Program-made: the position numbers and the translations under genes
The notes under the pieces: generated by a model
Seen by the model: the letters and a program-made list of their open reading frames with translations, nothing else
Database searches by the model: none
Told to the model about the DNA's origin: nothing
Shown: positions 1 through 37,968 of the stretch, one piece after another
Position numbering within the stretch: position 1 is the stretch's first letter
Layout: the number at the start of each line of letters is the position of its first letter
Virus record (IMG/VR): IMGVR_UViG_3300023174_000013
Span: 1-37,968 of that record
DNA: 37,968 bases
Reading direction: 5' to 3' (one strand)
DNA from: a virus
Taxonomy: Duplodnaviria; Caudoviricetes

Positions 1-127
1 ACAACCTTGTAGAAATCATGCACAAGCAAGCGCATACCGATTTCAACACCGTATGCCATGACGATTGCCGAGGCTATGACGAGGCGCTGGAGTTCTATCA
101 GTACAACTACATGCGGTATCCGTCGGC
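1..127. repeat. Terminal direct repeat (copy 1), probably the assembler overlap of a circular contig
   Basis: acaaccttgtagaaatc...tatccgtcggc is identical to 37842-37968; 127 nt is a common assembly k-mer length. Confidence 0.95.
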
Positions 128-215
128 GAAGAACGCGCCAATCTTCGTAGAGCGGCGCACGGCGGCGGAGATTAACGAGGCATTCGGTCTGGAGCCTGAT
201 CCATGGCGGGGGTAA
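1..215 (+). CDS. 3' part of a ~136-aa hypothetical phage protein that starts at 37646 and crosses the junction
   Basis: ORF 18..215 is in frame with the open frame from ATG 37646 (ATG 37859 = position 18). Confidence 0.8.
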   Translation, partial: NLVEIMHKQAHTDFNTVCHDDCRGYDEALEFYQYNYMRYPSAKNAPIFVERRTAAEINEAFGLEPDPWRG

Positions 216-403
216 AAGCCAAGCGGGAGGGAGCGGTGAAGCCGCCAGTCTGGACGGTTACTAGTTGCGCCGCATGCGGCAAAACGATTGACTACACCGA
301 CCAGAAGCGGGTGGTATTCCCTGCGGTGCGGGTGCTAACAATTTCGTTCAACGAAGCAAAAGGAAGCCGACGCTGGACATGGCGACACAAGGCGTGCGCG
401 TGA
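203..403 (+). CDS. Small hypothetical protein, possible Zn-binding (CxxC ... HxxC)
   Basis: 66 aa, CAAC and HKAC motifs, overlaps neighbours in operon style. Confidence 0.65.
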   Translation: MAGVKAKREGAVKPPVWTVTSCAACGKTIDYTDQKRVVFPAVRVLTISFNEAKGSRRWTWRHKACA

Positions 404-750
404 TCCGACGAGACATTGACCAGTTCGGACAGGGGATAAAAGCAACTGAGTTAGCCAAAACAGGGATGCCGCTGGACGAGCAAGTTGATTGTCACTTCGT
501 GTGGCATCACTTCCCGCCAGTGCCGAAGGAAATGATTCCCGTGGCGGTTGACGCAATTCGGTGCATGAACATGGGCAAACTAGAAGACATTGCGCCGCTG
601 CCGGGAAGATTCGTAGTCTCCATTGACCCAAAAATTACCCCGCTGGTCAAAGACATCATCAACGGATTGGCGCTGTATGCGTGGCGCTGCGAGTGCGATC
701 CATGCAAACAGGGCAATCCACACTGGGGCATGACGGGCGAGTTCGCCTGA
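400..750 (+). CDS. Hypothetical protein
   Basis: GTG 400 overlaps upstream TGA (GTGA); in frame with track ORF 379..750. Confidence 0.65.
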   Translation: MIRRDIDQFGQGIKATELAKTGMPLDEQVDCHFVWHHFPPVPKEMIPVAVDAIRCMNMGKLEDIAPLPGRFVVSIDPKITPLVKDIINGLALYAWRCECDPCKQGNPHWGMTGEFA

Positions 751-765
751 TCTGCTAATGTCAGC

Positions 766-814
766 GCGCACGGAGGGAGTGCAACGGAGCCTTCCCCGTT
801 CCCCCTCCGTGCGC
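766..814 (+). other. Intergenic stem-loop at the early/late boundary
   Basis: GCGCACGGAGGG (766-777) pairs perfectly with CCCTCCGTGCGC (803-814); inner AACGG/CCGTT; no U-tract. Confidence 0.6.
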
Positions 815-835
815 TACTAAGGGAAGGACGAGCAC

Positions 836-1084
836 ATGGCTGTACATGCACACCGATGCCGAAACGCACGACCTCCCTATGCTCATGACTTCATGCTGTA
901 CGACATTGGCGATGGAGAGCATTCGCCATTCGTGGCAATGATGGCGTGCAGGAAATGTGGGGAGGTGCGAAAAGCGCAGGAAGAGGCGTTGCCACCCGTA
1001 GCCCTAGACGATGTGCTTGCTTCCGCCATGCCAGCAACACCGAAGCCACGAGCAAGAACAAAACCGACGAGGCGCAAGCGTTGA
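836..1084 (+). CDS. Small hypothetical Zn-finger-like protein with basic tail
   Basis: 82 aa, HRC...H and CRKC; purine-rich GGGAAGGA upstream. Confidence 0.65.
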   Translation: MAVHAHRCRNARPPYAHDFMLYDIGDGEHSPFVAMMACRKCGEVRKAQEEALPPVALDDVLASAMPATPKPRARTKPTRRKR

Positions 1085-1437
1085 GCAATCGGGCATGTCT
1101 CTCATGCGGCATGATCCTTTCCTCCCTCAAGCAGGGTAGGTGTGAGGAATGCGCTAGGGAAAAGCATGCGGAGAAATACAATCCCTATCGGCAGAGCAAG
1201 GGGGCTAGGGAATGGCGCAATCTATCAGCGCGTAAGCGCAAGGAGCAACCATGGTGCAGCAGGTGTGCCACACAGGGCAGCCCATCCAATCCCCTTACGC
1301 TGGATCACATCGTGCCATTGAGCAAGGGAGGGGCGCTCATACCAGAGGACATAGAGGAAGGCGTGCAGGTGCTATGCAAGCGATGCCAAGGCATCGTAGG
1401 TGCAAGGGATCACAAGGCTGGACCATGGCGCGCTTGA
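1081..1437 (+). CDS. HNH-family protein adjacent to terminase (HK97 gp74-like position)
   Basis: CSRC...LTLDHIVPLSKGG...VLCKRC; likely TTG start at 1081 overlapping upstream TGA. Confidence 0.85.
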   Translation: MSNRACLSCGMILSSLKQGRCEECAREKHAEKYNPYRQSKGAREWRNLSARKRKEQPWCSRCATQGSPSNPLTLDHIVPLSKGGALIPEDIEEGVQVLCKRCQGIVGARDHKAGPWRA

Positions 1438-1547
1438 TCCCAGAAACCATGCCACCATACGGGGAGGGCGTGCCTGATGCCGTGCCTGATGACGGATGGG
1501 ATGACGACCCCGACAACGAAGAAGAGGACACGCCCGATGAATTCTGA
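1425..1547 (+). CDS. Tiny acidic hypothetical protein (40 aa)
   Basis: MARLIPETMPPYGEG...DDGWDDDPDNEEEDTPDEF fills the gap between HNH and terS. Confidence 0.45.
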   Translation: MARLIPETMPPYGEGVPDAVPDDGWDDDPDNEEEDTPDEF

Positions 1548-2118
1548 ACAGGACACACGCAATGATGAAGCGCCTAGCACGCAGGAAACACCCCCCCATT
1601 TTTTAGGGAGTGAAAACGGCGACCATCCCGCAGCAGGTGTTTACACAGGTTGTGTACCTGAAAACCCCCCCTATACCAGCGGTGGTGTAGTTGACGAGCA
1701 AAACGCAAGCACGAATGGCACAACTGATGCCGTAACAAAAGAGGAACAGCCGCTTACGGAAGCGGAACGCCATTTAGCCGTGCTGGAAGAGCAGGTGCGA
1801 ATGGCTGGGCGCGACGGCGACATCCCGCCGCAATTGCTGCACATGGCGGCAGTAGCGTGGGAACGGTGGCATCAGGCTGCCGAGATGCTGGCACGGGAAG
1901 GAATCACGGTTCAAACTTCGCAGGGGGTGGGAGCGCATCCTGCGGCTATGATTGAGAGGCAAGCATGTCAGACCTACCAGAACTTAATCAGCCGAATGGG
2001 CTTGTCAGCCACGCCGTCACAGGCGAGGTACAAAGCCAACAAGACTCCGCGCCTCAAGAAGGCGTTGACGATCAGCGACCTGATGAGCCGACAGGCGGAG
2101 GAAATCCCAGCCTCCTAA
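1537..2118 (+). CDS. terS: Terminase small subunit (P27-like)
   Basis: REGITV...AHPAAMI...MGLSATPSQAR pattern; GAGGA upstream of ATG 1537; directly precedes terL. Confidence 0.85.
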   Translation: MNSEQDTRNDEAPSTQETPPHFLGSENGDHPAAGVYTGCVPENPPYTSGGVVDEQNASTNGTTDAVTKEEQPLTEAERHLAVLEEQVRMAGRDGDIPPQLLHMAAVAWERWHQAAEMLAREGITVQTSQGVGAHPAAMIERQACQTYQNLISRMGLSATPSQARYKANKTPRLKKALTISDLMSRQAEEIPAS

Positions 2119-3638
2119 CGGACGGTCCGATCTTTGAGGAGTTCTGCCGCGTATTTATCAAACAAAGCATTGGGCAGTTCTCAGGTCAGCCGCTACGGCT
2201 AGAAGGATTCCAACGGGATTTCATCAACGATGTCCTAAGCCGCGATCCCGTCACGGGCAAGCGCCGCTATTCCGAAGCCATGCTCCTGCTTCCTAGAAAG
2301 TCTGGAAAATCTACGCTGGCTGCCGCGCTGGCAATCTTTCAAACGCTACGGGATGCTGGCAAAGAGCCGCAGACAATTGTGGCGGCTGCCTCTAAAGATC
2401 AGGCGGCGGTCATCTTTCGCCAGATTCGGGCGTTCATTGCCAACAACCCAGAGTTAGGCGGGCTGCTCATTCCCAAGCAGTACCACATAGATGTGCAGGG
2501 GGGCGGCTTTATCAAAGTGGTGGCATCCGACGGGCGGCTTCAACACGGCTCTAACCCCTCTTGCGTAATTGTGGACGAGTTGTGGGCGCATCAAGACGGC
2601 GAGTTATACACGGCGCTTACCTCTGGATCAGGCGCAAGAGACGAGCCGCTTACCATTGCCATCAGTACCCCGGGCTACGACCCCGATCAAATCCTTGGGC
2701 AAATCTACAACCGCGTTATTGAAACGGCTCCTGACCAGCAGTTTCAAAGCGCGCCGTATTACCGACGCATTGCTCGCGATGCCGAGAACGGCTTCCTTCT
2801 GTATCACTACGGAGCGCCTGAAGATGCCGATGCCGATAGCCCAGAGGTATGGCGAAAAAGCAATCCTGCCCCATGGATTACTGACCAGTACCTCAAACAG
2901 CAAAGGTTTAAGCCAACGACGCGCCTATCTGAATTCCGCAGACTGCACCTTGGGCAATGGGTAAACGCGGGCGAAGAATCATGGTTGCCCATGGGCGCAT
3001 GGCAATCCTGCGCCGAAGATGGCGTGACGCTTGACCCAGCCTTGCCAGTTGCTGTGGGCATAGATGTGGGTATTACCCGCGACGCTTCCGCCGTGGTTAT
3101 TGCCCAAAAGCAAGGCGACAACATCATCGTGGAGTCAAAAGTGTGGGCAAATCCGTACCCAAAGGACAGCAGTATGGGCATGGCGTGGCAGGTGGACATT
3201 GAAGAAATCCGTCGCTACCTTGTTAGCCTTAAGGAGCGATTCCCTGCGCCGATGGTCAAGATTGACGGGCGAACTCGCCCCGGTCCTGCTTTCTGTTACG
3301 ACCCGTGGTCATTCCGAGAATCAGCCCAAATGCTGGAGGGCGAGGGTCTTGCCATGGTGGAAACAAACCAGACGGACAGCCGCATGGTTCCTATGACCGC
3401 AGATTTGTTTCAAGCCATCGTTACACGCCGATTGCGCTACGATTCCAAGACGAATGTGGCGCTAACGCGCCATGTAATGGCAGCAGTTGCTGTGCCTAGA
3501 GGAGATGCAGGTTGGCGTATCAGGAAACCAAGGGGCAGCACGACCGCGAAAGTGGACGCGGCTATAGCGATGGTGATGGCGGTGAGTCAGGCAATGCAGC
3601 CGCCGCCAAGGCGCGCATTCACAGGTATGATCGCGTAA
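1965..3638 (+). CDS. terL: Terminase large subunit
   Basis: Walker A PRKSGKST, Walker B VIVDE, coupling ISTPG, nuclease GIDVG...D and KVDAAIA; start position uncertain. Confidence 0.97.
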   Translation: MSDLPELNQPNGLVSHAVTGEVQSQQDSAPQEGVDDQRPDEPTGGGNPSLLTDGPIFEEFCRVFIKQSIGQFSGQPLRLEGFQRDFINDVLSRDPVTGKRRYSEAMLLLPRKSGKSTLAAALAIFQTLRDAGKEPQTIVAAASKDQAAVIFRQIRAFIANNPELGGLLIPKQYHIDVQGGGFIKVVASDGRLQHGSNPSCVIVDELWAHQDGELYTALTSGSGARDEPLTIAISTPGYDPDQILGQIYNRVIETAPDQQFQSAPYYRRIARDAENGFLLYHYGAPEDADADSPEVWRKSNPAPWITDQYLKQQRFKPTTRLSEFRRLHLGQWVNAGEESWLPMGAWQSCAEDGVTLDPALPVAVGIDVGITRDASAVVIAQKQGDNIIVESKVWANPYPKDSSMGMAWQVDIEEIRRYLVSLKERFPAPMVKIDGRTRPGPAFCYDPWSFRESAQMLEGEGLAMVETNQTDSRMVPMTADLFQAIVTRRLRYDSKTNVALTRHVMAAVAVPRGDAGWRIRKPRGSTTAKVDAAIAMVMAVSQAMQPPPRRAFTGMIA

Positions 3639-3741
3639 TCAAAGCAAAACAGTGCCGTTGTGCAGTACCATTCATTAGCCCAAACGACGAGGATGAATGG
3701 TGTTGGAAGTGCGGACTTCCTGTAGATAACGAGGAGACTTG

Positions 3742-5316
3742 ATGGCTGACCGTAAGATGCCAGACTTCGCCAATCCAGCGAATTACATTCATCCCGGCAA
3801 GAAGGACTCCCTTGCATCTTGGATGGCTTTCTTTGGCATGACCGAACAGGGGTCAGGCGATTACAACGGTCCTCGCGATTGGGCTAGAGCCGCAGCCGAT
3901 GAGCCGTTCCTAAATGCTTGTATCAAATTAAAGGCAATGAGCGCCGGTGCAGTTCCGTTGCGAGTGTATGTGCGCCAAGACCACAACCTTATTCCAGCAG
4001 ATTTGGCAAACGATGCGGATGCAGCCGAGTACCAAAAACTTCTAGACACAATTAACCCGTACAGCATGTCTGCGTCGGATTTCCGTGGCACGCTTGTTGC
4101 CAGCCTATCGGTGTATGGCGAAGCCTATGTACGCAAAGTGCGCGGTCGCCTTGGCGGTCCTCCTCAAGAGTTGTATCTCATCCGACCAATTGACATTAAG
4201 CCCCAAATGGGCAAAACATGGATTGAGTCATACGAGTACAACCCAGCGGGCGCAAAATCTCGCAATGCCGAAACCGAAATCATCCCTGCTAAAGACATTG
4301 TTGCTTTCAGACTGCCGGGTAACTTTGTTGACCCAACACGCGGTCTATCTCCGTTGTCATCCATCCGCAGAGAAGTAGAAGTTAGCGTGATGGCATCGGA
4401 GCATACAAATGCTCTGCTCCGAAATCTTGGCGTGCCAGTTGGGGCATGGGTAGCGCCAAAAGATAGCGACCTTACCGTGCAGGATCAGTCTGCCATTAAG
4501 AAAGTGCTTGCCGCATTGTCAGGACCAAAAAACGCAGGAAAGAGCGCAGTGTTGCCCGGCGGTCTTGAATGGCAACAGTTGGGCATCCCAGAACAAGACG
4601 CGCAGTACCTCAACGCCCGAAAAATTAGCCGCATGGCAATTGCGTCCGCCATGGGAATTCCATTGCAACTAGTTGGAGACGACGAGCATTCTGGCGTATA
4701 CCGCTCAGTGCGCGATGCAGAACAAGTGTTCTGGCGAAGGATGAAGAACGAGTTGGGATGGATTGCCGACATTCTTGATTCTTGGCTTACAACCGAGTTT
4801 GATAAAACTGGTCGCTTGACGGTTCAGTTTGATGTTTCCTCCATTGAGGCATTGCGACCTACGCCGCAAGAAGAACTAATGCTGTGGACGCAGTTGATGG
4901 ATCGCAGCGTGGTTACCCCAAACGAAGTTCGCGCTCATTTTGGGCTTGGCGCTCCGACTTCGTGGGGCGACACGCCGCTACTTAACGGTCAGCCAAAAGA
5001 AGGAGTTACGGGCAAAACCCCGCAGTCTATTACCGACATACCAGTCACTGGCACGGCAGTAGAAGAAGACCATGTGGTGGATGCGCCGCCAATTATGTCG
5101 TGGTTTGACCGAGAAACAAGGCTCTATGGTCGGCAAGAAGTGAAACAGTTCGTGCAGGGCGGATCACTAGATGCTGAGTCAATGGTAGGATTCCCCGTAA
5201 CCGAGACCGAGCAAAAGACTATTGAACTAGGGATTAAAAGGCGTTACAGTAGCAAGCAGATCGCTTACGGCGTTGAAGAAGACGGCTATAAAGGTTTGAG
5301 GGGAGTACAACCATGA
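3742..5316 (+). CDS. Portal protein, HK97 family, with C-terminal extension
   Basis: YGEAY, RGLSPL, NAGKSAVL, IASAMGIP, TPNEVR motifs; GAGGAG upstream; follows terL. Confidence 0.95.
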   Translation: MADRKMPDFANPANYIHPGKKDSLASWMAFFGMTEQGSGDYNGPRDWARAAADEPFLNACIKLKAMSAGAVPLRVYVRQDHNLIPADLANDADAAEYQKLLDTINPYSMSASDFRGTLVASLSVYGEAYVRKVRGRLGGPPQELYLIRPIDIKPQMGKTWIESYEYNPAGAKSRNAETEIIPAKDIVAFRLPGNFVDPTRGLSPLSSIRREVEVSVMASEHTNALLRNLGVPVGAWVAPKDSDLTVQDQSAIKKVLAALSGPKNAGKSAVLPGGLEWQQLGIPEQDAQYLNARKISRMAIASAMGIPLQLVGDDEHSGVYRSVRDAEQVFWRRMKNELGWIADILDSWLTTEFDKTGRLTVQFDVSSIEALRPTPQEELMLWTQLMDRSVVTPNEVRAHFGLGAPTSWGDTPLLNGQPKEGVTGKTPQSITDIPVTGTAVEEDHVVDAPPIMSWFDRETRLYGRQEVKQFVQGGSLDAESMVGFPVTETEQKTIELGIKRRYSSKQIAYGVEEDGYKGLRGVQP

Positions 5317-7433
5317 AGCACCTGAAGATTGCAGCAACCGCAGATGGTGGTCTTGTCATTGAGGGCTACGGCGTTCCCTTTGGCGGACCAATCAAAGGTC
5401 GCGACCTTCATGGGCAGTATTTCAGCAAGAAGACAGATTTTGCACTTGACTTGATTCCTGACGGGCAGCGACCGTTGCTGTATCAGCACGGTCTAGATTC
5501 GTCCGTAGACACGGCGGTCATTGGTCGCTGGGGCGTAAAGCGCATTGACGACGGCGGTGTATGGGTGCGCGCTCAGTTGGATGCCCGCTCCGAGTACATT
5601 AACGAGATTAAGGAACTTGTAGACAACGACGCGCTTGGCTTTTCCTCTGGAACCATGGGTCACCTTGTCAAAGTTGCGCCAAAAACTGGCGAAATTCTTA
5701 AGTGGGCGCTGGTTGAGTTGAGCCTTACCCCAAACCCAGCCAACCCAAATGCGTACATTGTTCGCGCAAATAAGTCCGCCGCAGCCCATGTAAAGTCTTT
5801 GTTCTCAACAAAGCACGGAGATCACGATCAGTCCGAGCACGGTAACTGGGCGCATAGTGGCGGTGGAGCAGATAACGGCGGCGACAAAGAAAAGTCTAAG
5901 CCGGGGTTTTACGGTTCAGATCATTGGGATAAGCCCGGAATGCCAAAAACCGTTGTCGTATCGGAAATGAGCCGCGACAAGTACGACCGAGCCATTCTTC
6001 CGATGCCAGACGAGTATAAAACTGATACATCCATGTCGGCTCAAGCATCAGGAAGTAGCGCATGGGCTGCTGTTACAATGGCAGATTCAAATGGCTGGCT
6101 GGACGAAAATGACGATGTTACAAAAGTGACATCGGGTCTAGACATTCCGTACATTCCCGCCGAAAACATTACAAGTCCAGAGTCGTGGCTCTTTGCCCTT
6201 GGGTTTGCAAACGGCACACTGAGTTTGGCTCCAAGCGAAGACGACAACGGTAATGTTATTGAAGCAATGAGCAGAAGCCGAGACAAAGAAGACTTTATTG
6301 CCCTGTCTGAAAGGCTGACTGATGTCAATTCCCATTCATCTGCGGCAACCTTTGACTCCCTTATTGACACTTGGGATGAATTTGGTCCGGGGGCAAGTAA
6401 GAAGATGCTCCGAGTCAAGCGTTCAACCAAGCATGGTGACCATGATCAGTCCGATCACGGGAACTGGGCGCACGGCGATGGTGGGGCGCGAGAATCTAAT
6501 CGCGTTGAGATGGAGCGACGCTCCACAGGGGCATGGCAAGAAAAGTTTGGCACAGTAGGAAACTACACTCCAAGTTCAAGAGTTGCTGGTATGGCGGCAA
6601 CCGTAGTTTCCGACGCAAAGAATGAGGCAGATCGTCGGTACGCGCAGGAGCGAGTTGATGCAGCCCTTCACATGGCTTCTCAATGGAATGCCAAAGGACC
6701 CGTCACAATGCCAAACGGTCAAGTGCCGTTGCACGGAAGGTCGGTAGAGGAAGAATTGGCTCGCAGGGTGGAATTTAGCCCTTCGGAAAGGGATAAAGAG
6801 TTCCATTTGAATTTGCTGGCAGACCTTAAAGGCGAAACGCCAGCCGCAGTTCAAGCAGAAATTGACATGGACAAGTTCAACGACTGGATGTCTGGCTACG
6901 ATGTGCCGGGCATGCCAAAGACTTTTCGCGTAAAGCGGTCAGTTAAACACGGCGACCACGACCAGTCCGAACACGGCAACTGGGCGCACGACGGCGGAAA
7001 CGATAAGACACAATCACAGGGGATGTTTGGAGACCGCCTAGACGAGTTAGATTTAAATGTGGCGACGGCGGTAGAAAGTTTCTTGACTTATTACACTCCT
7101 GCTCGCGACAGCATTGCAAGAGCCATCCTTCATTCAAGCAATGACCGTGAAACTGGTTTGTTGAGCCAAGCAAGTAACATGCTAGAAGAGGCAAGAACTG
7201 CTGCTGGGTTGCTACGCGGAGACGGTCCGGGGAAAGATTACAATGAATCCAAGCGAGAAAAATTGGTCCGAACGGTAGAAGATCGCTTGCAAGCCATGCG
7301 AAACAATTTGGATAAAGTGGCGGAACGACGCTCAGACTTTATGTACGACGCAGTTCTTAAAGAAGTTACGGCGGCTCAAGATTTCTTGACAAACGCAAGA
7401 ATTGACGCTGCGATTGCGGCAAAAAAGCCGTAA
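5313..7433 (+). CDS. HK97-type prohead protease (aa ~1-155) fused to three tagged modules of unknown function
   Basis: IEGYGVPF, LLYQHG (His), GFSSG (Ser), ELSLTPNPAN; then KHGDHDQSxHGNWAH at aa 167, 373 and 545. Confidence 0.92.
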   Translation: MKHLKIAATADGGLVIEGYGVPFGGPIKGRDLHGQYFSKKTDFALDLIPDGQRPLLYQHGLDSSVDTAVIGRWGVKRIDDGGVWVRAQLDARSEYINEIKELVDNDALGFSSGTMGHLVKVAPKTGEILKWALVELSLTPNPANPNAYIVRANKSAAAHVKSLFSTKHGDHDQSEHGNWAHSGGGADNGGDKEKSKPGFYGSDHWDKPGMPKTVVVSEMSRDKYDRAILPMPDEYKTDTSMSAQASGSSAWAAVTMADSNGWLDENDDVTKVTSGLDIPYIPAENITSPESWLFALGFANGTLSLAPSEDDNGNVIEAMSRSRDKEDFIALSERLTDVNSHSSAATFDSLIDTWDEFGPGASKKMLRVKRSTKHGDHDQSDHGNWAHGDGGARESNRVEMERRSTGAWQEKFGTVGNYTPSSRVAGMAATVVSDAKNEADRRYAQERVDAALHMASQWNAKGPVTMPNGQVPLHGRSVEEELARRVEFSPSERDKEFHLNLLADLKGETPAAVQAEIDMDKFNDWMSGYDVPGMPKTFRVKRSVKHGDHDQSEHGNWAHDGGNDKTQSQGMFGDRLDELDLNVATAVESFLTYYTPARDSIARAILHSSNDRETGLLSQASNMLEEARTAAGLLRGDGPGKDYNESKREKLVRTVEDRLQAMRNNLDKVAERRSDFMYDAVLKEVTAAQDFLTNARIDAAIAAKKP
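5811..5855 (+). repeat. Tag copy 1 (KHGDHDQSEHGNWAH)
   Basis: Read directly in the protease ORF. Confidence 0.97.
6429..6473 (+). repeat. Tag copy 2 (KHGDHDQSDHGNWAH)
   Basis: Read directly in the protease ORF. Confidence 0.97.
6945..6989 (+). repeat. Tag copy 3 (KHGDHDQSEHGNWAH)
   Basis: Read directly in the protease ORF. Confidence 0.97.
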
Positions 7434-7455
7434 CTGCGCGCCCCGAAACGGTCTC

Positions 7456-7496
7456 TGTTACACTCCTTGAGCCAGTTGCCTATGTGGGCAACTGGC
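7456..7496 (+). promoter_or_regulatory. Putative extended -10 promoter and 5' hairpin upstream of the capsid gene
   Basis: TG-T-TACACT at 7456-7464; GCCAGTTGCC/GGCAACTGGC 10-bp stem at 7471-7496 begins at the expected +1. Confidence 0.5.
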
Positions 7497-7612
7497 GCTT
7501 AGACGGAGAGACCGAAGACGCGAACGCTCACGCTGACGCTCCATCGGACGACCTGACGAAAGCATCGTTTAGGCAATGAACTTTCGGGTTCACAACTGAT
7601 AGGAGAATAATC

Positions 7613-8947
7613 GTGGCAGACAACGATTTCCTGTCGGAGAATGAGGTTGAGTCTCTCGTCGCTAAGGCTGTTACTAAGGCTGTAAAGAGCCTTAATACAG
7701 TTGACGAGGATGCCCGACCAACGGCTCCGACCAAGGCTGCGGGATTTAACCGTGGCTCTTATGGTCTTCCAAACCTTGGCGTTGCAGTTAAGTCCGCGTT
7801 CCGTGGGCAGACTGTTAACGGCGGTGAGTTTGAGCGAGACTTCTCACAGGCAGCAGCCGAAATTTTCGGCTACAAGGGCGCGGCTGGCGATGACTCGCTG
7901 ACTTCGCGCTCTATCGTTTGGGCTAAGACCCCAGAAGAGGCTCGCACTGTTCTTCACGCCATGGGCGAGGGGAAGCACGCGGCGCGAGTTGATTCAGCCA
8001 TTAAGGCTGCATCTGAGGGTACGACCACCGCTGGTGGATACCTCGTTCCCCCGCTCTACGCGCAGGATGCGTTCCAGTACGCTTTGGTTCCGAACATTGT
8101 GTTCCGCAACCTTCCCGGACTGACAACGATGCCTGTACGGACGAACCTTGTTTACCTGCCACGCGAAGACGCTCGTGCAGGTGGCGCAACGGCTGCTGAA
8201 GCCGGATCGCTCACCGCGCAGGATGTAACCTTCGCGCAGCAGTCAATTACCATCAAGAAGGCGTATGGCTATCGCGTATTCAGCAATGAATTGCTTGCCG
8301 ACGCTGATCCTTCGTGGAACGAGTTCATTACGAAGACCCTTCTTCGCGATGTGGCTCTTTTTGCGGATCAGCAGCATCTTGAGGGTACAGGTTCAAGCAA
8401 CGAAATTACGGGTCTTTCGGCAATCAGCGGCACGACTTCTGGTCCTTCACTTGGAGCCAACGGTCGCGCACTGACTTTTGATGACCTGTACGCTGCCATC
8501 TACAACCTGCGACTTGCCAATGTTGAGCCACAGAGCGCAACGGGCGCATGGATCATGCACCCGCGCACTCTCAACTCGCTGATGCAGTTGAAGGACAACA
8601 GCAATCAGTACATGCTCACGGCGGCTCAGGGCTACAACGCCCCGATGGCGCTGGCGGGCGGGTTTGCCAGCAGCAACGGACCAAAGGCTTCGTTGCTTGG
8701 TATTCCAGTGTATGTGTCCACGCAGATTGCAATTAACCGCACCACGGGTTCAAACAGCGACACTTCAAATGTGTACCTGCTTGATGCCTCTAAGGCGGTT
8801 CTGCTTGAGCGTCAGGGCATTGAACTGGCGTTTTCGGATCAGGTTGGTTTCGCGACCGACCAGTCCGCGTACCGAGCGATTGCGCGCCACGGCATTGCTG
8901 CCGTTCAGCCAACCGCTGTGGAAAAGATCACGGGTGTCCGCGCCTAA
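7613..8947 (+). CDS. Major capsid protein, HK97 fold, with ~131-aa N-terminal delta/scaffold region
   Basis: AGGYLVP, SNELLAD, WIMHP, LLGIPV motifs; AGGAG before GTG start. Confidence 0.97.
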   Translation: MADNDFLSENEVESLVAKAVTKAVKSLNTVDEDARPTAPTKAAGFNRGSYGLPNLGVAVKSAFRGQTVNGGEFERDFSQAAAEIFGYKGAAGDDSLTSRSIVWAKTPEEARTVLHAMGEGKHAARVDSAIKAASEGTTTAGGYLVPPLYAQDAFQYALVPNIVFRNLPGLTTMPVRTNLVYLPREDARAGGATAAEAGSLTAQDVTFAQQSITIKKAYGYRVFSNELLADADPSWNEFITKTLLRDVALFADQQHLEGTGSSNEITGLSAISGTTSGPSLGANGRALTFDDLYAAIYNLRLANVEPQSATGAWIMHPRTLNSLMQLKDNSNQYMLTAAQGYNAPMALAGGFASSNGPKASLLGIPVYVSTQIAINRTTGSNSDTSNVYLLDASKAVLLERQGIELAFSDQVGFATDQSAYRAIARHGIAAVQPTAVEKITGVRA

Positions 8948-8969
8948 TTAGGTACGGTTCTACCGTGAT

Positions 8970-9005
8970 GCAAGACCCTCAGGAGTTCGCTCCTGAGGGT
9001 CTTGC
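8970..9005 (+). terminator. Strong hairpin after the capsid gene (terminator or 3' stabiliser)
   Basis: Perfect 16-bp stem GCAAGACCCTCAGGAG/CTCCTGAGGGTCTTGC with TTCG loop; U-tract poor. Confidence 0.7.
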
Positions 9006-9007
9006 TC

Positions 9008-9013
9008 TATACT
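9008..9013 (+). promoter_or_regulatory. Putative -10 box for a leaderless transcript
   Basis: TATACT lies 6 nt before ATG 9020; no Shine-Dalgarno between. Confidence 0.5.
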
Positions 9014-9019
9014 GACCCC

Positions 9020-9661
9020 ATGGCAACTGCAATTGGCTCCTATGTCACCCTCGCCGTCGCTAAGGCGCGCCTTGGCATACCCTCCGCAGATACAACTGAC
9101 GACACGCTGCTCACGCGCCTGTGCGATCAGGTCAATGCGTACATTGAGTCCTACACGGGTACGGTTCTGGCTCCAATTGGCACGGCAACCTATACCTTTG
9201 ACGGTGACGAGCGAGTTAACGACCGTCAGTTACTCATTCCAAGGGGAGTTCGCACTATTACCCTGCTAGAGAACTCTGCATACACGGGCGGTCCGTACCA
9301 GACCATTCCTTCTTCTGACTATTTCTTGCGCCCTTCTAACGCCGACCTTAACCCCGGGTTCCCATTTACAGAGTTGGTTATGACTAATGTGCCAAGCGCG
9401 GGCAATCCGCTCCCAACCTTCAATCCCGGTTTGGATAACATCCGCATCACCGGCACTTGGGGCTGGGCTGCAATCCCGGATGAAATTAAAGAGGTTGCAG
9501 AGGTGATGCTCGTGCGCGCGTGGGCGGGGCGACAGGCTGGGCAGACAGATCAAATCGGGGTCAGCGAAGGGGGAATGCCAATCATTAGTCGCACAGTCTC
9601 CCTTCGCGACCGCGAAACCCTAAATAGGTTTAGACTAAAGCGACCCGACAGGATCGGCTAA
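9020..9661 (+). CDS. Head-tail connector/adaptor (HK97 gp6-like)
   Basis: YVTLAVAKARLG..DTTDDTLL...IESYTG, ITGTWGW..IPDEIK; follows capsid gene. Confidence 0.88.
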   Translation: MATAIGSYVTLAVAKARLGIPSADTTDDTLLTRLCDQVNAYIESYTGTVLAPIGTATYTFDGDERVNDRQLLIPRGVRTITLLENSAYTGGPYQTIPSSDYFLRPSNADLNPGFPFTELVMTNVPSAGNPLPTFNPGLDNIRITGTWGWAAIPDEIKEVAEVMLVRAWAGRQAGQTDQIGVSEGGMPIISRTVSLRDRETLNRFRLKRPDRIG

Positions 9662-9681
9662 AGAAAGTAGGAGGAGTTGAA

Positions 9682-9876
9682 ATGGCAACCAAGAAGCCAA
9701 TGTCATGGAACCCAGACGAGGTAATCAAGCGACCAGTTGACCCAGAGATTGCCGCCGAGCGCGCCAAGATTGGGCTGGGTAACGAGGAGCCGTCGCTTCC
9801 GCTTACTGAGGAGCAGAAGCGCGCACGCGCAGATCGCTTTGTCTGGAAGCCGGGAGACCTCCGCCGAGTTCGCTAA
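9682..9876 (+). CDS. Small hypothetical protein (64 aa), first gene of the effector cassette
   Basis: Strong AGGAGG RBS; TAATG coupling to the next gene; ends DRFVWKPGDLRRVR. Confidence 0.75.
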   Translation: MATKKPMSWNPDEVIKRPVDPEIAAERAKIGLGNEEPSLPLTEEQKRARADRFVWKPGDLRRVR

Positions 9877-10643
9877 TGCCCCGCCTGTTGGCGGTAGTCC
9901 GAGCGCGCAAGCACGCTGATCATGATCAGTCCGATCATGGGAATTGGGCTACGGGCAGGTTTGCTCAAGGCACACCAAGAGGCGGAAATGCAGTTACTGT
10001 TCTAGAGGCTATTCGCATGCAGTCTCCAACGGACAAGTACAAATCCAAAGTCTACGAAGCAGCAAATAAATTGTTTCCTACTGAAAAAGAAGGCAATGTC
10101 GCGCCGGTAGGTCCTCAAAGAAAAGATTTTGCTACTTATGAGGAATACGCCAAGGCGTTCAAGGAGTATGACAAAGCGTTTGATAAATACGCTCAGACCG
10201 CGATGGAGTATTTGGCTTCAGACACTGGTAGAGAACTGCTAGACGGCTCACTTAAGGGTGTAAAATCCTATGTCCAGCAAATTTGTACATCTGACTGGTT
10301 TATAGAAGCCTTTGGAACAGCATCACAAATGGGCGGAGTTCCGCCAGTCAAAGTAACAACGGCTGGGGACGAATCTGGTTCTTTCCGCATGAAAGCCGAC
10401 CGATTTGGAACTGTTTCAGAGACAAGTTTGCGATTTAACAAAGCGGCATTTACAAGAGAGCCAACACTACTGCATGAGATTGCTCACTTTGCAACTGCTG
10501 CCAGCGCAACGGCAACATACGAGCCGCACGGGGTAGAGTATGCAAAGAACCTTGTATTCATTTGCGAACAAGTAGTTGGTTCTGAATTTGCAGAACTAAT
10601 GCGTACTTCGCTTATAGAGGAGGGCGTGCCAATTGACAACTGA
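9876..10643 (+). CDS. Tagged zincin-like (HExxH) putative metallopeptidase
   Basis: Tag KHADHDQSDHGNWA at aa 12; TLLHEIAH followed by PHGVEY. Confidence 0.8.
   Translation: MPRLLAVVRARKHADHDQSDHGNWATGRFAQGTPRGGNAVTVLEAIRMQSPTDKYKSKVYEAANKLFPTEKEGNVAPVGPQRKDFATYEEYAKAFKEYDKAFDKYAQTAMEYLASDTGRELLDGSLKGVKSYVQQICTSDWFIEAFGTASQMGGVPPVKVTTAGDESGSFRMKADRFGTVSETSLRFNKAAFTREPTLLHEIAHFATAASATATYEPHGVEYAKNLVFICEQVVGSEFAELMRTSLIEEGVPIDN
9909..9950 (+). repeat. Tag copy 4 (KHADHDQSDHGNWA)
   Basis: Read directly in ORF 9876..10643. Confidence 0.97.
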
Positions 10644-13600
10644 CAAAGACGAACTGTTTGAGTGCGTTATTCCTTTGCCCGACGCGCTGATCCCTGAACA
10701 AATGGATGAGCCAACCAAGTCTCTTAAGCACGGTGACCATGATCAGTCCGACCATGGAAACTGGGCGCACGGTGGCGGAGATGGAACCAAGGAAAACCCC
10801 ATCAGGACTAGCAGCGTTGAAGAGGCAGCGCGTGCGCTTGGGGAGGGCAAGCATGTTGAGTTGCAAAGCCCAGATCAGGTAGCAACCCTCCTAGATCGGC
10901 TTAACGAGTTGGCAAAAGAGGCGGAGGCGGCTGGCACAAAAGCAAAAAACATTGACCTGTGCAATGTGACAGTTCCGGGCACAAACTTGTTCTGCGTTGA
11001 GTCCAAAGGCATCCCTAGGGTAGAAATGCCACAACTAAAAGGAATCCCAAACAGCGGCAGCCCAGCCTCAGACTTGCCAGCAGACAAGCGTGGCGAGGTG
11101 GACATCACCGAGGCGTATCTTGAGCAACTACGGTCATCTGGAGTTTCCTTGACCGAAGATGAGGCGCTTGCCAGCCATCTAAAGGCGACACAAAATGAGT
11201 TGAATGGCGGCAAAGTTGCAGGGATTATGGCTGCCGCACGCGCTGGACAACTTGACCTGAACCAACCAATTGTGGTGTCTAGGGATGGCTACATCGTAGA
11301 CGGTCATCACCGATGGGCAGCAAAAGTTGCCCTTGAGCATGACGGCATTGACGACCCAGAGACCGACATGAAGATTCCTGTAGTCCGCGTAGACCAAGAC
11401 ATTCTTGACATCCTTGAGTCATCCAAGCAGTTCGCTGCCGACATGGGATTGCCACAAGTTGCAGTCAAGTCTCTAAAGCACGGAGACCATGACCAGTCTG
11501 ACCATGGGAACTGGGCAACTGGCGGCGCTGACCATCAGTACACAGGAAAGCCACGATCCGCCGCCTCTCGCGCGCGCATGAACGAGCATACAGACCGTTA
11601 TGGAGACCCAGAGCGCAGGGAGTCAGGGCGGCGTTCAGGCAGCAGAAACCTTGGTCGCGAAGTGACAGAAATGGAAATTGTTGCGCTGGAGTCTTACAAA
11701 GGCGGAGGGTACGGGGAAATAAACCGCTTCTTGCGAGGAACACAAGAAGGAGACGATTGGACAAAAGACCGAATTGACGCGGTAAAGTCATTGGCGCTTC
11801 CGACTACTGAACCGATGACGGTAACGCGCATGATGCCGTTGTTTGCCGTTGAGGGGATTGCCGCTGGGCAAATTTATGAAGACAAAGGCTTTATGTCAAC
11901 GGGAAAGGGAGACCACCCTGCACAATTCTTTCATGGATACCCAGTACAAATGCAAATTGAGGTTCCTGCTGGAACTCCCGTCGTTGACTTTGACAATTTC
12001 TCTGGCTTAGATGGGTGGGGCAACATTGAGCGCGAAGTGACGCTAATGCCAAACACCCAATTAGTTATTGACCGAGTTGAGCAGCGGGATTGGAACCGAG
12101 ACTTTGGACCAACGGAAACAGACGGTCTCAAAGTCTACGCTCACCTTGTTTCGTCAACCAAATCCCTTAAACACGGAGATCACGACCAAACAGACCACGG
12201 CAACTGGGCGCACGGAAACGCCGCCATTTCGGCACTTTCTGCAACAGACAAAAAGGAAGGAGAGAAGTACCTAATTGAAAGGTATCCGCCAGATGATCTC
12301 AACCGCGACTCTGACCTAGGAAAGAAATTAGGTTTGACAAGTTTGGAGTGGGCAGCCGCAGATCACTACCGAACTCAGGGCTACATGGAAATAAACAACC
12401 TTCTTCGTGGCGTTGGAAGCGATTGGGGCATGGAGTTTGCCCCGGCAGACATTCGCTCAGTTCAACTTCTGGATGAAGCAATGGATAAAAGTACAATCAA
12501 AAACTTTGAGACGGTGTATCGCGGAACAAGCATGCTTGCCAGCAAAATGGACACTTTCTTGTCTAGTTTAGAAGTAGGAGGCGTGTACACCGACCCATCC
12601 TTTGTGTCTACTTCTAGAGGCAAAGACATTGCCGAGTCGTTTGCAACAGACCGACCCCCTGATGAGGCAAAAGAAAACAGGGCAAGTTTAATGTGGGAAA
12701 TTGTGTTGCCGCCGGGAGCCTCGGCTTTGGACATGCAATCCCTGTTTCCTAGTTTCGGGTCTAACGAAGAAGAAGTTCTTCTGGACAGAGACACTCATCT
12801 ACGCATTCTTGCAAAGGAGAGTGCTGGCGTAACACTTGATGGCGAGCCAGTGTACCGAATCAAAGCAATTGCAATTCCAACGGCAACCAAGTCTCTCAAG
12901 CATGGCGATCATGACCAGTCCGATCATGGGAGTTGGGCGCACGGGTCAGCAAATAGACCGACGCTATCTAACGAAGATAAGAACAAAGCCGAAGCAGCCC
13001 TGACGAAGAATAATGGGGGTTGGGTTGGCGGAAATTATCAACATGCGTTCCAGTTGACTGACCTAGAGGTTGCAGCCGCCCAGCACTATCGCGCATTTGG
13101 CTTTGCCCAGATGAACAGGATGATGCGGGGGCAAGAAAGCCTTACTGGGCTTGCATTTGTTCCAGAAATTGTTCGTGGCGCAGAGTTGCTAGAAGACGCA
13201 ATGTCAAAAGCATCTTTGCAAAAAAATACAACTGTGTACCGGGGCATGCACCTTCTATCTGATGAAGCCCAGAAGTTCTTGGCTGGCATTAAATCGGGAG
13301 ATGTATACACCGACCCAGCGTTTACCTCCACATCCAAATCGGAAACAATTGCCATGAAATTTGCCACGGAGAGATACTCAGAGGAGCGACAAGAAAACAG
13401 GACGGGTATTGTTTGGCAAATCTTTGCTCCAAGTGGCACTTCGGCTTTGGACTTTGACAAATTGTTTGCCGGGACCACAAGTCAAGAACAAGAAATTCTG
13501 CTTGCGCCAAACACCCATTTCAAGATTCTCGGCACACAACTAGACAGTTACACCTCTACGGGTGAGCCAATAATCCGAGTCATGGCTACCGTCATCCCAA

Positions 13601-16275
13601 CGGCAACCAAGTCCATGAAGCACGGCGACCATGATCAGTCCGACCATGGCAACTGGGCGGACGGGATAGTTCCCCTTGCAAAGACCCCCATTGAGCAAGT
13701 AGATGCGCTTCGGTCATGGTCCTCTAACTCCTACAACATGATTAACGGAGCCTTGCGTAACCCAGACACACTTGGTGCTCAAGAGCGCGGTGGCTTGCGC
13801 GAGCCAGTTCAAAAGATGCAAGACCAGTTAGATAAGTTGTTTGCGGGTGTTCCCAAGACTACAAAAGAGATGACGGTGTATCGCGGCGCAACTGGCGACT
13901 GGGTAAAGAATTTAGTTGACCAATACGAAGCCACAATTGAAAAAGGGCGTGTGGGGTACAGGGAGACTGGGGTAATGCCGCAGTTTAGCCAAGACCGCTT
14001 TACCGACCAAGGGTTTACCTCAACTACGCCAGACAAAGACATTGCGCTTCGTTTCTCTGGTACTGGCTTAAGCGGTGGTGGGTACTATACGGGCGAAGGC
14101 AGGGCAATCTTTGAGATCAACATTCCAGAGGGAAGCAGCGTTGTAAATGTTGAGGAGTTTGCCAACGAGTTTGGTGGGTTTGCCAAATTTGCAGCAGAGG
14201 AGAAAGAGTACCTTCTCCCGCGCGGGAGTACCTTTGAAGTAGCCGATGTGACCCCAAGTGAGGAGCAGTTCGGCAGTCAAGGACCTTTGTACTACACCAT
14301 TAGGCTAGACCTTGTTCCGTCGTCAACTAAATCCGTCAAGCACGCCGACCACGACCAGTCCGATCACGGCAACTGGGCGGACGGCGGTAGAAATGGGCAG
14401 AGCCACAATGTTGTTCAACTTGGGCATCCGTACCCAACTAATCCCCCGCACGGATCAACCGGGTACAGAGAGCCAATGTCATCTGTTGCCCTACCAAATG
14501 GGCGGAGCGTGGAGATTCAATCTGGGGGAGATGCCGTATCGGGAGGTTACAACGGGTATTTCGTTATGCACAACAAAGCAAACGGTGAGCGCATGGGGTA
14601 TCTGGACTACCAGTCAAGCGGAAGCGGGGATGATAGGCGCGTACAAATTGCTATGGTTGAAACCACCGAAGGTTATCGTGGGCAAGGGGTTGCAACAGCA
14701 TTGCTCGCTCGCTTGGTTGCTGAGTTCCCAGAAACAAAAATTGAACCGGGATCAACAACTGAAGATGGCGGTCGCTGGTGGCAAAGCGTGAAGCCATTAT
14801 TGCCAGCGTCCTCTAAGTCTTACAAGCACGCGGACCATGACCAGTCCGAACATGGTAACTGGGCAGACGGGGAAAGGTACACAGCAGAGGCAAGAAACAA
14901 CGCAGAACGGGCTTTAACTCATTACAGCATTGACGGATACCAAAGAATCAACTCTTACTTGCGTAAAACAGACATGAGTCAAGATGAATGGCAAACACAG
15001 GAGTTTGATCCAAAGCCAGCAATTAAAGAAATAGATTCTTTGTTTGAGTCCGCAGCGCCGCTCAAAGAGCCTGTCACCGTATTTCGCGGCATAGACAGCG
15101 AAGTAGCAGAAAAGATGACTTGGAAGCAAGGGGATACCTATACCGATGCCGCCTTTATGTCTACTTCACTGCGCGAGGAAGTGTCCGAACGGTTTACTGA
15201 CTATGGCGGCAAGGGAGCCTACATTATGCAAATTGAAGTTCCTGCTGGCACAACTGCGCTGACCCCAAGCATGTTTGCAACATTGGTGGACGAGGAAGAA
15301 GTCCTCCTTAACAGAGGAACAACACTGCAAATTACAGGAACGGCGTTGAAAGACAATTTTAATTACATCTACGCAACAGTTGTTCCGACAACTAAGTCTC
15401 TAAAGCATGGCGACCACGACCAAACAGATCACGGCAACTGGGCAAGGGGTTTTGATGCGCCAAGTTCAACAGAAATTAGTCGCAGCCCAAAGGAATCTCG
15501 CACAACAACTCCTTTGTGGTATGTGGAACGGGATGCTGGAGTTGGATCGGATAGACAAAGCCAGTTAAACAACATGCAATTTGGCACACAGCGAACCCTG
15601 CACGAGGCGTTAGATGCGTATACCCATTGGAAAACCGACCAATGGTCAGATGACGGCAGTTCAATTGCGTTTCACGCTGCATTAAACGAGCGATTGCGCG
15701 AAGGAATGAATCGCGGCAAAGCAGTTGAAGCAACCGCAGCGGAATTTGCCGAAGAAGGAGACGACCAGTTAGGTAAAACGCTTTATTCTGGTTTTATGCA
15801 TTTGGACGCTTTAACAAGAGATAGCGTAATGAAAGAAGACACTGTTGTTACCAGAGCCATGTCTCCAGTGTTTGATCGTCAAGAGTTGGAAGCAGCCATT
15901 TCAGGCGGCTCTTTGAACTTGTACGGTCAAGAGATCACTGCTGGCGCGGTATTTTCAGACGCTGGCTTTGTGAGTACATCATTGGACACTACGGGGTCAT
16001 CTACTCAGTACTTTGGGCAAAACTGGGAAGGGGCAGAGGGTTTGGAAGATTCTCAAATTCCAACGAGCGTTCGGTGGATGATTACCGTTCCTGCTGGTGC
16101 TCCAGCCGCTGATTTGCGTTCTGTTGGGTTCTCTAGCCAACACGGTGAGCAGGAAGTAATTTTGCCAAGAAACACACATTTTCAAGTGGACTCATACGAT
16201 GTCAAAATGCCGCCAACTGGCGGAGGGGCAGCATCCGTAACCATTCGGGCAACCGTGATCCCAACACACAAGTAA
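10633..16275 (+). CDS. 1880-aa tagged polyprotein: ParB/Srx-like domain, six VIP2/C2-like ADP-ribosyltransferase domains, one GNAT domain
   Basis: Eight tags (K codons at 10726, 11476, 12169, 12898, 13618, 14338, 14824, 15403); IVDGHHRW; six sets of V-x-R, FxST and ExE; YRGQGVATALL; GAGGAGG 9 nt before TTG. Confidence 0.93.
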   Translation: MTTDKDELFECVIPLPDALIPEQMDEPTKSLKHGDHDQSDHGNWAHGGGDGTKENPIRTSSVEEAARALGEGKHVELQSPDQVATLLDRLNELAKEAEAAGTKAKNIDLCNVTVPGTNLFCVESKGIPRVEMPQLKGIPNSGSPASDLPADKRGEVDITEAYLEQLRSSGVSLTEDEALASHLKATQNELNGGKVAGIMAAARAGQLDLNQPIVVSRDGYIVDGHHRWAAKVALEHDGIDDPETDMKIPVVRVDQDILDILESSKQFAADMGLPQVAVKSLKHGDHDQSDHGNWATGGADHQYTGKPRSAASRARMNEHTDRYGDPERRESGRRSGSRNLGREVTEMEIVALESYKGGGYGEINRFLRGTQEGDDWTKDRIDAVKSLALPTTEPMTVTRMMPLFAVEGIAAGQIYEDKGFMSTGKGDHPAQFFHGYPVQMQIEVPAGTPVVDFDNFSGLDGWGNIEREVTLMPNTQLVIDRVEQRDWNRDFGPTETDGLKVYAHLVSSTKSLKHGDHDQTDHGNWAHGNAAISALSATDKKEGEKYLIERYPPDDLNRDSDLGKKLGLTSLEWAAADHYRTQGYMEINNLLRGVGSDWGMEFAPADIRSVQLLDEAMDKSTIKNFETVYRGTSMLASKMDTFLSSLEVGGVYTDPSFVSTSRGKDIAESFATDRPPDEAKENRASLMWEIVLPPGASALDMQSLFPSFGSNEEEVLLDRDTHLRILAKESAGVTLDGEPVYRIKAIAIPTATKSLKHGDHDQSDHGSWAHGSANRPTLSNEDKNKAEAALTKNNGGWVGGNYQHAFQLTDLEVAAAQHYRAFGFAQMNRMMRGQESLTGLAFVPEIVRGAELLEDAMSKASLQKNTTVYRGMHLLSDEAQKFLAGIKSGDVYTDPAFTSTSKSETIAMKFATERYSEERQENRTGIVWQIFAPSGTSALDFDKLFAGTTSQEQEILLAPNTHFKILGTQLDSYTSTGEPIIRVMATVIPTATKSMKHGDHDQSDHGNWADGIVPLAKTPIEQVDALRSWSSNSYNMINGALRNPDTLGAQERGGLREPVQKMQDQLDKLFAGVPKTTKEMTVYRGATGDWVKNLVDQYEATIEKGRVGYRETGVMPQFSQDRFTDQGFTSTTPDKDIALRFSGTGLSGGGYYTGEGRAIFEINIPEGSSVVNVEEFANEFGGFAKFAAEEKEYLLPRGSTFEVADVTPSEEQFGSQGPLYYTIRLDLVPSSTKSVKHADHDQSDHGNWADGGRNGQSHNVVQLGHPYPTNPPHGSTGYREPMSSVALPNGRSVEIQSGGDAVSGGYNGYFVMHNKANGERMGYLDYQSSGSGDDRRVQIAMVETTEGYRGQGVATALLARLVAEFPETKIEPGSTTEDGGRWWQSVKPLLPASSKSYKHADHDQSEHGNWADGERYTAEARNNAERALTHYSIDGYQRINSYLRKTDMSQDEWQTQEFDPKPAIKEIDSLFESAAPLKEPVTVFRGIDSEVAEKMTWKQGDTYTDAAFMSTSLREEVSERFTDYGGKGAYIMQIEVPAGTTALTPSMFATLVDEEEVLLNRGTTLQITGTALKDNFNYIYATVVPTTKSLKHGDHDQTDHGNWARGFDAPSSTEISRSPKESRTTTPLWYVERDAGVGSDRQSQLNNMQFGTQRTLHEALDAYTHWKTDQWSDDGSSIAFHAALNERLREGMNRGKAVEATAAEFAEEGDDQLGKTLYSGFMHLDALTRDSVMKEDTVVTRAMSPVFDRQELEAAISGGSLNLYGQEITAGAVFSDAGFVSTSLDTTGSSTQYFGQNWEGAEGLEDSQIPTSVRWMITVPAGAPAADLRSVGFSSQHGEQEVILPRNTHFQVDSYDVKMPPTGGGAASVTIRATVIPTHK
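10726..15444 (+). repeat. Tag copies 5-12 dispersed through the polyprotein, each preceded by (T/V/S)-K-S-(L/M/V/Y)
   Basis: Spacings 750, 693, 729, 720, 720, 486, 579 nt, all in frame. Confidence 0.97.
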
Positions 16276-16277
16276 GG

Positions 16278-16283
16278 TAAACT
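16278..16283 (+). promoter_or_regulatory. Putative -10 box for a leaderless transcript
   Basis: TAAACT lies 6 nt before ATG 16290; same geometry as 9008-9020. Confidence 0.45.
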
Positions 16284-16289
16284 CCGCTT

Positions 16290-16730
16290 ATGTCATTTGT
16301 AGATTCCAGTATCGCCGCCGCAGTAGCCGCACGGGTAGCCACCGTGACGGTTGCCTCCACCGTTGCCGCCATTCGTGGGGCTACTGCGGCTCCTCCCGAC
16401 AAATTGCAAGTTTTGCCCTATGCCGTAGTCCTTCCGAGTTCAGACCGAGTTGAGCATTACGCTTCTGCGCGCAAGGTGACCTGCTCGTTTACGGTTCGGC
16501 TGTACCTTGGCAGCCCCCAAGATTTTGCCCGCCGATTTCCTGCCCTTCACACCTATCGGACGGCGCTCCGAGACATCTTTGTGGGGGATGTGACCCTTGG
16601 CGGTCTGGTAGACTTGGCGACAGTTGATTCCACACGCATTGGTGCAGACATGTATGCTGGGGATGAGTTCGTGACAGTGGAAGCCACGGTCACCTGTGTG
16701 AAAGGGGAAAGCCTTGATTACCAAGCCTGA
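16290..16730 (+). CDS. Probable tail terminator/completion protein
   Basis: 146 aa, LPYAVV...TVRLYL...DVTLGGLV pattern; lies before the tail tube gene. Confidence 0.65.
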   Translation: MSFVDSSIAAAVAARVATVTVASTVAAIRGATAAPPDKLQVLPYAVVLPSSDRVEHYASARKVTCSFTVRLYLGSPQDFARRFPALHTYRTALRDIFVGDVTLGGLVDLATVDSTRIGADMYAGDEFVTVEATVTCVKGESLDYQA

Positions 16731-16935
16731 GATTGTTGAAAGCGAAACAGTAACGGTGGTGCTGGTAAAGCCCCTTGCCGACGGCGCAGTTATCCCCGGA
16801 ATTAAGTCCGACGGAAGCGCATCCGAAGTTGATCGGGTGTATGCTGCTCCGTACCTGAAGGCTGGGCTTATCAAGGAGTTCGTGGCTACCGAAGCGCCAC
16901 GAGTTGCTAAAGCCGCTTCGGAAGTAGAGGAGTAA
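16714..16935 (+). CDS. Small hypothetical protein in the tail module
   Basis: TTG start after AAGGGG; 73 aa filling the gap to the tail tube gene. Confidence 0.6.
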   Translation: MITKPEIVESETVTVVLVKPLADGAVIPGIKSDGSASEVDRVYAAPYLKAGLIKEFVATEAPRVAKAASEVEE

Positions 16936-16938
16936 GAC

Positions 16939-17967
16939 ATGCCAGTTTCATCCGCAGGTAACATTCTCTTTACCAAGGCAGTTGCCTTTGGCGAGACCAC
17001 TTACGGAACCATTCCAACCCTGACTTCGGGTGGGCGACGGTTAGTTGTTGGTCCTACTGGCATCATTAACCCCGGCACCAACATTGAACTTGGCGAAGAC
17101 CGAGCAGTTGCCCTTCGCAACCCAATCCTTGGCACAACCGCAGTTGTGGTGTCTCAAGAGCCAACGATTAGCCTTGATGCCCCTAGCCTCTCGCTTGAAG
17201 ACTGGGTGTTCTACCTTCAGGGGATTAAGGCAGTAACGCCAACTGGAGCAGCCAACCCATACACTTGGTCTTACGACATCAGCATGACCGCCAGCAACAG
17301 CCCAAAGTCCTACTCCCTTGTGGTAACGGACGGCGCACAGATGTTCGTGACTAACTACAGCATGCTGACCAGCCTGAGTATCTCGGCAGACCGCAACGGC
17401 GCTACAACGGCACGAGCCGAGTTCTTTGCCCAGAGCCTTGCAAAGGACAACAGCACCTCGCTTACGGACGCAGTTCAGTCTGCTGTCACTTACATGCCCG
17501 GTCGCCTATGGAAGCCGTATTTCCACACTTCGTTCCCAACAGTTACGCAGGGTACGGCGTATTCGTACTTGCTTGACTGGTCACTAGACATTAACCCGGG
17601 CAATGCCCGACAGGCGTACCAGAACGGCACGCTCACGATGGCAACGCACGCTGAGTCCGAGCCGTTCACGGGTCAGATTTCCCTTACGGTTTCGGCAAAC
17701 GCATCGGCAATTTCTGAACTCTACGATGCTTACCAGAGCGCATCGGTCAAGTATCTCCGACTTGAGTGGACAAACGGCTTGGCATCAACGGCGCTTCGCA
17801 GCGCAAACATCTGCCTAGCGTTTATTCCAACAGAAGTGACACCGATTGCCAATGCCGAGGACGGGCTTACGACAGTAACGGTTCAGGGTCAGTTGGTAAC
17901 AGATGTTGCAGGGGCATCAAAGACTCTGCTCATTGAGTTGAAGAACGGGCTGTCAACAGCGCCGTAA
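16939..17967 (+). CDS. Major tail (tube) protein
   Basis: 342 aa, Thr/Ser-rich; ETTYGT near N-terminus; GAGGAG RBS; precedes chaperone and tape measure. Confidence 0.8.
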   Translation: MPVSSAGNILFTKAVAFGETTYGTIPTLTSGGRRLVVGPTGIINPGTNIELGEDRAVALRNPILGTTAVVVSQEPTISLDAPSLSLEDWVFYLQGIKAVTPTGAANPYTWSYDISMTASNSPKSYSLVVTDGAQMFVTNYSMLTSLSISADRNGATTARAEFFAQSLAKDNSTSLTDAVQSAVTYMPGRLWKPYFHTSFPTVTQGTAYSYLLDWSLDINPGNARQAYQNGTLTMATHAESEPFTGQISLTVSANASAISELYDAYQSASVKYLRLEWTNGLASTALRSANICLAFIPTEVTPIANAEDGLTTVTVQGQLVTDVAGASKTLLIELKNGLSTAP

Positions 17968-17986
17968 TGGTAGATAGGAGGGCATA

Positions 17987-18346
17987 ATGACCGACGAAAC
18001 AACACCAGTAGTTCCAGCCGCTCCAGTTCCGTCCGCCCCAGAGGCGGCGGCAGAAGTTGTTCTAGCCAAGGTTCCGACAACAAAGGAAATTCAGTTGCGT
18101 GCGCCATTTGAGGGATGGAAGGCAGTTATGCAGGTACGACGAGTTCCTGCCCGCGTGCTAATTGACCTTCAGTCGCCAATCTTTGACAAGCAGTTGGGTA
18201 CGGTTGCCAAACTGGTCAAGAGTCACAACTTTACTAACCCAGAGACTGGCGAGCACTATGAAGATGTGCTTGATGCGCCAATTGAGGCGTTGACCCAGTT
18301 GATGGAACTGTGGGGAGAAGCGGTAAGCAGCATCCCCCCTATGTGA
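17987..18346 (+). CDS. Tail assembly chaperone (G-like)
   Basis: Follows tail tube; ends in slippery C CCC CCT two codons before the stop. Confidence 0.7.
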   Translation: MTDETTPVVPAAPVPSAPEAAAEVVLAKVPTTKEIQLRAPFEGWKAVMQVRRVPARVLIDLQSPIFDKQLGTVAKLVKSHNFTNPETGEHYEDVLDAPIEALTQLMELWGEAVSSIPPM

Positions 18347-18546
18347 GGACGGCGGCTGCCCGCCTGAGCGTGGGGCATTCAGCCGTCCTGCCCGCTGAAC
18401 TCATCCTGTATACCGTCGGAAAAGAATTCGGCGTGCTGCCTTGGAAGTTGCTCAAAGAAGATGCGGCAGATGTCATGACGACATACGCTATCCTTAGAGA
18501 GATGCAACCCAAGCCTCAGCCGAAGGGAAACAAGCGTGGTATTTAG
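18334..18546 (+). CDS. Tail assembly chaperone extension (T-like), probably reached by -1 frameshift
   Basis: Open -1 frame PPYVRTAAARL...EFGVLPW; heptamer CCCCCCT at 18334-18340. Confidence 0.65.
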   Translation, partial: PPYVRTAAARLSVGHSAVLPAELILYTVGKEFGVLPWKLLKEDAADVMTTYAILREMQPKPQPKGNKRGI

Positions 18547-19282
18547 CCTATTTGGCTCCAAGAACAAGGCAATCTCTCTAAGCATTGAAGACGATGTGCT
18601 TGGAACGATTGACCGCCTACGGCTTCAGTTGGCTGCTGGCTTTGAAGAGCAAGCCTTTCAGCAGTTCATTGGCTACGCCGCCCTAGAGGGGGCTAAGTTT
18701 CTTGAGCCACACATGGAGGCGGCTGCCCCAGTTGGTTCTGCCGCAGAGGGAGACCCGCATCCGGGGCGATTGCGAGACTCTATCGTTTCGCGCATGGGTA
18801 AATACAAGAAGCCATCTGCCATCGTCGGTATCTATCCGGGGCGTAACCGTAAAGACATGACTGGCGCGTACTACGGTCGCGCAGTAGTATCGGGAACTGG
18901 CACGGAATGGTCGCGTAAGGGCGCAATCTCTGCGCGCGCGCAACTCCGAGCGCGTTGGAAAGCGCAAGACAAGCGCATGGGAATGACCTTTAACAACATT
19001 ACGAAGAAGCGTAGGGCTATGGTGTACAACCAGCGGCTAGAAGAACTTGGGTTGCTTCAGACTTACACCCGTAGCGCATTGCCAAGTCGCCCCTTTGTTC
19101 GCGAAGTGTCTAAAGACTTCAGAAGCGAAGTTGCCGATGTGGTCAAGGGTACGCTTACGGAACTCATCAACAACAAGGCGCTTCAGGCTACAGTCGGCGC
19201 TATTCCGATTACCGCCAAGGGCGACAAGAAACTGATTCGTTCGCAGTCAGCGTATGCCAAGCGCGTAGGAATGGTGGGGTAA
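18536..19282 (+). CDS. HK97 gp10-like neck/tail protein with basic insertion
   Basis: AAAPVG...GRLRDSI and RPFV motifs. Confidence 0.65.
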   Translation: MVFSLFGSKNKAISLSIEDDVLGTIDRLRLQLAAGFEEQAFQQFIGYAALEGAKFLEPHMEAAAPVGSAAEGDPHPGRLRDSIVSRMGKYKKPSAIVGIYPGRNRKDMTGAYYGRAVVSGTGTEWSRKGAISARAQLRARWKAQDKRMGMTFNNITKKRRAMVYNQRLEELGLLQTYTRSALPSRPFVREVSKDFRSEVADVVKGTLTELINNKALQATVGAIPITAKGDKKLIRSQSAYAKRVGMVG

Positions 19283-19285
19283 GAC

Positions 19286-21886
19286 ATGTCTGAACAGATG
19301 AACTTTCAGATCACGGCGCAGAACAATGCCAGCCGTGCCATTAAGGATGTTTCACGAGACCTAGGCGGACTCAAGGGAGCCTCTCAGCGTGCGGGCATGG
19401 GTATTAAGGTTGCCTTTGCTGCTGCTGGTATTGCCATTGTTGCCGCAACCCGCTTTATCCAAGACGCAACAAAGGCGGCAATGGAAGAAGAGAAAATTAA
19501 CAAGCGCCTTATTGGTGTTCTTAAGAGTCGCAAGATGGCGACACAAGAAAGCGTCGTTGCAATCATGCAACAGGTTGAGGCTGGCAAGAAACTGGCGTAT
19601 TCCAGTGACGAAATTAAGTCCAGTCTTGCAGGTATTATCCCGTTTGCTAAAGACACAACCGAAGCAATCGCAATTCAACGGGCGGCAATGGAAGTCGCTG
19701 CCGCCCAGAACATTAGCCTATCTAAGGCTTCCATTATTGTTTCGCGCGCCTTTATTGGTCAAGGCAAATCCCTTGCAAAGTTGGGCATCCAGACAACAAA
19801 GAACACAACAGTTACCAAGCGAGTTCGCGTTGAAAACGCCAAATGGGGCGCTTCGTACAAGACCGTTACTAAGAATGTAAAGGAAGTAGTCAAGGGTCAG
19901 GGAGTTCTTGACATGATTATGCAGAAGTACGGCGGTACGGCTGCTGAGTCCGCCAAGGGCGTAGAGAAGCAATTCAAAATCTTCCACAGTACGGTTGGAG
20001 ACCTAAAGCAAGAGTTTGGTCGCGCATTCCTCCCGATTGCGCTGAAGATTGCCCAGACGCTCAATAAAGACATTCTCCCGCAGATTAAGCCAGTCATTAC
20101 TGGCGTGGCTGAATTCATTACTGACAAGATTCCAAAGTTCCTTGCCGAAGTTGACCCAATTATTAAGAAGATTGCAGGACCGGGAGGGCTTGTTGAAGGC
20201 TTCCTGAAGATGGCTAAGGCGGTCTGGGGAGTTAACGGCGAAGGACCGCTTGGCAAGGCAATGAGTGCGCTTGGCGATCTCGTCAAGGAAATCTTGGGGA
20301 TGGCAAACAGGGTCATCACCTTTATTAGCGGGAACCCAACCGCTGCTCCAACCTACACAGGCATTCAGTACGGATCAACAAATCCTGAGTTCATGCCGCA
20401 ACCCGGTCGCGGACCACAAAGTCAAAGTAAAAACATCAGTCTTGGTGGTGTGCCGCTAATTGGTGGACTCCTAGAGTCTGCTGGCGTTGGTGTTAACCGA
20501 AACGGATTACAAAGTGCCGCAGTAACCGCCGCCATCGCAGCCGTTGTTGGCAAAGTTCTATTCAAAAAGATTCCGGGCATTGGTTTGCTTGCTTCCGCTG
20601 GAGTTGGCGGGTACATGGCTAGTGGCGCTTCTGAAAGCGGGGCATCAAAAATGGGAGTTCTGGAAGCCTTTGCTGGCGGCGCTGGTGCTCTTCAAGCCCT
20701 AACTTTCTTTGGCGGGTTGATGGGAAATAAGGGCGGCGGCGGTGGAGGCATGCCGACAATGCCAATGGCTGCCGCTGGCAAGCCCGGAATTCTTGGTCGC
20801 CTCGGCGGCGCGTTAATTCCTTCTTTCCTTCGCCCCAAAGGTGGAGCAGTCGCCGCTGGGGCGGCTGCAATGGGCGGAATGGGCGCGATGAGCATGAGCG
20901 CAAACACGGTTTACCTAAACGCCAACTCAGTTGTGGGCGGCGGAATGCCAATGGGTGGAATGCCAGCGGGCATGGGCGCAATGCAAGGACCGGCAGTTCC
21001 TCCGGGTTTGTCGCGTAAGCCCGGCATCTTCAACCGAATTTCTCAGGGGTTTAGCAACTGGAAGGGCGCTGTAACAGGCTCTAGCCAGTACGGAAAAATT
21101 GCAAGTGTTGGCAGTCGGCTCATGGGCGGGCTGCGAACCGCTGGGTCATTTGGCGCGCAAATGTTTGGGCTTCAGAACGCTGGCGCTGGGCTTGGAATGG
21201 TTGGAAGCGGGATTAAGAACCTTGGCGGCAAAATTGCGTCAAGCGGAGTTGGTAAGGCTGCTATCGGCGGAGCAACAATGCTTGGCTCTGGAGTTGCCAA
21301 GGTTGGAGGCGTAGCCGCAAAGGGCGCAAGGGCTGTTGGTACGGGAGTAGGGGCTGTGGGCAAGGGTCTTGGGGTTGTCGGTCGCGGCTTGGGCGCTGCT
21401 GGCAAGGTGGCATCTACGGGTCTCAAGGCAATTGGCGCTGGAGTTCCCCTTGTGGGCGGCATCCTCGCTGGGGCAAACGCGCTTGCCGAAGGAAATGGTG
21501 TAGGTCAAGCAATTGGTAAGGGAGTTGGTAACGCCGCAGGAACAGCCATTGGCGCTGGTCTTCTTTCGTGGATTCCTATTGCTGGTCCGCTGCTTGGTGG
21601 ACTTGTTGGTGGCGCAATTGGCGAGGCTATTGGCGGAGCGATTGGCGAAGCAGTTGATGGGATTGGCAAAAGCACATCGCCAGCGGTTAGCGCGCAAGCA
21701 AAATCCAAGTATGGAGAGGCTGGTTCGTATCAGTACGCAATTGGGCAGATGTACTCAAGCACCGCGTTGAATGGTGGTCAGGCTCCGCAGATCACCATTA
21801 ACCTGAATGACAAGCCGCTTGACGACATGATTAACAGGGTGATTGCCAAGACACCCGGGAAGCCGGGAACAAGGATTCTTCAGTAA
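19286..21886 (+). CDS. Tape measure protein
   Basis: 866 aa; ITAQNNAS N-terminus, helical Ala/Lys-rich half, Gly/Ala-rich hydrophobic C-half, ITINLN near end. Confidence 0.9.
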   Translation: MSEQMNFQITAQNNASRAIKDVSRDLGGLKGASQRAGMGIKVAFAAAGIAIVAATRFIQDATKAAMEEEKINKRLIGVLKSRKMATQESVVAIMQQVEAGKKLAYSSDEIKSSLAGIIPFAKDTTEAIAIQRAAMEVAAAQNISLSKASIIVSRAFIGQGKSLAKLGIQTTKNTTVTKRVRVENAKWGASYKTVTKNVKEVVKGQGVLDMIMQKYGGTAAESAKGVEKQFKIFHSTVGDLKQEFGRAFLPIALKIAQTLNKDILPQIKPVITGVAEFITDKIPKFLAEVDPIIKKIAGPGGLVEGFLKMAKAVWGVNGEGPLGKAMSALGDLVKEILGMANRVITFISGNPTAAPTYTGIQYGSTNPEFMPQPGRGPQSQSKNISLGGVPLIGGLLESAGVGVNRNGLQSAAVTAAIAAVVGKVLFKKIPGIGLLASAGVGGYMASGASESGASKMGVLEAFAGGAGALQALTFFGGLMGNKGGGGGGMPTMPMAAAGKPGILGRLGGALIPSFLRPKGGAVAAGAAAMGGMGAMSMSANTVYLNANSVVGGGMPMGGMPAGMGAMQGPAVPPGLSRKPGIFNRISQGFSNWKGAVTGSSQYGKIASVGSRLMGGLRTAGSFGAQMFGLQNAGAGLGMVGSGIKNLGGKIASSGVGKAAIGGATMLGSGVAKVGGVAAKGARAVGTGVGAVGKGLGVVGRGLGAAGKVASTGLKAIGAGVPLVGGILAGANALAEGNGVGQAIGKGVGNAAGTAIGAGLLSWIPIAGPLLGGLVGGAIGEAIGGAIGEAVDGIGKSTSPAVSAQAKSKYGEAGSYQYAIGQMYSSTALNGGQAPQITINLNDKPLDDMINRVIAKTPGKPGTRILQ

Positions 21887-23550
21887 TGCCAGTTCCGTAT
21901 CTCCTCTTTGTTGAAGGAATTGTTGGAGCAGGAGTTGTGGACCCAAACGCTGACCCTCTTCCCGGTGCTAACGGTCTTGGAACGGCTAGGGATTTGATTG
22001 CGTTGCCATCTGGGTTGCAGCAAGACAAGCCGCGAGTTGCCCTTGAATCATTCTCCATTACAACTTCAGGTTCTGGAACGGCTGCAAACATGACCTTTAC
22101 AGTCAACCAACCTGATGTCAATACAACATTTACCATCACTGGAGTGTCTGGCAATGGAACAACAGTCACCTACACGGCGGCAAACACCTTGTCAGTTGGC
22201 TCTGTTGTCACCATTACTGGCGTAACGCCATCGGGATACAACCTTACTAACGCAACAGTAGCCTCCGCAACCTCTTCGCAGTTCACCGTAACAAATTCCG
22301 CAACGGGCGCGTATTCAAGCGGCGGATCGGTGGCAATCGTTCCGTGCTTCATGGCAATGGCAGATACCGCAGTTGTTCGGTTCTACGACACGCGATACAG
22401 CGCCACACAGCCGATCCTTCTGGGCTATGTAACAAATGTTCAGGCTCGCATGCGGTCACTTGGGGTTGAGGTTCAGTTCACGGGCGCAGACCCAATTAAC
22501 TTCCTTGACAAGATTGTTGCCCGCAAGGGAAAGATCGGGTCAGGAAGGCAATCAGTTGGAACCATTGTTCTGAGCAAGACCACCGACCAAGCCATTATCA
22601 ACGAGGTTCTTTACTATGTTGATCTTCGCAGTGATGCCGCCACCAGAAGGCTTATTAACACTTCGCCTATTTCTGGCTCAGGCAAGACAGCGACGCGAGC
22701 GGTCTTTGACGCTGGTTATACGCCAAAAGTCATCAGTTCAGTAGTCAGCAAAATTGCGGTATCTACCCTTCGCGGTGCTATGGACACTATCTCCGAAGCC
22801 GCTGGTGGGTCAGACACAGTTGCTCGCAAGTATTGGATTGACGCAAACGGGCGTATTAACTACAGCAAAAAGACCGCGCCAACCTACGCAACCGCGCCCT
22901 TTGAAATTGTTACTAATCCTGCGTCAGCCAACCCTACAGGTTCAAGTGGAACGACGACGAGCAAATTGACGGCTACTGGATTGCAGGTTCAGTACGACCA
23001 CGAGCAGGTCATCAAAAAGGTGTTTACGCGATGTGGCGACTTTGACTCTGGCTTGGACGATGCAACCGATCCGTACACCCGTACCTATAACCTAGGCTCT
23101 CAGTCAGGACCGGGCTTGACTACTAGGCGGGGAGCAATTCCTATGGCGTTGATTGACTTGCCTGAAGTAAAAGGGCTTACCAATACAACCCGCGATGACT
23201 TTATTGACAAGTTTGCCAATGGAATGTTGGCAATTCGGTCTCAGCCAATGCGTACAGTTCGCATTACGATTGCTGGCGCTAATTTGAGTCAAACCTCTAA
23301 CCCAGCGCATGATTACGGTTATACACAGGGATACAAGCAAACAGGACCATCAGCCTATTCGCTGGTCACGGCGATTCTCCCTGACCAGTGGATTAAGGTG
23401 ACTGCCCCAGCCCTTGGAATCGCTGGAGAGTTGCTCAGGATTGAAGCGGTAACATGGTCATTTGCCAAAGGAACAACCGAGGCAACGCTAGAGATTGAGT
23501 GCGATTTCCGACGCATTGGCGGCAAGTGGAATGTAGAGAGGCTTGGGTAA
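21886..23550 (+). CDS. Minor tail / tail-tip hub protein
   Basis: TAATG-coupled to tape measure; YWIDANGRINY; inserted Thr-rich beta module. Confidence 0.75.
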   Translation: MPVPYLLFVEGIVGAGVVDPNADPLPGANGLGTARDLIALPSGLQQDKPRVALESFSITTSGSGTAANMTFTVNQPDVNTTFTITGVSGNGTTVTYTAANTLSVGSVVTITGVTPSGYNLTNATVASATSSQFTVTNSATGAYSSGGSVAIVPCFMAMADTAVVRFYDTRYSATQPILLGYVTNVQARMRSLGVEVQFTGADPINFLDKIVARKGKIGSGRQSVGTIVLSKTTDQAIINEVLYYVDLRSDAATRRLINTSPISGSGKTATRAVFDAGYTPKVISSVVSKIAVSTLRGAMDTISEAAGGSDTVARKYWIDANGRINYSKKTAPTYATAPFEIVTNPASANPTGSSGTTTSKLTATGLQVQYDHEQVIKKVFTRCGDFDSGLDDATDPYTRTYNLGSQSGPGLTTRRGAIPMALIDLPEVKGLTNTTRDDFIDKFANGMLAIRSQPMRTVRITIAGANLSQTSNPAHDYGYTQGYKQTGPSAYSLVTAILPDQWIKVTAPALGIAGELLRIEAVTWSFAKGTTEATLEIECDFRRIGGKWNVERLG

Positions 23551-25577
23551 TGTCACAGAATCTTGGCTCTAACGACGGATCACTAGCCAGTTTCAAGGGC
23601 GACATTATTGCGGACACGGATGCGCCGTTGTTATCTACGCAATCAACGGGTGGTCAGTCCTACGCTCTTGGCTCATCTTTGTCTGCTGGTATTTACACCA
23701 TGGTGCAAAACGGAACATTCAAAGCAACTCCACCAGACCCAGATTCGGTTATTGCCGAGCCTGAAAATGCGTTGCCGTATTTCTCGCTTGAGTCCAACTA
23801 TGTGTCTGGATCGCAGATTACGGCAACCTCGGTTGAGGATTCTACGGTTGCTTCTGGGCGCAAGATTCGCTTCACCATCCCAGCGGGTACGGCGGTTGGG
23901 CAGTATTTGCGCTTTGTTCGGTATGTTGCAGTTCCCGGCAGCGTAGCCCGTACTTTTACCTACCAGCCCCGTTCAGCATGGAAGAGCACAAGTTCAACAA
24001 CAGAAGTTTGGGCAACTCATCAGTCGCAGTTTTATCAAAACGACATTGCAACAACGACTGGAACAAGCGAAACGCGCACGGCAACCCTGACGACGATTAC
24101 GGCTTCTACATGGGCATACGAGTTGTATGCCAACCCAAACAGTTTGCCATCTATCCCTAGCGACGCGGCATTTATCCGAGTTGCCGTTGGTGTGCTGGTA
24201 AACACTTTGACCACCAGCAGTTGGACAGTAGACCTGCATGAGGTCCGCATTGACCATGGCTCCATTCAGCAACTTATTACTGACCAAACCGATCCAGCGC
24301 GCTACGGATACGCATCAACCTACATGAATAGCGGTCGGCTGGACACGCGCTCTAACGAGACTGGCGTAGTTGGCTCTAGCCCGATTATTTCTATTTATTC
24401 CAAGCAAGGAAGCATTGGATTAGATGCAAGTCCATCAGGGGTGGCGCAAACAATTACCGCTGCAAGCAGGGCAGGATCAACCGTCACCATTACAACAAGC
24501 GCAAACCACGATCTGGAGGTGTTGTATTGGGTCACGGTTGCTGGACTCAGCGGCGCGGCTGGCACGAGCATGAACGGAACATTTCAGGTGCTGTCTAAGA
24601 CCGCCACGCAGTTCACCTACACGGCGGCTGGAACGGCTGGATCGGCAACCGTCACTGGGGCAACAGTCAAGACCGCCCCTGCTCAAGGAAACATCTTGCT
24701 TACAACTGCTACCAACGGAAATGTAATCGTTAACCCGGGTGGCATCAGCGTCACGGGAAATGCAGACTTTTCTAGCAGCGCAACTGTAGGTGGGCAACTC
24801 AATGTGTCTGGAGACATTGACATTGGTGTATCGGATACAAGCACCGCAGGGGCAATTGTCTTCAAGGGCGGTAATGGTGGCTCAATTCGCGCGTTTAGCG
24901 CATCAGCAGGAAACGACAGCATCGGCGTTTACAACACATCAGGATCGGCGTACACGGCGTTAGTTGCTTTAGGGTTTTACCCAAATCAAGGCACGGCAAA
25001 CCTTAGCCATAACGGCACAAACTTCACAATGAACGATACGGTTGCTGTAACAGGAAACATTACTGCTACGGGGAACATGACCGCAACGGGGTCAGTAACG
25101 GGAAGCACGCTATCAACTTCGGGAAATGTCAGCACAAATGGTGCGGGTTTGTTTCACGACACGCCAACAGGCGTAACTCTTGCAAGCGGATCAACGGTTG
25201 GGCGAACGGCATTGTGGACGCTTAACTCAGGCACGCAGTACAACCTACAACGGTGGACAAGCACCTCAACGGCAACGCTGAAGAAAAACATTCGCGAAAC
25301 AGAACTTGCGCCAGACCAGATTTATAACATTGACCTTGTAGACTTTGAGTACGATCTGGAAAAGTTTGCGGAATTGTACCCGCACATAAATGTAGAAGCG
25401 ACAGGAACTCAACGGGGAGTAATCTGGGAGCAGATTGCGGATGTTATCCCAGAAGCCGCCGTTCAGGGGTACGGTCCCGGAGACCCTCCGACAATTGACT
25501 GGGAGGCGCTATACTTCGGTGCGCTTGTTGCGATTAAAGATTTAAACGAACGACTAAAAGCCTTGGAGTCCAAATGA
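23550..25577 (+). CDS. Tail fibre/spike with C-terminal intramolecular chaperone (peptidase S74-like)
   Basis: ATG 23550 via TAATG; beta-rich repeats; STATLKKNI...GVIWEQI...LVAIKDLNERLKALE. Confidence 0.8.
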   Translation: MSQNLGSNDGSLASFKGDIIADTDAPLLSTQSTGGQSYALGSSLSAGIYTMVQNGTFKATPPDPDSVIAEPENALPYFSLESNYVSGSQITATSVEDSTVASGRKIRFTIPAGTAVGQYLRFVRYVAVPGSVARTFTYQPRSAWKSTSSTTEVWATHQSQFYQNDIATTTGTSETRTATLTTITASTWAYELYANPNSLPSIPSDAAFIRVAVGVLVNTLTTSSWTVDLHEVRIDHGSIQQLITDQTDPARYGYASTYMNSGRLDTRSNETGVVGSSPIISIYSKQGSIGLDASPSGVAQTITAASRAGSTVTITTSANHDLEVLYWVTVAGLSGAAGTSMNGTFQVLSKTATQFTYTAAGTAGSATVTGATVKTAPAQGNILLTTATNGNVIVNPGGISVTGNADFSSSATVGGQLNVSGDIDIGVSDTSTAGAIVFKGGNGGSIRAFSASAGNDSIGVYNTSGSAYTALVALGFYPNQGTANLSHNGTNFTMNDTVAVTGNITATGNMTATGSVTGSTLSTSGNVSTNGAGLFHDTPTGVTLASGSTVGRTALWTLNSGTQYNLQRWTSTSTATLKKNIRETELAPDQIYNIDLVDFEYDLEKFAELYPHINVEATGTQRGVIWEQIADVIPEAAVQGYGPGDPPTIDWEALYFGALVAIKDLNERLKALESK

Positions 25578-25759
25578 CCGAATCTCAGGCACGACAAATT
25601 ATTAACAGGCTAGACGCTCAGTCCGCCAAGATTGACGCGCTTAAAGCAGAGATTGACCAAATGAAGGGTGGTCTGGCGGTCCTTAAGGGTCTTGGGGGGT
25701 TGCTTGGAGTGGGGGGCATTGGCGCGCTGTTGGCGTGGCTTCAGTCGCAGGGTAAGTAA
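25574..25759 (+). CDS. Small coiled-coil plus transmembrane protein (possible lysis accessory)
   Basis: 61 aa; heptad N-half, hydrophobic GLGGLLGVGGIGALLAWL. Confidence 0.7.
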   Translation: MTESQARQIINRLDAQSAKIDALKAEIDQMKGGLAVLKGLGGLLGVGGIGALLAWLQSQGK

Positions 25760-25914
25760 TGCTTCGTGCGTTGTCTTTGTGGACATGGACTGGCATGATT
25801 GCGGCATGGGTTGCAGCCCCCAGCGGGGGTACGAAAGACAGCATCGGCGGTGCTATTGTTGTCTTGTTAATCATCTGGCTACTTACAGGACCGCTACGGT
25901 TGGGGAGTAACTAA
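25759..25914 (+). CDS. 51-aa two-helix membrane protein (absent from the ORF track)
   Basis: MLRALSLWTWTGMIAAWVAAPSGGTKDSIGGAIVVLLIIWLLTGPLRLGSN; TAATG overlaps at both ends. Confidence 0.7.
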   Translation: MLRALSLWTWTGMIAAWVAAPSGGTKDSIGGAIVVLLIIWLLTGPLRLGSN

Positions 25915-26267
25915 TGGCAATTGACAATCGCTACGACTTAGAAATTAAGCAGGGAGCAACATTCTCATTGACTGCTACTTGGAAAGATTCTAGTGGCACG
26001 GCTATTAACTTGACTGGATACACGGCACGAATGCAGGTACGGTCTAGTTATGATTCAACTTCAACAATCATTAGCCTGACAAGCAGCGCAGGAATTACTC
26101 TTGGAGGCGTTGCTGGAACAATTTCCATTACGGTATCCGCAACAACCACGGCGGCACTAACAGCACCATGGTCAGGTGTTTGGGATTTGGAATTGGTGTC
26201 TGGTGGCGGAGTTGTAACTAGGCTTCTGGAAGGAGTTGTAAGCGTAACGCCAGAGGTAAGCCGATGA
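25914..26267 (+). CDS. Small beta-rich virion protein (fibre adaptor-like)
   Basis: IKQGATF...[13 protein letters not shown]...WDLELV..RLLEG; precedes the collagen fibre gene. Confidence 0.75.
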
Positions 26268-28174
26268 GCGTAACCGTCAACCAGACAAAGCAGACGGTCA
26301 CGGTCACCCAAGGCGAAGAAACGGTCACAGTTTCGCCAGTAACTCAAACGATAGAGGTTGCTGCCGAAGGACCACAGGGCGCAACCGTCGTCAGCGTCGC
26401 TGTCGGCTCTACGACCACAGGTGCGGCAGGATCGTCAGCATCGGTCAGCAACTCAGGCTCATCAACCGCTGCCGTTTTGAACTTCACCATTCCGCAGGGC
26501 ATCCAAGGCGCAACAGGATCAACTGGTGCCACTGGAGCCACAGGGGCGACTGGAGCCACAGGGGCGACTGGCGCGAAAGGTGATAAGGGCGACACTGGCG
26601 CGACAGGATCAGCCGCTACGGTGGCTGCTGGTACGACGACGACAGGCGCAGCAGGAACTTCCGCAACGGTCACCAATAGCGGAACATCAAGTGCAGCCGT
26701 GTTTAACTTCACTATCCCTCAAGGGATTCAGGGTGCGACTGGCGCTACGGGATCAACTGGCGCTACAGGAGCGACTGGCGCGACAGGTGCGAAAGGTGAT
26801 AAGGGCGACACTGGCAACGCAGGTGCGGCTGCGACTATTGCCGTCGGATCAACCACGACAGGTGCGGCTGGAACTTCTGCCAGCGTTAGTAACAGCGGAA
26901 CATCTAGCGCAGCCGTCTTTGACTTCACAATCCCACAAGGAGCCAAAGGCGACACCGGCTCTACTGGAGCGACAGGTGCCACGGGCGCGCAAGGCATTCA
27001 GGGCATTCAGGGTATTCAGGGAGCCACAGGTGCGACAGGCGCAAAGGGCGATACAGGAGCAACTGGCGCACAAGGACCATCTGGCGTAATCGCAGTCAAT
27101 GCACCACTAACCAACGCTGGCACAAGCACCAGCGCCAACCTCAGCGTCAGCGCAGGATCAACGAGCGCGGCTGGCGTGCTGCAACTCACGGATTCAATCA
27201 GCAGCACCAGCACGACGACCGCAGCAACACCAAACAGCGTTTACACACTAGGCGGCATCGTTGATGGCGTAATTGGCAGCGTTGACAGCCTCACTACTAA
27301 TGTCAATGGTAGGGTTTCGCTTACCACTGTCACAACCAAAGGCGATCTTATTGTCGCTTCTGGTAATGCCGCAGTTGCTCGGCTTGGCGTTGGCACCAAC
27401 AACCATGTTTTGACGGCAGATTCAACTGCTCCAAACGGCATCAAGTGGGCTGCCCAAAGCGGCGGCGGTGTTTCCAGCGTCACTGGCACTGCTCCAATCG
27501 TTTCTAGCGGCGGCACAACGCCAGCCATCAGCGTCACCGCCGCATCAACCTCCGCATCTGGCGTGGTGCAACTCACGGATTCAGTCAGCAGCACCAGCAC
27601 GACGACGGCGGCAACGCCAAATTCCGTATTGCAGTCAATGAAGAACTACCAAGCAAGCGCATACAACAGCACCACGCGAATTGCTAATTTGCCACTATAC
27701 ATGGTGACCACAACAACATCTCTGGCTTCTGGATTTGTGGTCTTTACTAGGTTTATTCCGGAAAGAAACTTCACGGTGTCTAATGTTATTTGGTGCAGTG
27801 CGACGACCGCTTCAGCAAGTTTGACGCTTTGCAGGTTCGGAATTTACACAAGAAGCGGCACTACAATGACTCTTGTTGCTCGTACAGCATCGGATACGAC
27901 CATTTTCAACACCACCAATACGCGCTACACTCGTGCGCTTGATACGACAGGTGGTTATCCAGCAACCTACGACTTTGTTGCAGGGTCAGAATACTTCACT
28001 GCCGTAATTCAGGTTGGATCAACTCCTGCAAACCTCAACAGTTGTCTTGCTGGAACTGCGTCAGCGAACGCTATCAACGGCACGCATACATTCACTACTT
28101 CAGGTGCTACAGATTTGCCAACTTCTGCAACACCAACCCAGCAAAACTTTCGCGCATACGCTGAGGTGTCCTGA
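26264..28174 (+). CDS. Collagen-like tail fibre
   Basis: Gly-X-Y runs ([14 protein letters not shown]); three TTTGAAG...FTIPQG blocks; two [23 protein letters not shown] repeats. Confidence 0.9.
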
Positions 28175-28311
28175 TGCCAGTCATTACTGAACCAGCCGTG
28201 TATGATCCAGTGAACGATGAGTGGTTGCAGATTGTGCGCGATGCCGAGACTGGCGAAGTGATTGGCACAAATACGCGCAAAACGCCATTTGATGATGAGG
28301 TTCCAAAGTGA
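28174..28311 (+). CDS. 45-aa acidic protein after the fibre gene (absent from the ORF track)
   Basis: TGATG coupling; [45 protein letters not shown]. Confidence 0.65.
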   Translation: MPVITEPAVYDPVNDEWLQIVRDAETGEVIGTNTRKTPFDDEVPK

Positions 28312-28378
28312 CCTCCGCTCTTACCCTTGAGTTCGCAGCCCGCGTGATTGCCGCGCTGATTAAAGGGGGAAACGCCTG

Positions 28379-29512
28379 ATGCCTTTGTACAGGGTTGCAA
28401 GCCAGTTATACAGCGACAGCGAAGCCCAGTTGAAGGGGGCTAAACAGATTCTGGACGATTGCACATGGTCATCCTGCGCGGCAGCCATCGGCTGGAGTTC
28501 CCAGTATGAGGTATCCCCGACAGCCGCAGAAGCCGTGATCGCCATGAAGAAGGTCACAGGTCGCAAGGATGTGCAGGGTGTCTCCGATAACGGCGGCTCT
28601 CTTGCAGAAGCCGTCAAGGTCATTGCACACTTTGGTGGCAAGGCGCGTTACGCCAAATCATGGGATGACGCAGTTGCCGCAGCAAAGGACGGGGCAGCCC
28701 TCATGTTGTGGGTGCAACAGCCGGTGTCCTACCCAGCGGGAGTGAAGATCAGCGCGTGGCACGACCGCTGGTTTAAGTGGTGGAGCAAACATTCGCCAGA
28801 GAAGATTCGCCTTGGATACGGACACATGACCAGCGCGGGCTGGTGTGAAGACCACGGGTTCCAATGGGCTTGCCCAACTCGCGATACAAAGGTAGCCGCC
28901 GAGAGATACGGCGTGCCAGTGAGCGAAGAGCAGTTGCGCCAGATTGCCAATAGCAAGGTCAAGGCTGGCAAATTGAAGGCTGACTTCAAGGCGATCCTGA
29001 TCGTCACGCATCCGAGCAGGAAGATTGCCCCTGCAACCCCTGCTTCAGTTGCCCCTACGACCCCTATTTCCGCCACGCAGAGCGCCGTCATTGTTGATCC
29101 GCCGTCAACACCAGTTCCCGCAAAGAAAGTCATTGAGGCTGACCCTGCGTTGAGCGCGGCAGTTGCTGGGCTTGAGCGTGTAGACTGGGGCGCGAAGGCT
29201 GGTCAAGCCGCTGACGCTATTGGACATGCGGTTGAGTCAACGAAAGGACAAATCGGCATGAATCGTGTATTTGGGGTTATCAAAGCGATTAAGGAGAGCA
29301 CAGGTCTGGACGAGGCAGTTCTGGAGGCAGCCCGTGTGTTCCTAAGCACATGCATTGCCATGATGCTCGCTACAGGATCGCCTCTGCTGGACATGAGCAC
29401 GGGCGACTTCAAGGTTGTAGTCAGCGGTGGTCTCGCCGCAGCCCTCAATGTGGTGGTACGCTTCCTACAGCCGACCGATAGTCAGTTTGGCGTTAAACCC
29501 AAAGGGAAGTAA
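28379..29512 (+). CDS. Putative lysin: C39-like cysteine peptidase domain, Pro/Ala linker, holin-like membrane C-terminus
   Basis: SQL...DDCTWSSCAA, GHMT; C-terminal ARVFLSTCIAMMLA and VVVSGGLAAALNVVVRFLQP.D..FG. Confidence 0.65.
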   Translation: MPLYRVASQLYSDSEAQLKGAKQILDDCTWSSCAAAIGWSSQYEVSPTAAEAVIAMKKVTGRKDVQGVSDNGGSLAEAVKVIAHFGGKARYAKSWDDAVAAAKDGAALMLWVQQPVSYPAGVKISAWHDRWFKWWSKHSPEKIRLGYGHMTSAGWCEDHGFQWACPTRDTKVAAERYGVPVSEEQLRQIANSKVKAGKLKADFKAILIVTHPSRKIAPATPASVAPTTPISATQSAVIVDPPSTPVPAKKVIEADPALSAAVAGLERVDWGAKAGQAADAIGHAVESTKGQIGMNRVFGVIKAIKESTGLDEAVLEAARVFLSTCIAMMLATGSPLLDMSTGDFKVVVSGGLAAALNVVVRFLQPTDSQFGVKPKGK

Positions 29513-29533
29513 TCGGAACATAGGGAGGCAGAG

Positions 29534-29761
29534 ATGAATAAAGAACTAGAGTCCATCCTCGCGCTGTCCATTGTTAAACGGGCTAAATGTTGGAGAGAGC
29601 GCCTGACCGACGATGAGTTGGGCAAGGTGATTGACGAGGCGCTTGCTCACCCTGACATCACTTCAGCGGCTGTGGTCTTGTACCTAAAACAGCGTGGAGT
29701 TGCCATTGGTCAGAATGTTGTTGCGCGACACCGACGCGGCAATTGCGCGTGTAACCGATGA
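29534..29761 (+). CDS. Small hypothetical protein ending RHRRGNCAC
   Basis: GGGAGG RBS; ATGA overlap with the next gene. Confidence 0.75.
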   Translation: MNKELESILALSIVKRAKCWRERLTDDELGKVIDEALAHPDITSAAVVLYLKQRGVAIGQNVVARHRRGNCACNR

Positions 29762-30954
29762 GCGAGAAGATCAACGAGTTGCTGGCGTTGCAGCAGCAAT
29801 TAGATGCGCGGTCACCAAAACGCAAACACCCAGACGGATGGGAACCCGGCGTTGAACTTAACGGCGCAAGTGGAAGAATCACCGCGCGCTCTCTAACTCA
29901 AGAGCCAGATTGGTCGCTTGTGCTTACTGAGTTGGGTCTAGACCCTGCTGTTTACGATGTTGCTAAAGACACCGTAAGCGTTCGCTCATGGGATACGCCT
30001 ACGGCTGAAGGGCTTCAACGAGCGTTCTACTTCCGCGCCGATGTCAGCCTGAAGAAGGCTCCCTCTGGAGTTGACGAAGCGCTAGAGCGCATGGTTAAGC
30101 GCCGCAAGCCAAAGGTTCTGCCAGATACGGCGGGCGAGTCATTGCTGACGGTGGTCATTGGCGACCTGCAAATTGGCAAAGAGGGAACTGCGGCAACCAT
30201 TGACCGATTCGGTCTAGCCATTACCGAGGTAGAGGAGCGGTGGGCAGAGTTGCGACGGCAAGGGCGACCGTTGGGCGGAATCTTTGTCGCATGCCTTGGC
30301 GACCTTGTTGAGCAAGTTGCTGGTCATTACCCAAACCAGACATTTACCGCCGAGTTGGATCATGGTCAGCAAGTGCGCGTCATGCGCCGATTGCTGGTTG
30401 AGGCACTTGTTCGGTGGAGCAAATTGCCAAACCTTGCTCGCATCATTGTTGCCGCAGTTCCGGGCAATCATGGCGAGCAACGCCCAGTGTTGACTGGCGT
30501 TACCGACAACGACGATTTAGCAATTGTGGAAATGGCGGCGGACATACTTGGCGCTAACCCAGAGGCGTTTGGTCATGTGCGATTTGTCATAGCCAATGGA
30601 CTCACCCAGACCATTCAGCCCATTGAAGGCGGTCCGATTATTGGCATGGCGCATGGTCACCAGTCGGGATCGGGCGCAACGCCGCAAGCACGAGTGCAGA
30701 AATGGTGGAGCGGTCAGGCTCTTGGTCAAACCGCGATAGGCGACGCAGACATCCTGCTCACTGGTCACTACCATTCGCTTCAGTTGGCAACGGTGGGTCG
30801 CAGGACATGGATGCAATGCCCAGCGTTGGACTCAGGCTCCCAGTGGTTTACCGAGCGATACGGCATTGGAGATTCGCCCGCTGGCGTGTTGACCTTTGTG
30901 TTGACAAAGAAGGGTTGGGAAGACCTTGCAGTGTTAAGTTGCGAAGAAGCCTAA
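29758..30954 (+). CDS. Calcineurin-like metallophosphoesterase
   Basis: GDLQIG, LGDLVE, PGNHGE, AHGH, TGHYH motifs in canonical order. Confidence 0.9.
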   Translation: MSEKINELLALQQQLDARSPKRKHPDGWEPGVELNGASGRITARSLTQEPDWSLVLTELGLDPAVYDVAKDTVSVRSWDTPTAEGLQRAFYFRADVSLKKAPSGVDEALERMVKRRKPKVLPDTAGESLLTVVIGDLQIGKEGTAATIDRFGLAITEVEERWAELRRQGRPLGGIFVACLGDLVEQVAGHYPNQTFTAELDHGQQVRVMRRLLVEALVRWSKLPNLARIIVAAVPGNHGEQRPVLTGVTDNDDLAIVEMAADILGANPEAFGHVRFVIANGLTQTIQPIEGGPIIGMAHGHQSGSGATPQARVQKWWSGQALGQTAIGDADILLTGHYHSLQLATVGRRTWMQCPALDSGSQWFTERYGIGDSPAGVLTFVLTKKGWEDLAVLSCEEA

Positions 30955-31034
30955 AAGGCTTGTCAAGCCCCCTCTTTCTGAGCGTGAGTTTCCACAAACC
31001 TGAGCGTGGACTTCAAAAATCCCAAAAACCCATT

Positions 31035-31043
31035 TGATACAAT
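31035..31043 (+). promoter_or_regulatory. Putative extended -10 promoter
   Basis: TG-A-TACAAT in an AT-rich intergenic stretch upstream of ORF 31104. Confidence 0.5.
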
Positions 31044-31103
31044 TACCGTAGACCGAAAGGTTGTAGGGCTTGTCAGCCCGCCTTGGTCAGTGGAGGTATC
31101 AGG

Positions 31104-31280
31104 ATGAAGGCTCCTGAACAGAACGATTGGGCAGCCGCGATGGCAGCCCTCCGCGAGCAGATGCAGCCCATCTGCCCAAACAATAATCGGCATGGGGCAG
31201 CCCTACCCGATTCCAAAGGCGCAGTTCGTTGCGCTACTTGTTCCGCTCAACGGGGTCGGCACGCCCGCCGCTGGGTGTAA
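31104..31280 (+). CDS. Small Zn-ribbon-like protein (58 aa)
   Basis: GGAGGT RBS; CPNNNRH...CATC. Confidence 0.6.
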   Translation: MKAPEQNDWAAAMAALREQMQPICPNNNRHGAALPDSKGAVRCATCSAQRGRHARRWV

Positions 31281-31304
31281 CAATTAACTCCCCTTTATGG
31301 GGGG

Positions 31305-31334
31305 TTGACGCGGGATTCCCCATGGTTGTAAGGT
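31305..31334 (+). promoter_or_regulatory. Putative sigma70-type early promoter
   Basis: TTGACG-18 nt-TAAGGT, then hairpin GCCGAGGG/CCCTTGGC and (GGAA)n RBS. Confidence 0.6.
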
Positions 31335-31384
31335 TGCGGTAGCCGAGGGGAGTTCCCTTGGCAAAGGAAGGAAGGAAGGCACAC

Positions 31385-31753
31385 ATGACCCAGTTGACGA
31401 AGGAAGAAAAAGCAAAGGCTCTCAACATCTGGTCACGCATGTCGGACATGATGCAGTCGCATGTTCTCATGGACATTGAGTACCGAGAGCGCCGTCGTAA
31501 TTGCTGCGAGCCGTATGACTGCATGTGCCACGAACTTTGTGGCATGGAGGGCATGGGCTATTGCAACGGATGCGAGTACGGTGCAGAGTTGTCGCGCATT
31601 ACCAGTAGCGTTTCGCCGCTTGTTTGGAGGCTGGCTGACGAAATGCATTTGGAGAACCAGCGTCAACTAGTCGCTCATGAGTTGCAGACCATTAAAGATT
31701 TGGAATCCGTTGGCGACTACGCAGCGGCACAGAGAATTTGGGAGGGTGCATGA
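31385..31753 (+). CDS. Cys-rich early hypothetical protein
   Basis: ATG 31385 after GGAAGGAAGG; seven Cys in ~25 aa. Confidence 0.7.
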   Translation: MTQLTKEEKAKALNIWSRMSDMMQSHVLMDIEYRERRRNCCEPYDCMCHELCGMEGMGYCNGCEYGAELSRITSSVSPLVWRLADEMHLENQRQLVAHELQTIKDLESVGDYAAAQRIWEGA

Positions 31754-31953
31754 CCGCAACAATCACGATCCCCGAAGGGGAAGACTTTGCCGTATGCAGT
31801 TGCGGCAACGATGTCATGAAGGATGCGTTTGCAACAGTTGATGCCAACGGAAACGAAGTAGAGCCAGAGGTTGGCGGTGGTTGGGTTGGTCATCTTCAGT
31901 GCAACGCATGCAAAGCAATCGCCAATGTTCTTGGCGGGAAGGAGAACTCATGA
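31750..31953 (+). CDS. Small Zn-ribbon hypothetical protein
   Basis: CSCGN...CNAC; ATGA overlap; GGAGGG RBS. Confidence 0.7.
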   Translation: MTATITIPEGEDFAVCSCGNDVMKDAFATVDANGNEVEPEVGGGWVGHLQCNACKAIANVLGGKENS

Positions 31954-32222
31954 GCGGGTTTAAAACGATTCAGGACAAAGCCTTGGCGAGTACGCTGGGA
32001 AAGCGCGGCAAGATTGCCCGCATTGACTACGACGCGGCAACGATTGCCATGGTGTCTGGTCAGATTGTGGCGATTGAGGCTGAAAGCAAAGAGGAGGCTT
32101 ACCGCATCCGAGCAACTGCGATTGACGCGCTAAAGAAGCGATTTCCTAACGGCGTTAAGACAAGGATTGCCGTGGTTAACGGGAAGTGGAGCGCGCTGTT
32201 TGGCGCAAAGGAGGCAAAGTGA
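31950..32222 (+). CDS. Hypothetical protein
   Basis: ATGA overlap; AAGGAG RBS. Confidence 0.7.
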   Translation: MSGFKTIQDKALASTLGKRGKIARIDYDAATIAMVSGQIVAIEAESKEEAYRIRATAIDALKKRFPNGVKTRIAVVNGKWSALFGAKEAK

Positions 32223-32353
32223 ATCAGACCTACAAGGAACTAAAAGATGCAGCACGGGCGAAGAAACATGCAGACGAGCGATTCCGCGTTCAGTTGATTT
32301 GCCTTGGCATTGTCATGCTGGTGTGGATTGCCTTTGAGGTGGTGAACTCATGA
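32219..32353 (+). CDS. 44-aa membrane-anchored protein (absent from the ORF track)
   Basis: GTGA overlap, GGAGG RBS; C-terminal LICLGIVMLVWIAF. Confidence 0.6.
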   Translation: MNQTYKELKDAARAKKHADERFRVQLICLGIVMLVWIAFEVVNS

Positions 32354-32496
32354 CTGACATCATTTACGCATGGAGAAAACCAACTAGCCTTGAGGTAGAG
32401 GCTGCCAAGTTGAGAAAAAAGCGCCGCGACAAGTTGATGGTTGGACTACTTGCGGCAGTGACAATTGCAGTAGCCGTAATTGTAGGGAGGGCATGA
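32350..32496 (+). CDS. 48-aa membrane-anchored protein (absent from the ORF track)
   Basis: ATGA overlaps at both ends; basic stretch then LMVGLLAAVTIAVAVIVG. Confidence 0.6.
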   Translation: MTDIIYAWRKPTSLEVEAAKLRKKRRDKLMVGLLAAVTIAVAVIVGRA

Positions 32497-32780
32497 TGCC
32501 TAAATGGAAGGCGGCTAAACAGCAGCAAAAGACACTTTCAATGTTTCACCGCATTACAACTCTGAAACATCAGATTTTCTGGGTGGCGGATGACGGCGAC
32601 GGTCCAGTATTTGCGCGGTGGGATGGTCCGGGGCATCCGTTGATGCTCTCATTGGGTAGCGCGTTCTACTCTGCGACTTCGGCGGCAGAGATGAAGGTAT
32701 TGGCGACCGAAGCAGATGCAGAAGCCATTTTGCGATGGTTTGAGAAGGAGGCAGAACATGAGTCCAGCCAAGCCCAGTAA
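32493..32780 (+). CDS. Hypothetical protein
   Basis: GGGAGG RBS; operon-style overlaps. Confidence 0.65.
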   Translation: MMPKWKAAKQQQKTLSMFHRITTLKHQIFWVADDGDGPVFARWDGPGHPLMLSLGSAFYSATSAAEMKVLATEADAEAILRWFEKEAEHESSQAQ

Positions 32781-33648
32781 AACAATTGACCCAGCGCGAA
32801 AGGGTTTAAGCAAGTCAACAATTACTGCTGCTGACTGGTGCGGTCGCAAGGCGGTCTACCTTGAGCAGGTGCGCGATAAAGATGGAAAACGAGTTCATGC
32901 GGCAATGCCAGAGCGGGTTCACTTTGGCTCTGCGGTTGATGATGCAACGCAATCGCTCATGCTTTGGTACGACACCGACAAGCGCATCCGCATGGAGGAA
33001 ATCAGCATTGCGGCACGCAATGGCGTTGAAAGCGTCAAGGGAAAGCAGTTCACAGATGCCGTTGATTGGGATGTGTTCACGGAAGAGGTGGAGTTGGCAA
33101 CGGCACTCTTCGCGGAGTGGTTGGTAACCAAGGCTCATCAGTCATTGCCCCTTGATCAGGGGTTGGTCACTCAGGGCATTAACGGCGAGAGCCTCAAAGT
33201 TAAGTTGCCACAGGCTGGTTTGGTCATTGGCACACCCGACGCGATTTATGCGCCGTTCACCGAGCACGCAGTCATTCTTGACATCAAGACTGGTCAGCGT
33301 GCCAAGTCAATGCTAGACCTGCACGGTTCGGAGATGCGGTTTTACGCCGCTCTTTACGCCAAGCAGTTCCCCGATGCGCCATTGCCAAGGTTGGCGTTGT
33401 TGTCGTATTCGCGACCAAAGGTTGCATGGAGCCTTGTAATGCGTCAGGCAACGCCAGAGGATGTGGCGCTGGGAGTGCTATCTGCTCAGGTGGTGGCGAA
33501 GTCAATCAAGGGAAAACCAGAGCACGCAACATTCAACACGCAGCAGTGCAAGTCATGTCAGTATGCCGTTCCGCTACCCGACTACGGGTTCGGCGGCTGT
33601 GAAGTAGGACGCATGTCCTTGAAGGAGGAGAGCAATGGGGAAGCCTGA
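32758..33648 (+). CDS. PD-(D/E)XK exonuclease (RecB/Cas4-like)
   Basis: LSKSTI..WC, FGSAVD, IGTPDAI, ILDIKTG, YAALY, CKSCQY; AGGAGG before ATG 32758. Confidence 0.85.
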   Translation: MSPAKPSKTIDPARKGLSKSTITAADWCGRKAVYLEQVRDKDGKRVHAAMPERVHFGSAVDDATQSLMLWYDTDKRIRMEEISIAARNGVESVKGKQFTDAVDWDVFTEEVELATALFAEWLVTKAHQSLPLDQGLVTQGINGESLKVKLPQAGLVIGTPDAIYAPFTEHAVILDIKTGQRAKSMLDLHGSEMRFYAALYAKQFPDAPLPRLALLSYSRPKVAWSLVMRQATPEDVALGVLSAQVVAKSIKGKPEHATFNTQQCKSCQYAVPLPDYGFGGCEVGRMSLKEESNGEA

Positions 33649-34264
33649 TCTTTCGGATTACATAGATGTAGCGGCACGGATTACCGCATTCAAGGAGCAG
33701 TTCCCAGAAGGATCATTGCAGTCAGAGATGTTGCACCTCAGCGACAAGGCAGTGGTGTTCAAGGCGTATGCCTATCGGGATCGCGAAGACACCCGACCCG
33801 GAGTTGGTCACGCATCGGAAATTATTCCCGGTGCAACGCCGTACACACGAGGTTCGGAGGTGATGGTGTGCGAAACCTCAGCATGGGGGCGAGCAATCGC
33901 CGCGTTGGGTTTTGAAGTCAAGAAGGGTGTTGCCAGCCGCGAAGAAGTATTCGCCGCGCAGCAGCGCCAGATTGGCGACGACAGCCGACTCCGAGAAGCC
34001 GCCACGAAGGTGTTTGACGAGCCAGTGCGTACCGCGCCAGAGGGGCAAGAAGAGGTGTACGACATGGCGCTCAAGGCGATTCGGTTCATTGCGCCAGATG
34101 AGGACGCGGCATGCCCGCGCCATAAGTTGGCATGGGTACACCGCAACGGCACAACTGCCGACGGACGGGAGTACGACTTCTGGGCTTGCCCAGCCCCAAA
34201 GAGTTCCGAGGGGTACTGCAAGCAGCGCCCGTCAATCGCGTGGTCAAACGCCAAAAAGGGGTGA
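33635..34264 (+). CDS. Probable single-strand annealing protein (Sak/Rad52-like) with C-terminal Zn ribbon
   Basis: DYIDVAARI..F...FPEG, CETSAWGRAIAALG; CPRH...FWAC..C; adjacent to exonuclease. Confidence 0.7.
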   Translation: MGKPDLSDYIDVAARITAFKEQFPEGSLQSEMLHLSDKAVVFKAYAYRDREDTRPGVGHASEIIPGATPYTRGSEVMVCETSAWGRAIAALGFEVKKGVASREEVFAAQQRQIGDDSRLREAATKVFDEPVRTAPEGQEEVYDMALKAIRFIAPDEDAACPRHKLAWVHRNGTTADGREYDFWACPAPKSSEGYCKQRPSIAWSNAKKG

Positions 34265-34284
34265 TTTGAGCACAAAATAGGGTA

Positions 34285-34313
34285 TTGACTTACGGCTCAA
34301 GCGGGTAGACAAT
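34285..34313 (+). promoter_or_regulatory. Putative sigma70-type promoter
   Basis: TTGACT-17 nt-GACAAT, then hairpin and GGAAGGAAGGAG RBS. Confidence 0.6.
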
Positions 34314-34355
34314 TGGCGTAGCCCGCTTGGGCTGTAGGAAGGAAGGAGCCTAGAG

Positions 34356-34718
34356 ATGAACAAGCGTTACAACTTCAAAACCCAGAAGGGAATTCGCGAG
34401 CATTGCGCCGACCGAGGCGAAGGCGTAATGCCAGCAGCCGATTTGGTCAACCATTTCCCGTTTGTTGGTCAGCCAGCAACTTTTCACATTGGAAGCGACT
34501 CGTACGCCGACGAGGTGGTGCGAGTGGACTTCAAGAAGGACGGAACCTTTAAGCAGGTGGTCACCAAGCGCGGCACTTTCGTTGAAAAGGTCAGCCCAAA
34601 TTGCCATAGCACGCTAGACGGCACGGGTTGGTATCACGAAACTTTCCTTGATTCGCTCAAGGGCAGCGGTTGGATTGAGTTGGGAGTTGCGAAGACTTAC
34701 CTAGACCCAAGTTTCTAA
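34356..34718 (+). CDS. Hypothetical phage protein
   Basis: 120 aa, strong RBS; VGQPAT..IGSDSY...YLDPSF. Confidence 0.8.
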   Translation: MNKRYNFKTQKGIREHCADRGEGVMPAADLVNHFPFVGQPATFHIGSDSYADEVVRVDFKKDGTFKQVVTKRGTFVEKVSPNCHSTLDGTGWYHETFLDSLKGSGWIELGVAKTYLDPSF

Positions 34719-34726
34719 TTGGAGTT

Positions 34727-34766
34727 CCGTTTGCGCGGGTTGCCAGTGCGGCAGCCCGCGCAACGG
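34727..34766 (+). other. GC-rich intergenic hairpin before the methyltransferase RBS
   Basis: TTGCGCGGGTTGCC (34731-34744) pairs with GGCAGCCCGCGCAA (34750-34763), one G-U pair. Confidence 0.6.
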
Positions 34767-34778
34767 TTGGAGGAAGGC

Positions 34779-35705
34779 ATGATTCATTATTCTGACGATT
34801 CGCTCACTATCAGAGTTGGCGATTGCCGCGCCGAGATGCAGCAGATGGATGCGGAAAGCGTTCAAACTTGCGTGACCTCGCCGCCTTATTGGGGCTTGCG
34901 AGATTATGGCGACGACAACCAGTTGGGGTTAGAGAAAACCCCAGAGGCGTATGTTGCCAACATGGTTGATGTGTTCCGAGAAGTGAAGCGGGTGCTAAAA
35001 CATGACGGCACTTTGTGGCTCAATTTAGGCGATTCTTATTCAGGAAGCGGTAAAGGTCCGGCTGGAAATTTGGGAAAAACTCACAACGAGCGCCACATGG
35101 AAGGCAAGCATTCCGCAATCATCCCTGATGGACTCAAGCCTAAAGACCTTGTTGGTATTCCTTGGCGAGTAGCCTTTGCTTTGCAAGCAGACGGCTGGTA
35201 TTTGCGCTCCGACATCATTTGGCATAAACCAAATCCAATGCCCGAAAGCGTTACCGACCGCCCAACAAAAGCGCATGAGTACATGTTCCTGTTGGCAAAG
35301 AACAAAAGTTATTACTACGACCACGAAGCAATTAAGCAGCCAGTCAAGCAGGATTGGGGTACGAGAGACCGAACCGACGGCAAGTATCACAACGAGGGAA
35401 GCGGACTTGCTCCTCATAGCGGGCTTGAGAAGAGTTATGAGTCAGCCAACAAGCGTTCCGTGTGGACGGTTCCAACAAAGCCGTATGCAGGTGCTCACTT
35501 TGCCGTATTTCCGCCTGAACTCATTGAGCCGTGCATTCTCGCTGGCGCTCCGCAAGGCGGTGTAGTGCTTGATCCGTTTGGCGGAAGCGGCACAACTGGC
35601 ATGGTGGCAAACAAGTTGGGTCGCAAAGCGGTGCTCATTGAGTTAAACCCGAATTATGTGGAGCAGATTAAGGAACGAACTTCCCAAGCGGCTCTTGGGC
35701 TGTAG
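34779..35705 (+). CDS. Orphan DNA methyltransferase, N4-C/N6-A family (beta motif order)
   Basis: VTSPPYW catalytic motif near N-terminus, VLDPFGGSGTT SAM motif near C-terminus; GGAGGAAGG RBS. Confidence 0.95.
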   Translation: MIHYSDDSLTIRVGDCRAEMQQMDAESVQTCVTSPPYWGLRDYGDDNQLGLEKTPEAYVANMVDVFREVKRVLKHDGTLWLNLGDSYSGSGKGPAGNLGKTHNERHMEGKHSAIIPDGLKPKDLVGIPWRVAFALQADGWYLRSDIIWHKPNPMPESVTDRPTKAHEYMFLLAKNKSYYYDHEAIKQPVKQDWGTRDRTDGKYHNEGSGLAPHSGLEKSYESANKRSVWTVPTKPYAGAHFAVFPPELIEPCILAGAPQGGVVLDPFGGSGTTGMVANKLGRKAVLIELNPNYVEQIKERTSQAALGL

Positions 35706-35719
35706 AAAGGAGGGCAATC

Positions 35720-36070
35720 ATGGCGTTTAAGGAGAATGCAAAGAGTCAGGCTCAGGTGCTTTTGACAGCCTTTCAGGCTGGTAGGAAGATCACCCCGTTG
35801 GAGGCGCTCCGAGATTTCGGCATTGGGAGGCTTGCCGCCCGTGTGTACGAACTCAAGCAGCGCGGCTACGACATTAAGGACGAGACGGTTACCGTGGGCG
35901 ACGGTAAGCATGTGTCGCAGTACTACATGAAGGGGGCGGATCGGGAGAAGGCATGGTTCTGCGCGACTTGCAGCGAGGCGGTAGTGCCGTCGCAAAGCAG
36001 CGTGTCGGATCGCTATGCAATAGCAGCATGTTTGACATGCAGGAAGAAGGGGGTAGCCGTATGGCGCTAA
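35720..36070 (+). CDS. Winged HTH DNA-binding protein with C-terminal Zn finger
   Basis: ITPLEALRDFGIGRLAARVYELK; CATC...CLTC. Confidence 0.8.
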   Translation: MAFKENAKSQAQVLLTAFQAGRKITPLEALRDFGIGRLAARVYELKQRGYDIKDETVTVGDGKHVSQYYMKGADREKAWFCATCSEAVVPSQSSVSDRYAIAACLTCRKKGVAVWR

Positions 36071-36357
36071 CCGAAGAGCAGCAGGTGGCTAAGGATGTCA
36101 AAGATCACGCCAAGAATGGCGCGGCAGGAGCGATTGCAATTTTCTGCGCGTGGTGTGTGGGGGAGAAGCCCAGCGAAGGCTTCTGCATGATCATGGATTG
36201 CCCTCTACGGGAGTTCAGCCCATACCTTGTCGGTGAGGGTGCGGAACGGATTGGCGGTTGGAAGAATCCCCATTTGCAGTATCAGATCACGGCGCTGGAG
36301 GTGGTTGGGGCGACTCAGGTTGAGATGTTCAAGCCCGAAACGGAGGTGGCTGAATGA
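36061..36357 (+). CDS. Hypothetical Cys-containing protein
   Basis: ATG 36061; AIAIFCAWC...CMIMDCPL..F.PY. Confidence 0.7.
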   Translation: MALTEEQQVAKDVKDHAKNGAAGAIAIFCAWCVGEKPSEGFCMIMDCPLREFSPYLVGEGAERIGGWKNPHLQYQITALEVVGATQVEMFKPETEVAE

Positions 36358-36911
36358 GTGGCGGGGCGTGGCTTAGGCTGGATGCGCTGGCGTGGCGCTC
36401 GCCAAAGGTGGCAGGTTTGCCAAGCGCGGCGCTTCGTTGGCTATGGATTGTCACTTTGTCTGAAGCAAAACTCCAGAAGCCGGGGGGAGCATTTGGTTCT
36501 GAAGACCATTGGTTGCAGTTGACCATGGGCGCTGGTGGCGACCGTAAGGGGTTCAGGGCGCTGGTCAGCGTGGGGTTGCTGGAGGTTGCCCCAGCCCTGT
36601 GCATCCGATGCCTTGAAGGCTTTCATGATGCCCCAGAGGGGACCGTTGTCGTGCATGATTGGGCAGATTTTCAGATCAACACAAACGCCGAGCGTACCCG
36701 TCGCTGGCGAGAAAAGGCGAAGAGCAGTGACGCTCTTGTGACGCACAGCCGCGTCACACCGAACGCACATGTGACGCTGGACAATGACAATGACAAAGAC
36801 AATGACAAAAAAGTTATTAGTAATTTAAGAACTAGGATGAACGGGGTAGAACCAATGAGCGTGGGCGGGATTGTCCGCGACCTAGCGCGAAAGGGGAATC
36901 ACCGTGGTTGA
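36354..36911 (+). CDS. Putative replication initiator (replisome organiser-like)
   Basis: WLRLD...PKV..L, VHDWADFQ, NAERTRRWRE, DNDNDKDNDK linker. Confidence 0.65.
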   Translation: MSGGAWLRLDALAWRSPKVAGLPSAALRWLWIVTLSEAKLQKPGGAFGSEDHWLQLTMGAGGDRKGFRALVSVGLLEVAPALCIRCLEGFHDAPEGTVVVHDWADFQINTNAERTRRWREKAKSSDALVTHSRVTPNAHVTLDNDNDKDNDKKVISNLRTRMNGVEPMSVGGIVRDLARKGNHRG

Positions 36912-37236
36912 TGAAGAGCGTAAGCATCGGGGGCGGAAAGCAAACAATGCGGGTAAGCAGTACGAGCGGGATGTCGCCTCTATGTTTCCGAACGGCAAGC
37001 GCGTGGGCATGTACGGCGGTCCGATAGATGTAACTGCCGATCATGGGATTGTGGCGCAGGTCAAGGTGGGCGGAGCCTTCCCAGAGGTATTGAATCGCTA
37101 CCTAGACAAAACTATGGCGGCTGCTAAGGCGGACGAGACTCCAATCGTGGTGGTGGGCAACCGCCCCGGCGTGGGGGTCAAGCGAACGCATTTGGTCATC
37201 CTCACCCTTGAGGACTTTGTGAGGCTGCTGAAATGA
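36904..37236 (+). CDS. Holliday-junction resolvase-like PD-(D/E)XK nuclease
   Basis: GKQYERDVA...PIDV...AQVK...PIVVV...LEDFVRLL. Confidence 0.75.
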   Translation: MVDEERKHRGRKANNAGKQYERDVASMFPNGKRVGMYGGPIDVTADHGIVAQVKVGGAFPEVLNRYLDKTMAAAKADETPIVVVGNRPGVGVKRTHLVILTLEDFVRLLK

Positions 37237-37649
37237 TTGCGGTACTGCTGGCGTTTAGCATGGCGCTGAACGCTACCCTGCTCCCAGAACCAGCAGTCGG
37301 AAAAGCGACATGGTACGGCTATTCTGGGCTTCAGCAGTGCTACGACGGAATGCCGCGTACCTGCACGCCGTACCGAACAAAGGCGCAAGGGGGTTGGAAT
37401 GATGAGGTGGTCTACTACTGCGCGTTGCCGCATTTCAAGTGGCACAGCAAGCCGTTCTGGGTCAAAGTCACCAGAGTGGAAACAGGCGTGTCGGCTTTCT
37501 GCCTTGTGCGGGATGAATGCGGCTGCGTTGGTGGTGGGATCATTGACCTAAGCCCAGCCGTGTTTCGCAAATTGCGAAGCCTGAAGGCTGGTATTGTAAA
37601 AGTCCGCATTGAGCGGTGGATTGAGCCACAAGGAGGGCATAGAAGATGA
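37233..37649 (+). CDS. Secreted RlpA-like double-psi beta-barrel protein
   Basis: Hydrophobic N-terminus; GKATWY, VRDEC, IIDLSPAVF..L...GIVKV. Confidence 0.8.
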   Translation: MIAVLLAFSMALNATLLPEPAVGKATWYGYSGLQQCYDGMPRTCTPYRTKAQGGWNDEVVYYCALPHFKWHSKPFWVKVTRVETGVSAFCLVRDECGCVGGGIIDLSPAVFRKLRSLKAGIVKVRIERWIEPQGGHRR

Positions 37650-37968
37650 GCCAAACGATTGAGATTCTCAACCTAGACGAGATGGTTGATGTGGGGCTAC
37701 AGAAAGCCAAGGAACAGGATTTGCCTGAGCATCCCTTGATGCTTGTCGGTGGTGATGAAGCGGTGCTGGGAACGGTTTCAATCTTTGTGCATTGCAAGGA
37801 TGGCAGCGGGTATCAGCAGCAAGTGGTGGTCTACGACCTGCACAACCTTGTAGAAATCATGCACAAGCAAGCGCATACCGATTTCAACACCGTATGCCAT
37901 GACGATTGCCGAGGCTATGACGAGGCGCTGGAGTTCTATCAGTACAACTACATGCGGTATCCGTCGGC
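37646..37968 (+). CDS. 5' part of the junction-spanning hypothetical protein (continues to 215)
   Basis: ATGA overlap at 37646; frame open to the window end: MSQTIEILNLDEMV...VVVYDLHNLVEIMHKQ. Confidence 0.8.
   Translation, partial: MSQTIEILNLDEMVDVGLQKAKEQDLPEHPLMLVGGDEAVLGTVSIFVHCKDGSGYQQQVVVYDLHNLVEIMHKQAHTDFNTVCHDDCRGYDEALEFYQYNYMRYPS
37842..37968. repeat. Terminal direct repeat (copy 2)
   Basis: Identical to 1-127. Confidence 0.95.

Follow-up and report, generated by a model that had tools for sequence, protein, structure and literature searches.

To our knowledge, loading signals for the cargo of phage heads are known only from T4 and P1. The HK97 protease gp4 is also said to have a C-terminal encapsidation tail, and a protein fused to this protease can reportedly ride into the prohead (Duda, Oh and Hendrix 2013). 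In T4, the internal proteins IPI-III and the ADP-ribosyltransferase Alt share a short capsid targeting sequence and are processed by the prohead protease gp21 at its own motif, with ejection alongside the DNA predicted (PMC7411985 and PMC12991175, in the parts available); this signal precedes the cut, occurs once per protein, and is removed by cleavage after Glu (available parts of PMC7411985). Prohead proteases reportedly differ in specificity, with T4 gp21 and SPN3US gp245 both cutting after Glu (PMC7411985 and PMC12991175, in the same parts). In P1, a 30-residue N-terminal stretch of DarB suffices to load a reporter into the head, and the available parts of PMC9024508 report no consensus among the Dar proteins; the stretch is not a repeated post-cut motif. 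Effector domains are likewise found on head proteins as MuF polymorphic toxins, or as cargo fused to portals or maturation proteases (PMC3482391, available in part), and head-packaged ADP-ribosyltransferases (ARTs) are covered by an ART survey (PMC9503650) and by PMC3482391, each available in part.

Among the closest described systems are the phage-type polyvalent proteins (Iyer, Burroughs, Anand, de Souza and Aravind 2017, PMC5512222): large, multi-domain products of late genes that combine ART, GNAT, ParB-like and zincin domains, and are predicted to be packaged and injected. The available parts of that account ascribe processing mainly to zincins, place assemblin-like peptidases at C termini, and describe neither an inter-domain tag nor a per-module cut site; those of PMC7150772 and PMC11965321 contain nothing on tags. 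The processing of polyvalent proteins, and the choice and ejection of head cargo, are open problems in the field.

The window, meaning the whole stretch of DNA analysed, is a complete record of an uncultured HK97-type phage, of 37,968 bases and with direct terminal repeats. Profile searches place a head gene set (terminase, portal, S78-type protease, capsid and adaptor) upstream of a polyprotein whose eight modules are one ParB-like domain, six ARTs and one GNAT, within the 2-15 domains of disparate activity per chain that characterise polyvalent proteins, and similarly located among the virion genes of a portal-terminase phage. The wider domain set (zincin, ART, GNAT and a ParB-like domain, the last being DdrB-like in polyvalent proteins) is also typical of polyvalent proteins, the ARTs belonging here to PF03496 (Alt/VIP2) rather than ART-PolyVal; tagged relatives carry ART-PolyVal, InPase, Nudix and MuF domains. 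In contrast to the described polyvalent proteins, the assemblin-like protease is N-terminal, and every domain has its own predicted cut site and tag. Similarly, the protease and capsid are of the same families as in HK97, but natural cargo modules lie behind the protease domain, each following a predicted site and tag. As in T4, a short peptide is common to cargo, here predicted head cargo, that includes ADP-ribosyltransferases; unlike the T4 signal, this peptide comes after the predicted cut, and would therefore stay on each released enzyme, is repeated within polyproteins, and follows a P1 residue that varies by genome. We regard the locus as encoding probable head cargo of the phage polyvalent type, with an apparently undescribed, putatively retained tag, and a predicted cut residue that varies in step with the protease of each genome. 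A removable signal of the T4 type was rejected, as the predicted P1 residue stands immediately ahead of the conserved peptide.

Elsewhere in the window are a collagen-repeat tail fibre (26264-28174), an N6/N4 DNA methyltransferase (34719-35705) and a DPBB-type lytic transglycosylase (37233-37649). No integrase was found among the 28 window proteins scanned, nor any match to PF04233, the MuF family, which is present in some tagged relatives; promoters and terminators were no more numerous than chance would give.

Twelve tagged modules in three late genes

The 14-residue tag reported in the first-pass annotation is present in twelve copies, all in frame on the + strand of three late genes (5313-7433, 706 aa; 9876-10643, 255 aa; and 10633-16275, 1880 aa), and each agreeing with the proposed consensus at 12-14 of 14 residues. 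The next best six-frame match to this consensus reaches 6/14, and the best in 15 triplet shuffles 5-7/14. Every copy does open a domain-sized module of 162-290 aa, the lengths being 206, 172 and 162 aa in the first gene, 244 aa in the second, and 250, 231, 243, 240, 240, 162, 193 and 290 aa in the third. Tagged cargo amounts to 7,908 bases, in keeping with the original estimate of about 8 kb, and to 20.8% of 37,968, the genome size of 37.8 kb given earlier being a small slip; a 38-kb phage devotes one fifth of its genome to a shuffled arsenal that includes six ADP-ribosyltransferases.

The first tagged gene begins with an S78/HK97-type prohead protease domain (5313..5810, +), the predicted cutter after Lys, which lies between an untagged HK97-type portal (3739..5316, +; PF04860 E 2e-51, TIGR01537 above cut-off) and an HK97-type major capsid protein (7613..8947, +; TIGR01554 above cut-off). 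The protease matches phrog_80 at E 3e-9, and PF04586 at E 1e-3, just below cut-off; with its scores beneath the curated cut-offs, the HK97 S78 arrangement is recognised through the portal-protease-capsid order and the delta-domain capsid. His59 and a Ser near 111 sit in the expected motifs, and are presumably the catalytic residues. Behind this domain follow three units on the + strand, each opened by a predicted P1 Lys and a tag: the first at 5811..5852 with module 5814-6431, the second at 6429..6470 with the predicted helical module 6432-6947, and the third at 6945..6986 with module 6948-7430. Module 1 had no Pfam match and no usable Atlas match, and the Pfam matches of module 3 were all far below cut-off. 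The model of module 2, built from an 11-row alignment, had a mean pLDDT of 63 (around 40 in the tag region and mostly 67-86 in the core), and no fold match in the PDB or BFVD.

The second gene is a stand-alone zincin (HExxH; 9876..10643, +), in which an 11-residue leader precedes the predicted P1 Lys and tag 4 (9909-9950); the module is identified by TIGR04338 at E 3e-11, below cut-off, and by a SprT-like match at E 5e-3. Adjoining this gene is an untagged ORF of 64 aa (9682-9876, +) with a strong ribosome site and no family match. The polyprotein (10633..16275, +) starts at a TTG after an AGGAGG site, with a 31-residue leader, conserved among relatives, ahead of its eight tagged modules. Tag 5 heads a ParB/Srx-like module (10726..11475, +; phrog_2859 E 2e-22, ParB-like phrog_1033 E 9e-4), and tags 6-9 (11476, 12169, 12898 and 13618) each head a VIP2/Alt-type ADP-ribosyltransferase (11476..14337, +; PF03496 E 9e-11 to 6e-18 each). 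Tag 10 is followed by a GNAT acetyltransferase (14338..14823, +; PF00583 E 1e-5, above cut-off), and tags 11-12 (14824 and 15403) by one further VIP2/Alt-type ADP-ribosyltransferase each (14824..16275, +; PF03496 E 1e-23 and 4e-11). All six ADP-ribosyltransferases have intact R, S-T and E-x-E motifs, making them R-S-E type, and the remaining cargo under the twelve tags consists of the ParB-like, GNAT and zincin modules, and three modules without an assigned family. Cut before each His, the predicted products are acidic, with masses of 17-31 kDa. Folded alone, the tag had a pLDDT of 72, a pTM of 0.15 and no secondary structure element, and the models predict that it lacks structure and stands apart from the cargo.

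Conservation was proposed to act on the peptide, and mainly it does, as only 85 of 924 residue pairs differ between copies. There is nevertheless a trace of the DNA: same-residue codon pairs are identical in 414 of 773 cases (0.536), against 0.443 expected from codon usage, and hence some shared ancestry at the DNA level persists among the copies, with exact runs of up to 23 bases. This slight excess, together with shuffling at the joints (101 modules of close relatives form 52 clusters, their order and gene varying, with the tag as the module boundary), would be expected of a DNA homology patch for module shuffling, encoding a peptide without function. Yet nearly half of the synonymous codons differ when 91% of residues match, the median exact run is 11 bases, and the peptide is conserved among unrelated phages, making that explanation most improbable. 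A repeat of purely DNA-level significance was rejected on this synonymous divergence and the conservation of the peptide across phages.

The residue before the tag and the capsid maturation site

The leading K had been counted as a residue of the tag; it is instead the predicted P1 of the protease, and changes by genome, with the tag itself starting at the His. Family-wide, the pre-tag residues seen are K, R, E, F, Y, A or L. In two scans with patterns that did not ask for K, it preceded the first His in 541/554 copies, and a P1-blind metagenome scan found 114 copies with K (71), R (14), E (7), A (7), F (5), L (3), Y (2) or another residue (5). What is constant is the residue within a protein: across the library, 144 of the 149 multi-copy proteins have one uniform pre-tag residue, whereas 1,000 shuffles averaged 64.6 uniform proteins and never exceeded 77, and uniformity extends to 25/27 of the non-K multi-copy proteins. 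Scans forcing a non-K copy recovered genomes with R, E, F, Y or A, in which 17 of 18 multi-copy contigs were uniform and one mixed Y and F, single-copy and off-strand matches (e.g. L309, L319, L274 and L277) being left out of this count.

This residue mostly agrees with the one predicted for capsid maturation. In the window, the delta-domain junction is predicted after Lys131 (codon at 8003). The pre-tag residue equalled the delta-junction residue, read by eye, in 22 of 24 scorable HK97-type contigs, from 27 capsid rows after leaving out L009, L032 (truncated) and L287 (no tag); the 22 comprise 13 K contigs of one lineage and 9 R contigs, and related contigs are not independent. The capsid site agreed with the pre-tag residue outside the HK97 type as well, in two E genomes, two Y genomes and one A genome whose capsids belong to other families. 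The two mismatches are L317, with its tag after A and a K junction, and L044, with its tag after K and an R junction, a contig that looks chimeric. In L044:1-1150, a tagged ART frame opens mid-domain right behind the head-tail gene of a different, R-type phage, and the contig is probably a chimeric assembly. In L333 (F) and L300 (Y), the capsid junction is A-type, but F-S/A sites are found in the capsid leaders. When head-protein sets were scored by dipeptides without alignment, the tag's residue took the top rank of 12 in 12/22 sets, with weak per-set p-values.

Two K/R sites in the capsid leader switch jointly in 38 of 39 scorable homologues (window 7613-8947; P0152-P0193), supporting these as protease cut sites, and suggesting repeated shifts of protease specificity within one capsid family. 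The four examined loci of R-type relatives of this capsid were all without the tag. Within the polyprotein, 15/17 candidate K sites fall at module joints. The His at P1' of the tag joints differs from the A/S at capsid sites, and each of the eight polyprotein joints carries another site, K-S, three residues further upstream, resembling the capsid's own sites; hence the exact bond is uncertain, cutting being probable either at the tag or three residues before it. Overall, across many unrelated phages, the pre-tag residue tracks the predicted site of each genome's own maturation protease.

Such tracking bears on whether the modules might instead be processed after injection, with the tagged zincin or a protease of the host, rather than the prohead protease, doing the cutting. 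The zincin gene adjoins the polyprotein, and zincin-like processing of polyvalent proteins has been proposed (Iyer et al. 2017, PMC5512222, in the parts available). However, the pre-tag residue follows the predicted capsid maturation site of each genome, and the zincin is itself a tagged module, such that processing of this kind is very unlikely.

Spread and exchange of tags

The family core is H-x(2 or 4)-H-D/N-Q-x-x-H-G/A, and DNA-pattern scans detected the tag in many IMG/VR contigs and metagenome contigs. Searched against 1.84 billion representatives, a profile of 82 copies, built from K-rich input, matched 1,509 protein clusters at E<=0.001, of which 400 remained at the stricter E<=1e-10; library-wide matches have a median tag-to-tag spacing of 233 residues. 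All 245 tags on the 53 contigs that include a capsid gene share the strand of that gene, and tags were found on portal, MuF and prohead-protease fusions, as well as on stand-alone genes. From this placement and these fusions, we infer that the tag marks head-module cargo, as the first-pass annotation had supposed. Of the outcomes which that annotation had named as counting against it, the first two were not observed: rather than non-virion or non-phage proteins, the contexts are phage head modules; and rather than an already characterised repeat, no match was obtained in Pfam, NCBIfam, PHROGs or the PDB, short motifs being near the sensitivity limit of such scans. The motif is apparently undescribed: the annotation knew of no account of it, and a full-text literature search covering few subscription papers gave no description.

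Two short tag queries had no match in 50,697 records of cultured phages, and the single match of a third query, in Piku, lacks the motif. Nine more cultured head regions, picked because their protease or ART was similar, were free of the HDQ tag. The cultured ART fusions DrManhattan gp4, Neferthena gp5 and A1432 were without tags of these types. A GTDB scan returned 10 stretches at 9 loci, of which three are clear tags and the remainder looks like chance; the clear ones are on small MAG contigs, two labelled Actinomycetes/Actinomycetota and one an actinobacterium.

The proposed H-x2-H-x4-H metal-binding spacing and Trp do not hold across the family. Across 564 distinct copies, the first His-His gap was 2 in 325, 4 in 225 and 5-6 in 14, and Trp was found in 17/75 non-K copies, against 464/489 of K-type, counts that are too high because several scans demanded Trp in the pattern. 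Neither a fixed metal spacing nor Trp could be kept as a feature of the whole family, as both vary and the tags are interchangeable.

This interchange is evident among close relatives, in which homologous modules have a different tag, of YSEDQERDDHGRF type. In one close relative, K|YSEDQERDDHGRF occupies most joints and the HDQ tag only two; among the relatives, one chain combines both tags, and four module clusters carry either the HDQ or the sister tag. The sister tag, K|YSEDQ(E/A)RD..GRF, is at the same joints in L001:2016-6506 (-), L064:2530-5151 (-) and L346:937-2925 (+). Other tags (F/D..PDQPRD..G.W, NP.HD..G.F and GGPGSG) follow the same residue as HDQ in the same protein or genome (P0077, P0078 and P0087; L307:946-1029, L248:6632-6715 and L321:13310-13393). 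Therefore a fixed metal geometry and Trp are not the whole story. L346 also includes one putative ferritin/Dps-like module without a tag after a K site, so that a tag is not obligatory for cargo. In L346:937-2925 and L343:1163-3631, tagged modules separate the protease domain from a helical tail at the C-terminus.

A narrower role for metal would be bridging, in which the His exposed at the N-terminus by the cut would coordinate Zn, Ni or Cu together with the two His further along, cross-linking the cargo into an internal body through tags that partner each other rather than a capsid protein. The three His and the Gln are invariant in the 82-row alignment, partly by selection, and a mechanism without a partner would account for use across unrelated heads. 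Against this, the first His-His gap ranges from 2 to 6, and interchangeable tags (YSEDQ.., PDQPRD.. and GGPGSG) have one His or none, leaving metal bridging quite unlikely. The heads concerned are diverse: the tag serves at least five unrelated capsid families, making any single conserved protein pocket for so short a motif hard to name. A complex prediction of the capsid (51-row alignment) with the tag (82 rows), run without controls, scored 0.00, which counts neither for nor against a contact.

Cultured examples of a sister tag come from cluster H mycobacteriophages, in which the PRD type is at the natural N-terminus of a very basic protein (L367:6001-6774, Mycobacterium phage Damien gp10; L368:6001-6711; and L370:1366-1971), for which the annotation "capsid maturation protease" looks doubtful. 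Patience gp18 is a virion protein (Table 1 of PMC4324244, available in part), and is without the sister tag that its Damien homologue has.

These proteins are informative about another possibility, that the tag is a prime-side recognition element, or exosite ligand, for efficient cutting, with loading left to carriers or leaders. Such a function would fit a tag that always abuts P1, with one per cut, in genomes where every protease seen is of a head maturation type (phrog_80, 328/976, 859, 9427, 15531 or XkdF). But the sister tag of Damien gp10 has no cut site ahead of it, the tag is absent from capsid and scaffold sites, the tag is found behind seven different P1 residues, and K in turn precedes any of three unrelated tags. 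An exosite role is accordingly unlikely.

A proposed route for the cargo

The sequences themselves show the repeated tags, the domains of the cargo and their place in a late operon, as well as the covariation of P1, the shuffling of modules and the exchange of tags. Taking these together, we lean towards the tag being a retained handle on cargo modules that are cut in the prohead and packed into the head. The precursors of the three late genes would enter the prohead, and packaging of the modules into the head is very likely. There, the S78 protease would cut after Lys, yielding twelve proteins of 17-31 kDa, each with the tag as its new N-terminus. The tag would act as a per-module handle for the head interior, aiding the loading of the carrier-less precursors (those of the zincin gene and the polyprotein), and would then hold or escort each freed enzyme until ejection with the DNA. 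Two features of its placement modestly favour this role as a handle: tags are within 60 residues of the first Met in 248 of 383 tagged ORFs, as in stand-alone genes with hardly more than a leader besides the tag, which points to loading; and every module has a tag of its own even when it is already fused to a portal, MuF or protease carrier, pointing to a function once the cut is made. Once ejected, the ADP-ribosyltransferases and the ParB-like, GNAT and zincin proteins would target the bacterial host at an early stage of infection, in the manner of T4 Alt.

More tentatively, the combination of a phage's own maturation-protease site with one of a few interchangeable tags might be a general, portable code in tailed phages, in which the tag, once made N-terminal, is an ejection signal with a receptor common to unrelated heads, such as the portal channel, the tail tube or the DNA. 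Were this code true, sequence alone would suffice to recognise injected effectors in well over 1,000 protein families, and the tag would supply polyvalent proteins with the delivery signal they have been missing. The motif supplies a predicted cut position, a predicted mature N-terminus and a control in the genome-specific P1 switch for hundreds of proteins, and singles out uncharacterised domains as candidates for anti-host or counter-defence effectors of early infection.

The family includes tagged chains of 3,023-7,059 residues (P0001, P0005 and P0056), P0001 having 10 tags. The portal of the archaeal Nitrososphaera provirus Pro-Nvie1 (L369:3798-5210) ends in an NPYHD-type tag after Glu, and the protease-capsid fusion of this provirus has Glu-type junctions.

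What the first reader, a model, noticed from the sequence alone, without database searches (positions are those of the whole stretch)
10633..16275. Polyprotein with six divergent, apparently intact R-S-E ADP-ribosyltransferase domains
Seen: modules at 11476, 12169, 12898, 13618, 14824 and 15403 each show an N..(L/M)R helix, the Arg strand (VTR, VYRG, VYRG, VYRG, VFRG, VTR), FMSTG/FVSTS/FTSTS/FTSTT/FMSTS/FVSTS, and ERE/EEE/EQE/EKE/EEE/EQE. Known: this is the VIP2/C2/T4 Alt-type signature, and ExE usually marks Arg-directed enzymes; T4 Alt is packaged and injected. Single ART domains on MuF-type or polyvalent phage proteins are known. Six in one ORF of a 38-kb phage is exceptional to my knowledge. 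Inference: the domains hit different targets, such as host takeover factors, defence proteins or competing phages.
Basis: partly seen in the sequence, partly recalled or inferred. Interest (0 to 1): 0.88.

Follow-up and report, generated by a model that had tools for sequence, protein, structure and literature searches.

The report
Tagged six-transferase phage head polyprotein
A small uncultured phage strings six intact-looking ADP-ribosyltransferases and two other enzyme domains into one protein. Each domain opens with the same short peptide tag that also marks the head protease, so the chain is likely packed into the capsid, cut apart and injected as a swappable kit for modifying host proteins, though none of those steps has been measured.

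Summary
Observation confirmed. All six modules pass the Pfam ART cut-off singly, keep R-S-ExE, are 23-43% identical and show dN/dS 0.07-0.28.

The 1880-aa protein has eight modules: six ARTs, a ParB/Srx-like domain and a GNAT. Each opens with K-[SA]-x-K|H-(G/A)-D-H-D-Q-x-x-H-G-x-W. The tag occurs 12 times, only in the head module, three times on the HK97-type prohead protease. In kin, whole modules are gained, lost and reordered tag to tag (0-6 ARTs in six complete cassettes).

A tag profile finds 788 protein clusters. The residue before the tag is fixed within a protein (133 of 139) but differs between proteins (K, F, L, Y, E, R), as a genome-specific protease site would.

Six ARTs is not a record: a 12-copy H-Y-D protein is published, and I found another six-ART and a separate nine-ART R-S-E protein. 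Multi-copy R-S-E polyproteins and this tag were not found in print.

This scan has reported tag-punctuated head polyproteins on other DNA, with other tags. Cutting, packaging, injection, activity and distinct targets are all inferred. New variant of a known kind; interest 0.62.

The parts
10633..16275 (+). Cargo polyprotein, 1880 aa: 31-aa leader plus eight tag-opened modules of 17-31 kDa
10726..11475 (+). M1: tag + ParB/Srx-like domain (DGHHRW); related to a domain of F116/H66 polyvalent structural proteins
   Evidence: phrog_2859 E 2e-22; tblastn about 33% identity; Atlas ParB clusters at 0.85-0.86, a lead only; no Pfam hit
11476..12168 (+). M2: tag + ART (VTR, FMSTG, ERE)
   Evidence: dN/dS 0.07-0.17 in 3 pairs
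12169..12897 (+). M3: tag + ART (VYRG, FVSTS, EEE)
12898..13617 (+). M4: tag + ART (VYRG, FTSTS, EQE); closest paralogue M3, 43% identical
13618..14337 (+). M5: tag + ART (VYRG, FTSTT, EKE)
   Evidence: dN/dS 0.22-0.28 in 2 pairs
14338..14823 (+). M6: tag + GNAT acetyltransferase
   Evidence: PF00583 E 1e-5, over cut-off
14824..15402 (+). M7: tag + ART (VFRG, FMSTS, EEE); modelled, Vis/VIP2/C3 fold
15403..16272 (+). M8: tag + ART (VTR, FVSTS, EQE)
5313..7433 (+). HK97-type (S78) prohead protease, aa 1-158, with a C-terminal tail of three tagged modules of unknown family (tags at 5811, 6429, 6945)
   Evidence: PF04586 E 0.0013, phrog_80 E 3e-9; H59 and S111 invariant in 38 sequences; model's best matches are herpesvirus assemblins, E >= 0.005; tags
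7613..8947 (+). Major capsid protein with a leader of about 131 aa ending S-A-I-K|A, the predicted maturation site
   Evidence: PF05065; K or R at this column in 43 of 43 homologues, Ala two residues before in 97%
9876..10643 (+). Stand-alone tagged HEXXH metallohydrolase (tag at 9909), directly upstream of and overlapping the polyprotein start
   Evidence: TIGR04338 E 3e-11, below cut-off; tag
9002..9661 (+). Head-tail adaptor; conserved left border of the variable cargo cassette
   Evidence: phrog_442; 64-95% identical in kin
16290..16730 (+). Conserved gene forming the right border of the cassette
   Evidence: 78-99% identical in 8 loci; no family hit

Best explanation
The gene encodes eight enzyme modules, six of them R-S-ExE ADP-ribosyltransferases, joined by one repeated peptide tag; the chain is likely taken into the prohead, likely cut by the phage's own HK97-type protease between the lysine and the histidine of each tag, and the freed 17-31 kDa enzymes are predicted to enter the host with the DNA and to ADP-ribosylate arginines of host proteins. 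Shown: the fold and catalytic residues, purifying selection, the tag at every junction and on the protease, and exchange of whole modules at tags. Inferred, with my odds: enzymes active 0.85; cut at K|H 0.8; packaged 0.8; ejected 0.65; partly different targets 0.5. The conserved part of the tag lies after the predicted cut, so it would stay on each freed module; most likely it is the loading or ejection address, but its partner is unknown. The tag DNA likely also serves as the homology patch for module swapping.
For: (a) The tag occurs 12 times in the genome, all in the head module: 8 in the polyprotein, 3 on the protease, 1 on the next gene upstream; 0 matches in 2000 shuffles. K-[SA]-x-K occurs 8 times in the protein, all 8 at junctions. 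(b) HK97's capsid protein is cut at K103/S104 (PMC10275583 passage). Here the capsid leader ends A-x-K|A, with K or R in 43 of 43 homologues, matching the [SA]-x-K before the tags. (c) In 139 tag-bearing proteins with two or more tags, the residue before the tag is uniform in 133 (5000 shuffles: mean 99.6, max 108), and 10 are uniformly non-K (shuffles 0.13, max 3). In the non-K proteins that position agrees in 83% of within-protein pairs against 18% and 8% for nearby P2 and P4, so it is not just copied flank. Two proteins have mostly hydrophobic-x-E|H, like the T4 gp21 sites ITE and LTE in Alt (PMC5694885 passages). (d) By protease family of the locus: S78 K in 64 of 66 tags, XkdF K in 72 of 72, Mu-I F in 7 of 8; P3 is S/A in 60 of 66 S78 tags and V/M/I/L in 71 of 72 XkdF tags; two XkdF-phage scaffold proteins are enriched in [VLIM]-x-K (12 vs 5.0, p 0.001; 11 vs 4.3, p 0.0015). 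(e) Tags also sit on portal, MuF and protease proteins, all head components. (f) All 77 cassette modules of the clade are 300 aa or shorter, median 231. (g) 38 of 41 ART modules keep R, S and E, and all 40 complete ones have E-x-E; dN/dS is 0.07-0.28 in 8 ART pairs. (h) 11 of 12 internal ends of DNA similarity to three relatives fall at tags, and a contig of run X5 joins 15402 to 14338, both tag boundaries. (i) Precedent: T4 Alt is packaged, processed and injected (PMC9958956 and PMC5512222 passages).
Against: Nothing was measured: no virion, cut, activity or target data, and the host is unknown. [SA]-x-K is not enriched in this phage's own capsid leader (3 vs 2.1, p 0.36); F sites are not enriched in the two Mu-I scaffolds; a control, the tape measure, also showed [VLIM]-x-K at p 0.016. 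The protease-family comparison rests on few independent lineages, and all F|H loci except the L027 contig were fetched with a pattern that required F. The T4 capsid-targeting sequence lies before the cut and is removed; here the conserved part lies after it. Most related proteases carry no tag (1 of 39 had one), and L110, with a 92% identical capsid protein, has five tags and no ART, so the system is accessory. The ART profile was built from the window's own modules, which favours motif-bearing hits; three of the eight dN/dS pairs have dS above 2.
Confidence: 0.58

Rival explanations
1. Same packaging and cutting, but the six ARTs are a hedge rather than a division of labour: promiscuous arginine ARTs (or NAD+ consumers) with overlapping targets, kept diverse because different hosts, target alleles or host ADP-ribosylhydrolases defeat different copies.
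For: All complete modules in the clade have the same E-x-E chemistry (40 of 40). Copy number runs from 0 to 6 in six complete cassettes, and no ART type is in all of them. T4 Alt is listed as promiscuous (PMC3102197 Table 1 passage).
Against: Orthologous ART types stay 90-94% identical between phages while paralogues are 23-43% identical, which suggests each type keeps its own constraint. The nine-ART protein mixes E-x-E (4) and Q-x-E (5) modules, which points to different acceptors there.
Confidence: 0.2
2. The modules act in the producing cell late in infection, for example by shielding head assembly from defences that sense portal or terminase, or by excluding competing phages; they are not injected.
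For: The gene is in the late operon. PMC9503650 section 27 names this alternative for head-linked ARTs. A 38-kb genome in an HK97-type head may leave little room for cargo (inference).
Against: It does not explain why each module carries a site fitted to a protease that, in the known systems, acts inside the prohead, or why the tag is fused to protease, portal and MuF proteins.
Confidence: 0.12
3. The tag is only a linker or a DNA recombination anchor; the protein stays whole, inside or on the virion.
For: Breakpoints fall at tags. Synonymous differences between the 12 tags (0.46) are somewhat below saturation (0.56), with a few codons clearly conserved.
Against: Most tag codons are at synonymous saturation while the residues are fixed. 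The tag also heads stand-alone genes. The preceding residue follows the genome, not the tag. In L158 an unrelated-looking DNA version encoding YSEDQERDDHGR[FW] sits on the orthologue of M1, behind the same K-S-x-K.
Confidence: 0.1

Closest known systems
Polyvalent proteins of phages and conjugative elements (Iyer et al. 2017, PMC5512222; sections 8 and 9 read whole, other passages seen)
   Same: Large late-gene proteins that combine ART, GNAT, ParB-like and metallopeptidase domains and are predicted to be injected; multi-copy ARTs are known, up to 12 in a P. aeruginosa prophage protein.
   Different: [quoted passage not shown] It proposes self-cutting by internal metallopeptidases; in the passages read it describes no repeated tag keyed to the prohead protease.
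Phage T4 Alt and internal proteins IPI-III with the capsid-targeting sequence, processed by gp21 (PMC9958956, PMC5694885; passages seen)
   Same: R-S-E ART packaged in the head, trimmed by the prohead protease at a short P3-x-P1 site and injected; a short peptide addresses cargo to the prohead.
   Different: Alt has one ART domain in a T4-type head. The T4 signal lies before the cut and is discarded; this tag lies after the predicted cut, repeats inside one chain, and sits in an HK97-type head with a lysine site.
Alt/VIP2 ARTs fused to MuF, portal or head proteins (PMC9503650, section 27 read whole; BFVD matches)
   Same: Same ART family and head-module context; the best structural matches include MuF-, portal- and head-morphogenesis fusions.
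   Different: Those are anchored by a structural domain; this protein has no MuF or portal domain and carries six ARTs separated by a tag.
Arginine-specific R-S-ExE ARTs such as Vis, VIP2 and C2-I (PMC3102197 passages)
   Same: Fold and R-S-ExE triad.
   Different: At most 27% identical in the structural matches; no secretion, binding or translocation part; encoded in a phage head module, so a bacterial target is expected.

Membership tests
R-S-E (Alt/VIP2) ADP-ribosyltransferase | Profile match above the curated cut-off | tested here: met
   6 of 6 modules over the PF03496 cut-off
R-S-E (Alt/VIP2) ADP-ribosyltransferase | Arg in strand 1, Ser in strand 2, catalytic Glu in strand 5 | tested here: met
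   6 of 6 in the window; 38 of 41 in the clade
R-S-E (Alt/VIP2) ADP-ribosyltransferase | ART fold | tested here: met
   1 of 6 modules modelled; best match Vis, E 7e-12
Arginine-specific ART | E-x-E before and at the catalytic Glu | tested here: met
   6 of 6; rule from PMC3102197
Arginine-specific ART | NAD+-dependent transfer to arginine | not testable with these tools
   Needs an assay
Polyvalent proteins (Iyer 2017) | Several biochemically unrelated effector domains in one chain, among virion genes | tested here: met
   ART, GNAT and ParB-like domains in the head module
Polyvalent proteins (Iyer 2017) | ART domains of the H-Y-D (ART-PolyVal) clade | tested here: not met
   All six are R-S-E; no PF18760 hit in P0001. 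Other tag-bearing proteins do carry PF18760
T4 CTS / internal-protein system | N-terminal targeting peptide before the cut, removed by the protease | tested here: not met
   The conserved part lies after the predicted cut and repeats internally
T4 CTS / internal-protein system | Cargo junction fits the site preference of the phage's own prohead protease | tested here: inconclusive
   Fits the capsid leader end and varies by genome, but is not enriched in the leader; no cut measured
T4 CTS / internal-protein system | Packaged in the head and ejected into the host | not testable with these tools
   Needs virion proteomics
MuF-fused effectors | MuF domain in the same chain | tested here: not met
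   No PF04233 match in P0001 or in the other 29 window ORFs scanned
HK97-type (S78) prohead protease | Assemblin-like domain with conserved His and Ser | tested here: met
   phrog_80 E 3e-9; H59 and S111 invariant in 38 sequences; best fold matches are herpesvirus proteases, though weak; the Pfam score, 19.3, is just under the cut-off of 21

The most novel reading that the evidence does not exclude
A portable, protease-keyed address tag (H-x-x-H-D-Q-x-x-H-G-x-W, interchangeable with Y-x-x-D-Q-x-R-D-x-x-G-R-F) works across unrelated head types (HK97/S78, XkdF, Mu-I and probably T4-like), with only the residue before it re-tuned to each phage's protease. It stays on every freed module and routes it into and out of the capsid. 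On this platform two phage lineages have separately built batteries of six to nine Alt-type transferases, each with its own host target, giving a programmable multi-target ADP-ribosylation strike at the moment of infection.
Probability: 0.25. Interest if true: 0.85.

Novelty: new variant of a known kind. Interest (0 to 1): 0.62.

Why it matters
If true, a 38-kb phage spends about 15% of its genome on an injected enzyme kit whose contents change between near-identical relatives. That gives a direct readout of what hosts are defending and a set of divergent arginine ARTs with unknown bacterial targets. It would extend Alt-type ARTs into polyvalent-style polyproteins, where the 2017 survey did not find them. 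It would also show how an HK97-type head, with no T4-style core, loads protein cargo, and supply a short tag whose loading function can be tested with a reporter. The tag itself marks domain boundaries in at least 788 protein clusters, most of whose modules have no known family.

Tried and rejected
A single-chain model of the protease with its first tag left the tag at pLDDT below 50, as it was in the M7 model: no support and no verdict on binding.

Cultured phages with the tag: two 23-residue tblastn searches of 50,697 phage records found nothing; the search is too insensitive to show absence.

Host: the GTDB scan gave 6 loci, of which only L096 (an Actinomycetes bin, XkdF-type head) held an in-frame tag. 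The only taxon-named protease homologue is from a Dehalococcoidia bin at 43% identity. The host is not assigned.

Expression: no RNA holder listed. Runs X3 and X4 held only short pieces.

PADLOC: no match for 12 modules. No tRNA. No ADP-ribosylhydrolase or Macro domain among 30 ORFs scanned with Pfam; smaller ORFs were not scanned.

DUF7211 (lead from e1-5954365): no Pfam family matched the tag within the modules scanned, and NCBIfam gave none for either tag form.

One search used three out-of-frame protease references; its table was discarded and redone. The careful tree did not finish, and the quick tree was used.

A DNA-level repeat explanation was considered and given low odds.

Literature searches for the tag or for multi-R-S-E polyproteins: 1 paper; 3; 3,050 hold a term; the 25 listed were irrelevant and none held the four longer motifs; 0; 20 listed; 0; 0; 0. 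The supplements of PMC5512222 could not be read and may list this motif or such proteins; those of PMC9503650 were not asked for.
Full report
Setting. The window is a complete phage genome with a 127-nt terminal repeat. Its head module runs small and large terminase, portal (3739-5316), HK97-type prohead protease (5313-7433), capsid protein (7613-8947) and adaptor (9002-9661); then come a HEXXH gene (9876-10643), the 1880-aa ORF (10633-16275) and the tail genes. The two runs that hold the whole stretch are freshwater metagenomes and may be its source. The host is unknown.

Each of the six modules passes the PF03496 cut-off alone. The one module modelled, M7, matches Vis, Certhrax, VIP2 and C3 and many phage head-associated ARTs. 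The modules are 23-43% identical outside the tag columns. In 20 cassette ORFs of the clade (77 modules), 41 modules matched a profile built from the window's six. Of these, 38 keep R, S and E; one is cut by a contig end and two have Ala for Ser; all 40 complete ones have E-x-E. That profile favours motif-bearing hits. dN/dS is 0.07-0.28 in 8 orthologous ART pairs, three with dS above 2. E-x-E marks arginine specificity in tested pairs (PMC3102197, passages).

Its six start coordinates are the lysines of a repeated tag, K-[SA]-x-K|H-(G/A)-D-H-D-Q-(S/T)-(D/E)-H-G-(N/S)-W-A. The protein has eight such tags and eight modules: a ParB/Srx-like domain, four ARTs, a GNAT and two more ARTs. The tag occurs 12 times in six-frame translation, only in the head module: eight times here, three in the protease tail, and once at the start of the HEXXH gene. 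It is conserved mainly as peptide: synonymous differences are 0.46 against 0.56 expected at saturation, though a few codons are clearly below it. K-[SA]-x-K occurs eight times in the protein, each at a junction.

Kin show a variable cassette. Between the adaptor and the next conserved gene, six complete cassettes carry 6, 5, 1, 0, 4 and 5 ARTs, although flanking or capsid proteins are 78-99% identical, the adaptor 64-88%. Eleven of 12 internal ends of DNA similarity to three relatives fall at tags (alignments over 150 nt). A contig of run X5 places M6 directly after M7, joined at tag boundaries. Recombination through tag homology and selection for whole modules would both give this pattern. 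In L158 the orthologue of M1 and other modules open with YSEDQERDDHGR[FW] behind the same K-S-x-K, mixed with one HDQ tag in the same chain, so the two tag forms appear interchangeable.

How exceptional is six? A search of longer proteins with M4 gave 14 hits, including P0007 with six ARTs and two with five. A profile of 96 tags found 788 clusters at 50% identity (E <= 0.001). Among the 140 new ones of the 150 listed, 114 had no ART by my profile and one, P0056, had nine tags and nine R-S-E ARTs, four with E-x-E and five with Q-x-E. They are 20-27% identical to the window's modules at best and form their own side of a quick tree (SH-aLRT 99, with a long-branch warning), which suggests a separate expansion. 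[quoted passage not shown] Single Alt/VIP2 ARTs on MuF and head proteins are common (PMC9503650 section 27, read whole).

Evidence that the junction is a protease site. HK97's capsid protein is cut at K103/S104 (PMC10275583, passage). The leader here ends S-A-I-K|A, with K or R in 43 of 43 homologues and Ala at P3 in 97%. The protease keeps His59 and Ser111 in 38 of 38 sequences. Across 139 proteins with two or more tags, the residue before the tag is uniform in 133 (shuffles 99.6, max 108) and uniformly non-K in 10 (F, L, Y, E, R; shuffles 0.13), while neighbouring P2 and P4 vary. Sorted by the protease of the locus, S78 heads have K (64 of 66; the two exceptions are a mis-started match and an apparent chance match), XkdF heads K (72 of 72) and Mu-I heads F (7 of 8); P3 is small in S78 loci and hydrophobic in XkdF loci. 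Against this: the site is not enriched in this phage's own leader (p 0.36) or in the Mu-I scaffolds, a control protein gave p 0.016, few lineages are independent, and most F loci were selected for F.

Mechanism. Most likely the chain is made late, recruited into the prohead, cut at each K|H and ejected as 17-31 kDa enzymes that modify host arginines at the start of infection, as T4 Alt does (PMC9958956 and PMC5694885, passages). All clade modules are 300 aa or shorter, and 226 of 272 tag spacings in the wider set are 350 aa or less, which would suit passage through a tail. Of the 140 proteins, 69 were scanned with Pfam; they carry GNAT, NUDIX, zeta-like, ART-PolyVal, 2H, MuF, portal and XkdF domains, and many match nothing. 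Unlike the T4 signal, the conserved peptide would remain on the cargo. Its partner could not be tested. Whether the six ARTs have different targets is open: stable orthologous types favour it; identical chemistry and free gain and loss favour a hedge.

Novelty. It works like T4 Alt plus the capsid-targeting system and is built like a polyvalent protein, but it fails a defining feature of each (tag position; ART clade), so I do not file it under either. I found no description of this tag or of multi-R-S-E polyproteins in searches; the supplements of PMC5512222 could not be read and may bear on this. Earlier notes of this scan describe tag-punctuated head polyproteins with other tags in many other genomes; these are unchecked notes and not independent support. 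Verdict: real feature, new variant of a known kind, interest 0.62.

Noticed in passing
P0056 (2201 aa): Nine tags and nine R-S-E ARTs, four with E-x-E and five with Q-x-E; apparently a separate expansion from the window's clade.
   Followed up: partly
P0055 (7059 aa) and P0057 (3023 aa): 20 and 10 tag-profile stretches in one chain, no ART by my profile; P0055 was not scanned with Pfam.
   Followed up: no
P0194, P0149, P0070, P0097, P0129: Same tag preceded uniformly by E, E, L, Y and R; P0194 has four ART-PolyVal domains. Their head proteases were not examined.
   Followed up: partly
L158:2865-7355 and 7301-9976 (same contig as L005): YSEDQERDDHGR[FW] replaces the HDQ tag on modules including the M1 orthologue, with one HDQ tag in the same chain.
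   Followed up: partly
L027:536-9281: 101-kb phage with a Mu-I protease; F|H tags head zeta-toxin-like, NUDIX-bearing and DUF4258 modules, with a DUF2283 domain starting the next gene.
   Followed up: partly
L035:8063-8593 and L005:4706-5233: A ferritin/Dps-like gene sits inside the cargo cassette of some kin, without a tag.
   Followed up: no
window:5811-7430: The three tagged modules on the protease match no Pfam or PADLOC family and vary between kin (1-3 tags).
   Followed up: partly
window:9682-9876: 64-aa ORF between the adaptor and the tagged HEXXH gene, no PHROG match; a candidate small partner or inhibitor, untested.
   Followed up: no
L025:9948-10178 and many XkdF-type loci: A 75-90 aa acidic peptide gene that is little more than the tag plus a D/E-rich tail (cluster C4, 19 members).
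   Followed up: no
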